The notes under the pieces: generated by a model
What the model was told of the DNA's origin: nothing
Databases searched by the model: none
Seen by the model: only the letters and a program-made list of their open reading frames with translations
Shown here: positions 1 through 32,977 of the stretch, piece after piece
How positions within the stretch are numbered: position 1 is the first letter of the stretch
Layout: each line of letters begins with the position of its first letter
Virus record (IMG/VR): IMGVR_UViG_2713896908_000011
Coordinates: 1 to 32,977 of that record
Direction: 5' to 3' (one strand)
Length of the DNA: 32,977 nucleotides
From: a virus
Lineage: Duplodnaviria; Heunggongvirae; Uroviricota; Caudoviricetes
Program-made: the position numbers and the translations under genes

Positions 1-123
1 CAGGTTGGAATTCAGCCCGGCAGGCGCTCGCTGGGAATAGCCATCACCAAAGCGCACCTTTCTTACAGAAGGGGCCGAAGCCACATCCATACCGGGTTTC
101 ACTTTCCAGCGGAAGGTTTTCAT
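1..123 (-). CDS. M: minor tail protein M, 5' part only (gene continues past the window start)
   Basis: Reverse complement of 1..123 translates MKTFRWKVKPGMDVASAPSVRKVRFGDGYSQRAPAGLNSNL, which matches the N-terminus of lambda gpM as I recall it. ATG at 123..121 overlaps the TGA stop of the tape measure gene (ATGA overlap). Absent from the ORF track because it is truncated. Confidence 0.8.
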   Translation of the reverse strand, partial: MKTFRWKVKPGMDVASAPSVRKVRFGDGYSQRAPAGLNSNL

Positions 124-3100
124 CGTCCACCTCCGGAGAACAGGCCACCATCACGCATCTGTGTCTGAATTTCATCACGGGCACCCTTGCGGGCCATGTC
201 ATACACCGCCTTCAGAGCAGCCGGACCTATCTGCCCGTTCGTGCCGTCGTTGTTAATCACCACATGGTTATTCTGCTCAAACATCGCCATACCTGAACCA
301 CCAATATTTGCCACAACCCCCAGCTTACCGTCAGCACCACGGCGCAGTGGCAGAATGGCTTCAGGTCCCGCTTCCCCCATCACACCCGCGCCTTTTGCAA
401 AAGCAAAAAACGTCGGTCGGTTAACCACCGTGCCGCTGTAGCGACTCAAATCAGCCGACTGATAAACGCCACCATCAGCATTGGGCGTCACACTGGCAGC
501 GGCAGCACTCCCCCAGCCAAACGCCGAACCAATCCCCTTCACCGCCTGCATCATGGCCATCTGCGCCATAATTTTTGCCAGATCGGAAAGGAGTGAGGCG
601 GTAAAAGATTTGAAGTTCAGTTTTCCGGTGGTACAGAAGGTCGCCAGTGCATTACCAGCACTGTTAAATGCCGCTGTAAGCATCTGCTCAGCAGTGCCTG
701 CCGCATTATCCGCATCTGCCGTGAAATTCTGAAACGCCCGCATGGCACCGTTTTTCCAGTTACCCTGAGCAATTTCAAGCTGTTGCCAGTAACGGCGATT
801 CTCATTCAGTTGTCGGTTCAGGCTCTCCGTCAGCGCCTGCTCGGCCTTTCTGTAGTCATCCGTGTTATATGTCCCTTTCTGCTCACTATCCCGCCTCAAC
901 TGCTCCAGCTGTTGCTGGTATTTCTGGCGAAGACTCAGTTGTACCTGATATCGCTGCCGCTGCTGATCACCCATACCCACCGTGGCGATATCCAGGTCAT
1001 GTTGCTGACGCTGAGCGCGCTCTTCTTCAGCCAGTTGACTGGTCAGCTGAATTGTTTTTTTCTTCAGATCGTTGAGTGCCGTCTGTTTCTGAAGCTCCTG
1101 CTGTTTTACATCCAGCAGCGTCAGTGCCTGAATCAGTTCATCTTTACTGGCCAGCACACTCTTTTCATCTGCCGTCAGTTTTTTCCCGTCCAGATCGCTG
1201 ATGCGCTGCTGCAGAGCCAGAAGCTGTTTATGCGCTTCTGTCATCCTGTCAGTGGCAATGCCTGCTGACTGTCTTACAGCAGCAATCTGTCCTTCCACCT
1301 GTGCCTGTTGCTGGCTGTACTGCAGCAATAACCGGGTGGCCTCATCATTACGGGTTTCGCGTGTTTTTTTCTTACCGGATGCCAGGGCTTTCTCGTAACG
1401 TTCATTTTCACGTTGTATCGCCGCATCCCTGACAGCCTGATCGGCGTACTGCATGGCATTAATACGCGCAATTTCACGCTGATGTCGTGCTGCTTCCGTT
1501 TCATTCATCCGGTTCAGTGCAGCATTTTCAGCATTACGGCGTTTCTGTTGCTCCTGATAATTCCGCTCTGCCTGCTCTTTTGCATCCTGCAAATCCTTCT
1601 GGCGTTTTTTCTCCTGAAGATCGTTAAGACGCTGCTGATCGTATTCAACCTGAGAAGATGATGCCGTCCAGGGGAGTCTTTTCGCCCGCGACACTTTCTC
1701 CTGCAAAGTGGCAATCTGCGCATCCAGCGAGTCTTCACGACCAATATTCATGGCCGCATCCCAGAACTGCTTCCACCAGTCAGACAAGGTTTGCAGCGTA
1801 CTACCCAGCGCATTGAGGTTATTATCAATATCCGCAGTACGCCGACCGGTTTCCTCTGCCAGTGCAGACATGGCTATCCGTGCCGCATCACTGGACCGCC
1901 CCTGCTCTCCAAGGACGCGTATCTGCTCAAGCTGAGTGGCAGTAAGAAAATGCAGCTCATTGTCCAGAGACTTCGCGGCATTTACAGGATCATCCTTCAG
2001 CCGCTTAAACTGATTTATGGTATCGCTGACCGACTGGCCAACCGATCGCTCCATCTGTGCGGCAGCTCTCGCCACCATACCGATATCGTTTCCACGAAAT
2101 GCACCACTCCCCACCACCTGAGCAAGCGCACCGGCTGCAGCATGTTGCGTGATACCATTCCCGGAAATAGCACGACTGAGCGTCCACAGCTGCCCGGCAG
2201 TGACTCCGGCATAATGCCCCGTCAGCGACAGCTGGCGGTTAAATTCTTCCCCCTCCTTCTGACCGTCATACCAGGCTTTACCCAGACCATAGACAGCCGC
2301 GGCAATACCGCCAATAACCGCTCCTGGCATCATGCCTTTCGGTGACATCAGTGTGTCTATCCATCCGGCACGGTTAGCCAGCGTTATCCCGGATCCCCTC
2401 AGCGCCCCTAAATTGCCGCGGGCCAGTTCACCTATCAGAACGCCTATCTCCTGGCGGGCTGCTGCACTTTTCAGACCCAGCGAATGCGTGGCTTTTCCTG
2501 CCTGCTCCATTTTGCGGATATACACTTCTGCAGCACTGCTTACCCCCAGCTGGGCTGCCTTAGCACGAAGCAACTCAGAAGATGAAAGATTCTGGCGGGT
2601 TGCCTGCTCTTTAAGCTGACGGATAAACGCCACTTTCTGTCGGGTAGCCTCTTCCTCAGCCTGTGTAAGAACACGGGTTTTCGCAGTAACCTCAGAAATC
2701 AGCGCCAGATAATCCTGCTGGCCAATCCCGCCACTGTTTCTGGCCTGTCGGATCTGCTGCTGAATACGCTGTAATTCCTGCAGCCCCGCACTGGCCTGTT
2801 TCACACTGTCAATCTGACGATAAAACGCAGCAACCGCTTTATCCTGAGCCTCCGCCAGAGCCATGGCCTGCGCCTGTTCCTCGCGCATTTTCTGGCTCAG
2901 TGCCTCCATACGCTGGCGGGTTTGCTCCACCTCGCGGGCCATGCGTTCATGAGCCTGTGCGTTCTTCTCCACCGTCTGCGCATGGACGGATGCGGCTGTT
3001 GCAGCCGAAGACGCCGCCTGCGTTGTCTGCCGGGCGGCCTGAGTCTGACGCTCCATAAAACGCTGCATACGGGCAGAAGACCGTTCTGCATCGCTGGCTG

Positions 3101-3194
3101 CACCATTCAGAAGGTTTTTGATACGGGGAATTTCATTTTTAAACTCTGCCGCATCAATCCCCAAATCAATGACCAGGTTGGCTATCTGGTCCAT
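120..3194 (-). CDS. H: tail tape measure protein (lambda gpH-like)
   Basis: 1034-aa ORF (120..3224), Q/A/R/E-rich and coiled-coil-like, sitting between the G/T chaperone genes and M. Segment MDQIANLVIDLGIDAAEFKNEI resembles the lambda H N-terminus, so start is placed at the internal Met (3194); the track start at 3224 is the alternative. Confidence 0.9.
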   Translation of the reverse strand: MDQIANLVIDLGIDAAEFKNEIPRIKNLLNGAASDAERSSARMQRFMERQTQAARQTTQAASSAATAASVHAQTVEKNAQAHERMAREVEQTRQRMEALSQKMREEQAQAMALAEAQDKAVAAFYRQIDSVKQASAGLQELQRIQQQIRQARNSGGIGQQDYLALISEVTAKTRVLTQAEEEATRQKVAFIRQLKEQATRQNLSSSELLRAKAAQLGVSSAAEVYIRKMEQAGKATHSLGLKSAAARQEIGVLIGELARGNLGALRGSGITLANRAGWIDTLMSPKGMMPGAVIGGIAAAVYGLGKAWYDGQKEGEEFNRQLSLTGHYAGVTAGQLWTLSRAISGNGITQHAAAGALAQVVGSGAFRGNDIGMVARAAAQMERSVGQSVSDTINQFKRLKDDPVNAAKSLDNELHFLTATQLEQIRVLGEQGRSSDAARIAMSALAEETGRRTADIDNNLNALGSTLQTLSDWWKQFWDAAMNIGREDSLDAQIATLQEKVSRAKRLPWTASSSQVEYDQQRLNDLQEKKRQKDLQDAKEQAERNYQEQQKRRNAENAALNRMNETEAARHQREIARINAMQYADQAVRDAAIQRENERYEKALASGKKKTRETRNDEATRLLLQYSQQQAQVEGQIAAVRQSAGIATDRMTEAHKQLLALQQRISDLDGKKLTADEKSVLASKDELIQALTLLDVKQQELQKQTALNDLKKKTIQLTSQLAEEERAQRQQHDLDIATVGMGDQQRQRYQVQLSLRQKYQQQLEQLRRDSEQKGTYNTDDYRKAEQALTESLNRQLNENRRYWQQLEIAQGNWKNGAMRAFQNFTADADNAAGTAEQMLTAAFNSAGNALATFCTTGKLNFKSFTASLLSDLAKIMAQMAMMQAVKGIGSAFGWGSAAAASVTPNADGGVYQSADLSRYSGTVVNRPTFFAFAKGAGVMGEAGPEAILPLRRGADGKLGVVANIGGSGMAMFEQNNHVVINNDGTNGQIGPAALKAVYDMARKGARDEIQTQMRDGGLFSGGGR

Positions 3195-3495
3195 AACGCA
3201 CACCTCCGGAAATACCTTCCCCAAGATGCATCAGTTCTTCGTCCGTTCGCTCCGGTATCCCGTTCTCTTCCGGTAAAAGGCTGAAATCAGCCACCGCAGC
3301 ATCACTGCTGCCGGACACCATTCTCACGATCAATGCCTTCAGCGAGGCAAACTGCGCATCCATCCACACATCACTGAAGCTCTGCATCCGGAAATAATCG
3401 CCCCACTCACCAAGCTCAGTGGCCGACATTTCCGACAGCATCCGCCGCCAGTCTGCCCACCGGAACTCCCGGGCAAGCCGCATGACAAACTGCAT
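3166..3495 (-). CDS. T: tail assembly protein T segment (expressed as G-T fusion by -1 frameshift)
   Basis: 109-aa ORF in the -1 frame relative to G, overlapping the G 3' end and the H 5' end. This is the lambda G/GT arrangement; a slippery-like CCGGAAAAG lies at 3510..3518 just before the G stop. Confidence 0.6.
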   Translation of the reverse strand: MQFVMRLAREFRWADWRRMLSEMSATELGEWGDYFRMQSFSDVWMDAQFASLKALIVRMVSGSSDAAVADFSLLPEENGIPERTDEELMHLGEGISGGVRYGPDSQPGH

Positions 3496-3503
3496 TTCCC
3501 GCG

Positions 3504-3893
3504 TCAGGACTTTTCCGGCGTCAGCACCTCATGCTCCAGATCCCCGGCATTCTCAATGGCACCCATACCGCTCAGCGACAGAACCATCTCCGCCCCCGCT
3601 CCCAGGGCATCATACGACCATGTTGTAATAACGGATGCGCAAAGCGTCTCAACATCCTGAGACTGTTCCGCATTCCACAGTGAGCGGGAAACCAGCCAGG
3701 CATTGATATCCATCCCCATCCGCAGAAAAGCAATCTGTCGTTCAGCCTCCGGCAGTTCTCCCTCTTCGGCATCAAACTTTGCCGTTCGCTGCTGAACAAA
3801 CGCCAGATATTCAATTCTCTGCAGCCCGGACAGCTCACTGAGCACCACGGACTGCTTTTCATAATTAAACGTGCCCTGTTTCAGAAACATCAT
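3504..3893 (-). CDS. G: tail assembly chaperone G
   Basis: Translation from the internal Met (MMFLKQGTFNYEKQSVVLSELSGLQRIEYLA...) parallels lambda gpG as I recall it (MFLKTESFEHNGVTVTLSELSALQRIEHLA...). GGAG Shine-Dalgarno precedes the ATG at 3893; the track ORF extends to 3932 but that stretch holds a terminator hairpin. Confidence 0.8.
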   Translation of the reverse strand: MMFLKQGTFNYEKQSVVLSELSGLQRIEYLAFVQQRTAKFDAEEGELPEAERQIAFLRMGMDINAWLVSRSLWNAEQSQDVETLCASVITTWSYDALGAGAEMVLSLSGMGAIENAGDLEHEVLTPEKS

Positions 3894-3906
3894 GTTCTCC
3901 ACCTGC

Positions 3907-3930
3907 AAAAAAGCCCCGGATAACCGGGGC
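3907..3930 (-). terminator. rho-independent terminator after major tail gene V
   Basis: Perfect hairpin GCCCCGG-ATAA-CCGGGGC (plus 3913..3930); on the minus-strand transcript it is followed by a U6 run (plus A-run 3907..3912). Lies between the V stop (3951) and the G start (3893). Confidence 0.7.
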
Positions 3931-3950
3931 AAATGATGAGTATCGTCCTG

Positions 3951-4694
3951 TTAACCTGCGGCGCTGACAGCCACCGTAGCCACTGCCACAAAATCGCCGT
4001 CAGAAGTCATGCCCACAATGCTGACACTGCCCTGCTTCACGCCTTTCACCGTGGCCACAAGCCCGTTCAGAGTCACCGTGGCAGTCTGTGGATCTGTCGA
4101 ATGCACACTGATCGCTTTGTCACTGGCTCCGTCAGGTTTTACTGTAAAGGTCAGCGTGGTGGTTGCTCCCACTTTTACACTGGCAGATGCCGGTGCCACC
4201 GTCAGCCCGGTAACGCTCACGGTTTCAGTGCCTTCCTCTGCCAGATACGGACGCCCCACACCGCTGATTTTCACAGTGCGGGTCATCACGTCTTTTGAGG
4301 CAATGGTTTTACCCAGTGAGCTCAGCCAGCCGCGGAAAACATCAACAGTACCGTTGGGATATTTGATACGAAACGCGCAGACTTCACCGGAGTCGAACAA
4401 CTGAACCAGTTTTTTCTGCCCGCTGTCACCCGGACGCCAGGCCAGCGTCGCCGAAGTATCACCAACGGATTTCTGCCCCTGGGTTGTCGTTTTCCAGTCT
4501 GCATCCTCATCATCGAGATAAGTGTCATCTTCTGCATCAGCGGTCATTTCGCCAGGTTGCAGATCCTTCACCATCGCAAGACGCAGCCAGTCAGTGTCCG
4601 ACAAAGGGTTCGCAAACGCATCGCCGTTGCCGGTATACATCCAGAACGTCGTCCCCGCACCTTTCGTCTTTGCCAGTGGATTTGGTGTGGTCAT
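3951..4694 (-). CDS. V: major tail protein V with C-terminal Ig-like (Big_2-type) domain
   Basis: From the internal Met, MTTPNPLAKTKGAGTTFWMYTGNGDAFANPLSDTDW... closely parallels lambda gpV; AAGGAGGTG Shine-Dalgarno precedes the ATG at 4694. The C-terminal T/V/S-rich repeat region looks like the Ig-like domain. Confidence 0.9.
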   Translation of the reverse strand: MTTPNPLAKTKGAGTTFWMYTGNGDAFANPLSDTDWLRLAMVKDLQPGEMTADAEDDTYLDDEDADWKTTTQGQKSVGDTSATLAWRPGDSGQKKLVQLFDSGEVCAFRIKYPNGTVDVFRGWLSSLGKTIASKDVMTRTVKISGVGRPYLAEEGTETVSVTGLTVAPASASVKVGATTTLTFTVKPDGASDKAISVHSTDPQTATVTLNGLVATVKGVKQGSVSIVGMTSDGDFVAVATVAVSAAG

Positions 4695-4704
4695 TACCAC
4701 CTCC

Positions 4705-5118
4705 TTAATTCGTGTACGTGATCTGGTACGTGATTTCCGCCATCGCCCAGGTGGCCATCTCATTATCACGTTGATAGTTAAAACCGAGTGGGATCAGGGT
4801 GTCGATGAGTCCGGAAAGTGCCGGTACATCATTCAGGGCCGGGAAAATGGTGCTCTCCATCCACATATCCAGCTCTGAATCCGGTGCCTGTGCCCGGATG
4901 AAGACAGCAATATGCAGAACAGCCTGCCAGTCATCTTCATCCGTCATTTTTCCGGTGTACTGAGCATCACTCAGCCACACCGCCACGGCAGGCAGTTCCT
5001 GCGCATCAACAAATGCCGGAAGCCCGTCAAAAAACGTGGCGCTGTCTCCACACTGCTCCCGAAGGCGTGCCAGTACGACCTGGCGGATTTGTGTATGTCG
5101 GTTCATCGGGTCAGCCAT
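4705..5118 (-). CDS. U: tail terminator protein U
   Basis: Sequence ...ATFFDGLPAFVDAQELPAVAVWLSDAQYTGKMTDED...PDSELDMWMES... parallels lambda gpU. An alternative start at 5106 overlaps the Z stop (ATGA). Confidence 0.85.
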   Translation of the reverse strand: MADPMNRHTQIRQVVLARLREQCGDSATFFDGLPAFVDAQELPAVAVWLSDAQYTGKMTDEDDWQAVLHIAVFIRAQAPDSELDMWMESTIFPALNDVPALSGLIDTLIPLGFNYQRDNEMATWAMAEITYQITYTN

Positions 5119-5681
5119 AACCTCAGTTGTTGTTTCAGTGCATACCCCAGCTGTTTCGGCATTTCCGCAGCAATGATGCGGTCGCGGGCATCTTCAAATG
5201 CCTGTGTCAGCGGTCCGGAAAGCGGGATTTTCACCACATCAATGGGGTAACGATTTTTGCCATCAATACGCCGCATCACATGCCAGCGACCATTCGCCAG
5301 TTGCTGAATAAACGCATCCCGGAAAAGATATTTACCCACCTTCAGCACACAGCCACGGTACTGCAGTTTTCCACCACGCCGGGCCAGTCTGACCCGGGCT
5401 GTCCCCAGCTTAATGGCGGGCAGATTGCCCCGGTTAACGCGGATCCTGGCCGTCATTTTTCCTGACGGACTGGCTTTAAACACCCGGACACGCTGACGTA
5501 CCAGTTTCAGGGGGATCCCTTTCACCTGGTTATCTCCCGCAACGGTATTCCCGGCAACCTGCCGGGTGGCAACCGAGACCGCTTTCTGTGCCACACGGTT
5601 TATCGCCCATGCGCTGGCCTGTGGCACCATACGGGTATCAAGGCTGTTCAGATTGCGGATGGCATTCTCAAGCCCCTTCAT
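5103..5681 (-). CDS. Z: minor tail protein Z (tail completion)
   Basis: 192-aa ORF in the lambda Z position between FII-like and U; size matches lambda gpZ (192 aa as I recall). Confidence 0.75.
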   Translation of the reverse strand: MKGLENAIRNLNSLDTRMVPQASAWAINRVAQKAVSVATRQVAGNTVAGDNQVKGIPLKLVRQRVRVFKASPSGKMTARIRVNRGNLPAIKLGTARVRLARRGGKLQYRGCVLKVGKYLFRDAFIQQLANGRWHVMRRIDGKNRYPIDVVKIPLSGPLTQAFEDARDRIIAAEMPKQLGYALKQQLRLWLTR

Positions 5682-5692
5682 CCCACACCTCT

Positions 5693-5968
5693 TTACTCAA
5701 TAAAGATCATTGGCTTACCGTTAAAACGTTCATGCCGTGTGACCGTCCATTGTTGTCCGTCATAAACAACGCGATCCCCGCGCCGTGGGCGGTATCCCGA
5801 AGAAAACACCACCAGAGAGACCGCAGGTCCGGACAGAGCATTCAGTTCTGCCAGTGTTTCGCCCGGGATCACAGCCATATCGACATCATTAATCGAGGCT
5901 GTCTTTCCCATCTTTCTGACCGTGATCGCATCCATACGCGCTGCCAGCCGGGAAAAGGGATCAGACAT
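5693..5968 (-). CDS. head-tail connector protein (gpFII-like)
   Basis: 91-aa ORF directly upstream of Z in the late operon; assignment is by position and size only. Confidence 0.55.
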   Translation of the reverse strand: MSDPFSRLAARMDAITVRKMGKTASINDVDMAVIPGETLAELNALSGPAVSLVVFSSGYRPRRGDRVVYDGQQWTVTRHERFNGKPMIFIE

Positions 5969-6284
5969 TGAGTTTTACCGGCACTTCTTCTGCACTGGTT
6001 CCGGCATCTGCCCAGACAACCCCGACCAGCGGATCAGAGCCGCTGTTAGTCAGCTGAACTTTTCCGGACTTCAGATAAACCTTCTTACCCGTTTTCATGT
6101 CATCCGTTTTCAGTTTAGGCAGGATAAACACACCTTCGGTCATGCCGTCGCCTGTTTCACCCTGTGGAATATCGGTCAGCGCCACCGCAAAAACATCACC
6201 CACCTGCACCAGATCTCCGCTGCTGATGGCAGCACTGGCAACAATCGCCACCGTTTTTCCTTCTTCTACAAAATTCTTTGCCAT
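5961..6284 (-). CDS. small head protein, DUF2190-like (putative capsid decoration/cement or head completion)
   Basis: Start set at the internal Met (MAKNFVEEGKTVAIVASAAISSGDLVQVGDVF...) preceded by GGAGACAG. Lies between the capsid gene and the connector. Family assignment is from memory. Confidence 0.55.
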   Translation of the reverse strand: MAKNFVEEGKTVAIVASAAISSGDLVQVGDVFAVALTDIPQGETGDGMTEGVFILPKLKTDDMKTGKKVYLKSGKVQLTNSGSDPLVGVVWADAGTSAEEVPVKLNV

Positions 6285-6326
6285 AACTGTCTCCGCACAG
6301 CCCCGTTCAGGGGCTGATTTCAGGTA

Positions 6327-6347
6327 CAAAAAAAGCCCTTACGGGCC
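6327..6347 (-). terminator. candidate rho-independent terminator after capsid gene
   Basis: Short GC hairpin (plus GCCC-TTAC-GGGC, 6335..6346) that on the minus transcript is followed by U7 (plus A-run 6328..6334). Lies between the capsid stop (6371) and the next gene start (6284). Confidence 0.4.
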
Positions 6348-6370
6348 ATCAGAGTTGTTGTCTGCGACGT

Positions 6371-8329
6371 TTACGCCGTACATTTCACCAGACCGCGGTG
6401 ATCAACTGGCGCGACACCGGCGTCAATACGCACTTTCGTTGTCACGCCATCCACACTGAAGCCCTCCATCTGATCAATATATGGCGTATCCACACCGTTG
6501 AGATAAGCCACTTCAATCGTATCGGAGCCTTTGGACGCAGCCAGGTAGAAGGTGGTCTGGCTGTTATCATCAAGACGAGGCTCTGCAATAACGGTCGCAA
6601 AATCTTTCACCGGGTTAATAATACCGGCGTTAATGTCAGCCCCCTTGACACTTGAGGAGCGAATGACCTGGTTAGCAACAGACTCCATCGCCGTCGGTAC
6701 CAGTACGAACGCAGGACGAATATTCAGATGACGCTCCCCCTCTTTCTGAACGCGCATCAACTGGCGGGCTTTATCCAGCGATGCCACGTCCATTGCAGCG
6801 CTCTCCAGTACGTTTGCATGTTTCGCTTTATCGAACAGACTTACATTATCTGTGGAGATTTTCGGGTTAGACGTCAGAATGGCATAAACCAGATCGGCAA
6901 TGGTGGATTTCGCCGCACGGCCCAGTTTCATCGGGACATCGGTCAGCATATTCAGATCATCATTGATAATGGCCTGACGGGTGATACTGAACAGCTCGCC
7001 ATAGGTCGCCAGTGCAATAGTGGCCTGTTTATCTCCGGTGGTGACGTATTTATATTCCGCCCCTTCACGCACCTGACGCAGAGCACTGAAGCCCCCCATA
7101 CCCACACGATGGGCAATTTTAAAATCAGACAACTGACCTTTCCGCGTCCACTGTTCATAGGTTTCAGGAGCATCTTCCCAGCCCTGCAGAATGGCTTTGT
7201 TCGCAACATCCAGCAGAATATTACCGAAGTCAGACGTACTGTGTGTGAACGCCGCACCGACCATCTGCATCGGGTTATAACCGGAAACCCCAATACCCCG
7301 TTCAGTCAGTGACATACGGGCATATTCACGCAGGGTCATCCCGTTGTAGACATTATCACGTTCGGTTTTTTCAAATCCGGCACGCGCCATCAGCGCCTGG
7401 CGGATCCCGTCCCCCACAAAATTACCGTTACCGGCATAAATATGAGCCGGGGTATTTTTATTGGATGGCGTGGACTCGCGCCCCATCTCGTTCAACAGCT
7501 TTTCGCGGGCCTGCTCCAGCGAACATTCAGGATCGGCAAGACACTGAGCCTGCAGCGTCTGATAACGCCCGCCAAACATGGCAAACAGATCATTAATACC
7601 GTTTACACGCGCTTTTTGCTCTGCCAGTACCTGCGCACGGATACTGTTTTCATCCACCACGGGTGCTGCTGCCTGCACTGGCGTCCGGGAGGCTGCAGGT
7701 TCATCATCCTGTACGCGTGGAGCACTGTTGCGTGGCGGAGTAATCATGTTTCGAATGGATTCCGGCATCTTTTTAAATTCCTCTGTACGTTTTGACTGAA
7801 TACATGCCATTGCCTTAACGGCTGGCGTTACCTGATCAGCAAATCCATGTGCCAGACATTCGGCACCGGACATCCAGGTCTCATCCGCCAGCATGGCAGC
7901 AATTTCATCGGTGGTTTTCCCGGTTTTCTGTGCATAAGCGGGTAACAGAACCGCCTCAACTTTATCGAGCAGGTCGGCATAGGTGCGCATGTCCTCCGCA
8001 TCACCGCCCGTAAAGCCAAATGGTTTATGAATCATCATGAAAGTGTTTTCCGGCATAATGACCGGGTTTCCCACCATCGCAATGACCGACGCCATTGACG
8101 CCGCCACACCGTCGACATAAACGGTAATGGACGCACCATGTGTTTTCAGTGCATTAAAAATGGCGATGCCTTCAAAGACATCGCCACCCGGTGAATTAAT
8201 ATGAAGATTAATGTGGGTGATATCGCCCAGTGCATTCAGATCACTGATAAACTGCTTCGCTGTAACACCCCAGAAACCAATCTCGTCATAAATATAAATA
8301 TCCGCGTCACTCTGGTGACCAGCCTGCAT
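6371..8329 (-). CDS. prohead protease (ClpP/S14-like) fused to scaffold-like linker and HK97-fold major capsid protein
   Basis: Start set at internal Met (MQAGHQSDADIYIYDEIGFWG...) 14 nt past the portal stop. N-terminal part has a ClpP-like signature (INSPGGDV, GVAASMAS, MMIHKP); C-terminal ~350 aa look like an HK97-type capsid protein. The track ORF (to 8590) overlaps the portal gene and is probably over-extended. Confidence 0.85.
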   Translation of the reverse strand: MQAGHQSDADIYIYDEIGFWGVTAKQFISDLNALGDITHINLHINSPGGDVFEGIAIFNALKTHGASITVYVDGVAASMASVIAMVGNPVIMPENTFMMIHKPFGFTGGDAEDMRTYADLLDKVEAVLLPAYAQKTGKTTDEIAAMLADETWMSGAECLAHGFADQVTPAVKAMACIQSKRTEEFKKMPESIRNMITPPRNSAPRVQDDEPAASRTPVQAAAPVVDENSIRAQVLAEQKARVNGINDLFAMFGGRYQTLQAQCLADPECSLEQAREKLLNEMGRESTPSNKNTPAHIYAGNGNFVGDGIRQALMARAGFEKTERDNVYNGMTLREYARMSLTERGIGVSGYNPMQMVGAAFTHSTSDFGNILLDVANKAILQGWEDAPETYEQWTRKGQLSDFKIAHRVGMGGFSALRQVREGAEYKYVTTGDKQATIALATYGELFSITRQAIINDDLNMLTDVPMKLGRAAKSTIADLVYAILTSNPKISTDNVSLFDKAKHANVLESAAMDVASLDKARQLMRVQKEGERHLNIRPAFVLVPTAMESVANQVIRSSSVKGADINAGIINPVKDFATVIAEPRLDDNSQTTFYLAASKGSDTIEVAYLNGVDTPYIDQMEGFSVDGVTTKVRIDAGVAPVDHRGLVKCTA

Positions 8330-8342
8330 CCTGAACCAGGAA

Positions 8343-9851
8343 TTATTCTTCGGACTGGTCGTCGGTGTGCTGCGGCTCCTGTCGTTTCGTTGCGGCACTG
8401 CTGCCTCCTTTATCACTGGCCGGATCGGTATCAAATACCAGATCCAGCTTGCGGTTTTCATCAATTTCGGCCTTGCGCCGACGTTTGACATCATCCGGAT
8501 TACGACCACCAGCACGTACCCAGTCTGATTCTGTCGCCGCTCCACCACGAATCTGGATTTTCCAGGCCTCAGCCTCCTTAACAGGGTCAATCCACGGCAT
8601 CACTGGTCCGGAATACACCGCGGTATACAGTGAAGAACGGTCAAGATCGCGGGGTAGCCTGATAACACCGGATGCCACAGCCTGTTTCAGCCAGGCACGA
8701 TACATCGGGCGGGTGACGGCACCAATAAACCAGTCCTGCAGGATCAGGTAGCCATCAGTAGACTCAACCAGTTCCTGACGCTGGGCGCTGTAAGTGCCGT
8801 TATAGTTGCGTGCCGTACTGGAAAAACTCAGACGACTGCCCGCCGCCACGGCACGCAACTGACCATTACGAAAAGTTTCAAGGTTAGGATTGGGACGATC
8901 CGACTTCACCATTCCGATTTCTTCGCCGGGTTTCAGATCGTCGTAAATAATGCCTGGCTGAATGGTAAGCTCGCGTTCATTCTCCTTGCTGTCATTACCA
9001 TCCGTTTCATAGCTCTGCCCGTCGCCTTTCCGGATGTACATCCCCAGAGCAGCGGCGATCCTTGCTGCAGTCAGCTCAGAATCTTCATACTCTTTCAGGG
9101 CGCTGAGGCGGATCAGCACACCGGACAATAAAGACGTCCCGCGCATCTGGTGCAGACGGCGAACAAATTTAAGATGCAGCATTCGCTCTGCATCCACTTC
9201 TTTGGTTTCCATCTGCCGTCCGGATACGGGACGGCTTTTATACACCAGATATTTTTCGGGACGCCCCCAGTCATCAACAAACACGCCCTGATTCAGCCTG
9301 TTGCTCTCATCACTGGTCATGGGAATAAAGTCCGGCTCGAGCGCCTCCAGCCAGAAATGAACACCGGCAGAAGGCGTCAGGCTGTTTATGCGCCCGGAAA
9401 CCATCTGGGCAAACACCTCACCATCGCGCAGCCAGGTACGCAGCATCAGACGTTCCAGCATCGGACGGGTAAACTGCCCGGTGACTTCCGGACTGACAGA
9501 CCATTCACTCCATCGGGTGCGTATCTCCGCTGCCAGATCACGGGCAATGGCCCCATTGCGTAATACCGGATGTGGCTCGACAATAATCCCGTTTTTCCCC
9601 ACCACCCGTTCTTCCAGCTTGTCAAATACACCAATGACCAGATCGTGGTTGTTATCAAGGTAACGGGCCTGCTCACGTAACGACACGGCCCCGTACTGGC
9701 TTAACTGGTCGGCAGTTCGGTTCTCCCGTCGGGCTTTGTGTGTCCGCGTCGTTTTTACGGCCTCATAAGCCTGGATCACCGCACGGGAACGCAGCCTTGC
9801 CGCTTTCCATCCTGGTGAAAAAACGCCAATCACATCATCAAGAATTGCCAT
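8343..9851 (-). CDS. portal protein
   Basis: About 500 aa between the gpW-like gene and the protease-capsid gene. Start set at Met (MAILDDVIGVF...) whose ATG overlaps the gpW-like stop by 1 nt; the track start at 9923 is the alternative. Confidence 0.85.
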   Translation of the reverse strand: MAILDDVIGVFSPGWKAARLRSRAVIQAYEAVKTTRTHKARRENRTADQLSQYGAVSLREQARYLDNNHDLVIGVFDKLEERVVGKNGIIVEPHPVLRNGAIARDLAAEIRTRWSEWSVSPEVTGQFTRPMLERLMLRTWLRDGEVFAQMVSGRINSLTPSAGVHFWLEALEPDFIPMTSDESNRLNQGVFVDDWGRPEKYLVYKSRPVSGRQMETKEVDAERMLHLKFVRRLHQMRGTSLLSGVLIRLSALKEYEDSELTAARIAAALGMYIRKGDGQSYETDGNDSKENERELTIQPGIIYDDLKPGEEIGMVKSDRPNPNLETFRNGQLRAVAAGSRLSFSSTARNYNGTYSAQRQELVESTDGYLILQDWFIGAVTRPMYRAWLKQAVASGVIRLPRDLDRSSLYTAVYSGPVMPWIDPVKEAEAWKIQIRGGAATESDWVRAGGRNPDDVKRRRKAEIDENRKLDLVFDTDPASDKGGSSAATKRQEPQHTDDQSEE

Positions 9852-10069
9852 CAGAACCTCGCCAGCCGGTACCCGGGATGCCCCCGTCGTCGTGTAATCA
9901 GAGCCGCAAGGCGGCGCTCCCACTCCTGCCGCCCCTGCCGGATCTCAGATAAGTTTTCCATGGTCATCTGCTGACCATTAAAAGTGACGGATTTTCCGTC
10001 CAGCACCGCCATTTCAGCTTCCGTATAACGCTGAATCATGGCTTCAATATCATTCTGATTCATAACCAT
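9851..10069 (-). CDS. W: head-tail joining protein (lambda gpW-like)
   Basis: 72 aa, located between terminase large subunit and portal as in lambda. C-terminal ...RRLAALITRRRGHPGYRLARF resembles the gpW C-terminus (...RRRGPAGFYV). Confidence 0.7.
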   Translation of the reverse strand: MVMNQNDIEAMIQRYTEAEMAVLDGKSVTFNGQQMTMENLSEIRQGRQEWERRLAALITRRRGHPGYRLARF

Positions 10070-12159
10070 CCTCCGGAAGTCAGCCAGGGGTTAACATCGT
10101 CAGTTACTGTTTTCTTCCGTTTTTGTTTTTTAACAGGCGTGGATACCGGTTCCGGTGAGGGTGACGGTTCGGTACTGTCCGGGACACACTCCAGCCAGGT
10201 TTCCCGGCTCGCCCACTCCGGTGCATCCGGCCAGCGGATCTTTTCGTATCCATGCAGAATGACCAGAGCCTCGGCATACACCATCAGGTCAAAAGCTTCG
10301 TTGGCACCGCGACCCGGTTTACTCCATTTCCCGTCACTGCTCCGCTCTTCATACGTCAGTTCGTCGTAAAACCAGCTCCCCAGCCAGTCAGGGAAATGCA
10401 CATAGCCGGGACCTGGCGAGTCACGCCATAACGCGTTATTCACCCGGTCTTTCAGGGCATCCGTCTGAAGAAGCCAGAGCGGCACATCACCTGCGGCCTG
10501 CGCCCGTCGGCCCGTTCGTCCGGTGTTATCAGGGAATGTACGGCTGATCAGTTTTGCGCGCCGGATGCTGTCGCCCTTAAACAGGTAAATACGTTTACCA
10601 AGGCCATCACGACGGCAACGACGCCAGAATTTATAGGCATTATCAGTGACCCCGTCTTCACCGCCGGAGTCCACCGCCATTGCCATCAGTCGCATTTGTT
10701 GAGAAGGATCGGAGGCCAGCGGCCAGCTTTTATGAAAAACATCCGTCAGCAGGACATCCCAGTCTTCCGGATAGCTGGCCGGATCAATTCGCTGGCTCTC
10801 CCCGTCGCTGTCACCGCGCAATGACTGCGTGATGTTGTAACGATCAATAATCCAGCGTTCGCCACGGCTGCCATAGCCCGTTACCTGAACCACAAAACGG
10901 CGATGACGTCCCGCCTGCACATCCACTGCCGCCACAAGGAAATTAACGCCATCCGGCACACTGCGGGAAGGAACTGGCTCTGCCCGCTGCTCAAGCAGTT
11001 CACTTTTTCGTTGCTCCATGCTGGCGCGGGGAAGATAAGGTAATCCCCAGTCGGTATTGATAACCGCCCTGAGTGTTTCTTCGCTTCCTGTCGCTTCATA
11101 CTCCTGTTCTGCAGTCAGTAATTTGTAAACCAGTTGCGCCCAGGTCTGATACGCAGCAGCTGGCCCTTCCATCCAGAAACTGGCGATACGGGAGCGGCGC
11201 GGTTCACCGGAAACGTTGCCGTTACGATCAATGACCTGACCTTCACGCAACCAGACTCCTGCACTATTGAGCTCACGCTTTTTCTCCGCAGTGATAATGC
11301 CGCTGCAGTGCGGGCAAAGTAGATACGCCGCCTCACTGGCTTTAAAGGGATCCGGTTCATTACGGTAGCCGGTCATGGCATCCATGGCTGGCTGAAAATA
11401 CTCACCACAGTGCGGACATGGCCAGTACCAGCGGCGGCGGTCACCACGATTGTAAAGGGAAAGAATACCAGTCGTCGGTGGCGCTTCATGAGGCGACTTA
11501 CGTCGCCATTTGCTGTCGCAGATGTCACGTCCCGGCGAGCTCTCCACCAGAGTCATCCCGGCGGACATAAATGTGGTGGTACGTTTTGAGGCCAGGGAGA
11601 AACCATCACCCTCGCTGTCGATATTCTCCGGAAAACGGTCGTAATCGGTTAAGGCGACAAACCGGTAATCCGACGACGACATAATGTTGACCGAGGGCCA
11701 ACCAATTTTAAGGAACGAGCCATCCCTGAACGTCTTATCATGAACATTATTGTCGTTACGACGTGGACTCATTCTTTTCTTTACCGCCGCACTGCTTCTG
11801 AACGTTCTGTCGAGGCGCTTTTTAGAATGCTCGCGGGCCTTATCTTCGGTCATCTGCACAACGAGCATGTCCGAAGGATCGCAAACGATGGTATAGACAA
11901 TCCATCCATCGATCAGACCAATGGTCTTCCCTGTTCGCGCAGGACCAACAAAAATCACCGCATCGTATTCACGCGATGCCAGGCAGTTCATGGGCTCAAT
12001 GATGTAGGGTGTCAGTTCAGGATCCCATGGCACCGAGTTACCAGCCCCCTTGGGAACACGCATGAATTTTTTAACAGCCCCCGAAATCGGCATGCGACGT
12101 GGTGGGGAAAATCCTGCCGATATGTCCCTTCCCAAATTTCGGGCTGATGAAAAACCCAT
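10060..12159 (-). CDS. A: terminase large subunit (lambda gpA family)
   Basis: 699 aa with Walker A-like VGPARTGKT and CPHCGEYF/CPHCSG zinc-finger-like motifs as in gpA-type terminases. AGGAGG Shine-Dalgarno precedes the ATG at 12159. Confidence 0.9.
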   Translation of the reverse strand: MGFSSARNLGRDISAGFSPPRRMPISGAVKKFMRVPKGAGNSVPWDPELTPYIIEPMNCLASREYDAVIFVGPARTGKTIGLIDGWIVYTIVCDPSDMLVVQMTEDKAREHSKKRLDRTFRSSAAVKKRMSPRRNDNNVHDKTFRDGSFLKIGWPSVNIMSSSDYRFVALTDYDRFPENIDSEGDGFSLASKRTTTFMSAGMTLVESSPGRDICDSKWRRKSPHEAPPTTGILSLYNRGDRRRWYWPCPHCGEYFQPAMDAMTGYRNEPDPFKASEAAYLLCPHCSGIITAEKKRELNSAGVWLREGQVIDRNGNVSGEPRRSRIASFWMEGPAAAYQTWAQLVYKLLTAEQEYEATGSEETLRAVINTDWGLPYLPRASMEQRKSELLEQRAEPVPSRSVPDGVNFLVAAVDVQAGRHRRFVVQVTGYGSRGERWIIDRYNITQSLRGDSDGESQRIDPASYPEDWDVLLTDVFHKSWPLASDPSQQMRLMAMAVDSGGEDGVTDNAYKFWRRCRRDGLGKRIYLFKGDSIRRAKLISRTFPDNTGRTGRRAQAAGDVPLWLLQTDALKDRVNNALWRDSPGPGYVHFPDWLGSWFYDELTYEERSSDGKWSKPGRGANEAFDLMVYAEALVILHGYEKIRWPDAPEWASRETWLECVPDSTEPSPSPEPVSTPVKKQKRKKTVTDDVNPWLTSGGWL

Positions 12160-12167
12160 TATTCCTC

Positions 12168-12695
12168 CTAGAGACTCTCTCCTTCCTCATCAGGAATTAA
12201 TTCAGCAGCACAAGCCTCGTAGGATTTTTCCTGAAGAGTGTATCGCAGGTCATCAATGGCCTGCTGTACAACGCCGACGGCCTGAGGAGTCAGGGCGCAA
12301 TCGCGTTCAAGAACATCCGGAATTGTCTCCAGAACCTGGACGACAGCCTTTCTCATGGACGAATAGACGATGACTACTTCATCAACTGGGATGAGTTTTC
12401 GCTGCTCCTTTTCCAGCTTGATCCTTTCATTTTCAGACTGGTACCAGTCCTTTCTCTCTTTCGGCTCCATACGGGATGGATCATGAACAGAGTCTGCTGC
12501 CTCATGCTTCACACTAAACAGGGCTGGCCCGACATGCTGCAGGGCGTAAACGGGGTTCCCCCTGACAGTCGCCGCCACAGGAGTGTTGGCCGCGAGGAGC
12601 CGTTTTTTTACTGTGTCCCGGTGAAGCCCAAAGGCCTCGGCGATTTTAAAAACACTCCAGTAATAAGCATCACCGATCCCGCTCACATTTGACAT
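12168..12695 (-). CDS. Nu1: terminase small subunit (Nu1-like)
   Basis: Immediately upstream of the large subunit; N-terminal HTH-like segment (...SVFKIAEAFGLHRDTVKKRL...) resembles Nu1. Start set at the second Met (MSNVS...) which has GGAG upstream; track start is 12707. Confidence 0.75.
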   Translation of the reverse strand: MSNVSGIGDAYYWSVFKIAEAFGLHRDTVKKRLLAANTPVAATVRGNPVYALQHVGPALFSVKHEAADSVHDPSRMEPKERKDWYQSENERIKLEKEQRKLIPVDEVVIVYSSMRKAVVQVLETIPDVLERDCALTPQAVGVVQQAIDDLRYTLQEKSYEACAAELIPDEEGESL

Positions 12696-13212
12696 AAGCA
12701 ACTCCATCTGGCAGGTGAAAATCAGGTTTATTTATATATTTCAATTAATTGCAAACTGGTCTAATGACAGGGAGAAAAAAATATTGTACAGGTGAAAAGA
12801 GAAATAACTTTTAATTATCAATAAATTACTAAACATGTTGCCGCCGCCATGGAAATGCAAAAACTAGCCTTTTTCCGCGACGCTCCCGCCCCGTGGCAAG
12901 CCCCTCCACCGGGAGGACCCGTCAGCCTGACAGCTCTGACGAACGTCTGATACCGCGCCTTGCATGAATGGCATCGGGATAATCCAGAAAGGAATAGCAT
13001 CGTACCCACAAGAATCTGTGTGAGTGTCCTGTTTCTTCCCCCCCCGCACAGGACTGGCGAGCATGAGGGACAAACCCGCGAATCATTAGCGCGGTAAAAA
13101 CCCGGTGTGCATCGTTTTTGATTATTCCCGCACACTCACGCAGAAGGAGTTCCCCGTCGGGCTACGGTCATGGTTAATGCAGGAATACAGCGACGATACA
13201 GCGCATGATGTG

Positions 13213-13767
13213 TCAGGCTTGAATCCCCTTATCGAATCCCGGTAATAAAAACTGTCCCTGTCTCTCCAGGCGTTTCAGCTTTGCAAGCAATTGAGGTTTT
13301 TTCGTTCTCCCCCAGCGATTGAGCAGACGGCCTGACATGCTGGCGACATCCTTCTCTTTCATGTACTCCAGCATTACGGCATTTCTCTCTTCTTCAAATT
13401 GACGATGACCAACCTGAAGCATGGCGTACATCCAGTTAAATGCGTTGATATAAGCAATTTTGATACGCATTGCTTCTTTTTTGGTGTAGGACATAACCAA
13501 AAGCATCACCCCATCCTTGCGGAGACGGTAGAATTTTTGCGGCTTACCATTCTGTAACTCATTGTTTTTATAGCAAAGCTCAAAGTTGAGCTTTGTATCA
13601 AACTCAGGAGGGCAAGCTTCTATGGTTCGTTCAATGTCACGAACTACGTTCTTCGGCAGCTTTCCAAATGCTTTTGCCACCATAAAAGAATCTGTAACCG
13701 GATCGTTGTTTGCCACAAAAATCAGATCTCGGAAATCGATGCCGTTAACGATAGTTGGATAATTCAT
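13213..13767 (-). CDS. Rha-family phage regulatory protein
   Basis: N-terminal pattern ...VTDSFMVAKAFGKLPKNVVRDIERTI...LNFE...KDGVMLLVMSYTKKEAMRIKIAYINAFNWM fits the Rha/pRha family signature as I recall it. Confidence 0.7.
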   Translation of the reverse strand: MNYPTIVNGIDFRDLIFVANNDPVTDSFMVAKAFGKLPKNVVRDIERTIEACPPEFDTKLNFELCYKNNELQNGKPQKFYRLRKDGVMLLVMSYTKKEAMRIKIAYINAFNWMYAMLQVGHRQFEEERNAVMLEYMKEKDVASMSGRLLNRWGRTKKPQLLAKLKRLERQGQFLLPGFDKGIQA

Positions 13768-13912
13768 CAGTGCTCACCTTTTAGTGATGAACCTTGTCAC
13801 ACAGGATTCCGGCCCACAGAAAGGCACCGATCACAAAACCGGCATCCTCAAGGGTCATCCTGAAAGGTTCTGTGTTCATAAGTCGCGCGTGTGAAGCGCG
13901 TTTACTGCGGAC

Positions 13913-13938
13913 ATAAAAAAGCCCCGCATCGCGAGGCT
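13913..13938 (-). terminator. rho-independent terminator downstream of the lysis cassette
   Basis: On the minus transcript, hairpin GCCUCGC-GAU-GCGGGGC (one G-U wobble) followed by U6 (plus A-run 13915..13920); 30 nt after the Rz stop. Confidence 0.6.
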
Positions 13939-13970
13939 CATTAAATTGACTTTGTGATTTGCAAAAAAAA

Positions 13971-14420
13971 TTATTTCAGGCATTGCGTCCTGATGTACTC
14001 CTGCAGGTAGTTAACCTGCGCGGTTATCCTGTCGATTCCACTTCGGAGACGGTAATAATTGAGTTCAGCATCTGCTGTAAGTCTTGAGCTTTCTCCATCG
14101 CCCATGCTGCTGGCTCCGGTCGTTGACTTTGCACAGGTGGCGGTGACTTGCAGGCGCTTACGCCCAGCAGAAACATCAGCACGTAGACTTTCGATAGTCG
14201 CGTTAGCATCAGCAAGCTCCTTTGTGTATCTGGCATCGAGTTCTGCTACATCACGTTGACGCTTCTGCATGTCAGCGATGATGTACGTGGCTTTATCGCG
14301 CTGTTCTTTATAGGTAATGGCGTTATCACGGTAATGATTAACAGCCCATGACAGACAGACGATGATGCAGATAACCAGAGTGGAGATAATCGCGGTTACT
14401 CTGCTCATTTCTGCCCCCAC
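13971..14420 (-). CDS. Rz: i-spanin Rz
   Basis: 149 aa with an N-terminal TM helix ([18 protein letters not shown]) then a coiled-coil periplasmic domain, immediately after the endolysin, with an embedded lipoprotein ORF in another frame. Confidence 0.85.
14024..14209 (-). CDS. Rz1: o-spanin Rz1 (lipoprotein embedded within Rz)
   Basis: ORF nested in Rz in a different frame, with lipobox LLGVSAC followed by a proline-rich stretch ([13 protein letters not shown]), as in lambda Rz1. Start set at the internal Met ([20 protein letters not shown]...); the exact start is uncertain. Confidence 0.75.
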
Positions 14421-14902
14421 AAACAGACTTCACGCTCAATCTCACGGCGAGTCATCAGGCCTTTCCATTGCTTACCGCCAGCATATGTCCAGCGACGTAA
14501 CTGGTCACATGCCCCTTTGATATCACCCTGGTTTATTTTGCGAAGAAGAGTCGATGTTCTGAAATTGCCTGCACCCACATTATAGACGAACGAGTAAAGA
14601 GCGCCGCGCGTTGTTTCCGGTATATCAACTTTGATGTACGGGTTAATTTGCCTGGCGACCGTGGCAAGGTCTTTATTCAGGAGGGCTTTGCATTCTGCTT
14701 CGGTATACGTTTTACCGAGCATAATGTCTTTTCCGGTGTGCCCGTAACATACAGTCCATACGCCAACGATATCTTTATATGGTATGTAGCTGACACCTTC
14801 CAGACCATCGTCACCACTCGGACCAGTGATGAGCACAGACGCTATGGCAACAGCCCCACCACCAATAGCAGCTGCAACAGCCTTGCGTAATGATGGCGAC
14901 AT
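14405..14902 (-). CDS. R: SAR endolysin (phage 21 R21-type lysozyme)
   Basis: N-terminal Gly/Ala-rich weakly hydrophobic segment [20 protein letters not shown] typical of a signal-anchor-release domain, followed by a T4-lysozyme-like domain. Directly follows a pinholin gene (ATGA overlap at 14902). Confidence 0.85.
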
Positions 14903-15117
14903 TATTCACCTCTCGCAGCCTTACGCTTATCTTCTTTAATCTTGAAATAAAGGTTTGTCAGGTACGTCAGCAAGCCAAATACCAAGCTCCCCAGCACACC
15001 AATTGCAGCCCACTGTGACGGAGTTACTTTATCGAGTAACTGCAGTGCCCAGAAGCCGGCATTACCTGCCGATGTGCCATAGGCGACACCTGTTGTTAAC
15101 TTATCCATTGATTTCAT
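14902..15117 (-). CDS. S: pinholin (phage 21 S21-like) with dual-start motif
   Basis: 71-aa sequence [31 protein letters not shown]...[22 protein letters not shown] is nearly identical to S21 as I recall it. Met1 and Met4 give the antiholin/holin dual start; two TM segments. Confidence 0.9.
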
Positions 15118-15338
15118 ATCCTCACCCCGATGTACACGGATGGTGCAATATGTTTGAAAAGATCGGAGTCTACGGGTTATTTTTTACAGCAAACGTTGTT
15201 CTCAACGACGCTCAAAAAATAGAAGCTTAAAATAATGCGGTTAAATATTTTAAAAGAAAAACCATCTATTAAATAATAATGCGGGATATATTTTTCTATT
15301 TAGTGTACTGTATACGGCCATTTATACAGGAAAAGCCT

Positions 15339-15509
15339 ATGTCAGAACGTAAAGACTCAAAATCACGCCGTAATTATCTCGTAAAATGTTCCTGCCCAAA
15401 CTGTACCCAAGAATCAGAACACAGTTTTTCTAGAGTACAAAAAGGTGCCCTTTTGATCTGCCCTCATTGCAACAAAGTATTCCAAACAAATCTTAAAGCT
15501 GTTGCCTGA
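15339..15509 (+). CDS. small zinc-ribbon protein (CxxC...CxxC), function unknown
   Basis: Start set at the internal ATG preceded by AGGAAAAG (MSERKDSKSRRNYLVKCSCPNCTQ...LICPHCNKVF...). Two CxxC pairs; opposite strand to the flanking late genes. The track ORF starts at 15279. Confidence 0.5.
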   Translation: MSERKDSKSRRNYLVKCSCPNCTQESEHSFSRVQKGALLICPHCNKVFQTNLKAVA

Positions 15510-15568
15510 GTGTTTTGATTACTTACAAAGAGTTTTTATATTTTAATAATATATTTAAATCAGATAAT

Positions 15569-15593
15569 AAAAAACCCGCCTGCGCGGGTTTGA
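15569..15593 (-). terminator. rho-independent terminator downstream of the cold-shock gene (possibly bidirectional)
   Basis: Hairpin CCCGC-CTGC-GCGGG flanked by an A-run on the plus side, so on the minus transcript it is followed by UUUUUUAUU. Confidence 0.6.
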
Positions 15594-15790
15594 GATTGTG
15601 GTGCTTTTTGTGGTAGTTACCCACTTACGCACTTTGTATTGCTATGCCAGCAGTTAGCTTCTACTGTAAAACTATTCATGCAGCAAACCTGCACTTCACC
15701 ACAAAATGGGATTCAATACCCACAACTCTATCTGCATCTCTACTCAGGCATCAGCCTTCTTCGTTATCGTATACAGACAAGCTATGAATT

Positions 15791-16006
15791 TTAATCAGTA
15801 ATAATGACATTTGCTGCTGCAGGACCTTTAGCACCACTCTCTACAGAGAAGGTAACCTTTTGGCCTTCAAATAAGGTTCGATAATTATCATTCTGAATTG
15901 CAGAAAAATGCACAAACACATCTTTACTACCATCAACAGGAGAAATAAAGCCAAAACCTTTATCAGCGTTAAACCATTTTACTAAACCAGTCATTTTATT
16001 TGACAT
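15791..16006 (-). CDS. cspB: cold-shock protein, CspA family (CspB-like)
   Basis: [53 protein letters not shown]... carries the RNP1 (KGFGFI) and RNP2 (VFVHF) motifs and matches E. coli CspB (a Qin prophage gene) as I recall it. AAGGAA Shine-Dalgarno is present. Confidence 0.9.
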
Positions 16007-16170
16007 TCTACATTCCTTAACTTGAGCCTTTCGGCATAAATGATTTGTATAACAGAAACGACTTCGTACTTAATTGGAGAGACTCAAAGAAGGAATAAGT
16101 GAATAACACCTGAAATGAGAACTGCTTTAGTAAACTACTTCGTATATCGTCTGTTCTTCAAACCGACGCT
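16007..16170 (-). promoter_or_regulatory. long 5' leader of the csp gene with cold-box-like element
   Basis: CspA-family mRNAs have ~160-nt structured leaders. The minus-strand sequence here contains GAAGAACAGACGAUAUACGAAG, reminiscent of the cspA cold box (UGACGUACAGA). Boundaries are approximate. Confidence 0.4.
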
Positions 16171-16247
16171 GTCATTAACGCATAGTTGTACACCTGGAAG
16201 CAATGTTTATTTTAGACATCCAGCCATCTCCCCATTTAAAACACAAA

Positions 16248-16267
16248 AACCCGCTCATTAGCGGGTT
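16248..16267 (-). terminator. candidate tR'-like terminator downstream of PR'
   Basis: Perfect hairpin AACCCGCT-CATT-AGCGGGTT flanked by A- and T-runs; on the minus transcript it is followed by UUUUUGUGUUUU. About 50 nt downstream of the predicted PR' start. Confidence 0.55.
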
Positions 16268-16314
16268 TTCTACTTTTTCTCAACACCGGACATACAAAGC
16301 CCATTGTTGAGAAA

Positions 16315-16343
16315 ATTTTATCCATGTTTTTTGAAAAATGCAA
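16315..16343 (-). promoter_or_regulatory. candidate late promoter PR' (sigma70 -35/-10) just downstream of Q
   Basis: Minus strand reads TTGCAT - 17 nt - TAAAAT (-35 at plus 16338..16343, -10 at plus 16315..16320), 30 nt downstream of the Q stop, the canonical PR'/qut position in lambdoid phages. Confidence 0.5.
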
Positions 16344-16374
16344 ACATCATGTCGATATCTTCGGCGAAAATTAT

Positions 16375-17127
16375 TTATCTTGTCACTTTTCTCAACAGTG
16401 CTTCTGCATATGCTTCTTCCTGCCAGCACTTTGTAACCAGTTTATCAATAACATCAGCATACCCCTTGTACCACTGATAATCCGTCAGGTCCGGTACCAG
16501 TTTCTGGACATGATGCCGCGCCAGTGTGGTTGGTAAACGGCTAAACCGATTTCCATTGCAACGCCCACAAATCTTATAAACCGGCGTGCCATGAAGCCGG
16601 GTTCTTTTTTCATCCAGGACAATACCTTTACCCTTACACCCTCTGCACGCTGTGCTGACTTCTCCCTTACCATGGCAATGCTGACATAGTTCCTTCACCC
16701 ACTCTTCCTTGATAACAGATTCCCCGCTTCTGGAGTGTTTCACCACTTCGCGCAATACATTATGAAATCCAGTACCAGCACAATGCTCACAGCGAGCCTT
16801 ACTTGCCGCAGACCTGGAATAATCAGCAAAGGCAAAATTCACAAGGTAAGGGATGATCTGTAACCGGGTTTCTTCACTCAATTTATTCAATGTCGGGTTA
16901 TCCAGTGCCATCGCGTAATTGAGCAGACCTTCGATCGCAAACTGAGGATCCTGAACACCAACTTTTGCCAGGAATAAGGCAAAACCCAGTGGTGCTTTCG
17001 ACTGCACCATCCCCTGCGCAGCCATCACATCTGTAATTGTTAAACCACCCGAGCCTGTCGCCGGTGCGTCATCACTCAATTTTGGAGATTTTGGGGAGTA
17101 ATATTTTGGTAAGGCTTCAAGGTTCAT
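16375..17127 (-). CDS. Q: late-gene antitermination protein Q (phage 21/82-type family)
   Basis: 250 aa with multiple CxxC pairs (CEHCAGTG, CQHCHGKG, CRGCKGKG, CGRCNG) typical of zinc-binding Q proteins; positioned between the early/replication genes and the lysis genes. Confidence 0.8.
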   Translation of the reverse strand: MNLEALPKYYSPKSPKLSDDAPATGSGGLTITDVMAAQGMVQSKAPLGFALFLAKVGVQDPQFAIEGLLNYAMALDNPTLNKLSEETRLQIIPYLVNFAFADYSRSAASKARCEHCAGTGFHNVLREVVKHSRSGESVIKEEWVKELCQHCHGKGEVSTACRGCKGKGIVLDEKRTRLHGTPVYKICGRCNGNRFSRLPTTLARHHVQKLVPDLTDYQWYKGYADVIDKLVTKCWQEEAYAEALLRKVTR

Positions 17128-17140
17128 GCTCGTTCTCCAC

Positions 17141-18136
17141 TTACGCCAGTACGCCTATTGCCAGCGCACGATCGATAAAACGAAATATCAGCTCCAGCTG
17201 GGAGCCATACCTCTCTTCAAATGCCACGGTATCCGCATGCAGCTCGTCGTGATGCTTTCTGCACAAAGGCAACACAAAGAGGTCATGCGCTTTTGTACCC
17301 ATTCCACCCTGACCGTGACCTATCAGGTGGTGGGGATCATCAGCTGGCTTTCCACAACATGCACACGGCTGTGTCTTAACCCAGCGCGTGTATTTTTCAT
17401 TAACCCAGCGGCGACGTTTTGGGCGTAACATAAAAGACTCCGGCGACTCCGGATCCACTTTCAGCGCCAGCACCTTTTTCGCTTTATCCTGGATGATGCT
17501 GGTGGCAGGAACCGAAGGCACAAGGTCACTTTCCCGGGCGACAGACGGCACAACAGGCTTTGGTAATCTCAGTGCCTTACGGGCTGCACTTTCCGGTAAG
17601 GCATCCGCCAGGTCATTACGAATCAGCCACCAGCACAGTTCCGGCATTGTCACAACGTGACTGTCATCAAAACCGAGATCCCGACGCACAACAGACAACA
17701 CCCAGCGGGCACAGTTATCCGTTGCCATTGATTCCAGCCGTTCCGTGAACTGATCGCGCAGCTGGTTATCGCAGTGCCAGCACAGACGGATTGCGCCCGG
17801 AGCGTGTCGCATTGTGGTCATGTTCTCGCTGTGCCAGTCGGAATGAGGCCACTGACAGCCCTTTTCACGAAGTAACCAGCTTTCAAGACATTCCACTCCA
17901 CCCGCACGACGAATAACTGCCTCATTACGGAACACGGCCCGAACGGCAGGATCATCCGCCAGCGGTTGTGATGCCGCCGGAACGGCACCACTGGCGAAAG
18001 ATGAATAACGTTCCGGCTCAGGCTCCAGCAGGACACGCCCCTGCATAAACAGGGGCATCAGCTCTGAACCTGGCCTGAACAATACGATCCCCATACGCGG
18101 GGCAATTTCAGGGGTCAGTAGCGCTCTCACGGTCAC
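17141..18136 (-). CDS. DUF968-domain protein (YdfU-like) with HNH-like C-terminus
   Basis: 331 aa; C-terminal ...CACCGKPADDPHHLIGHGQGGMGTKAHD...LCRKHHDELH... looks HNH/zinc-finger-like. Occupies the nin-region position upstream of Q as ydfU does in Qin (recalled). Confidence 0.6.
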   Translation of the reverse strand: MTVRALLTPEIAPRMGIVLFRPGSELMPLFMQGRVLLEPEPERYSSFASGAVPAASQPLADDPAVRAVFRNEAVIRRAGGVECLESWLLREKGCQWPHSDWHSENMTTMRHAPGAIRLCWHCDNQLRDQFTERLESMATDNCARWVLSVVRRDLGFDDSHVVTMPELCWWLIRNDLADALPESAARKALRLPKPVVPSVARESDLVPSVPATSIIQDKAKKVLALKVDPESPESFMLRPKRRRWVNEKYTRWVKTQPCACCGKPADDPHHLIGHGQGGMGTKAHDLFVLPLCRKHHDELHADTVAFEERYGSQLELIFRFIDRALAIGVLA

Positions 18137-18137
18137 C

Positions 18138-18947
18138 TCAATGAACGGTATCGAGCAGCTTTAACAGCTCAGGGAATCGGGATTCGAAGAAATGCGGCTG
18201 CGTCTCGCGCGGATTTGCGGGACTGGTGATGTTCTTGCCGAACATGCAGCCTTTCGCCGTCAGCGACCAGAATTTTTTGATGTTGTTAATCGCAGTGCGG
18301 CTGTATCGTTCACGTTGTTCAACGATCCCCAGCTTCGCCATCTGGTGATATGCCTGATTAGCTGTCAGGCGGATACCATACTGCTTCAGCAGTGCACTCA
18401 GTGACAGCGTGGGGCGGCTTGAGCCATCAGGCGCGTCAGCAGGAGCATCAATGGCATAGCGCGGTGCCAGATTCGGTAAGCCAACAGCCTCCTGGAGTTT
18501 CTGACAGGCACCAAGCACTGAAGAGTTAGACAGGTTTAACTCCCGGCGCATAAAGTCCAGCAGGATCACGCCAGCCTGCATCTTGTCAGCAGCCTGCCCG
18601 GATAATTTTTCCGGTGTGCTGGTTATCATATCGAAAGTACGGATCACCTTCAGATGGAATGACGGGCTGATCCACATTGCATAGGCATACACCAGTTCCT
18701 TGCAGACATAAGTTCCCCGTTCATTTCCCCCATGAATCACACTCACCGGGTCAACACCCAAATTCTGGGTGTTGGTCAATTCATGAACAAGCTCAACAGT
18801 CTGTTGGCTGGAAAGAAACTTTCCCGGCTCCTTGGTTCTGGCATTTGCACCAGATGCTACTGCTGCGCGATGCAGATCGTTCAGGCTGTAACGCCCATAA
18901 GCATCACGACGAACTTCAATACCATCAATGACCATCAGATTATTCAT
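18138..18947 (-). CDS. KilA-N domain protein
   Basis: N-terminal MNNLMVIDGIEVRRDAYGRYSLNDLHRAAVASG...HGGNERGTYVCKELVYAYAMWISPSFHLKVI fits the KilA-N DNA-binding domain pattern. Confidence 0.7.
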   Translation of the reverse strand: MNNLMVIDGIEVRRDAYGRYSLNDLHRAAVASGANARTKEPGKFLSSQQTVELVHELTNTQNLGVDPVSVIHGGNERGTYVCKELVYAYAMWISPSFHLKVIRTFDMITSTPEKLSGQAADKMQAGVILLDFMRRELNLSNSSVLGACQKLQEAVGLPNLAPRYAIDAPADAPDGSSRPTLSLSALLKQYGIRLTANQAYHQMAKLGIVEQRERYSRTAINNIKKFWSLTAKGCMFGKNITSPANPRETQPHFFESRFPELLKLLDTVH

Positions 18948-18966
18948 ACTTCGTTTCTCCTCTTAA

Positions 18967-19356
18967 TCAGGCGGCTGCACCCGCCGGTTTCTCGTACTTA
19001 CTGATAGTGATCTCGACCTTCCCTTCCGGGATAACCGGTCCCCACTCCACCAGCATTCTTTTCACCTGACTGTCGTCTTCCCACACACCCGCGTGGGTCA
19101 GGGCGTCAAACAGCGCCTTGTTATAGTTGTCCAGATCGCGGATCCGGTTATCCGGAGGAAACAACACGATCTCCACTGAAGCAGGTGCCGACGTTGGTTT
19201 TGGCAGACGACGTAACTGCTCAACTATTGCTGCACACGCCGCGCTCTGAAATTTGCGCCCCGCTGCGCTTATCAGGCTCTTACCTGCAAACGCCCCTTTG
19301 TTGGGGTGTCGCCAGTACGTGTTCACGCTGGGCGGAAACGGCAGAATCAGCTTCAT
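18967..19356 (-). CDS. rusA: RusA-family Holliday junction resolvase
   Basis: 129 aa; LPFPPSVNTYW near the N-terminus and DLDNYNKALFDALTHAGVWEDDSQV (RusA catalytic Asp region); nin-region position. Confidence 0.8.
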   Translation of the reverse strand: MKLILPFPPSVNTYWRHPNKGAFAGKSLISAAGRKFQSAACAAIVEQLRRLPKPTSAPASVEIVLFPPDNRIRDLDNYNKALFDALTHAGVWEDDSQVKRMLVEWGPVIPEGKVEITISKYEKPAGAAA

Positions 19357-19431
19357 ACTTTCAGGCCCCTCTCATGTAACCAGTGAGCTGCACGCAGCCT
19401 GGCGTTTTCCTCTGGCATTGAGTTAACGTCG

Positions 19432-20085
19432 TCATGCCGCCATCTCCCTGACCAGTTTTTCTGCCTGCTGGCGAACCTGCGCCAGAAAGGCCTCACCACA
19501 TGCCTCAAGTTCATCGCGCCCGATGTAGCTGATTGCCGGTCCCTTCCAGGTCTTGTCGAAAACAGCAATAGCACCAGCAAAGAAAGCGCCTGTCGGCACC
19601 TGCTTCTCGTCCTTCGGGATAAACCAGGCAGGCAGTTCAAAACCAATACGCCCGCGAATAAAAGCAATATGGTCCGCATCTTCCGGCCACCACACTTCAC
19701 TGGTGGCAGCTTTGATCAGGAAAACATAGCGCCCGCCTTTATCACGCATGGCACTGGCATGTTTCATGATGTAACGCATGCCGGTGATGTATTGCCCCTC
19801 ATGCTGACTGGCGCGGCTGTATGGGGGATTACCAAAGGCAGCACCTTTAAGCTCCGCAAGACGTTCTGACCAGTCATGCGCCAGCGCGTTGTCTTCCGCC
19901 GTGTAATACGCGGCACATTTGGCGTTATCACCGTCGGTGAACAGATCCAGAACAAACGGGCCAAACAGGGTGTTAATTCCCCAGAAAATGTTGTCCGGCG
20001 TGCGCCACTGATCGCCCACTTCCTTCAGTTCATGGGCTGGTTTGTTCCGCAGTTCCACCAGCGCCTGGCAATATTTATTACTCAT
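19432..20085 (-). CDS. phage N6-adenine DNA methyltransferase (Dam-like)
   Basis: Motif IV FGNPPYSR (the DPPY/NPPY signature of N6-adenine methyltransferases). Start set at the Met whose ATG overlaps the upstream gene stop (TAATG); the track start at 20118 is the alternative. Confidence 0.8.
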   Translation of the reverse strand: MSNKYCQALVELRNKPAHELKEVGDQWRTPDNIFWGINTLFGPFVLDLFTDGDNAKCAAYYTAEDNALAHDWSERLAELKGAAFGNPPYSRASQHEGQYITGMRYIMKHASAMRDKGGRYVFLIKAATSEVWWPEDADHIAFIRGRIGFELPAWFIPKDEKQVPTGAFFAGAIAVFDKTWKGPAISYIGRDELEACGEAFLAQVRQQAEKLVREMAA

Positions 20086-20579
20086 TAAGCCCCCACGTAA
20101 TTCCCTGACAGATACCACTCTTCACCCGATGCAGCGCGCTTGCTGCTTTTCCGTAAGCACCGCTCACGACGCGCCAGAAAATTGTTTCGTTCTGGCTGGG
20201 AGTGGCTTTCACGGAATGCCGCCATCCACACCGTTGCAGCACGACGGTATAAGCCCCTGGACTCCAGTTCTTCAGCCTGGCGGGTCAGGCACAAAATCAC
20301 TCGGGGATCGTTAGTGCCGACATAGAAATTGCGCACAGGTCTGGTTTCACGAACTGGTTGTGGTTCCGGCTCCTGCGCTCTCTCAGTCAGGCGCGGGAAA
20401 TGTCTGCGTGTATCTCCTTCACAACGGTGAGCCACACGCCCACTCTGACGTAACTTGCTTGCTGACTGCAGAACGCGCTGCCGTGAGTAACCTGCAAAAG
20501 CATCCGCAATGTCTCCGGAAGTACACCCCGGATGGGCTTCAATGAATTTCTGAACGTCATTCAAAAGACTCATAATCAC
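20085..20579 (-). CDS. PerC-family transcriptional regulator homolog
   Basis: C-terminal ...AEELESRGLYRRAATVWMAAF...ERNNFLARRERCL resembles the PerC/Pch signature (LE..GLWRRAA..W). The N-terminal ~60 aa look like an extra winged-helix-type segment. Confidence 0.6.
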   Translation of the reverse strand: MIMSLLNDVQKFIEAHPGCTSGDIADAFAGYSRQRVLQSASKLRQSGRVAHRCEGDTRRHFPRLTERAQEPEPQPVRETRPVRNFYVGTNDPRVILCLTRQAEELESRGLYRRAATVWMAAFRESHSQPERNNFLARRERCLRKSSKRAASGEEWYLSGNYVGA

Positions 20580-21517
20580 CCCCTGAATCCTGCCGGGATC
20601 TGGCTGTAGTCCACGTTGTCGTAACTGGCTTTGAAATACGAGTCTTCGCGTTTTTCGGTGTACGTGCTGACGGACGGCGATAAGCGCAGGGAAAGCTCAT
20701 CCCATTTTTCCCGCAGCTTCGACGGGCTGAGCACGTTACGGCACCAGAACGGATCGCGACTGACGCGGCTGTACATCTCGCAGATTTGTTTGTGAGTACG
20801 ACCATCCTGCACACACATCAGGCGAATTTCGTTTGCCCAGGCTGTCCAGTTCGGTTCTTTGGGACGAACCACCTCGCCGTCACATTCGGCGGCCTGCTCG
20901 TACAGGGCGATGATTTTTTTCCAGAGCCACTGTGCGCAGGTCAAATCATCCTGCGTTCCCCACTGGCGCTTTTTAGGGCTGAATACAACCGCATCAGGAT
21001 GGCGAGTTAAAAACTCCTGTTCAGCCGTCTGCGTGTCCGGTTGCGAAGCGTCCGGACGAGAAGGTTTTTTATCTGACGGATCATGTTTTGATTTTACTGA
21101 CGGATCCCCGCCAGATTCTGACGGGTGAAAACCCGCTTTTTTGCCAGATTTTGACGCATCAAATTTTGACGGGTCAGATTTTGATGCGTCAGATTTTGAC
21201 GGGTCAGAATCTGACAGTTGAGAAAAAGCTGCAGCCTGAAGCTTCGCAACGTTAAGCTGATAAACATTCGACGCATTGCGGTTACCCTGGCGACGCGCCT
21301 TACGCGTTAACCAGCCTTCTGCTTCCAGCCGTGCGATAGCCATTCTGACGGTACTCATCCCCGCGCCAATCTGGCGGGCAATGGTTTCAATTGATGGCCA
21401 GCACACACCTTCGTCATTACTGAAATCAGCCAGGCGGGCCATAATTGCCACGCTGGATAATTTCATGCCTGATGCAGCGCAACCATCCCATACATAGCCG
21501 GTTAATTTAGTACTCAT
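20576..21517 (-). CDS. O: replication initiation protein (lambda O-like replisome organiser)
   Basis: N-terminal HTH (...SIETIARQIGAGMSTVRMAIARLEAEGWL...), a central low-complexity repeat (SDPSKSDASKSDPSKFDASKSGKK) encoded by DNA iterons, and a C-terminal domain; same layout as lambda O with an intragenic ori. Confidence 0.8.
   Translation of the reverse strand: MSTKLTGYVWDGCAASGMKLSSVAIMARLADFSNDEGVCWPSIETIARQIGAGMSTVRMAIARLEAEGWLTRKARRQGNRNASNVYQLNVAKLQAAAFSQLSDSDPSKSDASKSDPSKFDASKSGKKAGFHPSESGGDPSVKSKHDPSDKKPSRPDASQPDTQTAEQEFLTRHPDAVVFSPKKRQWGTQDDLTCAQWLWKKIIALYEQAAECDGEVVRPKEPNWTAWANEIRLMCVQDGRTHKQICEMYSRVSRDPFWCRNVLSPSKLREKWDELSLRLSPSVSTYTEKREDSYFKASYDNVDYSQIPAGFRG
21072..21219. repeat. 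iteron array (candidate origin of replication) inside the O-like gene
   Basis: Tandem ~15-bp direct repeats read directly: cagattttgacgcat (21145), caaattttgacgggt (21160), cagattttgatgcgt (21175), cagattttgacgggt (21190), cagaatctgacagtt (21205), plus degenerate copies at 21072..21126. Confidence 0.75.
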
Positions 21518-21526
21518 GACCGACCT

Positions 21527-21865
21527 CTATTTCCCTGAATTTACGACGAAACTGTTCGAGCGGACTGAAGCATTCATGCTCATAGCCTTCGCGGAGGTAG
21601 ATAACCCGTTGTGTTTCCGGTTCCCAACGAATGACTCTGACGGGTACTCCGTAGTGATCTTTGAACCAGCGGTTAACTTGTCGCAAAGGACTGTCTCCTT
21701 TTGTCGGTTGAAATCACCCACAGCCCACTCTGCAAAGCTGTGGGTTACAATTTCCCTGTCACCTGGTACATTCACTGCATAGCAATACTCCACCTTCGCT
21801 TTTCCACCCGGTACAGGAAGCGCAATCAGTTGCGAGCGACGGTAGTGTGTTGTTAAACTGTTCAT
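21527..21865 (-). CDS. hypothetical protein, translationally coupled to the CII-like gene
   Basis: 112-aa ORF whose ATG overlaps the upstream stop (ATGA); no recognisable motif. The plus-strand ORF 21516..21782 is judged antisense. Confidence 0.45.
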
Positions 21866-22470
21866 GCGTTAGTTTCTCCACAGTCACGACACGCCACGGC
21901 GCCCGGAGCTGCACACTCGCGGGCGTCATTACTTTCTGAAATGCAAAAAATTTTGTAGACCAGTGCAGCATGCTCCTGCAGCTTCGAAATTGAGAGATAC
22001 AGCTCGTCGTTGATTGCTGTCTTCTCATGCGGTTCCACCACACCGTCTTCGATTGCCGAACGAATCTGTTTGGAATAACTGCCAATCTGTTCAATGACTT
22101 CCAGCAGGCGCTGGTTAATATCGGCGTTGTCCACATCCTCGACGTCAGGAAGAGACACAAAGACGCCATTTGCCGACTGCGCCACAGCGTCAGCAATGAA
22201 GTGAGTTCCACCAGCACGTTGCAAAATCATTGCCCATCCCAGCGGGAAAATCTGATCGCCATCGGCACGAAGGCGGTTAAATAATGCGCTCTCTGTTACA
22301 TCCAGCCAGTCAGCTGCTTCAGCGTAACCACCCGGCAACTTTGCGATAGTTTTTCTGACAGCTTTCACGTACCACTCAGGCTGTTTTTCTACTTTCCAGT
22401 GATGCTTACCCACGGTTAGCCTCATCGTTCTGTGGTTTCTGTTAATCGATTTATCCATTAGATTTTTCAT
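21862..22470 (-). CDS. CII-like/YdaT-like early regulatory protein
   Basis: First gene after cro in the rightward operon. Start is uncertain (candidate ATGs at 22470 or 22458; the track start at 22527 is a GTG overlapping cro). Family placement (Phage_CP76-type CII versus YdaT-like) is not resolved. Confidence 0.45.
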
Positions 22471-22651
22471 AAAGCTCAGGTTTAAATGGCAACCGTCCGC
22501 AAGTTCTATATGCAGCTTCTGCTGCACGTCCTTTTGGAATTAACTGGCCCGGACGGTTTCGCCACTGATAAACGGCTTCAGTTGTTATGCCGAAAAAAGC
22601 AGCAACTTTCTCAATACTGCCGAAGTAGCTTTCGATATCGTCAGTTGTCAT
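22451..22651 (-). CDS. cro: Cro-like/YdaS-like HTH repressor
   Basis: 66 aa, divergent from the cI-like gene across a 97-bp intergenic region; ...EKVAAFFGITTEAVYQWRNRPGQLIP... fits the Cro/YdaS-type HTH. Confidence 0.7.
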   Translation of the reverse strand: MTTDDIESYFGSIEKVAAFFGITTEAVYQWRNRPGQLIPKGRAAEAAYRTCGRLPFKPELYEKSNG

Positions 22652-22748
22652 ACGCCCTCCAAACTAAGTTTTATTAGATGCTAATTACAAATCTATCTTT
22701 GGTCAATAAAAACTAAGATTACTTAGCAATTCAAGAAATGGTGCTCCT
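22652..22748. promoter_or_regulatory. divergent promoter/operator region (OR-like) between cro and cI
   Basis: Contains palindrome ATTAG-atg-CTAAT (22673..22685) and inverted repeat CTAAG-atta-CTTAG (22713..22726), plus a further CTAAG at 22664. Confidence 0.55.
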
Positions 22749-23375
22749 ATGGAAACGGTTGGTCAGCGTATAAAAGCTCTGAGAAGAGTTACCAGAACGT
22801 CCCAGAAAGAATTGGGTAAATTTTGTGGAGTAAGCGACGTTGCTGTGGGGTACTGGGAGAAAGACATCAATACCCCTGGTGGGGAGGCACTTTCGAAATT
22901 AGCGAAGTTCTTCAATACGTCAATAGATTACATTCTTTATGGTGCTGAGTTTGAAGGCAAACTCGTCACAAACATGCGCAGAGTTCCTGTAATATCGTGG
23001 GTTCAGGCTGGGCAGTTTACTGAGTGCAGGGCAGCAGAAGTGTTTAGTGAAGTGGACAAGTGGGTAGATACATCATTAAAGATTGGTGATAACTCATTTG
23101 CATTAGAGGTTAAAGGTGACTCCATGACTAACCCTAATGGCCTCCCAACAATACCAGAAGGCGCAACAGTGATTGTAGATCCAGATGCAGAACCTCGTCA
23201 TGGAAAAATAGTCATCGCTCGACTTGATGGAACAAACGAAGCTACAGTAAAAAAATTAGTCATCGATGGCCCTCAAAAGTTTTTAGTGCCATTAAATCCT
23301 CGGTATCCCAACATCCCTATCAATGGTAATTGCCTTATCATTGGTGTAGTCAAAGGAGTTCAATACGAACTCTAA
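22749..23375 (+). CDS. cI: CI-like repressor (N-terminal XRE HTH, C-terminal S24 LexA-like peptidase)
   Basis: N-terminal HTH (QRIKALRRVTRTSQKELGKFCGVSDVAVGYWEKD), candidate Ala-Gly cleavage site (VQAGQF), catalytic Ser in GDSM and Lys in ATVKKL. Confidence 0.9.
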   Translation: METVGQRIKALRRVTRTSQKELGKFCGVSDVAVGYWEKDINTPGGEALSKLAKFFNTSIDYILYGAEFEGKLVTNMRRVPVISWVQAGQFTECRAAEVFSEVDKWVDTSLKIGDNSFALEVKGDSMTNPNGLPTIPEGATVIVDPDAEPRHGKIVIARLDGTNEATVKKLVIDGPQKFLVPLNPRYPNIPINGNCLIIGVVKGVQYEL

Positions 23376-23540
23376 GACCTCTCTTCTCTAACTAAGGCAC
23401 CAAGCTAAGAAAAGTTTGGTGTTTTCTCTTGCCATAACAACTAAGTTAAGTTAGATTTTATATCAAAGATAACAAACAGGCAGGACGCCCACGAAGTAGC
23501 CGCCAGGGGCATATGAAGTCCTGGATGATTCGTTAGTAAC

Positions 23541-23564
23541 AAAAAAAGCGTCGTACAGGACGCT
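23541..23564. terminator. candidate bidirectional terminator between cI and the convergent moron gene
   Basis: Hairpin AGCGTC-GTACAG-GACGCT preceded by A7 on the plus strand (U7 after the hairpin on the minus transcript) and followed by a weaker T-rich tract on the plus strand. Confidence 0.5.
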
Positions 23565-23588
23565 TCGCTCTTTAACAATCTGGATGAC

Positions 23589-24104
23589 TTATCGGTCAGA
23601 TTTAAACTGGGGTTCTGGCAAAACTGGTGGTGTTGAATCTTCAAATCGTAACCAGTGTTCCCAAATATCATGTGTTCGTAATTTCTGTAGACTAATTTGA
23701 CGCGATGCAATTGCGGAATTAGTGGTTACTCCACCAGAAGCATCGCCCTCTACTGACGTTGAGGCTTTTTCTACTAATTCTGACCAAGCTTCACTTTCTG
23801 CGTCAAAAGCTTCTGTTAAGTCCCGCAGACGCTGTGGCTCATTTTTATGGTCTTCCTTCAAACGATTCAAAGCGGCAGTTGAATACTTATTCCTGACCCA
23901 TTCGATCTGAGTTAGCTGAATCCGCAGACAATTATCTATATCAATGGTTGTGTTCTGAGGCATGTCAGAACAAGAAATATAAAAGGTCACAACTCCACCG
24001 TTCAAACTACTGCCCGGTTCGATTAAAACATTAGAGGAATTTGACGTAGTCGGCAATATTAATGCTAACGACAAAACCACATGTTTAACAGAAATCGCAC
24101 CCAT
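23589..24104 (-). CDS. hypothetical exported or membrane-anchored protein (moron between cI and the early-left operon)
   Basis: 171 aa with AGAGGG Shine-Dalgarno. N-terminus MGAISVKHVVLSLALILPTTS resembles a signal peptide or signal anchor. Convergent with cI and followed by a terminator; this is the slot that rexAB/sieB-type exclusion genes occupy in lambdoid phages. Confidence 0.6.
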   Translation of the reverse strand: MGAISVKHVVLSLALILPTTSNSSNVLIEPGSSLNGGVVTFYISCSDMPQNTTIDIDNCLRIQLTQIEWVRNKYSTAALNRLKEDHKNEPQRLRDLTEAFDAESEAWSELVEKASTSVEGDASGGVTTNSAIASRQISLQKLRTHDIWEHWLRFEDSTPPVLPEPQFKSDR

Positions 24105-24430
24105 TTAAATTGCCCTCTAAAGAACAAGGTCATCCAGATTAACCGAAACCTGGTTATTGGGGAATAACCAAATCCACCTCGCCTGATGTGGCTAAAAGCA
24201 GGCACATAACAGCTAAGTATTTTCAACCAGAGAGAATCCTTAGCGTTGTGGTGAATGCGCAGGCTGATGCGCGAAAGACATTGCAGCTATTGCGGAAAAG
24301 AGCTGTTCGGCGGGGCAATTAAATGCCTGTGAGAGTCTGAAATAACCGCAAGCCGGAGATCAGCACCGGTCACCACAACAGCCACTGCTTTGGCGGTACC
24401 AGTTTGTACACTTACTTCCGGCTGGTACCG

Positions 24431-24535
24431 CTCTTTTTACAAAACAGAGAAGAGCATCACCGGACGACGGGCTCATAACCCAATCCATCCGGGCGGCTGC
24501 CACCGCAGGTGTTCTTCTCTGTTTTGTGGAGAAAC
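24431..24535 (+). ncRNA. candidate structured RNA element in the early-left leader (long inverted repeat)
   Basis: Perfect 15-bp inverted repeat ACAAAACAGAGAAGA (24439..24453) / TCTTCTCTGTTTTGT (24513..24527), extendable with G-U pairs, enclosing a GC-rich 59-nt segment; located ~40 nt upstream of the first early-left gene. Confidence 0.35.
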
Positions 24536-24575
24536 TAACCGACCTTGCAGGGTCGATATGATGAGGAGCAGCAAA

Positions 24576-24938
24576 ATGGCTAGCGAACGCAGTACTGATG
24601 TGCAGGCATTTATCGGGGAGCTGGACGGCGGCGTATTTGAAACCAAAATCGGCGCAGTTCTCAGTGAAGTCGCTTCCGGTGTGATGAACACGAAAACCAA
24701 AGGTAAGGTCTCGCTCAACCTGGAAATCGAACCGTTTGATGAGAACCGTGTGAAAATCAAACACAAACTCTCATATGTTCGCCCGACTAACCGCGGGAAA
24801 ATTTCCGAAGAAGACACCACCGAAACGCCGATGTATGTCAATCGCGGTGGTCGCCTGACTATTCTGCAGGAAGACCAGGGACAATTACTGACTCTTGCCG
24901 GTGAACCTGACGGAAAACTCCGCGCAGCAGGTCATTAA
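24576..24938 (+). CDS. YfdP-like hypothetical protein
   Basis: ATG with GAGGAG Shine-Dalgarno 7 nt upstream; 120 aa (MASERSTDVQAFIGELDGG...). Precedes a YfdQ-like gene as in the CPS-53 prophage gene order I recall. The track ORF start at 24390 is rejected. Confidence 0.55.
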   Translation: MASERSTDVQAFIGELDGGVFETKIGAVLSEVASGVMNTKTKGKVSLNLEIEPFDENRVKIKHKLSYVRPTNRGKISEEDTTETPMYVNRGGRLTILQEDQGQLLTLAGEPDGKLRAAGH

Positions 24939-25003
24939 TATCATTCTTAATTAACTGATTATTTATCTCATCACTGAATATCTTTATATAGTGAGGACTT
25001 ATT

Positions 25004-25828
25004 ATGTCTCAGAACTTAGACGCAACCGCAATTAATCAAATCCATGCCCTTATTTCTGCTCAGGGTGTTAATGAAATTATCAGTAAGATTGGTGCCGATG
25101 CTGTGGCATTGCCTGAGAATTTCCGCATTCATGATCTGGAAAAATTTAATTTAAATCGCTTCCGTTTCCGTGGTGCGCTTTCCACTGCCAGCATCGATGA
25201 CTTTACCCGTTATTCTAAAGATCTTGCAGATGAAGGCACCCGCTGCTTTATCGATGCTGATAATATGCGTGCCGTCAGTGTACTTAACCTGGGTACTATT
25301 GATGAACCAGGTCACGCAGATAACACCGCCACTCTCAAACTGAAAAAGACAGCACCGTTCTCTGCCCTGTTGTCTGTTAACGGCGAGCGTAACTCCCAGA
25401 AATCACTGGCAGAATGGATTGAAGACTGGGCCGACTACCTTGTGGGCTTTGATGCTAATGGTGACACCATTCAGGCAACAAAAGCGGCTGCGGCGGTCCG
25501 TAAAATCACGATTGAATCAAACCAGACCGCTGATTTTGAAGATAATGACTTCAGCGGCAAACGCTCCCTGATGGAGTCTGTCGAAGCGAAGACTAAAGAC
25601 ATTATGCCAGTGGCATTTGAATTTAAATGCGTTCCGTTTGAAGGCCTTAAAGAACGTCCGTTTAAATTACGCCTCAGCATTATCACTGGCGATCGTCCTG
25701 TACTGGTTCTGCGCATTATTCAGCTGGAAGCGGTGCAGGAAGAAATGGCTAACGAATTTCGTGATCTGCTTGTTGAGAAATTTAAAGACAGCAAAGTAGA
25801 AACCTTTATTGGTACTTTCACCGCCTGA
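25004..25828 (+). CDS. DUF2303-family protein (YfdQ-like)
   Basis: 274 aa with GAGGA Shine-Dalgarno; size and position match YfdQ of CPS-53 (recalled); no catalytic motif recognised. Confidence 0.6.
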
Positions 25829-25954
25829 TTTCATTACTGCAAATGCCCCTGCGGGGCATTTATGGAAACATAATTTACTCAATAATCGCCGGATGGTGAT
25901 GGCTTCCTTTTACCAGAATTCAGCGCGGTGCAGCGCATATACGTGGAGAACAAA

Positions 25955-26491
25955 ATGTCATTTATTAAAACTTTTTCCGGGAAGCATTTTTATTATGACA
26001 GGATAAATAAAGACGACATCGTTATTAACGATATCGCGGTTTCCCTTTCAAATATCTGCCGCTTTGCCGGTCATCTTTCTCACTTCTACAGCGTAGCCCA
26101 ACATGCGGTGCTTTGCAGCCAGCTGGTGCCGCAGGAATTTGCTTTTGAAGCGTTAATGCATGATGCAACAGAAGCGTATTGCCAGGACATCCCCGCACCA
26201 CTGAAACGCCTTCTTCCTGACTATAAACGGATGGAAGAAAAAATAGACGCCGTAATCCGTGAGAAATACGGGTTACCTCCTGTTATGAGCACGCCAGTGA
26301 AATATGCCGATCTCATTATGCTGGCAACCGAACGCCGCGATCTCGGGCTTGATGATGGCTCTTTCTGGCCTGTACTGGAAGGCATCCCGGCAACAGAGAT
26401 GTTCAAAGTTATTCCACTGTCGCCAGGCCATGCCTATGGGATGTTTATGGAACGTTTTAACGAGTTATCGGAGTTACGCAAATGCGCATGA
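25955..26491 (+). CDS. HD-domain phosphohydrolase (YfdR-like 5'-deoxynucleotidase)
   Basis: Start at internal ATG with GGAGAA Shine-Dalgarno (MSFIKTF...), giving 178 aa. HD motif elements ...VAQHAV... and ...LMHDATEAY...; follows the YfdQ-like gene. Confidence 0.7.
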   Translation: MSFIKTFSGKHFYYDRINKDDIVINDIAVSLSNICRFAGHLSHFYSVAQHAVLCSQLVPQEFAFEALMHDATEAYCQDIPAPLKRLLPDYKRMEEKIDAVIREKYGLPPVMSTPVKYADLIMLATERRDLGLDDGSFWPVLEGIPATEMFKVIPLSPGHAYGMFMERFNELSELRKCA

Positions 26492-26901
26492 ATGTTTTCG
26501 AAATGGAAGGGTTTCTTCGCGGGAGATGTGTACCGCGAGATCTGAAAGTGAACGAAACAAACGCTGAGTACCTGGTGCGTAAATTTGCTGAAGCTGAGGC
26601 CAAGTGCGCGGCGCTGGCGGCTGAAAATGCGGGGCTGAAGGAGGTGATAAATGAAGTTCGTAGCATTATTGCCAATTCGCATGGTGTTTCAGGCTGGCAT
26701 CAGAACGGCGATATAGCCGAATGGGATGAGGTCTTGCCAGAAATTGATTCTGTTGAAACCCCAGCCACCGACGCTTTCCTGGCTGAAGTCCGGGCGCAGG
26801 GGGTTGAGATGATGCGCGAACACCCATCAATCAAACTTTGCTCTTTGACGCACATATGTGACGAGTTAGCCGCTCAGCTTCGCAAAGGAGGCAACCAGTG
26901 A
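26482..26901 (+). CDS. hypothetical protein
   Basis: 139-aa ORF overlapping the upstream stop and the downstream start, in the early-left operon; no motif recognised. Confidence 0.5.
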   Translation: MRMNVFEMEGFLRGRCVPRDLKVNETNAEYLVRKFAEAEAKCAALAAENAGLKEVINEVRSIIANSHGVSGWHQNGDIAEWDEVLPEIDSVETPATDAFLAEVRAQGVEMMREHPSIKLCSLTHICDELAAQLRKGGNQ

Positions 26902-27455
26902 ACAAGATTGACTATCAGGCACTGCGTAACAAGGCAGAGAAAGCAACGTGGGGGGATTGGGACTCATATAAACCACACCGTGGCGTACGTGGTTATGAGG
27001 TCCGACTAAGTAGTCAGGCCATTGCACAACACGTTCTGAAAAACAACGCTGAATTTATTGCTGCCTTTAATCCAAAGGTTGCTTTGGCACTGCTGGATGA
27101 ACGGGAAAGAAATCAGCAATACATCAAATCACGCGACCAGGAGAACGAGGATATTGCGCTAACGGTAGGGAAGCTGCGTGTTGAGCTTGAGGAGACAAAA
27201 TCAAAACTCAACAAGCAGCGTGAATATTACGAAGGTGTTATCTCGGATGGAAGTAAGCACATAGCAGAGTTAGAAAGTGGTTCTCAGGTACAAAAGTTAG
27301 TTGAAGCAATCATTGTTGCGATAGAAAACGAACAGGAACGTCTTTTTGATGAAGATTACCTAATGGATTCGAAAGAATGCATTGACGTAATTCGTGAAGA
27401 AGTAAAGCGATGGAATGATTCCAGCGCCGCTGGCATTCGCATTAAAGGAGAGTGA
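26898..27455 (+). CDS. Ead/Ea22-like family protein
   Basis: GTG start with AGGAGG upstream. N-terminal MNKIDYQALRNKAEKATWGDWD... matches the conserved Ead/Ea22 N-terminal pattern (DYQALR..AEKAT.G.W), followed by a coiled-coil region. Confidence 0.7.
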   Translation: MNKIDYQALRNKAEKATWGDWDSYKPHRGVRGYEVRLSSQAIAQHVLKNNAEFIAAFNPKVALALLDERERNQQYIKSRDQENEDIALTVGKLRVELEETKSKLNKQREYYEGVISDGSKHIAELESGSQVQKLVEAIIVAIENEQERLFDEDYLMDSKECIDVIREEVKRWNDSSAAGIRIKGE

Positions 27456-27460
27456 GTGAT

Positions 27461-27658
27461 ATGGATAAAAATCCCCCTGCTTACTGGAGTCTGTCACTTG
27501 ATACCGAATGTCCAAAATGTGGTCACAATTTCGATCTGCTTTGTGATCCAGATTTCTGGGAGTTTTCTGGAGCTAAACAGGCATGTGAAGAAATAAAAGG
27601 TTACGAAACATGCTGTCCAGAATGTAACCATGAATTTAAAACAGATTTCGTGTATTGA
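27461..27658 (+). CDS. small zinc-ribbon protein
   Basis: MDKNPPAYWSLSLDTECPKCGH...CCPECNH...; two CxxC pairs. ATG at 27461 preferred over the GTG at 27452 because of AAGGAGAG spacing. Confidence 0.5.
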   Translation: MDKNPPAYWSLSLDTECPKCGHNFDLLCDPDFWEFSGAKQACEEIKGYETCCPECNHEFKTDFVY

Positions 27659-27668
27659 GGCATAACAA

Positions 27669-27983
27669 ATGACCACTATTACCAGAGAACAAGCTCTGAA
27701 AATTATTGAGGCAGCCGATGAGGTTATTAGTGCGCTTGCCGGAACTATTTTCAAAAGGAGACTATGCGTGAGCGGAATAAATATGCCGTTACAGGTTGAA
27801 GTCGAGGGGCGTACATGGAAATTATTTTCTGTCGACTTTACGGCGGATGAACGGAAGTACTCATTTTATATCTATGCGATTAACCGTGAACATGCATCGT
27901 ACATAGTGGACGATATTAAACGTACAGCAGAACTCTCACCCGGCAATATTGTGGGAATTGTGAGCTCGCAGGATAAGAAATAA
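27669..27983 (+). CDS. hypothetical protein
   Basis: 104 aa with GAGG Shine-Dalgarno in the early-left operon; no motif recognised. Confidence 0.5.
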   Translation: MTTITREQALKIIEAADEVISALAGTIFKRRLCVSGINMPLQVEVEGRTWKLFSVDFTADERKYSFYIYAINREHASYIVDDIKRTAELSPGNIVGIVSSQDKK

Positions 27984-27986
27984 CAC

Positions 27987-28604
27987 ATGAACGCTATTAC
28001 TAAAGAACGTATTGAATTATTCATTAAAAATCCGTTTGAAAACGGACTTACCCATGGCGAACAAATGGAACTGGCACGGATTGCGCTGGCATCGTTGGAA
28101 GCAGAACCGGTGGCATGGCTGCATTCAGACAATGGATTAGGTATTCCAGCAATAACCAGGAGTAAAAACATTGCTGACAGTTGGTTATCAAAGGGCTGGT
28201 ATGTTCAGCCGCTATATATAGCCAAGCCAGTGCCGGTGGTGCCAGATGCTCTTCCGTCTTTAAATAATGGCATAGTCGGCTTTGATGAAGGCTGGAACGC
28301 CTGCCGCGCCGCCATGCTTCGTGGTGCCAAACCTGTAAGCCAGACTTACAAGTTGAACGAGCTGTCGGGCAACTCTCCGGTAACTCCGGATGGTTGGATA
28401 AGCTGTAGTGAGCGAATGCCGAACGATAAACAGTATGTTTGGTGTTGGGGGAAGTCTTACGGCTGGACTGAGTGCGATACCTTCGAAGGGTATTACGATT
28501 GGTCGAGAAACAAATGGTGGGCAGTTACTGACAATGGGGAAGAACCGGCATCGAAAGTAACCCACTGGATGCCGCTACCGGAACCGCCGCAGGAGGTGAA
28601 GTAA
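27987..28604 (+). CDS. DUF551-domain protein
   Basis: C-terminal ...VTHWMPLPEPPQEVK is the characteristic DUF551 ending, with Trp-rich CxW repeats upstream. Confidence 0.7.
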   Translation: MNAITKERIELFIKNPFENGLTHGEQMELARIALASLEAEPVAWLHSDNGLGIPAITRSKNIADSWLSKGWYVQPLYIAKPVPVVPDALPSLNNGIVGFDEGWNACRAAMLRGAKPVSQTYKLNELSGNSPVTPDGWISCSERMPNDKQYVWCWGKSYGWTECDTFEGYYDWSRNKWWAVTDNGEEPASKVTHWMPLPEPPQEVK

Positions 28605-28798
28605 TGAACAACTTAATGACAACTAAACAAGTCGCCGACTTCTGTGGCGTTTCAGTATCGACCGTTCTTCGCTGGAACAGCGTAAACAGGAGAACTGGCC
28701 AGAAATACAGGCCTGAGTTTCCAGATCCGGATATTAAATCCTGCCCAAATAAATGGGCATCACACAAGATATACAGATTTGCTGGAATTATTGAGTAG
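28604..28798 (+). CDS. xis: AlpA-family HTH protein, putative excisionase
   Basis: 64 aa with GGAGGTG Shine-Dalgarno and a 1-nt overlap with the upstream stop. MTTKQVADFCGVSVSTVLRW...FPDP...W fits the AlpA/Xis-type HTH pattern; last gene of the early-left operon, nearest the integrase. Confidence 0.6.
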   Translation: MNNLMTTKQVADFCGVSVSTVLRWNSVNRRTGQKYRPEFPDPDIKSCPNKWASHKIYRFAGIIE

Positions 28799-29353
28799 TA
28801 GCTATTAGTTGACATCACTATATGGATAAATGGTTATTTAATATTTTCCTGAAAGATACAAGAGAAAATGTCCCGAGCCCCAAAAGGGTAAAGTCATCGG
28901 CTGATACCAAGAAATACAATATGTTAATGGTAAGCGAAGTGTAGGCCTGAAAGCAGGAGTGTAAAGTAGCGACATATGGAAATATTAAGGTTCTCAAGGA
29001 AGAAAAGTAGAATGTGTCAAGTAATGATCGTGCCCCAAGTCAGCAACCCAAGAATCGTGACTGGGCTGATGCTCCTGCCACCACACAAGGTCAGGAGCAG
29101 TGGTATAAATAGGGCAGAATAAGCTAAATTGCTGTGTTCTCATTCGGTAATAATACTATCTGCATTAATGATTTAATATATTCATGAGCATTATTAAGTT
29201 GTGTTTTGTGTTAATTGAAACTCAAAATTAATGAATTTTCTTGGGTTATGTTTTTTTTCAATAACAAACCTCTTATTAATTAATTTGAGTTTTTATTTCA
29301 ATACTGATTTAAGACTCGTTAAAGCTTTAGTATTTTTATCAACAACAAAACCA

Positions 29354-29390
29354 AGCCGTTCTTGAGCATGGCTAAGAACGGTATTTTTAT
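29354..29390 (+). terminator. candidate rho-independent terminator at the end of the early-left operon
   Basis: Hairpin CCGTTCTT-(10-nt loop)-AAGAACGG (29356..29381) followed by TATTTTTAT; the reverse orientation is also followed by a T-rich tract, so it may be bidirectional. Confidence 0.5.
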
Positions 29391-29487
29391 ACTCAAGAAA
29401 TCGTATCCACATGATTTAACTAAGTTTTTCAACCTCACCCACCAACAAAATTTTTGTGCTGGACGACGTGTAGTCTGTATACCAATC

Positions 29488-29517
29488 TTGGTTTAATTGT
29501 ACTATCATTCGTAGAAT
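29488..29517 (+). promoter_or_regulatory. candidate sigma70 promoter for the three-gene cassette
   Basis: TTGGTT (29488..29493) - 18 nt - TAGAAT (29512..29517), about 30 nt upstream of the AGGAG Shine-Dalgarno and ATG at 29547. Confidence 0.35.
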
Positions 29518-29546
29518 GAAAAGAACAGCATATTGATAGGAGACAC

Positions 29547-30656
29547 ATGGAAAACAAGACCAATAAGGAAAAAAGTGTAAGAATTAGGCTGGCTTTTAAA
29601 AGATGGCAGCGAAGTGTTTCCCGTCAAGGGAAAGAGTATTCGCAGTTTCGTCAACAAAAAAAATCTCAAAAGAAAAAAGATAATACCTTTATTCGGTTTC
29701 CATCTGAGTTTTCAATATATTCACCAGATAAGCCTAATTTTTTTGCGCACTCTCTACACTCGATAAATCACGTCAGGAATAAAAAATACAATCCTGATGA
29801 GAGATTATATTTAGATTTTACAAATACAAAAACAATAAAAATGGCAGCATTAGTAATACTTTATGCCAGTGTTGAAACTTCAATTCGTAAAGGTTTATCG
29901 TACAGATTATTATTTTCAACAGATTTTAAAGTCAATCAGCTTTTAAGAGACTCGGGTCTTGTCGCCTTATGTCGGGGCGAAAAATTAAAACCTGTCTTCG
30001 AAAACGTTGAAAACTTGCCCATTATTAGCGGGGTAGGAGGAGAATATAGAGATGAGATTATAGATTTCATCCAGAAAGAAATTTATAAAAACAAGATGAA
30101 ACCTGAAACAGAACATACATATGCAGATGCTGTTCAGGAAGCAATAAATAATGTTGGTTTACACGCCTATCCGCATAAAAATAATGATGAGAAACGATGG
30201 TGGCTTGCATGTCACGTAATTCATGACCAGCTGTATCTTGCTATATATGATGAAGGTGTTGGTATACCTGAAACTGTAATGCAAAAGACATGGTTTATGA
30301 GTACGCTCAAATCAAAATATCCAGATCTAAAGGTTGCGGTTAACGAAGAACTTGAGAGAATAGGTTTAGGTTATAAAGAGCGCTCTAAAGTAAAAGTTGG
30401 TATTGTTTCTGATGCAGTAAAAATAGCAATTTCTATGATTGGAGACGTAACCGGTACAGCCAATGATAAACATGGTCAAGGAAGTAAGAGTATTAAAGCT
30501 CTAGTACTAAATAATGAACATGGAAACCTTTGGATTTACAGTAATTTAGGTATGTTCAAGCTTTCTAATAAGAAAGGTGATAAAATTAATGAGTTAACTC
30601 ATAAAGTACCAGGTACTTTAATTCAGTGGAACATCAAGGTCAGCTATGAAGACTAA
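29547..30656 (+). CDS. GHKL-superfamily ATPase/kinase, RsbW/SpoIIAB-like (anti-sigma-factor-type HATPase_c) with novel N-terminal domain
   Basis: 369 aa with AGGAG Shine-Dalgarno. Bergerat-fold motifs in the C-terminal half: N-box AVQEAINNVGLHAY (compare EA.TNA..HAY of RsbW/SpoIIAB), G1-box IYDEGVGIP, G2-like ERIGLGYKE. The N-terminal ~190 aa are Lys/Arg-rich and not recognised. AT-rich codon usage. Confidence 0.7.
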   Translation: MENKTNKEKSVRIRLAFKRWQRSVSRQGKEYSQFRQQKKSQKKKDNTFIRFPSEFSIYSPDKPNFFAHSLHSINHVRNKKYNPDERLYLDFTNTKTIKMAALVILYASVETSIRKGLSYRLLFSTDFKVNQLLRDSGLVALCRGEKLKPVFENVENLPIISGVGGEYRDEIIDFIQKEIYKNKMKPETEHTYADAVQEAINNVGLHAYPHKNNDEKRWWLACHVIHDQLYLAIYDEGVGIPETVMQKTWFMSTLKSKYPDLKVAVNEELERIGLGYKERSKVKVGIVSDAVKIAISMIGDVTGTANDKHGQGSKSIKALVLNNEHGNLWIYSNLGMFKLSNKKGDKINELTHKVPGTLIQWNIKVSYED

Positions 30657-30978
30657 AAACATCAATGTTATCAAAGACTTCAACAGTAAGCCTTACGGGC
30701 GCTATCCAGACGATGGGGCAGGCTGTGGGGAAAACTTTCGCAAATATCTGGCAGGCTTTCTCAAAGAGTATGATTTAGTTCATGTTGAGTTGACTGGATA
30801 TAACCGTTATGGGCGTTCATTTATTGATGAAGCGTTTGGTGGCTTGATCCGAGTAGAAGGCTACACATTAAGCGAACTTAAGAAAAAACTAACTTATACT
30901 CATAAAGATATTAAGAGTATTGAGACCTTGATTGATGAACGATTGAATAAGGCAGAGAGTGATGCAGGAAGAGGTTAA
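30646..30978 (+). CDS. DUF4325/STAS-like small protein (putative anti-anti-sigma-type partner of the GHKL protein)
   Basis: 110 aa, ATG overlapping the upstream gene by 11 nt. Core VHVELTGYNRYGRSFIDEAFGGLIR matches the DUF4325 STAS-like pattern (LDF.GV...S.SF.DE.FG.L) as I recall it. Confidence 0.6.
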   Translation: MKTKNINVIKDFNSKPYGRYPDDGAGCGENFRKYLAGFLKEYDLVHVELTGYNRYGRSFIDEAFGGLIRVEGYTLSELKKKLTYTHKDIKSIETLIDERLNKAESDAGRG

Positions 30979-31456
30979 TTATACAAGTATTGTGATTGCT
31001 ATAATTGGTTGGCTTGTTGCGTCTTATTTCAACAATAGAGCATTCAAGCGAAATGATATTTCAAGGCAAAAGGATAAAATCTGTCAGCAAATAGAATCTC
31101 TTTTTGATAATGTTTTAGATAAGCTCTCTTCTAGAGATACTAAAGAATTAGAGCTGGATAATTTTTTAGCCTCCAGTGTCTCATTAATTGAAATGCAGCT
31201 GTCTCATTTATCACAAAGGATTGGTAAGAAATTATTATGTGATGAACAGTTGTCATCTATCAGATCAACACCTTTAGACTTGTTAAGCAAAAAGTGTGAT
31301 TATAAAAATGAACTTCATGAGATGAAGTATTCAATATTAGAGGAAATTGAAGGTAATTATACAAAATGGTTTTTTGATAGTTACTCAAAAAGATTCAAAT
31401 CCATCTTTGCATCAAAAAGAAGCACACCTAATACTGATCTGAATAGACTATCTTGA
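30962..31456 (+). CDS. single-pass membrane protein (candidate effector of the cassette)
   Basis: Overlaps the upstream stop by ~17 nt. N-terminal TM helix (SIVIAIIGWLVASYF) followed by a ~140-aa helical soluble domain with no recognisable motif. ATG at 30962 preferred over the GTG at 30959. Confidence 0.6.
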   Translation: MQEEVNYTSIVIAIIGWLVASYFNNRAFKRNDISRQKDKICQQIESLFDNVLDKLSSRDTKELELDNFLASSVSLIEMQLSHLSQRIGKKLLCDEQLSSIRSTPLDLLSKKCDYKNELHEMKYSILEEIEGNYTKWFFDSYSKRFKSIFASKRSTPNTDLNRLS

Positions 31457-31462
31457 TAAATA

Positions 31463-31482
31463 GCGCCTTGCATTCAAGGCGC
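31463..31482. terminator. hairpin between the convergent cassette and integrase (possible terminator)
   Basis: Perfect 8-bp stem GCGCCTTG-CATT-CAAGGCGC, 7 nt after the cassette stop. The following tract is A-rich on the plus strand and weakly T-rich on the minus, so direction is ambiguous. Confidence 0.4.
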
Positions 31483-31753
31483 AAACAAAAACAACATTAG
31501 AAATCAACACATTAATAACACACGCATCTCAGTTAACATTTTTAACTATATTTTTACACATATAATCAAGAAAGAATGTTAAATTATAAGAGATAATTTA
31601 GAGAGTGTTTCATAAATTTAAACAAAATAAGTTACTTATTAAGCATATTTTTTTAAAGTGTATTTTACCCCCATTATCCAACAGATATTTTGAGGTCTAG
31701 TTGTCGCTCAAAACGGACAGTCAGATTTTATTTCGTTCTAGCTATGCAAACGG

Positions 31754-32977
31754 TCAGTTGGGGTCTGAGCTAATACAAGCAACTATCAATTCAACCCTCT
31801 CCCACCATACCTGGTAGGCTTTACGCTGTTCTTCTAGATAATCGCTCTTGTCATAAACCTGCCATCCCCCTGGCAACTTATGACCAAGCATAATTTCTGC
31901 AATATGAGGCGCAGTAAGATCAGAAAAGTTTGTTCGTGCTGTTCGCCTCAAATCATGAAGAGACCAATGAGGGAATTGATACCCCAAACGTCGCCATGCG
32001 AACTGCATTAAATTGTAAGGCAGCGACTGCAATGATGTCCGACCAACTGGCTCCCTGCTTCCTTCCTTAGTAAAAAGCATATCGGAACCGTTGTTCATAG
32101 AGATAACGTATTTTATAAGCTCTTCAACCGGCCCAATAATGGGCCGCTTTAGTGGTTCGCCTGTTATCTCCCCTGTCTTATGTCGTTCTGGCGGTACAGT
32201 CCATACCTTATTAATGAAATCAAAATCGTCCACCCTAGCGGTAATTAGCTCTGAACTACGGCAGCCAAAATGCAACAATAGTTTAATGAAGGCCCGGTAT
32301 TTAGGAACCATTCGAGAACCATCGATCGCAGCATAAAGGATTTTAATTTCATCATGTGTCAGAAACCGTTTCTTCTGACCTTTACGGATATCCATATCTT
32401 TACCTGTGATATCCGACAGCGGGCGAGTTTCAATGAGCTTTCTCTTATACGCCCAGACATGGGCCTGCTTTGCGTTAATTAGCAATCGGTCAGCTATTGC
32501 TGGAGTCTTAGTGCTAAGAGGCTCCAAGACCTCTAACCAATCATGCAATGTAGCTGCATCGTGAGGGATACTCCCGATTTTAGAGAACAGGTGCAGTTCA
32601 AATGAGCGGAGTATCTGCTCAGCACCTTTTTTATTTTTTACACAATATGCTTCATACCAAGCACGGATCACAGACTCTACAGTCATGGCTTCAGTAGCTT
32701 TGCGTTTTTCTGCCTGCTTGACCAATCGTGGATTGCGGTTTGACTCGAGTTCACCACGGAGACGGATAACTTCTTCTCTGGCCTCTTTTAATCCAGTTGC
32801 CGGGTAAGTTCCGATATCAAGACGCTCACCTTTCCCTGCCCATTGATAACGATATTGGAACACTACGCGACCTTTCGGTGATACTCTGACAGACAGACCA
32901 TCACGATCGGATTTAACCAAAACCTTATCACGTTCCTTTCCAACAACTGAACGCAACCACGCATCAGACAGCGCCAT
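31754..32977 (-). CDS. int: tyrosine-type site-specific integrase (P4-like, with N-terminal arm-binding DUF4102-like domain)
   Basis: 407 aa. N-terminal MALSDAWLRSVVGKERDKVLVKSDRDGLSVRVSPKGRVVFQYRYQW... is P4-integrase-like. C-terminal catalytic elements HDLRRTART (HxxR) and a Tyr in ...GGWQVYDKSDYLEE. The ATG sits exactly at the window edge, so the true start may lie beyond. Confidence 0.9.
   Translation of the reverse strand: MALSDAWLRSVVGKERDKVLVKSDRDGLSVRVSPKGRVVFQYRYQWAGKGERLDIGTYPATGLKEAREEVIRLRGELESNRNPRLVKQAEKRKATEAMTVESVIRAWYEAYCVKNKKGAEQILRSFELHLFSKIGSIPHDAATLHDWLEVLEPLSTKTPAIADRLLINAKQAHVWAYKRKLIETRPLSDITGKDMDIRKGQKKRFLTHDEIKILYAAIDGSRMVPKYRAFIKLLLHFGCRSSELITARVDDFDFINKVWTVPPERHKTGEITGEPLKRPIIGPVEELIKYVISMNNGSDMLFTKEGSREPVGRTSLQSLPYNLMQFAWRRLGYQFPHWSLHDLRRTARTNFSDLTAPHIAEIMLGHKLPGGWQVYDKSDYLEEQRKAYQVWWERVELIVACISSDPN

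What the first reader, a model, noticed from the sequence alone, without database searches (positions are those of the whole stretch)
23589..24104. Convergent exported-protein moron between the repressor gene and the early-left operon
A 171-aa protein with a signal-peptide-like N-terminus, its own Shine-Dalgarno and a strong downstream terminator is encoded opposite to cI. Genes in this slot of lambdoid prophages (rexAB, sieB and the like) are typically lysogen-expressed superinfection-exclusion or host-fitness factors. No family was confidently recognised; a distant resemblance to DUF1311/LprI-like lysozyme-inhibitor proteins (two Cys and a Q..W..R segment) is speculative.
Basis: partly seen in the sequence, partly recalled or inferred. 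Interest (0 to 1): 0.6.

Follow-up and report, generated by a model that had tools for sequence, protein, structure and literature searches.

The report
Prophage gene for exported LprI-like protein
A lambdoid prophage of Escherichia albertii carries, as a swappable single-gene insert next to its repressor gene, a real gene for a secreted protein that is a divergent relative of the LprI/DUF1311 family, whose characterised members neutralise cell-wall-cutting enzymes; its own target and role are untested.

Summary
There is a 171-aa ORF at 23589-24104 (-), convergent with the cI-type repressor gene. It has a Shine-Dalgarno sequence, a Sec-type signal peptide without a lipobox, and a strong terminator.

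It is a divergent subclade. It scores just below Pfam's cut-off, has lost the second of two conserved Cys pairs, and has an extra N-terminal β-hairpin.

The gene is exchangeable cargo. Across 66 related prophage contigs, at least six unrelated single-gene cargos occupy the same junctions. The terminator, a consensus boxA and an 80-nt upstream element belong to the phage backbone. No σ70 promoter was recognisable, so lysogen expression is unproven.

The most likely function is a periplasmic inhibitor or immunity protein against an incoming peptidoglycan hydrolase, either a T6SS effector or a phage lysozyme. This is inferred from family precedent, and no cognate effector is nearby.

Verdict: a new member of a known kind, of moderate interest.

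The parts
23589..24104 (-). CDS for a 171-aa exported LprI/DUF1311-like protein, the cargo of the cassette
24036..24104 (-). Codons 1-23: predicted Sec signal peptide with a signal peptidase I site (SNS|SN here, SNA|SD in homologues); no lipobox
   Evidence: Heuristic analysis. The feature is conserved across the family. This segment has low confidence in the AF2 model.
24113..24118 (-). Shine-Dalgarno sequence AGAGGG, 8 nt upstream of the ATG
   Evidence: Read directly from the sequence. Conserved as AGAGGG/GAGGGG in the E. coli alleles.
23535..23566 (-). Intrinsic terminator for - strand transcripts (GAAGCGTCCTGTACGACGCTTT plus a T-run). It belongs to the phage backbone and is shared by phages with other cargo.
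   Evidence: Scan. Lies in the 98.8%-identical backbone shared with vB_EcoM-689R6.
23577..23588 (.). Left arm of the 12-nt perfect inverted repeat AATCTGGATGAC at the cassette junction; the 7-nt core AATCTGG is backbone
   Evidence: Repeat I15. Homology with the other-cargo phage ends at 23583. Junction sequences.
24129..24140 (.). Right arm of the inverted repeat, GTCATCCAGATT, at the other cassette junction
   Evidence: Backbone homology resumes at 24134.
23566..23578 (+). Perfect consensus boxA (CGCTCTTTAACAA) on the + strand, directly abutting the cassette. It implies that a + strand (pL-type) transcript reads into the cassette antisense.
   Evidence: The only perfect match in the window. 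The core GCTCTTTAACAA forms part of the downstream junction that was searched for, allowing up to 3 mismatches over 17 nt, to define the 66 surveyed loci. The boxA consensus itself is from prior knowledge of λ/P22 nut sites and rrn leaders.
23429..23457 (+). Candidate early-left promoter (TTGCCA-17-TAGATT) overlapping an operator-like palindrome CTAAGTTAAGTTAG at 23441-23454, which resembles the two sites in the cI/cro intergenic region
   Evidence: Promoter scan, 9 of 12 matches. Operator pattern CTAAG-N4-CTTAG with at most 1 mismatch occurs only at 22664, 22713 and 23441. The functional assignment is inferred.
24134..24215 (.). Backbone element of about 80 nt immediately upstream of the cargo (TGTGCCTGCTTTTAGCCACATCAGGCGAGGTGG...GGTTAATCTGG), function unknown. 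It is conserved in E. coli, Klebsiella and Erwiniaceae loci whatever the cargo.
   Evidence: Alignments. At least 120 IMG/VR contigs carry its core. No Rfam match. Little covariation on either strand.
22749..23375 (+). cI-type repressor gene (HTH_3 + Peptidase_S24), convergent neighbour
   Evidence: Annotated as a LexA family protein or repressor cI in related records.

Best explanation
The ORF is a genuine, conserved gene. Its product is exported by the Sec pathway and cleaved by signal peptidase I. It folds in the periplasm into a three-helix bundle of the LprI/DUF1311 family, with one disulfide (C45-C59), an added N-terminal β-hairpin and a conserved proline-rich tail DSTPPVLPEP.

The gene is one of at least six interchangeable single-gene cargos. 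Each plugs into a fixed slot of lambdoid prophages directly downstream of cI, between a boxA and a conserved 80-nt element, and each reads towards a backbone terminator, antisense to the probable early-left transcript.

Most likely mechanism (inferred, not shown): in the lysogen the protein binds and blocks a peptidoglycan-cleaving enzyme that enters the periplasm from outside. That enzyme would be a muramidase-type T6SS effector (making this an orphan immunity protein) or the cell-wall hydrolase of a superinfecting phage (a Spackle-like exclusion). Either way the prophage's host is protected.

Shown here: gene reality, export signals, family and fold, cassette nature, slot anatomy.
Inferred: periplasmic location, the disulfide, expression in lysogens, the target enzyme, the protective role.
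For: Family and fold:
- Pfam LprI hit over nearly the whole profile.
- phmmer E 1e-7 to 5e-4 to six PF07007 proteins in a 5.8e9-sequence database, sharing the motif LRTHxIWxxWLxxxDSTPPVLPEP.
- The family profile finds 218 representative clusters. Intermediates P0130-P0132 pass Pfam's gathering score.
- The profile matches 3GI7 at E 0.007.

Export: signal peptide conserved across the family.

Cassette nature.

Functional precedent for LprI-domain periplasmic proteins:
- Etsi4 rescues the periplasmic toxicity of the T6SS effector Etse4 (PMC12981562).
- Predicted immunity genes lie next to lysozyme-like or LysM effectors in Pantoea, Salmonella Dublin and WHIX effector loci (PMC9796082, PMC8867033, PMC12135965).
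- The phage precedent for the mechanism is T4 Spackle, a periplasmic inhibitor of the gp5 lysozyme that causes superinfection exclusion (PMC7677548).
Against: - No effector gene lies beside it in the window, in 27 prophage loci, or in chromosomal relatives.
- Its relationship to the one tested immunity protein, Etsi4, is remote: hhalign probability 14%.
- The LprI domain alone gave no lysozyme resistance in Salmonella ScwA. Mtb LprI has an extra MliC domain that may account for its activity (PMC7933661).
- PADLOC has no match.
- No σ70-like promoter is recognisable within 600 nt upstream, so expression in lysogens is unproven.
- The second conserved disulfide of the family is missing.
Confidence: 0.45

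Rival explanations
1. The protein is a ScwA-like modulator of the host's own cell wall. It binds or stabilises endogenous lytic transglycosylases or other autolysins, changing envelope homeostasis or virulence of the lysogen. It does not block foreign enzymes.
For: ScwA is a horizontally acquired, low-GC periplasmic protein with an LprI domain. It controls MltD, Slt and AmiC levels and plays no part in lysozyme resistance (PMC7933661). The window gene is likewise low in GC, at 0.40-0.43, and is an orphan with no effector partner.
Against: ScwA is 275 aa, carries its LprI domain at the C-terminus and has two disulfides. The window protein has a different architecture and one Cys pair. No specific similarity to ScwA was tested or found. 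A housekeeping-type role fits poorly with a slot whose cargos are swapped freely.
Confidence: 0.15
2. The protein inhibits animal c-type lysozyme. It would then be a host-colonisation or virulence factor for enteric E. albertii and E. coli lysogens, as the family name 'lysozyme inhibitor LprI' suggests.
For: Mtb LprI inhibits lysozyme (Sethi et al. 2016, as cited). NCBI names the 163-aa chromosomal relatives 'lysozyme inhibitor LprI family protein'. The E. coli allele occurs mainly in host-associated isolates such as CFT073, APEC and human strains.
Against: Mtb LprI carries an additional MliC domain that is absent here. ScwA, which has the LprI domain without MliC, gave no lysozyme resistance. 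E. coli already encodes Ivy and MliC. There are no hits to the MliC, PliC or Ivy families.
Confidence: 0.1
3. The LprI-like bundle is only a scaffold. The protein does something unrelated to peptidoglycan hydrolases, for example masking or binding a periplasmic or outer-membrane phage receptor component, or binding another ligand through its conserved DSTPPVLPEP tail.
For: Most members of the family, including the closest marine relatives, are stand-alone chromosomal genes with uninformative neighbours. The best-conserved parts are the C-terminal tail and the THxIW motif, which lie largely outside the Pfam LprI model. All the other cargos of the slot are of unknown function.
Against: Every experimentally or contextually characterised LprI-domain protein is connected to cell-wall hydrolases.
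Confidence: 0.25
4. The ORF is a decaying or silent remnant: not expressed and of no current function.
For: No promoter is recognisable. Some copies are damaged: L038 is frameshifted at the C-terminus, L008 is interrupted, and there are truncated clusters P0012 and P0013.
Against: dN/dS is 0.1-0.2 at dS of 0.9 or more between alleles. Full-length conservation spans four genera. The signal peptide, Cys pair and motifs are conserved. The Shine-Dalgarno sequence and terminator are intact.
Confidence: 0.05

Closest known systems
LprI/DUF1311 family (Pfam PF07007; structure 3GI7 of Pseudomonas putida PP0307; COG 'YecT')
   Different: Scores 17.1 bits, below Pfam's 22-bit gathering score. Lacks Cys3 and Cys4, which about 130 of 140 relatives have. 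Has a 16-residue N-terminal β-hairpin and an 8-residue insertion between helices 1 and 2. Carried by a prophage.
[not shown]
   Same: A small periplasmic LprI-type protein with a signal peptide. Etsi4 itself also scores below Pfam's threshold, at 18.7 bits. Orphan copies of such immunity genes are known in Pantoea.
   Different: No adjacent effector and no T6SS context. Only remote similarity to Etsi4, hhalign probability 14%. Sits in a prophage immunity region.
Bacteriophage T4 Spackle (gp61.3)
   Same: A phage-encoded, signal-peptide-bearing small periplasmic protein (PMC7677548, abstract shown). The proposed logic is the same: inhibit an incoming lysozyme.
Vibrio cholerae TsiV3 (PDB 4NSR/4NOO), immunity protein of the peptidoglycan hydrolase VgrG3
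Lambdoid morons in the immunity region (λ rexAB, λ/P22 sieB)
   Same: An accessory gene next to the repressor gene, present in some phages and replaced in others.
   Different: Opposite orientation to cI. Exported rather than cytoplasmic or membrane-bound. Terminator supplied by the backbone. No recognisable promoter of its own.

Membership tests
LprI/DUF1311 (PF07007) | Scores at or above Pfam's gathering threshold (22 bits) | tested here: not met
   17.1 bits, E 0.0075, though the match covers profile positions 1-104 of 106. Orthologues score 19-21 bits. Intermediates P0130, P0131 and P0132 score 33.6, 24.3 and 23.6 bits and pass.
LprI/DUF1311 (PF07007) | Statistically significant sequence homology to accepted members | tested here: met
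   phmmer E 1.1e-7 to 5.3e-4 to six PF07007 proteins in a 5.8e9-sequence database. The profile of the phage family alone finds 218 clusters at E <= 1e-3. The profile matches the 3GI7 sequence at E 0.0067.
LprI/DUF1311 (PF07007) | Three-helix bundle fold as in 3GI7 | tested here: met
   [not shown]
LprI/DUF1311 (PF07007) | Four conserved cysteines (two disulfides; shown for ScwA) | tested here: not met
   Only C45 and C59 are present. The Cys3 and Cys4 columns hold S115 and R135, whereas 130 and 129 of 140 relatives have Cys there. The two are lost together in the whole phage clade.
LprI/DUF1311 (PF07007) | Secreted or periplasmic (N-terminal signal peptide) | tested here: met
   n-, h- and c-regions, an AXA-type cleavage site, no lipobox, conserved in all full-length relatives. 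Heuristic only; SignalP was not available.
LprI/DUF1311 (PF07007) | Binds or inhibits lysozyme or another peptidoglycan hydrolase | not testable with these tools
   Needs biochemistry. The precedent in the literature is mixed.
T6SS effector-immunity pair (LprI-type immunity) | Encoded next to a cognate effector, or in a T6SS or orphan-immunity island | tested here: not met
   The neighbours are cI and yfdP/Q/R in all prophage loci. Chromosomal relatives sit in small islets with tyrosine recombinases or IS remnants and have no T6SS genes nearby.
T6SS effector-immunity pair (LprI-type immunity) | Specific homology to an experimentally validated immunity protein (Etsi4) | tested here: inconclusive
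   hhalign of A3 against Etsi4: probability 14%, E 0.0019, 109 aligned columns.
Moron (Hendrix-type accessory transcription unit in a lambdoid phage) | Present in some and absent or replaced in otherwise closely related phages, with sharp junctions | tested here: met
   The flanks are 98.8% and 90.7% identical to vB_EcoM-689R6, which holds a different cargo. The junctions are at 23583/23584 and 24133/24134. 66 loci show at least six cargo families at the same junctions.
Moron (Hendrix-type accessory transcription unit in a lambdoid phage) | Own promoter and own terminator | tested here: inconclusive
   A terminator is present but lies in the shared backbone. No σ70-like site with 9 or more of 12 matches lies within 600 nt upstream on the sense strand.
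T4 Spackle-type superinfection exclusion protein | Sequence or fold relationship to Spackle | tested here: not met
   [not shown]
MliC/PliC/Ivy lysozyme inhibitors | Match to the family profiles | tested here: not met
   No such Pfam or NCBIfam match at E <= 10.

The most novel reading that the evidence does not exclude
The gene may be one cargo of a previously undescribed plug-in expression slot in lambdoid prophages. Single genes are inserted at a fixed point between the boxA of the early-left leader and a conserved 80-nt element, always antisense to pL and facing a backbone terminator. Under this reading they would be made in lysogens and silenced by convergent pL transcription after induction. 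The LprI-like cargo would then be a prophage-borne orphan immunity or exclusion factor that neutralises peptidoglycan hydrolases delivered by rival bacteria (T6SS) or by superinfecting phages. The five other unknown cargo families would be further lysogen-protection genes.
Probability: 0.2. Interest if true: 0.65.

Novelty: new member of a known kind. Interest (0 to 1): 0.38.

Why it matters
If the protein neutralises incoming cell-wall hydrolases, a common prophage would give its host immunity to contact-dependent killing by rival bacteria or to superinfection by other phages. The E. coli allele is in 144 of 5,426 complete E. coli genomes, including CFT073 and ExPEC/APEC strains. That would extend the LprI-type immunity idea from T6SS islands to temperate phages.

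It would also assign a function to phrog_7681. It flags a hotspot with five other unknown cargo families that could be screened for lysogen-protective functions.

If the protein does none of this, the finding is an ordinary accessory gene of unknown role that now has a correct family assignment.

Tried and rejected
**Searches that found nothing or nothing usable**
- NCBIfam and PADLOC scans of the protein gave no hits.
- A single-sequence search of PDB sequences gave only noise.
- tblastn against 50,697 isolated phage genomes found no match, so the gene is known only from prophages.
- An empty slot, meaning boxA-IR-IR with 30 nt or less between the arms, does not occur in IMG/VR.

**Context as a route to function**
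- The marine four-Cys relatives are stand-alone chromosomal genes with uninformative neighbours.
- The 163-aa enterobacterial two-Cys relatives are orphan islets without T6SS or lysozyme genes.
- The direct link to the tested immunity protein Etsi4 is only remote.
- The other cargos of the slot have no Pfam domain hit at E <= 0.01 beyond one sub-threshold coiled-coil match, only one marginal PADLOC '2TM effector' hit (E 0.0097), and belong to PHROGs of unknown function, so location gives no functional clue.

**Upstream region**
- The conserved 80-nt upstream element has no Rfam match.
- RNAalifold on either strand gives weak structures with one compensatory pair each, so a structured RNA is not established.
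- Promoter searches with relaxed criteria found nothing convincing on the sense strand.

**Readings rejected**
- Lipoprotein: there is no lipobox.
- Positive selection: dN/dS is 0.1-0.2. The contrast between 65% identity in the gene and about 99% in its flanks fits allele replacement by recombination.
- A link to EAEC VgrG (6SJL): the match of the DSTPPVLPEP tail to 'DSTPPVLPAP' has E 1.1 and is treated as chance.

Full report
**1. Observation**

The window holds a 171-codon ORF at 23589..24104 on the - strand. It converges on the repressor gene at 22749..23375 (+), which has HTH_3 and Peptidase_S24 domains. The repressor gene is divergent from a P22-Cro-like gene at 22451..22651 (-).

An AGAGGG Shine-Dalgarno sequence lies 8 nt before the ATG. 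An 8-bp G+C-rich hairpin at 23566-23545, followed by TTTTTTTGTT, lies 22 nt after the stop codon on the same strand.

The N-terminus has a basic n-region, a ten-residue hydrophobic core (VVLSLALILP) and a small-residue c-region. The likely cleavage site is SNS|SN at residue 23, which reads SNA|SD in most homologues. There is no lipobox and no second hydrophobic segment. This export evidence is heuristic, because no dedicated predictor was available.

The ORF is a real gene:
- It matches phrog_7681 from end to end at E 2e-78.
- Full-length orthologues at 49-65% identity occur in E. coli, Klebsiella and Raoultella.
- Pairwise dN/dS is 0.1-0.2 at dS of 0.9 or more.

A 99%-identical protein is annotated 'hypothetical protein [Escherichia albertii]', which suggests the window's origin.

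**2. What the protein is**

Six lines of evidence support it:
- Pfam's LprI model aligns to residues 45-145 over profile positions 1-104 of 106. The score is 17.1 bits against a gathering score of 22.
- A single-sequence phmmer search of 5.8 billion proteins finds Vibrio, Agarivorans and related PF07007 proteins at E 1e-7 to 5e-4. The alignment shares two Cys, W107 and a striking C-terminal block L(R/Q)THxIWxxWLxxxDSTPPVLPEP.
- A profile built only from the prophage family finds 218 representative clusters at E <= 1e-3 in 1.84 billion representative proteins.
- The nearest of those, P0130, P0131 and P0132, share the prophage clade's peculiarities and pass Pfam's threshold at 33.6, 24.3 and 23.6 bits.
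- A family profile matches the sequence of 3GI7, the 'secreted protein of unknown function DUF1311', at E 0.007.

**3. How it differs from canonical members**

About 130 of 140 representative relatives have four Cys. The prophage clade keeps Cys1 and Cys2 (C45, C59) but has Ser and Arg at the Cys3 and Cys4 columns. The joint loss suggests pairing of C1 with C2 and C3 with C4, so one disulfide would remain. This pairing is an inference.

The clade also has a roughly 16-residue insertion after the signal peptide, modelled as the β-hairpin, and an 8-residue insertion between helices 1 and 2. The proline-rich tail DSTPPxLPEP lies outside the Pfam model. It is the most conserved feature of this subfamily.

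**4. Genomic anatomy**

The prophage is a lambdoid siphovirus. It encodes a tape-measure protein, a λ-type portal, a gpA terminase, a Q antiterminator, a GH24 endolysin, Rz, a CII-like protein and an Ea22-like protein. It belongs to the CPS-53/yfdPQR group also seen in E. coli CFT073.

Comparison with phage vB_EcoM-689R6 fixes the cassette boundaries. The two share 98.8% identity up to 23583 and 90.7% identity from 24134 onwards, with unrelated cargo in between. The insert is therefore about 23584-24133. Its ends coincide with a 12-nt perfect inverted repeat, AATCTGGATGAC at 23577-23588 and GTCATCCAGATT at 24129-24140. The 7-nt core of this repeat is backbone.

In 27 IMG/VR loci that carry the LprI-like gene, most retain recognisable flanks. 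In those, the gene sits between yfdP (divergent) and the repressor gene (convergent). The repressors belong to at least five immunity types, with 32-99% identity to the window's cI.

I used the conserved upstream element as a probe. At least 120 viral contigs carry it, and 66 of them have both junctions. In those 66, the slot holds at least six unrelated single-gene cargos. All are on the same strand, and most start about 30 nt after the junction, while the membrane-protein cargos start about 120-130 nt in. PHROG assignments were run on one representative per group, and the locus counts below extrapolate from those representatives:

| Cargo family | Loci |
|---|---|
| phrog_5286 | 33 |
| phrog_1244 | 18 |
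| phrog_6315, a predicted membrane protein | 7 |
| LprI-like phrog_7681 | 6 |
| phrog_3983 | 1 |
| 98-aa orphan | 1 |

None of the other cargos has an informative Pfam domain. One has a single marginal PADLOC '2TM effector' hit at E 0.0097. All are of unknown function.

**5. Backbone signals around the slot**

The terminator lies in the shared backbone, not in the insert.

Three operator-like palindromes of the form CTAAG-N4-CTTAG, with at most one mismatch, are the only such sites in the window. Two lie between cI and cro. The third is at 23441-23454, just after cI, and overlaps a + strand promoter-like site TTGCCA-17-TAGATT at 23429-23457.

A perfect consensus boxA, CGCTCTTTAACAA, lies on the + strand at 23566-23578, directly abutting the cassette. 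By my own estimate, about 0.001 perfect matches would be expected by chance in a window of this size.

Together these suggest that the early-left promoter is immediately downstream of cI, as pL is downstream of rexB in λ. Its transcript would then cross the cassette in antisense. This is an inference.

No σ70-like promoter for the cargo strand was found within 600 nt upstream. The roughly 80 nt next to the cassette (24134-24215) are conserved across E. coli, Klebsiella and an Erwiniaceae remnant, whatever the cargo. They match no Rfam family and show little covariation on either strand. What drives the gene, and whether it is expressed in lysogens, therefore remains open.

**6. Distribution**

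- The E. coli allele (75% nucleotide and 65% amino-acid identity) is present in 144 of 5,426 complete E. coli genomes. It is always chromosomal and always annotated as hypothetical.
- No isolated phage genome among 50,697 encodes a relative.
- The flanking genes are about 99% identical between the window and CFT073, while the cargo is 65% identical. dN/dS stays low, which indicates allele replacement rather than rapid positive selection.
- Chromosomal relatives of 163 aa in the same two-Cys clade occur in Pantoea, Erwinia, Sodalis, Kosakonia, Rahnella and Tatumella. NCBI names them 'lysozyme inhibitor LprI family protein'.
- These relatives are orphan islets, often next to a 200-aa tyrosine recombinase or an IS remnant, with no T6SS genes nearby.
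- The more distant marine four-Cys relatives are ordinary stand-alone chromosomal genes.

**7. Likely function**

What is known about periplasmic LprI-domain proteins points to cell-wall hydrolases:
- LprI-domain genes with signal peptides follow lysozyme-like or LysM effectors in Pantoea, where orphan copies are also described, in Salmonella Dublin, and next to WHIX effectors (PMC9796082, PMC8867033, PMC12135965).
- Mtb LprI inhibits lysozyme but also has an MliC domain.
- Salmonella ScwA is periplasmic, stabilised by two disulfides and a DsbA substrate. It affects MltD levels and gives no lysozyme resistance (PMC7933661).
- Phage T4 Spackle shows that a phage can use a small periplasmic protein to block an incoming lysozyme and exclude superinfection (PMC7677548).

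I therefore favour a periplasmic binder and inhibitor of an incoming peptidoglycan hydrolase that protects the lysogen. My confidence in that function is about 0.45. My confidence in the family and fold assignment and in the cassette nature is about 0.9.

Points against the favoured function:
- There is no neighbouring effector.
- The similarity to Etsi4 is only remote.
- The second disulfide is missing.
- No promoter is recognisable.
- PADLOC has no match.

**8. Verdict**

The gene is a new, divergent member of a known family, sitting in a known type of accessory position. Its biochemical target and its expression are untested. Interest is moderate. The slot architecture, with interchangeable cargos inserted next to boxA and antisense to the probable pL transcript, is the more unusual by-product of this analysis and deserves its own follow-up.

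Noticed in passing
window 23584-24133 and flanks; loci L041-L160: The position is a cargo hotspot. Among 66 IMG/VR contigs with identical junctions, at least six unrelated single-gene cargos occupy it: phrog_5286, phrog_1244, phrog_6315 (a predicted membrane protein), phrog_3983, a 98-aa orphan, and the LprI-like phrog_7681. All are on the same strand, and all have unknown function.
   Followed up: partly
window 23566-23578 (+): A perfect consensus boxA, CGCTCTTTAACAA, directly abuts the cassette and immediately follows the terminator stem. No second copy lies downstream of cro. This suggests a Nus-factor site in the early-left leader, with cargo inserted right after it.
   Followed up: partly
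window 23405-23457 (+): An operator-like palindrome, CTAAGTTAAGTTAG, lies at 23441-23454. A weaker one lies at 23405-23418. They resemble the two sites between cI and cro at 22664-22677 and 22713-22726. The stronger one overlaps a promoter-like TTGCCA-17-TAGATT, making this a candidate OL/pL immediately after cI.
   Followed up: partly
window 24134-24215: A backbone element of about 80 nt is conserved across E. coli, Klebsiella and Erwiniaceae loci whatever the cargo. It contains two hairpins (GGTTATT-CCCC-AATAACC and CCAC-N10-GTGG). It has no Rfam match and shows little covariation. Its function is unknown; a promoter or leader, a nut- or put-like site, or a recombination boundary are all possible.
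   Followed up: partly
window 15775-16167 (-): A strong Rfam match to the cspA thermoregulator (RF01766, 155.9 bits, full length). The prophage therefore carries a cold-shock-protein-type gene with its 5' UTR thermosensor, near the Q antiterminator and lysis region.
   Followed up: no
L163 5477-7492; L165/L166 6164-7492; L161 6325-7492: Chromosomal 163-aa relatives of the gene in Kosakonia, Sodalis and Pantoea lie about 230-900 nt from a divergent 200-aa tyrosine recombinase (FimB/E-sized) or an IS110 remnant. They are bracketed by short inverted repeats (AGCGGAAGTT / AACTTCCGCT). This suggests another kind of mobile or invertible single-gene cassette.
   Followed up: no
L008 5001-5504; L009/L010 5001-5516: Copies outside intact prophages. 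One in an Erwiniaceae chromosome is wedged between sapC-like and sapB-like genes, retains the 80-nt element and has an interrupted ORF. Copies in Raoultella and Klebsiella lie upstream of umuDC.
   Followed up: partly
window 24439-24463 / 24503-24527: A 25-nt inverted repeat, 84% complementary with a 39-nt spacer, lies upstream of the yfdP-like coding region, in a stretch annotated as a frameshifted hypothetical gene in CFT073.
   Followed up: no
protein residues 152-165 (window 23610-23651): The subfamily-specific tail DSTPPVLPEP weakly matches 'DSTPPVLPAP' in EAEC VgrG (PDB 6SJL, E 1.1). This is probably chance, but the tail is the best-conserved and least-explained part of the protein.
   Followed up: no
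L038 5001-5506: One Klebsiella-type allele is frameshifted near codon 133, which replaces the conserved C-terminal motif. Truncated clusters (P0012, P0013) also exist, so some copies are decaying.
   Followed up: no

Follow-up and report, generated by a model that had tools for sequence, protein, structure and literature searches.

The long inverted repeat in the early-left leader of a lambdoid prophage closes a conserved three-armed RNA that has no annotation

A perfect 15-bp inverted repeat lies just upstream of the first early-left gene of a lambdoid prophage, which raises the question whether it acts as a DNA site, as a signal in the early-left transcript or as an RNA in its own right. An earlier note on the window (the whole stretch of DNA analysed, 32,977 nt) had predicted a large RNA stem-loop at this place. 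It had thought of HK022 put-like antitermination, of a processing or attenuator element, or of a miniature inverted-repeat element, and had proposed RNA folding, an Rfam covariance search, comparison with HK022 putL/putR and a check of conservation in related prophages. The prophage stands in the window in reverse orientation, with the late genes on the minus strand. The features that frame the leader are the following.

16375-17127, minus strand: Q-like antiterminator gene
21862-22527, minus strand: cII-like gene
22451-22651, minus strand: Cro-like gene
22749-23375, plus strand: cI-like repressor gene
23429-23457, plus strand: candidate pL promoter from a promoter scan (TTGCCA, 17-nt spacer, TAGATT)
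23466-23537, plus strand: pL-proximal conserved RNA (closing helix, small GGC/GCC hairpin, covarying hairpin)
23589-24104, minus strand: moron (phrog_7681) between cI and the early-left operon
24105-24575: non-coding stretch
24212-24244, plus strand: hairpin CUAAG...CUUAG, preceded by the conserved CACAUAACAG (folding, and comparison with sequences L260 and L132)
24245-24379, plus strand: sRNA-17-like domain, closed by GUUGUGGUG (24246-24254) pairing with CACCACAAC (24371-24379)
24392-24438, plus strand: intrinsic terminator, a 13-bp stem (24392-24404 with 24420-24432) followed by C and five U residues (24434-24438)
24576-24938, plus strand: first early-left ORF, yfdP-like, 120 aa, of phrog_204 (no assigned function), with the Shine-Dalgarno sequence GAGGAG at 24563-24568

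The candidate promoter at 23429-23457 overlaps operator-like AACTAAGTT repeats, which are also present at oR, and is probably pL. The yfdP-like gene is followed by DUF2303/yfdQ-like and yfdR-like ORFs. No N-like gene was found among the six ORFs scanned (five at the start of the early-left operon, plus the minus-strand moron), in agreement with the earlier note, which had recognised none between cI and this operon. Folding of 24196-24580 with RNAfold (z = -6.0) divided the leader into five domains: a hairpin, the sRNA-17-like domain, the terminator, a junction containing the inverted repeat, and a small hairpin. The first hairpin (24212-24244) takes the place where variant E phages have a three-way junction, and the sRNA-17-like domain is also found in the late leaders of Klebsiella and Pantoea phages. 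The terminator has a predicted folding energy of -21.2 kcal/mol (z = -4.2), and an equivalent hairpin with a U-tract precedes every pL-type copy of the junction that was examined. A reading of GGCGGTACCAG as an RfaH ops site was rejected by eye; this sequence is the 5' stem of the terminator and differs in relatives.

The two arms of the repeat, ACAAAACAGAGAAGA (24439-24453) and TCTTCTCTGTTTTGT (24513-24527), are perfectly complementary over 15 bp. No other perfect inverted repeat of at least 15 bp with a loop of up to 100 nt was found across the 32,977-nt window, and none of 200 first-order Markov resamples of the window contained one. The G+C content of the 59 nt between the arms is 66%, against 48.7% for the window. 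Both the repeat and its GC-rich core were thus as the earlier note had described them. Folding of 24420-24545 (plus strand) with RNAfold yielded a stable structure of -55.6 kcal/mol (z = -6.7), which none of 200 shuffles equalled. The predicted structure is a three-way junction, whose parts and 3' neighbours are listed here.

24434-24458, plus strand: 5' strand of helix P1, holding the left arm (24439-24453); it begins within the U-tract of the terminator
24460-24492, plus strand: P2, the invariant arm, CCGGA-C-GA-C-GGG-CUCAUAA-CCC-AA-UC-CA-UCCGG
24493-24506, plus strand: P3, a variable hairpin, GCGG-CUGCCA-CCGC in the window and 14 to about 44 nt long in relatives
24508-24532, plus strand: 3' strand of P1, holding the right arm (24513-24527)
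24528-24535, plus strand: purine-rich conserved 3' flank GGAGAAAC, of which the GGAGA part pairs with the U-tract
24540-24555, plus strand: small G+C-rich hairpin CGACCUUGCAGGGUCG; relatives retain a hairpin here, of different sequence

The repeat is the middle of a contiguous 25-bp helix, P1 (24434-24458 with 24508-24532, G-U pairs included). The extension of the repeat by G-U pairs, foreseen in the earlier note, therefore stood, whereas the additional CACC/GGTG pairing did not: covariation backs the contiguous register of P1, and the CC of CACC sits at the base of arm P2. The element does lie just upstream of the first early-left gene, but the distance to its ATG (24576), which had been given as 40 nt, is 44 nt from the end of P1 and 49 nt from the 15-bp repeat. 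Arm P2 is an interrupted 10-bp helix with a 7-nt CUCAUAA loop, flanked by invariant GAC and AAUCCA; the consensus GAC-NNN-CUCAUAA-NNN-AAUCCA is kept across copies, while P1 and P3 drift. P3 loops are 6, 7, 8 or 14 nt long. These steps are not multiples of three, which leaves no room for a coding constraint, and two minus-strand ORFs that run over the element (24360-24764 and 24473-24841) were rejected on this ground. In the pL-type copies examined the GGAGA of the GGAGAAAC flank is invariant and the following three bases are mostly AAC. The kept flank and the hairpin in front of the first gene hint that this segment may have an extra role in cis.

Covariation was scored in 26 distinct pL-type (leader-type) copies, with the 3' partners slid by 1-3 columns as control. 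In the proper register 96.8% of the cells were paired, compared with 41-53% in the slid controls, and double-sided changes were seen at nine pairs. The covariation score of 0.187 (0.095 in shuffles) was reached by none of 500 shuffles. For P1, in which 20 pairs were scored (24439-24458 with 24508-24527), 96% of the cells were paired and six pairs had double changes. P2 was compared over 20 sequences of all types; 98.8% of its cells were paired (23-48% in slid controls), with compensatory changes at five of eight pairs. The compensatory changes found across phages support all three helices of the predicted junction. The large, stable RNA stem-loop that had been expected in this leader is thus borne out as a structure kept in related prophages, and the leader repeat is the closing stem of a three-armed RNA.

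One U-G pair is retained in 25 of the 26 sequences, along with further G-U pairs, and the covariance model of the element (R1) scored 118.9 bits on the plus strand and 42.9 bits on the minus strand. Both observations indicate that the RNA is read from the plus strand, in the sense of pL transcription, and we regard a functional structured RNA on this strand as highly probable. They also bear on the proposal that the repeat is a DNA-level element, be it a cruciform, a protein-binding palindrome, a miniature inverted-repeat element or a functionless, decayed tRNA pseudogene. A long perfect palindrome with tRNA similarity, adjoining tRNA genes in some phages, would suit that proposal. The U-G pair, however, would be an A-C mismatch on the opposite strand, and the strand asymmetry of the G-U pairs points to selection at the RNA level. 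Moreover, P2 and P3 covary inside what would be the loop of the palindrome, and the core is strongly conserved across genera. The window holds one copy (up to three mismatches allowed), the position in the leader is fixed, and no duplicated flanks were noticed when the sequences at the repeat ends were read by eye. An explanation at the DNA level can hardly be right, and the miniature inverted-repeat element of the earlier note was abandoned. A dispersed repeat was likewise rejected, the copies being always in a phage leader or phage RNA-gene setting.

The stem itself, which has no U-run behind it on the plus or the minus strand, is not an intrinsic terminator; it is followed by GUGGAGAAACUAACC on the plus and by UAAAAAGAGCGG on the minus strand. 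The terminator scan listed nothing at the inverted-repeat stem; the terminator proper is the separate hairpin at 24392-24438. The attenuator suggested earlier was discarded for these reasons.

The region is conserved in phages SfV, SfII, SfIV, mEp460 and cdtI, in Stx2a and Stx2c phages, in ST64B and in other Salmonella, Klebsiella, Citrobacter and Pantoea phages. When viral contigs were scanned with a pattern, at least 120 DNA stretches matched. Another scan took a single genome for each species; of the 120 matches listed, the majority were fortuitous and came from unrelated phyla, and the true ones belonged to Enterobacterales (E. coli, Citrobacter, Enterobacter, Kosakonia, Mixta and Buttiauxella), except for one in a record titled Chryseobacterium. 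The element was present in 2775 of 5426 complete E. coli genomes, in up to five copies per genome, and no annotation lay beneath the matches in these 2775 genomes. With Rfam 15 at the gathering threshold the only match in the whole window was the cspA thermoregulator (15775-16167), and a permissive scan of 24050-24650 gave two chance-level matches (E about 5), neither of them relevant. The core sequence was not found in the main texts of the papers that were searched. The junction element is a new RNA family without an Rfam match.

Does the junction serve antitermination, as the earlier note had suggested? In that case the nascent structure would bind RNA polymerase in cis, as put does, and let it override the early-left terminators. 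Such a role would fit the leader of a long operon in which none of the scanned ORFs is N-like, and contig L101, with one copy in the early-left leader and another downstream of Q, recalls the pairs putL/putR or nutL/nutR. The element also shares with putL/putR of HK022, and with HK75, HK639 and phiEt88, the general character of a structured sense-strand RNA, some 70-100 nt long, from the early leader of a lambdoid phage without N. However, put of HK022 is made of two tandem stem-loops, which start at +3 of the pL transcript, form a V without a closing stem and bind the beta' zinc-binding domain of RNA polymerase (PMC9378689), whereas the present element is a three-way junction enclosed by a helix of 20-25 bp. 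It lies about 970 nt (about 1 kb) downstream of the candidate pL and directly after the leader terminator, not before it. Searching the HK022 immunity region (L001), which includes putL, with model R1 gave no match at E<=1. The BLAST matches of putL were in HK022, HK75, O276, phiEt88, UPF_BP1, CobraSix, S9-5, HK639 and PdC23; no phage carrying the element was among them, and the two sets of phages are disjoint. The comparison with putL/putR thus revealed no similarity of sequence or of model. In addition, the core occurs past tR' in late operons controlled by Q, where a second antiterminator would be redundant, as well as within tRNA arrays and by itself, with terminators of its own. All this makes a put-like function of the junction quite improbable.

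A better-placed candidate for RNA-based antitermination lies directly after pL. The pL-proximal element, about 70 nt long, is found 10-15 nt downstream of the pL promoters of many immunity types, and RNAalifold predicted 15 pairs for it, five of them with compensatory changes. BLAST detected no similarity between this element and put, and its carriers are absent from among the putL relatives. On account of its place, the segment 23466-23537 is a better candidate for an RNA antiterminator than the junction.

It was also observed that the pL-proximal element occupies the position of putL, upstream of the leader terminator. A lambda-type nut site (boxA, boxB and N) was considered as well and rejected: no N-like family was met in the ORFs scanned, and the boxA-like CGCUCUUUUUA (24429-24439) consists of the 3' stem and U-tract of the terminator and is not conserved, SfV having CGUCCUUUUUA and ST64B GCCGACCUUUUUA at this position.

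The settings in which the P2/P3 core was found fall into four types. In the first, represented by the window, the core follows the terminator of the pL leader in phages of E. coli, Shigella, Salmonella, Citrobacter, Enterobacter, Kosakonia, Mixta and Buttiauxella. Every leader-type copy examined has an intrinsic terminator directly upstream, the U-tract of which is the start of P1, and is followed by the conserved GGAGAAAC, the small hairpin and the first gene, whose identity differs among phages. In the second type, seen in Klebsiella phages, the core is the last unit of a tRNA array downstream of Q and of a tR'-like terminator. It is spaced like a tRNA there, the whole unit is 70-71 nt long, and P1 is a 6-bp acceptor-like stem (G1-C72, G2-C71, C3-G70), usually followed by (A/G)CCA and in one variant by GACA. 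In the third, the core lies directly 5' of an sRNA-17-like GUUGUGG... domain (Pantoea PA-1 and sequences L254, L257, L260 and L266), the counterpart of which in the window is the sRNA-17-like domain upstream of the leader terminator. In the fourth, found in L270, the core stands alone; its P1 measures 14 bp, and intrinsic terminators come after it, in the manner of an sRNA gene. In L257 the long stem behind the terminator is also kept, between unchanged flanks, and an A+U-rich tip takes the place of P2 and P3. The long stem is hence a scaffold, and P2/P3 a payload that recombination has set into different hosts. In nearly all settings examined the core has a terminator of its own or lies in an antiterminated operon, beyond the first terminator. 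On balance we lean somewhat towards a portable, autonomous RNA module and away from an antiterminator acting in cis.

The long stem could nevertheless have a purely local function. As a processing or insulator hairpin, cut by RNase III in cis, it would uncouple the mRNA of the first gene from the structured leader and determine how stable or how well translated this mRNA is; P2 and P3 would by themselves do nothing. P1 is a near-perfect duplex of about 25 bp, with a central mismatch (alignment columns 18/118) in 14 of the 26 sequences. The stem ends 44 nt before the start codon, the GGAGAAAC flank and the next hairpin are conserved, and L257 has kept the long stem without the core; all these points agree with an insulator. 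Such a function, however, leaves the invariance of the P2 sequence, as opposed to the drift of P1 and P3, without explanation, and the core recurs in late leaders and tRNA arrays with a P1 of 5-6 bp, out of reach of RNase III. As the sole function of the element it is unlikely. A processing role for the long stem within a portable module is plausible: of the 25 bp predicted for P1, 20 scored pairs are backed by comparison, and the duplex expected of an RNase III site is near-perfect over about two turns, 20 bp or more.

One publication was found that deals with this leader. It describes sRNA-17, a 193-nt RNA of E. coli K1 strain RS218, from an mEp460-like prophage (PMC7719688). The published primers place it at 24245-24437 of the window. 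Thus sRNA-17 stops at the U-tract adjoining the inverted repeat, and the terminator at 24392-24438 is its 3' end; it comes from the same leader as the element, yet excludes the inverted repeat and the three-way junction, which is not described in that paper. The text of the paper speaks of the 'negative strand', but the RACE primers and the Northern probe imply the yfdP-sense strand (PMC7719688). Replacement of part of sRNA-17 by a cassette raised yfdP expression about 100-fold (PMC7719688). A rise of this size fits an effect in cis in the leader, for instance read-through from the cassette, and the published de-repression of yfdP may be such an effect. The Pas sRNA preprint describes other sRNAs, from the late region.

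The junction might itself be a base-pairing sRNA or a sponge, with the CUCAUAA loop and AAUCCA pairing to phage or host RNA, for example to a start region of the type UGGAUU...UUAUGAG. Invariant single-stranded loops on a variable scaffold are what such an RNA would have, the stand-alone copy in L270 with its own terminators resembles an sRNA gene, and the element accompanies the sRNA-17-like domain, sometimes before it and sometimes after it. Yet no second complementary site is present in the window, and the duplexes predicted between P2 and the sRNA-17-like domain were inconsistent between phages. Inspection of possible pairing between P2 and the pL-proximal element likewise disclosed no consistent or covarying interaction. 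We therefore give this interpretation as little credit as the put-like one.

The arm that all copies have in common resembles part of a tRNA. The P2 loop, CUCAUAA, is the anticodon loop common to CAU (Met/Ile2) tRNAs, that is, to metZ, elongator tRNA-Met and tRNA-Ile2. In the window copy the segment CGGGCUCAUAACCC comprises 14 contiguous nucleotides identical to positions 28-41 of the E. coli initiator tRNA metZ. The stem beneath the loop covaries (GGG/CCC changes to AGG/CCU or AGC/GCU in variants), and the loop, CUCAUAA in nearly all copies, is CUCAUUA or CUCAUUC in a few; hence the initiator-specific GGG/CCC is not a feature of the whole family. The AGG/CCU and AGC/GCU variants weaken the case for a mimicry specific to initiator tRNA. 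Unlike the CAU tRNAs, the element is not a cloverleaf and has neither a D arm nor a T loop. The window copy, moreover, has a 25-bp P1 and no NCCA or CCA end; an acceptor-like stem with (A/G)CCA occurs only in the Klebsiella-type array copies. With ARAGORN the window gave no tRNA, nor was one called at the element when the relaxed and mitochondrial settings were used; the single call obtained with the window copy in relaxed mode was on the minus strand and was taken as spurious. In L132 the Rfam tRNA model matched the four neighbouring tRNAs but not the element. From its sequence, P2 may mimic the anticodon arm of a tRNA. The paper on Old of phage P2 is about tRNA-Thr, not CAU tRNAs.

Taken together, the observations are best explained by an autonomous module on the plus strand, expressed by read-through, probably released by RNase III and possibly mimicking a tRNA arm. 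To this explanation as a whole we assign a probability of roughly 0.45. The junction would be transcribed in the pL direction, with P2 and P3 as its functional core. As P1 starts in the U-tract of the terminator, the complete junction would be made only by polymerases that read through this terminator, presumably those of antiterminated pL transcription in lytic growth, plus some leak from the sRNA-17 promoter. Cleavage of the 25-bp P1 by RNase III would then free an RNA of about 70 nt and split the leader from the yfdP-like mRNA, and enzymes that process tRNAs would set free the array copies. The freed RNA could, through P2, titrate or decoy a protein that reads the arm of tRNA(CAU), such as an anticodon nuclease or toxin, MetRS or TilS. 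Of these steps we infer lytic expression with the most support, cleavage and release with less, and mimicry by P2 with the least. The mimic or decoy step, judged from the likeness of the arm, is doubtful. The more definite version, in which P2 is a decoy of the initiator, Met or Ile2 tRNA arm, set free from antiterminated leader transcripts early in the lytic cycle, by which the phage neutralises a VapC-type or other anticodon nuclease of abortive infection, or titrates MetRS or TilS, is less probable again than either this step or the insulator.

The prophages of about half of the complete E. coli genomes, and phages of at least eight other enterobacterial genera, thus carry an unannotated, covarying RNA. 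It belongs to a modular non-coding leader, made up of the pL-proximal RNA, the sRNA-17 domain, the terminator and the three-way junction, that stands in for N and nut of lambda in a large lambdoid group including SfV, ST64B, mEp460, cdtI and Stx2c phages. The function of these leader RNAs would reveal how early-left transcription is controlled in lambdoid phages without N, and would show whether phages use mimics of tRNA arms as regulators or for counter-defence. If the decoy were true, it would represent an RNA-only counter-defence in the prophages of about half of the E. coli genomes.

Two known systems offer partial parallels. The RNase III site in the N leader of lambda is well established, and P1 resembles it as a long duplex just before the first gene of the pL operon; the two have no sequence relation. 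Small stable RNAs are also known from phage tRNA clusters, namely the species 1 and 2 RNAs of T4 and the c4 RNA of phage P1, which is processed by RNase P. Rfam, c4 included, had no match for the element; without being related to these RNAs in sequence, the array copies are like them in being non-tRNA RNAs of a phage tRNA cluster.

Four features of the early-left region lie 3' of the candidate early-left promoter pL (23429-23457, + strand):

23466-23537, + strand: conserved structured RNA, 10-15 nt 3' of pL
23545-23578: hairpin of the moron's bidirectional terminator, then a boxA consensus on the + strand
23589-24104, - strand: moron of 171 aa, between cI and the early-left leader
24245-24437, + strand: sRNA-17-like domain, closing helix GUUGUGGUG paired with CACCACAAC

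The moron is oriented antisense to transcription from pL. Its PHROG match is phrog_7681, and its Pfam match to an LprI-like family was weak and sub-threshold. A perfect boxA consensus (CGCTCTTTAACAA, 23566-23578) follows its terminator hairpin on the + strand. The hairpin and the boxA-like sequence are carried along with the moron cassette; both are absent from SfV and ST64B. This combination may protect pL transcripts from termination at that place.

Further downstream, the sRNA-17-like domain corresponds to the published leader RNA of E. coli K1 RS218, for which the strand stated in the paper disagrees with the paper's own primers (PMC7719688). One hairpin is located directly 3' of the closing 5' strand and another directly 5' of the closing 3' strand, which makes the layout cloverleaf-like. 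The domain was also found in the late leaders of two Klebsiella phages (L132, L260) and a Pantoea phage (L127), where the order of the domain and the three-way junction is the reverse of that in the window. The following were detected in the late-operon leader of the window and in the GUUGUGG... domain of contig L257:

15775-16167, - strand: cspA 5'-UTR thermoregulator (Rfam RF01766, 155.9 bits) and cold-shock-protein gene
L257, ~9300-9390: partial tRNA-like stretch

The former is assigned to the late leader since it lies 3' of the Q-like gene. The latter consists of an anticodon-arm-like hairpin, a T arm of canonical form (GGTTCGATTCC) and the 3' strand of an acceptor, which suggests that leader domains of this kind gather tRNA sequence or descend from it.

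A comparison with 5426 complete E. coli genomes located the terminator together with the three-way junction (24393-24575) in 2775 of them, up to five times per genome and at 10 places on plasmids; no annotated feature lay beneath the matches listed. In CPS-53 of E. coli K-12 yfdP is kept and the element is lost. The viral contig L101, possibly a prophage that is rearranged or in tandem, contains one copy of the leader type (6042-6144) and one of the tRNA-array type (14615-14681). The two share a strand and are separated by 8.5 kb, with a NinG and Q module in between.

The pL-proximal RNA, approximately 70 nt long, is composed of GCAGGACGCCCACGAAGUAGCCGCC, a covarying hairpin and GAUGAUUCG. Its sequence occurs 3' of pL promoters across many different immunity types, the carriers including SfV, ST64B, ZF40, Yersinia YeP and mEp237. 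BLAST revealed no similarity to put, the N-independent antiterminator RNA of HK022. We regard this RNA as a candidate N-independent antiterminator; its position relative to the promoter is analogous to that of putL.

Follow-up and report, generated by a model that had tools for sequence, protein, structure and literature searches.

The yfdP-yfdQ-yfdR genes and a conserved structured leader RNA in the predicted early-left operon of a lambdoid prophage

Gene Block and Prophage Context

The window, meaning the whole stretch of 32,977 nucleotides that was analysed, is a lambdoid prophage, and its yfdP, yfdQ and yfdR genes form a module of the SfV/mEp460/ST64B/CPS-53 type. The three genes and the leader in front of them are arranged as follows:

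24392-24555, plus strand: structured leader, just upstream of yfdP
24392..24439, plus strand: H1, a GC-rich hairpin followed by UCUUUUUA (T-tract at 24432-24439), resembling an intrinsic terminator
24428..24536, plus strand: H2, a branched RNA with a basal stem of 23 predicted pairs, an inner arm and a variable distal hairpin
24540..24555, plus strand: H3, a small hairpin immediately 5' of GAGGAG, the Shine-Dalgarno sequence of yfdP
24576..24938, plus strand: yfdP, 120 aa
25004..25828, plus strand: yfdQ, 274 aa, DUF2303 family
25955..26491, plus strand: yfdR, 178 aa, predicted HD-domain phosphohydrolase, described as a DnaA binder in published work

A good Shine-Dalgarno sequence precedes each of the three genes. 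The mechanical ORF of yfdR opens at GTG 25928, and the ATG at 25955 is preferred; because this codon has GGAGAA on its 5' side and agrees with the start of the K-12 gene, the protein is taken to be 178 aa long. The other landmarks of the prophage are these:

16375-17127, minus strand: Q-type antiterminator
20576-21517, minus strand: replication/HTH_36 gene
21862-22527, minus strand: CII-like gene
22662-22679 and 22706-22726: operator-like repeats ACTAAG-N-TTAG in the cro-cI intergenic region
22749-23375, plus strand: CI-like repressor (HTH_3 and Peptidase_S24), in the same orientation as yfdPQR
23429-23457, plus strand: predicted pL promoter, TTGCCA-17-TAGATT
23434-23454: operator-like repeat just 3' of the cI stop, resembling the two cro-cI sites and overlapping the predicted pL
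23589-24104, minus strand: moron between cI/pL and the leader
26482..26901, plus strand: mosaic ORF of 139 aa, overlapping the yfdR stop by 10 nt
26898-27455, plus strand: Ea22-like gene
27987-28604, plus strand: DUF551 gene
31754-32977, minus strand: P4-type integrase

The promoter-like site at 23429-23457 and the repeat that overlaps it probably represent pL/OL. Since no other convincing plus-strand gene lies between this predicted promoter and yfdP, the three genes are placed as the first three early-left genes, in agreement with the earlier note on this DNA, and would be the first three ORFs of a repressor-controlled operon. The order repressor, yfdP-yfdQ-yfdR, Ea22-like and DUF551 genes is common to mEp460, phiSTEC1575-Stx2k, phiNP, ST64B and Eeyore, in which the exonuclease, xis and int genes come farther downstream. 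The early-left operons of SfV, mEp460, cdtI, ST64B, phiNP and LLS (PMC12315714) have the same succession with the leader between repressor and yfdP; the window differs from them in the extra minus-strand moron between cI/pL and the leader and in its P4-type integrase on the opposite strand. The mosaic ORF after yfdR matches YfdS over its N-terminal 35-45 aa and is different over the rest. Neither full-length YfdS, whose DUF551 part is missing, nor a homologue of YfdT was found in the window.

The block itself is already known as a common, described early-gene block that is annotated in thousands of genomes. Of 5426 complete E. coli genomes, 3150 contain DNA that is 95-99% identical to 24300-26600, and RefSeq labels the genes there yfdP, yfdQ and yfdR (the last as 5'-deoxynucleotidase). 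The same holds for 57 phage records, among them those of Stx2-converting phages, mEp460 and 1720a-02. Protein searches place the block in SfV and cdtI too. The trio is described as common in lambdoid early-left operons, with two of the three genes lacking a known function (PMC12315714).

Comparison With the CPS-53 Copy of K-12

The earlier note had pointed to a resemblance to the yfdP-yfdQ-yfdR block of CPS-53, and the alignment to the K-12 proteins that it proposed bears this out. By BLASTP against K-12 MG1655, YfdP is identical at 119 of 120 residues (99%), YfdQ at 270 of 274 (99%) and YfdR at 174 of 178 (98%). The proteins match phrog_204 (YfdP, E 1.2e-49), phrog_210 (YfdQ) and phrog_318 (YfdR). 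The three genes are orthologues of the CPS-53 genes, beyond chance or mere resemblance.

The K-12 CPS-53 (KpLE1) element, yfdP-yfdQ-yfdR(-yfdS-yfdT), shares the order and spacing of the genes with the window, along with about 97% nucleotide identity and a 10-nt overlap between yfdR and the next ORF. It is collinear with the window only at 19819-21284 and 24557-26617. K-12 has lost the DNA equivalent to window positions 21285-24556, a segment that takes in the 5' portion of the replication gene, the genes cII, cro and cI, the moron, pL and almost the entire leader. Because the immunity region, pL and the leader are gone, the K-12 copy is cut off from its native control, and it is this detached copy that has been used in all experimental work. 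K-12, in turn, has full YfdS and YfdT, which the window lacks. The window thus presents the module in the native repressor-controlled setting that the K-12 model copy has lost.

YfdR and Its HD Domain

The solved structure closest to YfdR by sequence is that of the HD protein Atu1052 (2gz4, E 2e-13). In the alignment with 2gz4 and in an alignment of 24 sequences that includes E. coli YfbR, residues R36, H50, H69-D70, E73, D78 and D119 of YfdR are conserved; H69, D70 and D119 are invariant among the 24 sequences and H50 is nearly so. The four differences from the K-12 protein (K16R, N151K, A156S and D170E) all lie outside the HD motif. YfdR is accordingly predicted to be a metal-dependent phosphohydrolase of the HD-domain type whose active site is intact. 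The HD domain that the earlier note had recognised is therefore upheld, since the catalytic residues whose absence would have spoken against it (H50, H69-D70 and D119) are present.

The enzyme class named in that note, a 5'-deoxynucleotidase, fares less well. YfdR scores below the cut-offs of both models for YfbR, at 24.2 against 25.9 bits for Pfam PF12917 and at 19.9 against 122 for NCBIfam NF003009 (PRK03826), and by this family test it is not a YfbR-type 5'-deoxynucleotidase. It shares with the E. coli YfbR 5'-deoxynucleotidase (PDB 2PAQ family) the H...HD...D metal site and the E/D substrate residues at identical spacing, H69, D70, E73 and D78 of YfdR corresponding to H68, D69, E72 and D77 of YfbR. 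It differs in being only about 23% identical, in having F37 where YfbR has W19 and, for the K-12 protein, in binding DnaA (PMC4776307). [quoted passage not shown] YfdR thus appears to belong to a distinct HD subfamily and not to be an equivalog of YfbR. A relationship to Dmp of phage T5 was considered as well and rejected (hhalign probability 0.2%); T5 Dmp, a deoxynucleoside-5'-monophosphatase, is the classical phage dNMPase.

The YfdP-YfdQ Pair

YfdQ matches Pfam DUF2303 (PF10065) over its full length (residues 7-272) with 309.7 bits against a cut-off of 26.6 (E 1.9e-92). Among homologues of 37-59% identity its invariant residues include R52, R56, D66, E77, H104, Q132, E140-D141-W142, R166, R218, R223 and R237, a pattern that would suit catalysis or the binding of nucleic acid or protein without being diagnostic. 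The predicted structure of YfdP has a long N-terminal helix, a three-strand beta meander and a conserved, low-confidence C-terminal tail (pLDDT 68.6), and YfdP homologues match PF27127. The fold search returned no match for YfdP, and Foldseek against BFVD returned only other DUF2303 proteins for YfdQ. No solved structural relative was found for either protein, which is a new point here, and the fold comparisons gave no likeness to known sponges, nucleases, SSAPs or SSBs. A whole-library profile search with YfdQ found no domain fusions, the best 150 matches being proteins of about 250-300 aa and a few shorter fragments. The statement of the earlier note that DUF2303 has no known function holds biochemically, although genetically yfdQ is required for an initiation-block phenotype (PMC4776307).

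The scan for related loci gave only loci of 99-100% identity, and the diversity examined here came from tblastn against phage records, with yfdP homologues detected by HMMs built in this analysis. In all eight of the diverse phage lineages examined (Vibrio 75E35.1, Thalassomonas BA3, Pseudomonas LPPA56, Xanthomonas Bolivar, ArgO145, phiNP, mEp460 and phiSTEC1575), the yfdP HMM match is the ORF directly upstream of yfdQ. By tblastn, 184 phage records contain YfdQ and 180 contain YfdP, and the two are spread over the genera in almost the same way; YfdR occurs in 337 records with a quite different distribution that includes phages of Bacillus, Caulobacter and Rhizobium. Four of these eight yfdPQ-carrying lineages (Vibrio, Xanthomonas, Thalassomonas and ArgO145) lack yfdR, so the P-Q pair must have a function that is independent of YfdR. 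In the distant phages, yfdPQ usually has genes for ssb, a DnaQ-like exonuclease or recombinase/exonuclease functions as neighbours. The genes yfdP and yfdQ are an obligately adjacent pair that behaves as one evolutionary unit, with yfdR as a separate, optional partner. The strict pairing, which extends to phages of Vibrio, Xanthomonas, Pseudomonas and Thalassomonas, is new here, and it shows that K-12 genetics, in which yfdP is dispensable, missed the real job of the pair.

Published Function and Proposed Role

Purified K-12 YfdR binds DnaA, and Phe46 in domain I of DnaA is important for the binding (Noguchi and Katayama, PMC4776307). YfdR moderately inhibits the binding of DiaA and of DnaB to DnaA, and a later paper again presents it as a prophage protein that competes with DnaB for domain I of DnaA (PMC12122000). 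In vivo, multicopy yfdQ and yfdR together with yfdS or yfdT block initiation at oriC, and extracts oversupplied with YfdQRST block initiation in vitro; yfdP is dispensable for the block, and deletion of yfdQRST from K-12 has no effect on initiation (PMC4776307). A role in phage growth was suggested by the authors themselves (PMC4776307). The same work drew the analogy with lambda P, likewise an early phage protein that binds DnaA and blocks host initiation; lambda P, however, is a helicase loader that targets domain III of DnaA, whereas YfdR is an HD hydrolase that targets domain I, and the two are not homologous. The YfdR-DnaA function had been missed by the earlier note. In the literature searched, no infection or induction phenotype is recorded for yfdP, yfdQ or yfdR. 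As binding of DnaA by YfdR is the only function studied and is already published, finding the genes alone adds little.

DnaA binding by YfdR of the window is assumed from its 98% identity to the K-12 protein. The most likely role of the block after induction or infection would be host takeover at the level of DNA replication, with hydrolysis of dNMPs secondary, a reading to which we assign a probability of about 0.55; it is held to this value because all functional data come from overexpressed K-12 copies. Early after derepression, YfdR, helped by YfdQ and a small protein encoded downstream, would occupy domain I of DnaA, at the surface used by DnaB and DiaA, and new rounds of initiation at the host oriC would be shut down; the low-affinity 5'-dNMP hydrolase activity of YfdR would be a side activity. 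The present analysis contributes the identity of the genes, the conservation of the catalytic residues, the operon position and the P-Q linkage; DnaA binding and the block of initiation on overexpression come from published work on the 98-99% identical K-12 proteins. That the genes serve this purpose during growth of a live phage, and that YfdP is involved, we infer. Several observations weigh against host takeover. The K-12 phenotype appears on overexpression only, the yfdQRST deletion being silent for initiation, and the inhibition by purified YfdR is only moderate (PMC4776307). The window lacks full YfdS and YfdT, one of which was needed for the effect in K-12, and yfdR is missing from half of the yfdPQ-carrying lineages examined.

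The linkage of yfdP and yfdQ leaves room for a role of this pair as a replication or recombination accessory of the phage, for example linked to ssDNA or SSB, with YfdR as a later add-on. Such a role is compatible with host takeover and does not exclude it; we consider it rather unlikely. It draws on the neighbours of yfdPQ, which lies beside ssb in both Vibrio phage 75E35.1 and ArgO145 and, in Xanthomonas phage Bolivar, beside a block of recombinase, exonuclease and SSB genes, on the many invariant Arg and acidic residues of YfdQ, and on the sensitivity to MMS and H2O2 that follows loss of yfdQ in K-12 (PMC4776307, citing Rooney 2009 and Wang 2010). The lack of fold likeness to SSAPs, SSBs and nucleases counts against it, and hidden recombinases are improbable because the trio co-occurs with complete Rec modules (PMC12315714).

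The earlier note had proposed remodelling of nucleotide pools or the countering of nucleotide-based defences, and neither gained support here. For the former, YfdR would act mainly as a 5'-deoxynucleotidase early on, hydrolysing dNMPs from host DNA in the manner of T5 Dmp, and YfdP and YfdQ would be passengers. The HD catalytic residues are all conserved and under selection across the family, RefSeq and PHROG annotate YfdR as a 5'-deoxynucleotidase or dNMP phosphatase, and numerous virulent and jumbo phages that infect Bacillus, Caulobacter and Rhizobium carry a YfdR relative on its own. Still, YfdR falls short of the curated thresholds of the two YfbR models, is not homologous to T5 Dmp at the hhalign probability given above and has no evident host-DNA-degrading nuclease beside it, and we regard this role as improbable. 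More doubtful again, and in our view very improbable, is an anti-defence function in which the HD hydrolase or YfdP-YfdQ would destroy or sequester a nucleotide second messenger or otherwise counter immunity. It would fit the early operon position, the ability of HD domains to hydrolyse diverse nucleotides and the wide spread of the P-Q pair in temperate and apparently virulent phages. PADLOC, though, gave no match for YfdP, YfdQ, YfdR or the neighbouring cargo ORFs, the fold searches gave none to a known sponge or nuclease, the loci examined show no link to defence-rich contexts, and the literature searched offers no support.

The Structured Leader RNA

Together with the YfdP-YfdQ pairing, the leader is worth follow-up, and it is the most interesting thing near the block. 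The region 24380-24580 folds at -91.2 kcal/mol, compared with -58.6 +/- 4.6 for shuffled sequences (z -7.2). In phiNP, ST64B, Kp4866-6 and Eeyore the leader keeps 84-87% nucleotide identity, while YfdQ of the same phages is only 56-59% identical. The H1 hairpin and its T-tract are kept in these four phages with different stem sequences, and the H3 hairpin is kept with a changed sequence (covarying CGACC/GGTCG against GGCGG/CCGCC). The inner arm of H2 reads CCGGAC-GAC-GGG[CUCAUAA]CCC-AAUCCAUCCGG and holds an invariant inner hairpin, GGG-CUCAU(N2)-CCC, which lies inside the scan pattern GACGGGCUCAU(N2)CCCAAUCCA; throughout the leader family neither the CAU triplet nor any of the three G-C pairs varies, partly because the pattern required them.

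A scan with GACGGGCTCATNNCCCAATCCA, taking one genome per species, found 32 loci, mostly in Enterobacterales, and leader length across relatives is about 105-135 nt. The leader stands before yfdP-yfdQ(-yfdR) at 21 loci, before yfdR without yfdPQ at six and before none of the three genes at five, and from this split it belongs to the start of the operon and not to yfdP. From 28 distinct sequences RNAalifold predicts 37 pairs, and compensatory changes occur in 10 of these. One pair of H2 is divided evenly between GC (14) and CG (14) with zero breaks, H2 cells are paired at 97.8% against 40-56% when the partners are slid by 1-3 columns, and none of 500 shuffles reaches the observed covariation score. 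The H2 covariance model scores 112 bits and finds a single copy in the window. Rfam gave no match at E <= 1 across window positions 22000-29500. A conserved leader RNA with clear covariation and no Rfam match is new here.

The leader invites comparison with the put RNA of HK022. Both are cis-encoded structured RNAs that lie early in the pL transcript of a lambdoid phage, and the setting is N-less as reported for the related LLS (PMC12315714; PMC9378689). The leader differs from put in being about 105-135 nt long and branched, where put is about 70 nt with two stems, in lying after and not before the terminator-like hairpin, and in lacking a second copy in the pR operon, where neither a search nor the covariance model found one. 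BLAST showed no similarity between the leader and the HK022 immunity/put region. Without put similarity and paired pL/pR copies, the leader was rejected as an HK022-type put RNA. A boxA-like sequence, CGCTCTTTTTACAA at 24429-24442, was likewise rejected as a nut site, being no commoner than chance and not conserved in phiNP.

For phage LLS, which lacks an N homologue and whose early-left operon is closest to those of ST64B and phiNP, use of a put-like RNA has been suggested, and the question of early-left control in N-less LLS was explicitly left open (PMC12315714). The leader offers a concrete candidate for the control of early-left transcription or translation in this type of lambdoid phage. 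Conservation extends to a second non-coding block, which closely follows the predicted pL at 23475-23532; 51 phage records carry it at 84-97% identity, SfV, mEp237, YeP1, ZF40 and SPN3UB among them, and its 58 nt fold no better than shuffled sequences (z -1.05). Either the leader or this block is a candidate for a put-like role. As a tentative suggestion, the leader might represent a new class of cis-acting regulatory RNA that moves as a cassette before the first gene of the operon (yfdP, yfdR or others), and YfdP-YfdQ an unrecognised two-protein replication module directed at host or phage DNA.

One further likeness is recorded as an observation, with no function claimed for it: the H2 inner arm and the anticodon arm of the E. 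coli initiator tRNA-fMet (metY) have the 14-mer CGGGCUCAUAACCC (CGGGCTCATAACCC) in common.

A structured leader RNA before yfdP

The yfdP-yfdQ-yfdR block of the window is accompanied by several elements, which are given here with their coordinates and strand.

Elements accompanying the yfdPQR block
23475-23532 (+), 58-nt non-coding block just 3' of the predicted early-left promoter pL
23589-24104 (-), moron of 171 aa, phrog_7681, with a weak LprI-like match and a hydrophobic N-terminus
24392-24555 (+), conserved structured leader RNA directly 5' of yfdP
25841-25861, perfect palindrome AAATGCCCC-TGC-GGGGCATTT within the yfdQ-yfdR spacer
26482-26901 (+), ORF overlapping the yfdR stop, phrog_614/492 C-terminus
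29000-31500 (+), low-GC island (GC 34-36% against about 50% elsewhere) with three ORFs
29547-30656 (+), island ORF of 369 aa, no Pfam match
30646-30978 (+), island ORF, DUF4325, STAS-like
30959-31456 (+), island ORF of 165 aa

The leader RNA, of which the window holds a single copy, is composed of a terminator-like hairpin, then a branched hairpin and then a small hairpin preceding the SD. In an alignment of 28 sequences, the branched hairpin showed strong covariation with 10 compensatory pairs, and a comparison of the leader with Rfam gave no match. The leader is present in about 28 species of Enterobacterales, in which the first gene after it is yfdP, yfdR or others, and its invariant inner arm has 14 nt in common with the anticodon arm of tRNA-fMet.

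The leader core GACGGGCTCATNNCCCAATCCA (20 specified bases) was also found in four genome contigs with unrelated flanks (L100, L110, L123 and L125), which are labeled as Planctomycetaceae, Thermoplasmatales, a Pantoea MAG and "bacterium." In L100, the core is still enclosed by a closing stem formed from the flanks. About one such match is expected by chance, and the four matches may reflect a wider motif or contamination.

Comparison with K-12 CPS-53

In the cryptic prophage CPS-53 of E. coli K-12 (L001, about 9586), the interval corresponding to window 21285-24556 is missing, while both of its flanks are matched. The yfdPQR genes of K-12 have therefore lost cII, cro, cI, pL and the leader, all of which are retained in the window, and of the replication gene, which in the window (20576-21517) encodes 313 aa, K-12 keeps only the C-terminal part as yfdO.

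K-12 YfdS and the ORF that overlaps the yfdR stop have only the first 35-45 residues of the ORF in common; beyond these the ORF has a different C-terminus, a mosaic junction inside a gene. In the window, the DUF551 domain is carried by the ORF at 27987-28604 instead. In K-12 genetics, the gene containing this junction, the yfdS counterpart, is required together with yfdQR.

Other elements in and around the early-left operon

The 58-nt block has 84-97% nucleotide identity across 51 phage records, with hosts in Escherichia, Shigella, Salmonella, Yersinia, Pectobacterium, Klebsiella, Providencia and Aeromonas, and is without annotation in nearly all phage records among the matches listed. Its predicted fold does not exceed that of shuffled sequence in stability (z -1.05). 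The block may serve as a binding site for a protein or for RNAP, or it may be a put-like element.

The moron is inserted between the leader and cI/pL, with the arms of a perfect 12-nt inverted repeat on either side (23577-23588 and 24129-24140). A terminator-like hairpin comes after it, at 23545-23566. The related E. coli locus L002 lacks the moron. Within the 126-nt yfdQ-yfdR spacer, the palindrome may act as a weak terminator, an attenuator or a processing site dividing yfdR from the P-Q unit. The low-GC island lies between the integrase and the end of the early-left operon; it is a possible cassette of cargo or defence genes, but the defence-system search PADLOC returned no match on it.

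Follow-up and report, generated by a model that had tools for sequence, protein, structure and literature searches.

An exchangeable cassette between the excisionase and integrase genes of an Escherichia coli prophage carries a putative kinase-gated defence operon distantly related to VapKSC

The closest described relative of the genes considered here is VapKSC, an anti-phage switch of three genes encoding a kinase (VapK), a small STAS protein (VapS) and a PIN nuclease (VapC), in that order (Chambers, Rani, Min, Villa & Corbett, EMBO J 2026; PMC13373217). Phosphorylation of VapS at S48 releases VapC, protection against phage Bas42 amounts to about 2 logs, and the activating cue for both VapK and CapK is single-stranded DNA, which is contacted through an aromatic residue (F54 in VapK, W68 in CapK; PMC13373217). 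The same authors describe the boundary between immune and stress pathways as blurred, with many CapK/CapS-associated operons lacking a demonstrated anti-phage role, and their paper mentions neither membrane effectors nor the gene family described below (PMC13373217). In the literature that we searched, CapK and VapK were covered by this Corbett-laboratory study only and no relevant paper on DUF4325 was found; in the DefensePredictor paper a HATPase appears solely within a predicted system of two-component-like type, and the trio is absent.

The locus lies in a stretch of 32,977 nucleotides of a Caudoviricetes genome (IMG/VR record IMGVR_UViG_2713896908_000011; the window), which is a lambdoid, KplE1/cdtI-like prophage of E. 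coli. Its excisionase gene, xis (28604..28798, plus strand; phrog_1553 excisionase, E = 4e-35, annotated as excisionase in phage cdtI), and its tyrosine-type integrase gene, int (31754..32977, minus strand; P4-type arm-binding domain; Pfam Arm-DNA-bind_3, Phage_int_M and Phage_integrase), converge and form the conserved left and right flanks of a variable, replaceable cargo segment (28798..31705). The initial annotation had singled out 28799-31753 as AT-rich, and this was borne out: GC is 0.336 at 28799-31705 against a mean of 0.504 elsewhere (sd 0.041, minimum 0.424; z = -4.1; 518 equal-sized intervals across the rest of the window), and GC3 is 0.27 in the first and third cargo genes (A and C) and 0.37 in the second (B), against 0.41-0.50 in int, xis and the DUF551 gene. 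The segment is compositionally foreign. BLAST comparison with three sibling loci holding other cargo showed homology stopping at 28795-28797, which is the xis stop, and restarting at 31706-31730, 24-48 nt beyond the int stop (31754) on its 3' side. The boundaries drawn earlier are accurate, with an error of about 50 nt at most on the right side. The idea that the AT-rich region is nothing more than 3' untranslated sequence of xis and int, which converge, was rejected, since the region holds three conserved and intact genes.

Prophage and satellite defence hotspots are known, for example in P2/P4. The xis-int interval resembles them in having conserved flanks, a highly variable AT-rich interior and one defence system per element. 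Among 5,426 complete E. coli genomes, 700 (about 13%) have these flanks, with int conserved in about 700 E. coli genomes and adjoining yjjG, and kinase-STAS-membrane cargo fills it in 6 of those 700. In sibling prophages the occupant may be a dGTPase (PADLOC E = 9e-105) or BovA/Borvo (PADLOC E = 2e-241), and RefSeq annotates further occupants as anti-phage dCTP deaminase, AIPR, CHAT, HD, TPR and DUF6602 genes, with more than 10 different annotated occupants seen. Because it elsewhere holds a dGTPase, Borvo (BovA), dCTP deaminase, AIPR and CHAT, the slot is a defence hotspot, although our literature search found no description of it as such for this yjjG-integrating lambdoid family. The present cargo is without a match to any PADLOC v2 model (PADLOC-DB v2.0.0), A and B giving no match and C only LeoBC at E = 0.014. 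In a comparison of two E. coli copies, the synonymous divergence of the cargo is lower than that of the adjacent integrase by a factor of 5-9; the cargo therefore arrived, or was exchanged, later than the backbone did. Since its composition differs and the interval is variable among otherwise near-identical prophages rather than conserved core, the earlier description of a horizontally acquired moron stands. The AT-rich stretch is a swappable, mobile cargo cassette of 2.9 kb in a xis-int defence hotspot of a known type.

Gene A (29547..30656, plus strand) encodes a protein of 369 aa in which an N-terminal STAS domain is fused to a GHKL kinase domain of the SpoIIAB/RsbW-like type, the same domain order as in the VapKSC kinase. 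The GHKL motifs are intact, E198, N202, H206, D235, G237, G239, G310 and G312 being invariant among 79 sequences of the family, and the E-x3-N-x3-H spacing is that of VapK. The closest structural matches are SpoIIAB, RsbW and SiaB, with weak NCBIfam matches to RsbW and SpoIIAB; Pfam gave only sub-threshold HATPase matches for A alone, and over the 79 homologues it detected HATPase_c in 30, STAS or STAS_2 in 5, and an HTH family in neither A nor any of the 79. BLASTP aligned A and VapK at 26% identity over 151 aa (E = 5e-4), and hhalign aligned the A-family profile with VapK collinearly over both domains (85% probability, E = 5.8e-6, 234 columns), a sister-branch profile reaching 96% probability (E = 4.5e-9) over VapK residues 21-287. 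A is thus homologous to VapK at a distance and does not count among the close VapKSC members. A exceeds VapK by 67 aa; its N terminus has a basic helix, and a helical insertion of about 45 aa separates the G1 and G2 boxes of the ATPase domain. The profile alignment pairs VapK F54 with T96 of A, at a position that varies within the A family, and the single-stranded DNA trigger therefore cannot be transferred from VapK to A; other aromatic residues, Y58 and F91, are invariant in the family.

Gene B (30646..30978, plus strand; 110 aa) overlaps A by 11 nt and encodes a STAS-like DUF4325 protein that is a putative kinase substrate or switch. It belongs to Pfam PF14213 (28.8 bits; cut-off 23), the family that also contains VapS (62.7 bits), and Pfam detected DUF4325 only, with no DNA-binding domain. 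All of the 24 homologues compared keep the block LxGYNRYGRS58FxDEAFGGLIR unchanged, Ser58 included. As in VapS, a conserved Ser stands at the start of helix alpha-2, here a conserved helix block, and is accompanied by a short C-terminal helix, which is conserved in B as well. Unlike VapS S48, however, the Ser of B is one column off: both hhalign and MAFFT place Ser58 one column after Ser48, the B-VapS profile alignment is weak (E = 0.006), and B proteins of the distant branch have Ser-Ser, occupying both columns.

Gene C (30959..31456, plus strand; 165 aa) overlaps B by 20 nt and is read here from a GTG at 30959, the RefSeq start being the ATG at 30962. Residues 6-24 form a hydrophobic segment, the enterobacterial form having a single TM segment, and the AF2 model (pLDDT 81) shows a helix at 8-57 followed by a helical bundle, so that C is predicted to be a membrane-anchored four-helix protein. 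C is homologous across hosts, with W18 invariant, and has no known relatives outside its own family. Pfam scans of C and 22 homologues found no PIN, other nuclease, toxin or pore signature and no consistent family; the scattered single sub-threshold hits among the homologues (Vpu, Pam17, CdvA, RseC and others) were inconsistent and were treated as composition artefacts. Foldseek of the model against the PDB returned nothing at E <= 1e-3, only generic helical bundles (best E = 0.06), and sequence searches of the PDB with A, B and C gave no match. Residues 6-40 match phrog_4237 (holin) marginally (E = 7.5e-4, 20.3 bits), no stretch passing alone. Between branches the third gene shows no detectable homology, and an effector role for it is therefore an assumption; what the branches have in common is its build, with an N-terminal hydrophobic segment, a basic stretch and a helical domain.

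To judge from their arrangement, A, B and C are one operon. The three genes are contiguous and overlapping in 27 of 27 other loci, where B and C are the only constant partners of A, and the linkage also holds in distant and sister branches. The hosts of the 27 loci span Enterobacterales, Pasteurellaceae, Pseudomonas, Vibrio, Shewanella and Methylophaga, and the positions are always those of prophage or integrative-element cargo, beside integrases or between lysis and terminase genes. On Vibrio plasmids the trio adjoins MazEF and antirestriction genes, three ORFs neighbouring trio loci match Septu PtuA, and in phage AS1 and one further locus (L041) the trio lies directly downstream of cI and is co-directional with it. 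dN/dS of the trio is 0-0.12.

The genes are preceded by a non-coding leader of 748 bp (28799..29546, plus strand), which is found only in the same 6 cargo-bearing genomes, has no homology elsewhere in E. coli and contains no conserved ORF; a 44-codon ORF at 29231 does not survive in EC416, the E. coli copy that diverges most, where a 2-bp indel interrupts it. Rfam, run over 28500-32100, gave no match apart from a Staphylococcus sRNA on the hairpin that stayed below threshold. Both hairpins that had been proposed to bracket the cargo are real. The upstream one, an intrinsic-terminator-like stem-loop at 29355-29382 with its T-tract (29355..29392, plus strand; 10 pairs then ATTTTTAT; dG -14.8 kcal/mol, z = -4.1), is 100% conserved in EC416 although the leader around it diverges, and would insulate the A-B-C operon from xis/early-left read-through. 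The downstream G+C-rich hairpin (31463..31482; 8 pairs, including 6 G-C; plus-strand dG -14.0 kcal/mol, z = -5.9) lies 7 nt past the stop codon of C. In our scan it was terminator-like on the minus (int) strand only, hence for the convergent int transcript, and it may also mark the 3' end of the A-B-C mRNA. The promoter proposed at the outset, TTGGTT-18-TAGAAT, is present at 29488..29517 (plus strand), past the upstream terminator and ahead of the start codon of A, but is a weak match (8 of 12 consensus positions) that fails the scan filter and lacks statistical support, promoter-like sites in the region being no more frequent than in shuffles (10 found against 12.1±3.3). EC416 keeps its -35 and spacer, with TAGTAT as the -10, and we regard it as a plausible sigma-70 candidate. 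Foreign DNA of high AT content is frequently a target of H-NS silencing in E. coli. The placement behind cI in phage AS1 and L041, together with the conserved upstream terminator, is circumstantial evidence for transcription of the trio on its own in the lysogen.

A-B-C is a distant relative of the VapKSC switch in which the third gene differs. The two share the order of kinase, small STAS protein and third protein, a STAS-GHKL kinase and a DUF4325 protein encoded directly downstream of it; in place of the VapC PIN nuclease, however, the third protein here is a membrane-anchored helical one. VapKSC is itself found near other defence genes and is phage-protective, and A-B-C likewise sits in a defence hotspot. 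We favor, with a probability of roughly 0.6, a kinase-gated abortive-infection or exclusion system with C as its membrane effector. By analogy with VapKSC, STAS-like B would keep membrane-anchored C inactive in the uninfected lysogen; an infection cue would activate kinase A, which would phosphorylate B on or beside the invariant Ser58; phosphorylated B would release C; and freed C would damage or block the inner membrane, so that the infecting phage would be stopped at the cell's cost, or excluded. We infer the phosphorylation of B, the B-C interaction, the effector role of C, the trigger and the anti-phage phenotype alike from this analogy. The content of the hotspot, the VapK and DUF4325 homology, the strict linkage, the mobile context, the low dN/dS and the VapKSC precedent argue for this reading, while the lack of a toxin, pore or nuclease signature in C, the absence of homology between the third genes of different branches, the offset of Ser58 from VapS Ser48, the variable column opposite VapK F54, the weak promoter match, the tendency of H-NS to silence such DNA, the lack of a PADLOC match and the rarity of the trio (6 of 5,426 E. 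coli genomes) count against it.

The function could also be realized in a few other ways. First, the trio could be a toxin-antitoxin or stress module in which the kinase senses DNA damage or another global stress and frees C, the benefit being prophage addiction or an effect on host physiology or induction, with phage protection incidental. The blurred line between immunity and stress that was drawn for VapKSC (PMC13373217) would accommodate such a module, as would the MazEF neighbour on a Vibrio plasmid, and from its position between xis and int the trio could plausibly influence excision. We nevertheless consider it unlikely, as siblings fill the same slot with bona fide defence genes and the trio moves among unrelated slots and elements as an autonomous unit, which makes it a poor fit to a role in the excision machinery of one prophage.

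Second, C could block DNA entry or an early membrane step without killing the cell, A and B serving to tune it. Superinfection exclusion of this kind would suit a small, predicted inner-membrane-anchored protein that is prophage-borne, and in two phages the trio lies behind cI, where lambda has rexAB. To our knowledge, however, exclusion proteins act constitutively, and an ATP-dependent kinase-STAS switch would be more complex than those known. The sole characterised relative, VapKSC, moreover acts by toxin release (PMC13373217), and exclusion without killing thus seems rather improbable.

Third, A could be an anti-sigma or anti-regulator kinase, with B as its antagonist and C as a membrane sensor or anchor, in a classical partner switch controlling host or prophage transcription. 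The structural and NCBIfam matches of A to SpoIIAB and RsbW, together with SiaB among the former, and the STAS-like fold family of B would fit, as the kinase and STAS folds are those of SpoIIAB-SpoIIAA and RsbW-RsbV. In contrast to those pairs, the STAS domain is fused to the kinase in A, its partner belongs to DUF4325 and is not a canonical STAS protein, and the module is phage-borne and mobile. No sigma factor or PP2C phosphatase was found in the cassette or among the constant neighbours in the 27 loci, nor a DNA-binding domain in the cassette, and B and C were the sole constant partners of A throughout. The hopping of the trio between hosts, from Pasteurellaceae to Pseudomonas, further speaks against a host-specific regulatory target, and we hold this explanation to be quite improbable. 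The CapK-CapS pair, which is linked to bacterial immunity, likewise resembles A-B as a SpoIIAB/SpoIIAA-type kinase and STAS substrate; however, CapK carries an HTH at its N terminus, and CapS, which represses a downstream operon, carries a wHTH. Both domains are absent here, and B is followed by C alone and then by the convergent int, with no downstream immune operon.

Finally, the notion that the ORFs are decaying, non-functional AT-rich junk in a recombination scar between convergent genes, to which the rarity of the cargo, the partial pseudogenisation of upstream genes in those 6 genomes and the non-coding leader might point, is effectively refuted by three intact ORFs conserved across classes with invariant catalytic motifs, low dN/dS, confident structure predictions and start/stop overlaps typical of a translationally coupled operon.

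Returning to the proposed kinase-gated defence system, a parallel exists in lambda, where RexA-RexB, encoded downstream of cI and co-transcribed with it in lysogens, combine a cytoplasmic sensor with a membrane protein and depolarise the membrane on infection. The trio would share this logic, pairing sensor or switch proteins in the cytoplasm with a small protein of the inner membrane, and, in phage AS1 and L041, it shares the position directly behind cI. Unlike RexAB, to which it has no sequence or fold relationship, it is built around a kinase-STAS switch and lies here in the xis-int slot. A wider reading, which we offer tentatively, is that the trio may belong, as a single branch, to a large class of immune switches that phages and plasmids carry, in which a STAS-GHKL kinase phosphorylates a DUF4325 protein and so frees a small, rapidly evolving membrane protein to collapse the membrane. 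Such switches, sitting recurrently behind cI or in other moron slots, would be the kinase-gated counterpart of RexAB and would carry the VapKSC principle beyond a nuclease toxin to membrane effectors; counted by its kinase, the class amounts to about 1,600-2,600 protein clusters at 50% identity.

In summary, if A-B-C is a true defence system, the kinase-STAS switch known from CapK/CapS and VapKSC (2026) would be a general modular trigger that is carried by phages and coupled to different effectors, in this case an effector from a novel membrane protein family without known relatives. It would add to the defence repertoire of E. coli prophages a system that PADLOC v2 missed, and the xis-int interval of a prophage family that is very common in E. 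coli would be a rich and sharply bounded hotspot from which further systems could be mined. The recurrent placement behind cI would also offer a route to understanding how lysogens express such systems, in parallel with the long-puzzling Rex system.

The AT-rich segment between the excisionase and integrase genes of this E. coli prophage carries what its sequence indicates to be a conserved operon for a kinase, a STAS-like protein and a membrane protein, located inside a defence hotspot and akin to the VapKSC and CapKS systems. In a 500-bp profile, GC content lies at 0.31-0.36 over positions 29001-32000 as opposed to about 0.50-0.57 in the structural genes. For the segment itself (28799-31705; 2,907 bp) it is 0.336, whereas 518 equal-sized windows drawn from the rest of the window have a mean of 0.504 (sd 0.041) and a minimum of 0.424. 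The claim of the initial annotation that this segment is AT-rich is therefore borne out by the comparison across the window (z = -4.1). Codon composition follows the same pattern, with a GC3 of 0.27 in the first and third cargo genes (A and C) and 0.37 in the second (B), compared with 0.41 in the integrase gene (int), 0.47 in the excisionase gene (xis) and 0.50 in the upstream DUF551 gene. In BLAST against three loci holding other cargo, homology breaks off at the stop codon of xis (28795-28797) on the left and, on the right, 24-48 nt past the int stop (31706-31730). In the classic Q-to-lysis moron slot, between a Q-like antiterminator (16375-17127) and a holin (14902-15117), lies a second AT-rich island (15001-16500; GC 0.379); it contains a cold-shock gene of the CspA family on the minus strand (15791-16006) and, on the plus strand, a small ORF rich in Cys (15279-15509).

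The slot that holds the cargo is flanked on the left by xis (28604-28798; phrog_1553, E = 4e-35) and on the right by a P4-type tyrosine integrase gene (31754-32977); the two are convergent, which makes the interval between them a transcriptional dead end. The prophage adjoins yjjG-rimI-holD and has yfdP/Q/R-type early genes upstream. A megablast search with 28604-32977 found the flanks in 700 of 5,426 complete E. coli genomes and the full segment in just six, five of them ETEC isolates from pigs and the sixth an isolate from a cat, so that the slot does vary among related prophages. In a spread sample of 60 out of the roughly 700 flank-bearing genomes, annotated occupants included members of the dGTP triphosphohydrolase family, HD-domain, CHAT-domain, TPR, AIPR-family and DUF6602 proteins, an "anti-phage dCTP deaminase", IS elements and various hypothetical proteins. 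PADLOC confirmed the dGTPase (E = 9e-105) and identified the 710-aa orf33 that phage cdtI carries in the slot as the Borvo protein BovA (E = 2e-241). Occupation by the dGTPase, Borvo and other annotated genes, between borders that are sharp and conserved, marks the slot as a defence hotspot; with at least 10 different annotated occupants over those genomes, many of them "hypothetical", it is a ready-made place to discover further systems.

Relative to EC416, the most divergent E. coli copy, dS is 0.015-0.027 in the cargo genes and 0.137 in int, that is, 5-9 times lower in the cargo. Such a difference points to a recent transfer of the cassette between diverged prophage backbones, and by this sequence measure the cassette is younger than its surroundings, which fits exchange through recombination in the flanks. 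The segment had first been described as a horizontally acquired moron, and its foreign GC content and variable slot show this to be correct in substance. The DUF551 gene upstream is listed as partial or as a pseudogene in five of the six carriers, including ETEC1730 (positions 2381-3001 of that locus), xis goes without annotation, and in one strain A is given a later start, which leaves 351 aa; these prophages may have decayed in part.

The cargo consists of a 748-bp leader followed by three co-directional, overlapping ORFs. The leader occurs solely together with the three genes and contains neither an ORF conserved with EC416 nor an Rfam match. Its first third (28799-29130) has a GC content of 0.40 compared with 0.30 in the remainder, and a 32-bp indel near 28940 separates the window from EC416; the GC-richer start may have been left behind by an earlier occupant or by the donor element.

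Gene A (29547-30656; 369 aa) encodes a STAS-GHKL kinase whose HATPase and RsbW matches are all sub-threshold by sequence. None of its 240 homologues, which come from across Gammaproteobacteria, has a precomputed Pfam domain. An alignment of 79 of these reveals the invariant Bergerat-fold motifs E198-x3-N202-x3-H206-A-Y-P, D235-x-G-x-G-I-P, H-G310-Q-G-S-K-S-I and G-T-x-x-Q-W-N-I; A further has a basic helix at its N terminus (residues 3-26) and a helical insert between the G1 and G2 boxes. Gene B (30646-30978; 110 aa) encodes a DUF4325 STAS-like protein (28.8 bits; cut-off 23), in which the block L-x-G-Y-N-R-Y-G-R-S58-F-x-D-E-A-F-G-G-L-I-R is unchanged in 24 of 24 homologues and the C-terminal helix is conserved. 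B (30646-30975) also matches the C-terminal 100 positions only of phrog_5816 (441 positions; E = 5e-13), a PHROG of unassigned function, and by this match the DUF4325 domain may be fused to a larger protein in some phages, a Rosetta-stone clue to a partner. The product of gene C (30959-31456; 165 aa) has at its N terminus a hydrophobic helix that contains an invariant G-W, followed by a basic stretch (R-x-x-R-R-x-E-x-S-K-x-K-D-K) and a helical domain, and most non-enterobacterial homologues have a second, C-terminal TM helix. In the AF2 model (pLDDT 81), a long helix (8-57) is followed by three helices that form a bundle. No consistent Pfam family was found among 22 C homologues and no PDB fold at E <= 1e-3, and a match to a holin PHROG is only marginal. 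Between the two E. coli variants, which differ by few substitutions, dN/dS is 0.08 for A, 0 for B and 0.12 for C.

The three genes travel together. In all 27 fetched loci with a complete A (four from P. aeruginosa, two from Vibrio, three from Providencia and the others from 18 further species that range from Yersinia, Edwardsiella and Hafnia to Haemophilus, Shewanella, Methylophaga and Marinobacterium), B and C follow A directly on the same strand, with C split into two ORFs in one locus; a partial copy was found in an alphaproteobacterial MAG. Everywhere the trio sits where mobile elements carry cargo: it adjoins an integrase at the mutS locus in P. aeruginosa and an integrase in Vibrio, separates the lysis genes from the terminase in lambdoid prophages of Providencia, and in Yersinia ruckeri, Edwardsiella and Hafnia comes immediately downstream of a P4-type integrase. 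The 122 larger ORFs around 18 reference loci include six integrases, four S24 repressor-type peptidases, two lambda P proteins, three Septu PtuA ATPases and two DNA methyltransferases.

With kinase clusters defined at 50% identity, an exhaustive profile search returned 121 at E <= 1e-30, a number that rises to 1,634 at E <= 1e-10 and to 2,569 at E <= 1e-3. The arrangement persists in distant and sister branches (Marinobacter phage AS1, two Vibrio plasmids and two metagenomic or genomic loci), each combining an A-like kinase, a DUF4325 protein with G-S-S-F-L-E-E-x-F-G-G-L and a small third protein. The third proteins of four of these loci (L035, L037, L039 and L041) have no detectable similarity to C; like C, they are built from a hydrophobic N-terminal segment that is often rich in Trp, then a basic stretch, then a helical domain, and some also have a C-terminal TM. 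The third gene would thus appear either to evolve very fast or to be repeatedly swapped for look-alikes.

In lambda, rexA-rexB occupy the position directly behind the cI repressor gene. The trio of phage AS1 (L035, 2393-4771) starts 45 nt after a Phage_CI_repr-domain gene, and that of L041 (3223-5886) 5 nt after an HTH_3 and Peptidase_S24 repressor gene, each repressor gene being divergent from cro. The trio is co-directional with the cI-type gene in both of these unrelated temperate phages or prophages, and its position right behind that gene implies co-transcription with the lysogeny repressor there. A LuxR/GerE-type regulator follows the trio in AS1. On the mobilizable Vibrio alfacsensis plasmid plas4 (L037, 243-5185), the neighbours of the trio are a MazEF toxin-antitoxin pair and genes for antirestriction and for an FRG-domain protein, which together form a small cluster of conflict genes.

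The closest described parallel is VapKSC, a three-gene system related to CapK-CapS, in which CapK (an HTH-STAS-GHKL kinase) is activated by ssDNA and phosphorylates a conserved Ser on the STAS-wHTH repressor CapS (Chambers et al., EMBO J 2026; PMC13373217). VapK, a STAS-GHKL kinase, phosphorylates the antitoxin VapS, a STAS protein with a C-terminal tail, at S48, which frees the PIN toxin VapC, and the protection that the system affords against phage Bas42 amounts to about 2 logs (PMC13373217). For comparison, we extracted the sequences of VapK (302 aa) and of VapS (116 aa) from the AlphaFold3 source files of that study. VapS, like B, is a DUF4325 protein in Pfam (62.7 bits). A and VapK share 26% identity across the kinase domain (BLASTP, E = 5e-4); the A-family profile matches VapK collinearly over both domains (A 87-369, VapK 45-292; 85% probability, E = 5.8e-6), and the profile of sister and distant kinases matches VapK over residues 21-287 (96% probability, E = 4.5e-9). 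These profile and Pfam matches make the A-B pair a distant homologue of VapK-VapS. However, the place of VapC is taken by C, which bears no signature of a PIN or other nuclease; A carries an additional helix at its N terminus and an insert; the ssDNA-contact residue F54 of VapK aligns to a variable column of A; and in two independent alignments the invariant Ser58 of B falls one column later than S48 of VapS. The VapKSC search required a vapC gene, and the study mentions neither membrane effectors, DUF4325 nor the A-B-C family (PMC13373217). The trio has no entry in PADLOC v2 and none was found in the literature; as a type of system it has precedents in VapKSC and CapKS.

By analogy with VapKSC, B would keep C inactive until an infection-associated cue switches on A, which would phosphorylate B at or beside Ser58; C, once freed, could then depolarise, permeabilise or block the inner membrane, and the infection would be aborted or the phage excluded. 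More speculatively, the very basic N-terminal helix and Lys-rich linker of A are compatible with nucleic-acid sensing. The same genes could instead form a stress or addiction module rather than dedicated defence, or bring about superinfection exclusion that is not lethal. A partner switch regulating transcription is a further reading, against which stands the lack of any sigma factor, phosphatase or DNA-binding domain. That the cargo is non-functional junk is effectively excluded by the conservation data.

Expression signals agree in part with the initial annotation. Both of its hairpins are present and much stabler than shuffled sequence: the upstream one (29355-29382, then ATTTTTAT; dG -14.8 kcal/mol, z = -4.1) and the downstream one (31463-31482; dG -14.0 kcal/mol, z = -5.9). 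The upstream terminator is identical in EC416 although the adjoining leader differs, and would shield the operon from early-left (xis) read-through, while the downstream hairpin would halt the convergent int transcript. The proposed promoter, TTGGTT-18-TAGAAT, does occur at 29488-29517, but it matches 8/12 consensus positions, is passed over by a promoter scan and lies in AT-rich DNA where promoter-like sites are not enriched (10 found, 12.1±3.3 expected); it is only a candidate. The independent transcription and expression in the lysogen put forward in the initial annotation are likewise proposals.

In summary, the conserved kinase-STAS-membrane protein trio offers a directly testable way to extend the very recent VapKSC/CapKS mechanism to a new class of effectors, and it brings to light a productive hotspot in a prophage family that is common in E. 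coli.

What the first reader, a model, noticed from the sequence alone, without database searches (positions are those of the whole stretch)
29547..31456. Translationally coupled three-gene cassette (RsbW-like GHKL ATPase + DUF4325/STAS-like + membrane protein): candidate undescribed partner-switching defence module
Three plus-strand ORFs overlap at both junctions (11 nt and ~17 nt), implying a single operon with coupled translation. Gene 1 carries anti-sigma-factor-type GHKL motifs (AVQEAINNVGLHAY, DEGVGIP) behind an unrecognised basic N-terminal domain. Gene 2 looks like a DUF4325/STAS domain, the fold of anti-sigma antagonists that GHKL serine kinases phosphorylate. Gene 3 is a single-pass membrane protein with no motif. 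Kinase, STAS partner and membrane effector are consistent with a phosphorylation-gated partner switch that releases a membrane-disrupting effector on infection, though the trigger and mechanism are guesses. It sits between the excisionase and integrase, a classic accessory slot in temperate phages, in visibly AT-rich DNA, and I cannot match it to any named system.
Basis: partly seen in the sequence, partly recalled or inferred. Interest (0 to 1): 0.88.

Follow-up and report, generated by a model that had tools for sequence, protein, structure and literature searches.

The report
Conserved prophage STAS-kinase-membrane gene trio
Three tightly packed genes next to a prophage integrase form a widely conserved module: an ATP-binding switch protein, a small partner protein and a membrane protein. 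It rides on phages and phage satellites in slots where anti-phage genes usually sit, but nobody has shown what it does.

Summary
Three intact plus-strand ORFs (29547-30656, 30646-30978, 30962-31456) overlap by 11 and 17 nt. They lie in 34-36% GC DNA between a DUF551/HTH gene block and a P4-type integrase of an E. coli lambdoid prophage.

Gene 1 is more than "GHKL behind an unknown domain". It has a basic helix, its own STAS domain and an RsbW/SpoIIAB-like GHKL domain with a ~65-residue insertion in the ATP lid. Gene 2 is a DUF4325 STAS-like protein. Gene 3 is an N-terminally anchored four-helix bundle.

The trio is strictly conserved in all 35 genomic and 33 viral loci examined. The gene-1 family has about 1,600 cluster representatives at E<=1e-10.

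It recurs in three places: directly downstream of the cI repressor (the rexAB position), next to integrases, and in the P4 psu-int hotspot. In the P4 hotspot it was already catalogued, untested, as "HATPase_c | DUF4325".

It matches no PADLOC v2 system. Neither STAS domain keeps a recognisable canonical phospho-serine (weak alignments), so a phosphorylation-gated switch is unsupported. A look-alike E. coli trio ("VPUS") gave no protection in a published screen.

Best reading: a lysogen-expressed candidate anti-phage or exclusion module. It is an ATP-dependent partner switch at the membrane, with function unproven.

The parts
28604..28798 (+). It is the last gene of the rightward early block before the cassette.
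   Evidence: Weak HTH_17 match, E 1.4e-4, 22.5 bits, below the cut-off of 27. Preceded by a DUF551 gene at 27987-28604.
29355..29382 (+). Terminator-like hairpin followed by a T-run, about 165 nt upstream of g1. It may insulate the cassette from upstream transcription.
   Evidence: Consensus scan. Such sites are not enriched over shuffles, so this is only a pointer.
29538..29542 (+). AGGAG ribosome-binding site 4 nt before the g1 ATG.
   Evidence: Sequence read directly.
29547..30656 (+). Gene 1: 369-aa STAS-GHKL fusion protein.
   Evidence: ORF. phrog_3364, E 1e-55. 240 word-indexed homologues. 2,549 cluster representatives at E<=1e-3 and 1,605 at E<=1e-10, nearly all of the listed ones 300-394 aa. 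AF2 model pLDDT 87.6, pTM 0.81.
29550..29627 (+). g1 N-terminal basic helix (aa 2-26), followed by a low-confidence Lys/Gln-rich linker to about aa 44.
   Evidence: AF2 secondary structure and pLDDT. R26 is invariant and Y31 nearly invariant.
29679..30086 (+). g1 STAS domain (about aa 45-180).
30102..30638 (+). g1 GHKL (Bergerat-fold) ATP-binding domain (about aa 186-364). N box aa 198-209 (30138-30173), G1 box aa 235-241 (30249-30269), G2-like HGQGSKSI aa 309-316 (30471-30494), GTLIQWNI aa 356-363 (30612-30635).
30270..30470 (+). Helical insertion of about 65 residues (aa 242-308) between the G1 and G2 boxes, that is, inside the ATP lid.
   Evidence: Helices 249-298 in the AF2 model. No counterpart in the SpoIIAB alignment. 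Distant family members match in two stretches that skip this region.
30646..30978 (+). Gene 2: 110-aa DUF4325 (STAS-like) protein. The core motif GYNRYGRSFIDEAFGGL (aa 51-67, 30796-30846) is invariant apart from I60 and A63.
   Evidence: Pfam DUF4325 above the gathering score. 266 homologues; the 120 listed are 56-98% identical. Invariant columns. It is the most conserved of the three proteins: 62-63% identity between E. coli and Pseudomonas or Vibrio.
30962..31456 (+). Gene 3: 164-aa membrane-anchored protein. TM helix aa 7-25 (30980-31036), basic juxtamembrane motif NxRAFKRxxxSRxKDK, four-helix bundle aa 32-153 (31055-31420).
31463..31482 (.). GC-rich palindromic hairpin between the convergent g3 and int genes. 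It is a likely two-way transcription stop.
   Evidence: The T-run is weak on both strands.
31754..32977 (-). P4-type tyrosine integrase (407 aa), convergent with the cassette. The prophage end lies just beyond it, next to yjjG in related genomes.
   Evidence: Pfam Arm-DNA-bind_3 + Phage_int_M + Phage_integrase. Synteny in L001. The same integrase occurs in 700 of 5,426 E. coli genomes, with other cargo in this slot.

Best explanation
The cassette is an autonomous, horizontally mobile three-gene module carried by temperate phages, P4-like satellites and integrative islands. It is probably expressed in the lysogen. Its most likely job is to protect the lysogen and the element against other phages, by superinfection exclusion or abortive infection.

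**Proposed mechanism.**
- Gene 1 is a cytosolic ATP-dependent switch. An RsbW/SpoIIAB-like GHKL domain is fused to its own STAS domain.
- Gene 2 is a second, free STAS-like (DUF4325) protein.
- The two STAS-type surfaces compete for the GHKL domain, depending on the bound nucleotide or on a phage cue.
- The state of this switch is passed to gene 3, a four-helix-bundle protein anchored in the inner membrane. Gene 3 either recruits the complex to the site of phage entry or is released to damage the membrane.

**Shown.**
- The operon structure.
- The domain identities and the intact ATP-binding motifs.
- The strict three-gene conservation.
- A natural g1-membrane-anchor fusion.
- The genomic positions.

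**Inferred.**
- Expression in lysogens.
- Physical interaction of the three proteins.
- Anti-phage function.
- The direction of signalling.
- What g3 does.

A classical serine-phosphorylation switch is not favoured, because the canonical acceptor serine is not recognisable in either STAS domain.
For: **Operon.** Overlaps of 11 and 17 nt here. Junctions overlap by 4-26 nt or leave a gap of at most 3 nt in relatives. One distant locus (L042) has an 80-nt gap before the third gene.

**Domains.** g1 is STAS plus a SpoIIAB/RsbW-like GHKL domain, with N, G1, G2 and GT motifs invariant or nearly so. g2 is DUF4325.

**Co-occurrence.**
- g1 is followed by g2 in 35 of 35 genomic loci. A g3-type protein follows wherever the contig allows.
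- The same holds in 33 of 33 IMG/VR contigs and in four distant family members.
- One relative (P0455) fuses g1 to a C-terminal TM helix plus helical tail.

**Positions.**
- Directly downstream of a CI-type repressor on the same strand in 11 of 33 viral contigs, with gaps of 14-88 nt.
- The same arrangement in Marinobacter phage AS1 and Francisella phage KIRK (PMC7924643). This is the slot that rexAB occupies in lambda (my knowledge).
- Next to an integrase: 13 of 135 and 10 of 119 flanking ORFs are integrases.
- In the P4 psu-int hotspot, which Rousset et al. showed to be a reservoir of anti-phage systems (PMC9122126).
- Adjacent to known defence genes in chromosomal islands: PD-Lambda-1 directly upstream in L031, PDC-S28 in L030, an MzaA-like protein plus a DRT in L028, a PD-T4-6-like kinase in L034.

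**Mobility.**
- AT-rich relative to its surroundings.
- Present in only 10 of 5,426 complete E. coli genomes.
- The neighbouring integrases are only 25% identical.
- Only 6 of the 700 E. coli genomes with this integrase carry the trio.
Against: - There is no experimental evidence of protection.
- A three-gene E. coli unit with the same annotation pattern and size ('VPUS': hypothetical / STAS-like / hypothetical, 1,871 bp) was predicted as defensive (log-odds 5.75). Once cloned in MG1655 it gave no protection against 24 phages (PMC13092281, Table S6). If VPUS is a homologue, which I could not verify, that counts against defence, or at least against activity on that phage panel.
- No PADLOC v2 model matches any of the three proteins.
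- The four alternative cargos I looked at in this integrase's slot in other E. coli are not recognisable defence genes, apart from an HNH domain.
- g3 has no resemblance to a known pore or effector. Its fold matches are generic. The enterobacterial clade has only one TM helix.
- The canonical STAS phospho-acceptor is not recognisable, so the analogy with partner switching may be only structural.
Confidence: 0.5

Rival explanations
1. Lysogenic-conversion regulator. The RsbW-like protein and its STAS partners plug into host signalling and change host physiology for the benefit of the lysogen rather than fighting phages. They might do this by sequestering a host sigma factor or another regulator, or by sensing envelope stress through g3.
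Against: No sigma factor or output domain is part of the module in any locus. The module works across hosts as different as E. coli, Pseudomonas, Vibrio, Pasteurellaceae and Francisella, which argues against one specific host target. Its occupancy of the P4 hotspot and its adjacency to defence genes fit immunity better.
Confidence: 0.15
2. Sensor for the element's own life cycle. The module reports on cell state (ATP level, membrane state) and feeds into the lysis-lysogeny, induction or excision decisions of the prophage or satellite.
For: It recurs immediately next to the two decision genes, cI and int. ATP-state-dependent partner binding is a known property of SpoIIAB-type proteins (my knowledge).
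Against: The same module sits in chromosomal islands with no repressor or integrase nearby, next to defence genes. It also sits in the P4 hotspot, where cargo is interchangeable. Only 6 of the 700 E. coli genomes with this integrase have it, so it is dispensable for the element. The partner integrases are unrelated lineages, 25% identical.
Confidence: 0.12
3. Addiction or stabilisation module. g3, or the g1 ATPase, is toxic and is held in check by g2, so loss of the element kills or slows the cell, as with a toxin-antitoxin system.
For: The operon is small, tightly coupled and AT-rich, and sits on mobile elements. DUF4325 genes are reported to be transcriptionally coupled to a PIN/VapC-type group, PIN.4 (PMC5499597). 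The original P4 hotspot cargo gop-beta-cII behaves like a toxin-antitoxin pair.
Against: The strong conservation of an intact ATP-binding site and of two STAS domains is more elaborate than a simple toxin-antitoxin pair. There is no homology to known toxins or antitoxins in Pfam, NCBIfam or PADLOC. Many toxin-antitoxin systems are themselves anti-phage, so this rival overlaps with the main reading.
Confidence: 0.1
4. Classical phosphorylation-gated partner switch. g1 phosphorylates g2 on serine or threonine, and the phosphorylation state decides whether g3 is released.
Against: In a weak local alignment, the position equivalent to SpoIIAA Ser58 is an invariant Glu in g2, preceded by an invariant Asp. 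In my manual register it is Met or Ala in the STAS domain of g1. No PP2C-type phosphatase partner is part of the module, and none appeared among the 25 most frequent flanking families shown.
Confidence: 0.1

Closest known systems
SpoIIAB-SpoIIAA and RsbW-RsbV partner-switching modules (anti-sigma serine kinase plus STAS antagonist)
   Same: The g1 C-terminal domain has the same Bergerat fold, with N and G1 boxes that align to SpoIIAB. STAS-type partners are encoded with it: one fused, one adjacent.
   Different: - g1 is 369 aa, not about 145 aa. Its STAS domain is fused N-terminally and it has an insertion of about 65 residues in the ATP lid.
- The canonical phospho-serine is not recognisable in either STAS domain (weak alignments).
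- There is no sigma factor and no PP2C phosphatase in the module.
- The third component is a membrane protein.
- The module is carried by phages and satellites.
System 69 'HATPase_c | DUF4325' of the P4 psu-int hotspot catalogue (Rousset et al. 2022, Table S1B)
   Same: It is the same three-protein family. The catalogued proteins WP_016234813, WP_016234814 and WP_016234815 are those of locus L036. Their g1 cluster (P0011) is 48% identical to the window's g1 and their g2 (P0139) is 61% identical. The catalogue also notes '1 TM in protein 3'.
   Different: That copy sits in P4-like satellites at ssrA. The window copy sits in a lambdoid prophage next to a different integrase, 25% identical. The catalogue entry is a list item: it is absent from their table of tested systems and has no name or mechanism.
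Lambda RexAB (cI-linked exclusion system: cytosolic sensor plus membrane protein)
   Same: In at least six lineages the trio lies directly downstream of cI on the same strand. It combines cytosolic proteins with a membrane protein. This is a likeness in logic.
   Different: There is no sequence relationship. PHROGs gave only families of unknown function and a TM-only holin match. The module has three proteins, not two. In the window itself the cassette is next to int, not cI.
SiaB-SiaC of Pseudomonas aeruginosa (GHKL kinase plus non-canonical STAS-like protein)
   Different: SiaABCD controls a diguanylate cyclase and includes a PP2C phosphatase (my knowledge). Neither is present here.
Rv1364c of Mycobacterium tuberculosis (fused RsbU-RsbW-RsbV protein)
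   Different: The domain order and content differ: phosphatase, then kinase, then STAS. It is a chromosomal stress regulator, not a mobile three-gene module.
DefensePredictor candidate 'VPUS' (DeWeirdt et al., Science 2026, Table S6)
   Same: It is an E. coli three-gene unit annotated hypothetical / STAS-like / hypothetical, 1,871 bp. Variants of this trio span 1,854-1,916 bp.
   Different: Homology is not verified, because I could not obtain its sequences. Its accessions (WP_000060412, WP_001244589, WP_000154254) are not those of either E. coli variant found here. It scored non-defensive against 24 phages.

Membership tests
RsbW/SpoIIAB-type GHKL anti-sigma serine kinases | Bergerat ATP-binding fold with N, G1 and G2 boxes | tested here: met
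RsbW/SpoIIAB-type GHKL anti-sigma serine kinases | Small single-domain protein (about 140-160 aa) that binds a cognate sigma factor | tested here: not met
   g1 is 369 aa, with a fused STAS domain and a lid insertion. No sigma-factor gene belongs to the module in 35 genomic or 33 viral loci.
RsbW/SpoIIAB-type GHKL anti-sigma serine kinases | Serine kinase activity on the STAS partner | not testable with these tools
   Needs biochemistry.
STAS / anti-sigma-factor antagonists (SpoIIAA, RsbV) | STAS fold | tested here: met
STAS / anti-sigma-factor antagonists (SpoIIAA, RsbV) | Conserved phosphorylatable Ser/Thr at the start of helix alpha-3 (SpoIIAA Ser58) | tested here: inconclusive
   The local hhalign alignment puts the invariant D61-E62 of g2 on SpoIIAA D57-S58, but the alignment is not significant (probability 0.3%). 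In the g1 STAS domain my manual register, anchored on the alpha-4 match, puts Met99 (window) or Ala (consensus) at that position. The preceding residue is Ser or Thr in some clades and Lys in the enterobacterial ones. A structure-based alignment was not possible.
Named anti-phage defence systems (PADLOC-DB v2.0.0, 2023) | Match of the proteins to the system's HMMs | tested here: not met
   No hit for g1 or g2. Only a noise-level LeoBC hit for g3, E 0.014. Newer DefenseFinder and PADLOC releases could not be run.
P4 hotspot system 69 'HATPase_c | DUF4325' (Rousset et al. 2022) | The same three homologous proteins in the same order | tested here: met
   The sequences printed in Table S1B carry the invariant HGQGSKSI and GYNRYGRSF motifs and the g3 GW...N.R motif. 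Their accessions are those of L036, which blastn links to the window cassette.
P4 hotspot system 69 'HATPase_c | DUF4325' (Rousset et al. 2022) | Location between psu and int of a P4-like satellite | tested here: not met
   The window copy lies in a lambdoid prophage with portal, terminase, lysis, Q, cI-type and yfdP-R genes. L036 and L037 do meet this feature.
Lambda RexAB-type exclusion modules | Homology to RexA and RexB | tested here: not met
   The PHROGs scan returned only families of unknown function and a TM-only holin match. PADLOC returned nothing.
Lambda RexAB-type exclusion modules | Encoded directly downstream of cI in the lysogenic operon, with a membrane component | tested here: inconclusive
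   Met in relatives: phage AS1, phage KIRK and 11 of 33 viral contigs. Not met in the window, where the cassette is about 6 kb from the cI-type gene and next to int.
Validated anti-phage defence system (functional definition) | Reduces phage plating or causes abortive infection when expressed | not testable with these tools
   The only possibly relevant experiment, VPUS, was negative. Its homology to this trio is unverified.

The most novel reading that the evidence does not exclude
The trio is the founding example of a new class of lysogen-expressed anti-phage systems. This class would reuse the bacterial STAS/GHKL partner-switching logic, so far known only from sigma-factor and second-messenger control, to couple detection of infection to a membrane-anchored effector. 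It would work through an ATP-state switch rather than through serine phosphorylation. With about 1,600 cluster representatives and repeated capture into the cI-proximal, int-proximal and P4 hotspot slots, it would be a widespread, unnamed immune module.
Probability: 0.35. Interest if true: 0.8.

Novelty: new variant of a known kind. Interest (0 to 1): 0.6.

Why it matters
If it protects against phages, it would add a signalling principle not yet seen in bacterial immunity: a STAS/GHKL partner switch. It would also explain a gene family of more than a thousand clusters that is annotated only as "ATP-binding protein / STAS-like / hypothetical".

The module is small and has clear mutational handles (N box, G1 box, the g2 Asp-Glu pair, the g3 membrane anchor). 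Its repeated position behind cI gives a direct way to test expression and function in natural lysogens. One well-designed experiment could settle it.

If it does not protect, it is still a recurrent lysogeny-linked module whose role would be worth knowing.

Tried and rejected
1. **P. aeruginosa hotspot.** I recalled that the P. aeruginosa copies, which lie between mutS and cinA, sit in 'core defence hotspot 1'. The paper shows that cDHS1 is flanked by MerR and DUF4011 genes, so I dropped the claim.

2. **Identity of VPUS.** Its accessions and peptide motifs are absent from the held supplements except Table S6. blastn with three variants of the trio against complete E. coli genomes found only the two known variants or nothing. 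Cluster look-ups did not show its accessions. This stays unresolved.

3. **Deep-alignment model of g3.** The model used rests on four close sequences.

5. **Solved structures.** Sequence searches against the PDB found nothing for g1 or g2.

6. **Is this integrase slot a defence hotspot?** The cargo varies between genomes, but the alternative cargos are not recognisable defence genes.

7. **RNA and repeats.** Rfam and repeat scans of the cassette found nothing relevant. The promoter and terminator scan is not enriched over shuffles.

8. **Chance ORFs on the other strand.** The minus-strand ORFs inside the cassette are all 54 aa or shorter. I did not pursue them.
Full report
**1.

- The junction sequences read directly show an 11-nt overlap (ATGAAGACTAA) and a 17-nt overlap.
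- An AGGAG lies 4 nt before the g1 start.
- GC is 0.34-0.36 across the cassette, against about 0.45-0.56 for most of the window.
- At that composition, open frames of 369, 164 and 110 codons are very unlikely by chance (my arithmetic: about 1e-12, 5e-6 and 3e-4).
- Identical or near-identical copies are annotated as three genes in six complete E. coli genomes.
- The window is a lambdoid prophage with portal, terminase, lysis, Q, repressor and yfdP-R genes. Its P4-type integrase abuts yjjG.

**2. What the proteins are.**

*Gene 1.* Sequence models see only a short, sub-threshold GHKL signal: Pfam HATPase_c_2 at E 0.012 and NCBIfam RsbW at E 2e-6, far below its cut-off.
- A 52-sequence alignment shows invariant or nearly invariant N-box (E198, N202, H206), G1 (D235-x-G-x-G), G2-like (HGQGSKSI) and GT-x-x-QWNI motifs.
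- The AlphaFold model is confident (pLDDT 87.6, pTM 0.81).
- A profile comparison with SpoIIAB aligns the N and G1 boxes (E 3.5e-6).
- So g1 is a basic helix, a STAS domain and an RsbW-like GHKL domain. The GHKL domain carries a helical insertion of about 65 residues inside the ATP lid.

*Gene 2.* It is a DUF4325 STAS-like protein and the most conserved of the three. Identity is 62-63% between E. coli, Pseudomonas and Vibrio, with an almost invariant GYNRYGRSFIDEAFGGL core.

*Gene 3.* It has one N-terminal TM helix, a basic juxtamembrane motif and a four-helix bundle.
- By the positive-inside rule (my inference), the basic motif places the bundle in the cytoplasm.
- Relatives outside the Enterobacterales usually add a C-terminal TM helix.

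**3. The trio is one conserved unit.**
- In all 35 genomic loci fetched (about 29 non-redundant), g1 is followed directly by a DUF4325 gene. These loci cover Enterobacterales, Pseudomonas, Vibrio, Shewanella, Pasteurellaceae, Marinobacter and metagenome-assembled genomes.
- A g3-type gene follows wherever the contig allows.
- The same is true of 33 of 33 IMG/VR viral contigs and of four distant relatives sampled from the wider family.
- The g1 family has 2,549 cluster representatives at E<=1e-3 and 1,605 at E<=1e-10. Nearly all of the listed ones are 300-394 aa.
- One relative fuses g1 to a C-terminal TM helix and helical tail and lacks a separate DUF4325 gene. This ties g1 to the membrane.
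- No member has a solved structure detectable by sequence.

**4. Where it lives.**

The module is rare and mobile.
- It occurs in 10 of 5,426 complete E. coli genomes: six in this prophage type and four in P4-like satellites.
- It occurs in one of 50,697 phage records and two of 72,556 plasmids.

Three positions recur.

(a) *Directly downstream of a CI-type repressor, on the same strand.*
- This holds in 11 of 33 viral contigs, with gaps of 14-88 nt.
- It also holds in Marinobacter phage AS1, where cI is followed by a g1-like gene, a DUF4325 gene and a TM protein.
- Francisella phage KIRK has the same order in its published gene table (PMC7924643).
- This is the place rexAB occupies in lambda (my knowledge). 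It implies expression in the lysogen.

(b) *Next to an integrase.*
- Integrases make up 13 of 135 and 10 of 119 flanking ORFs, and the window is one such case.
- The window's integrase is found in 700 E. coli genomes. The slot beside it holds different cargo in each genome examined.
- The integrases that accompany the trio in different elements are only 25% identical.

(c) *The psu-int hotspot of P4-like satellites*. Rousset et al. showed this hotspot to be a reservoir of anti-phage systems.

In chromosomal islands the trio also sits beside known defence genes: PD-Lambda-1, PDC-S28, an MzaA-like protein with a DRT, and a PD-T4-6-like kinase.

**5. Prior record.**
- The P4 version is listed as system 69, "HATPase_c | DUF4325", with 9 loci and "1 TM in protein 3", in Table S1B of Rousset et al. 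2022. It does not appear in their table of tested systems.
- DUF4325-containing three-gene cassettes also appear in their table of P2 hotspots. I did not test whether these are homologous.
- DefensePredictor (PMC13092281) predicted a three-gene E. coli unit, "VPUS", as defensive. VPUS is annotated hypothetical / STAS-like / hypothetical and spans 1,871 bp.
- The authors cloned VPUS and found no protection against 24 phages. I could not obtain its sequences, so its homology to this trio is likely but unproven.
- No paper in the searchable library links STAS or DUF4325 proteins with phage defence.
- PADLOC v2 has no model that matches.

**6. How it most likely works.**

I commit to a lysogen-expressed exclusion or abortive-infection module built as an ATP-dependent partner switch at the membrane (confidence 0.5).
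- *Shown:* operon coupling, domain identities, intact ATP-binding motifs, strict three-way co-occurrence, a natural g1-anchor fusion, and the genomic positions.
- *Inferred:* that the fused STAS domain and the free DUF4325 protein compete for the GHKL domain; that the nucleotide state or a phage cue flips this; that g3 is the output; and that the outcome is anti-phage.

- In a weak alignment, g2 has an invariant Asp-Glu where SpoIIAA has Asp-Ser58.
- In my manual register, g1's own STAS domain has Met or Ala there.
- No phosphatase belongs to the module.
- A non-canonical acceptor site (g2 Ser58 or Ser91) cannot be excluded.

**7. Rivals.**
- A host-signalling lysogenic-conversion regulator (0.15).
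- A sensor feeding the element's own induction or excision decisions (0.12).
- An addiction module (0.10).
- The classical phospho-switch variant of the defence idea (0.10).

The interchangeable-cargo contexts and the breadth of hosts argue against the first two. The elaborate, conserved ATP site argues against a simple toxin-antitoxin pair.

**8. Comparison and novelty.**
- It works like a partner-switching module, and in position like RexAB.
- It is not a member of the RsbW/SpoIIAB family in the strict sense: the size, the fusion, the lid insertion, and the lack of a sigma factor and of a canonical serine all differ.
- It is not a member of any named defence system tested.
- It is a member of the family catalogued, without study, as P4 hotspot system 69.
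- I rate it a new variant of a known kind, with interest 0.6. It is a well-supported, widespread, experimentally tractable candidate. Two things temper this: it has already been noticed in a catalogue, and a look-alike has given a negative test.

Noticed in passing
window 15775-16167 (-), ORF 15791-16006 (-): A cold-shock protein gene (71 aa, CspA family) with a full-length cspA thermoregulator 5' UTR (Rfam RF01766, 155.9 bits). It lies in the AT-rich gap (GC about 0.375) between the antiterminator Q gene and the lysis genes, a typical moron position.
   Followed up: partly
window 31754-32977 and loci L048-L051: The same P4-type integrase (at least 90% identical) is present in 700 of 5,426 complete E. 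coli genomes. In the five loci inspected it lies next to yjjG. The slot between the DUF551 gene and int carries a different cargo in each genome examined: an 876-aa HNH-domain protein and hypothetical proteins of 417, 331 and 239 aa. None matches PADLOC v2 beyond the HNH domain.
   Followed up: partly
L044 5001-6419 (protein P0455): A 472-aa relative of gene 1 is fused to a C-terminal transmembrane helix and helical tail. No DUF4325 gene follows it. It lies in an integrase / AlpA / VapE-primase element. This is a natural fusion of the g1 and g3 roles.
   Followed up: partly
L041 (Marinobacter phage AS1) 4115-6493; Francisella phage KIRK Fhv_0045-0048: In two sequenced temperate phages the distantly related trio lies immediately downstream of the CI repressor and divergent from cro. 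In AS1 a LuxR/GerE-type regulator follows it.
   Followed up: yes
Rousset et al. 2022 Table S5 (P2-like prophage loci): P2 hotspot loci near a DinI gene contain 'hypothetical + DUF4325 + hypothetical' cassettes (for example WP_042005405, WP_086258518, WP_119743262). Whether they are homologous to this trio, or to 'VPUS', is unknown.
   Followed up: no
literature, PMC5499597: A VapC-like PIN group (PIN.4) is reported as transcriptionally coupled to genes encoding DUF4325. PHROG 5816 is a 441-aa phage protein family with DUF4325 at its C-terminus. DUF4325 therefore seems to be a reusable partner domain in several conflict-type operons.
   Followed up: no
window 29355-29382 (+): A terminator-like hairpin with a T-run inside the 750-bp non-coding stretch between the HTH ORF and gene 1. 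It suggests that the cassette has its own promoter in 29390-29546.
   Followed up: no
window 27452-27658 (+) and 15279-15509 (+): Two small ORFs (68 and 76 aa) with paired CxxC motifs, possibly zinc ribbons. Their function is unknown, and the first has only a weak Rad50 zinc-hook match.
   Followed up: no
cluster look-up: Some database entries for the window-type gene 1, from Enterobacter and Klebsiella (396-426 aa) and Dickeya (426 aa), are annotated with a start 27-57 residues further upstream. In the window a stop codon rules this out, so those longer forms may be start-site miscalls or a real N-terminal extension.
   Followed up: no
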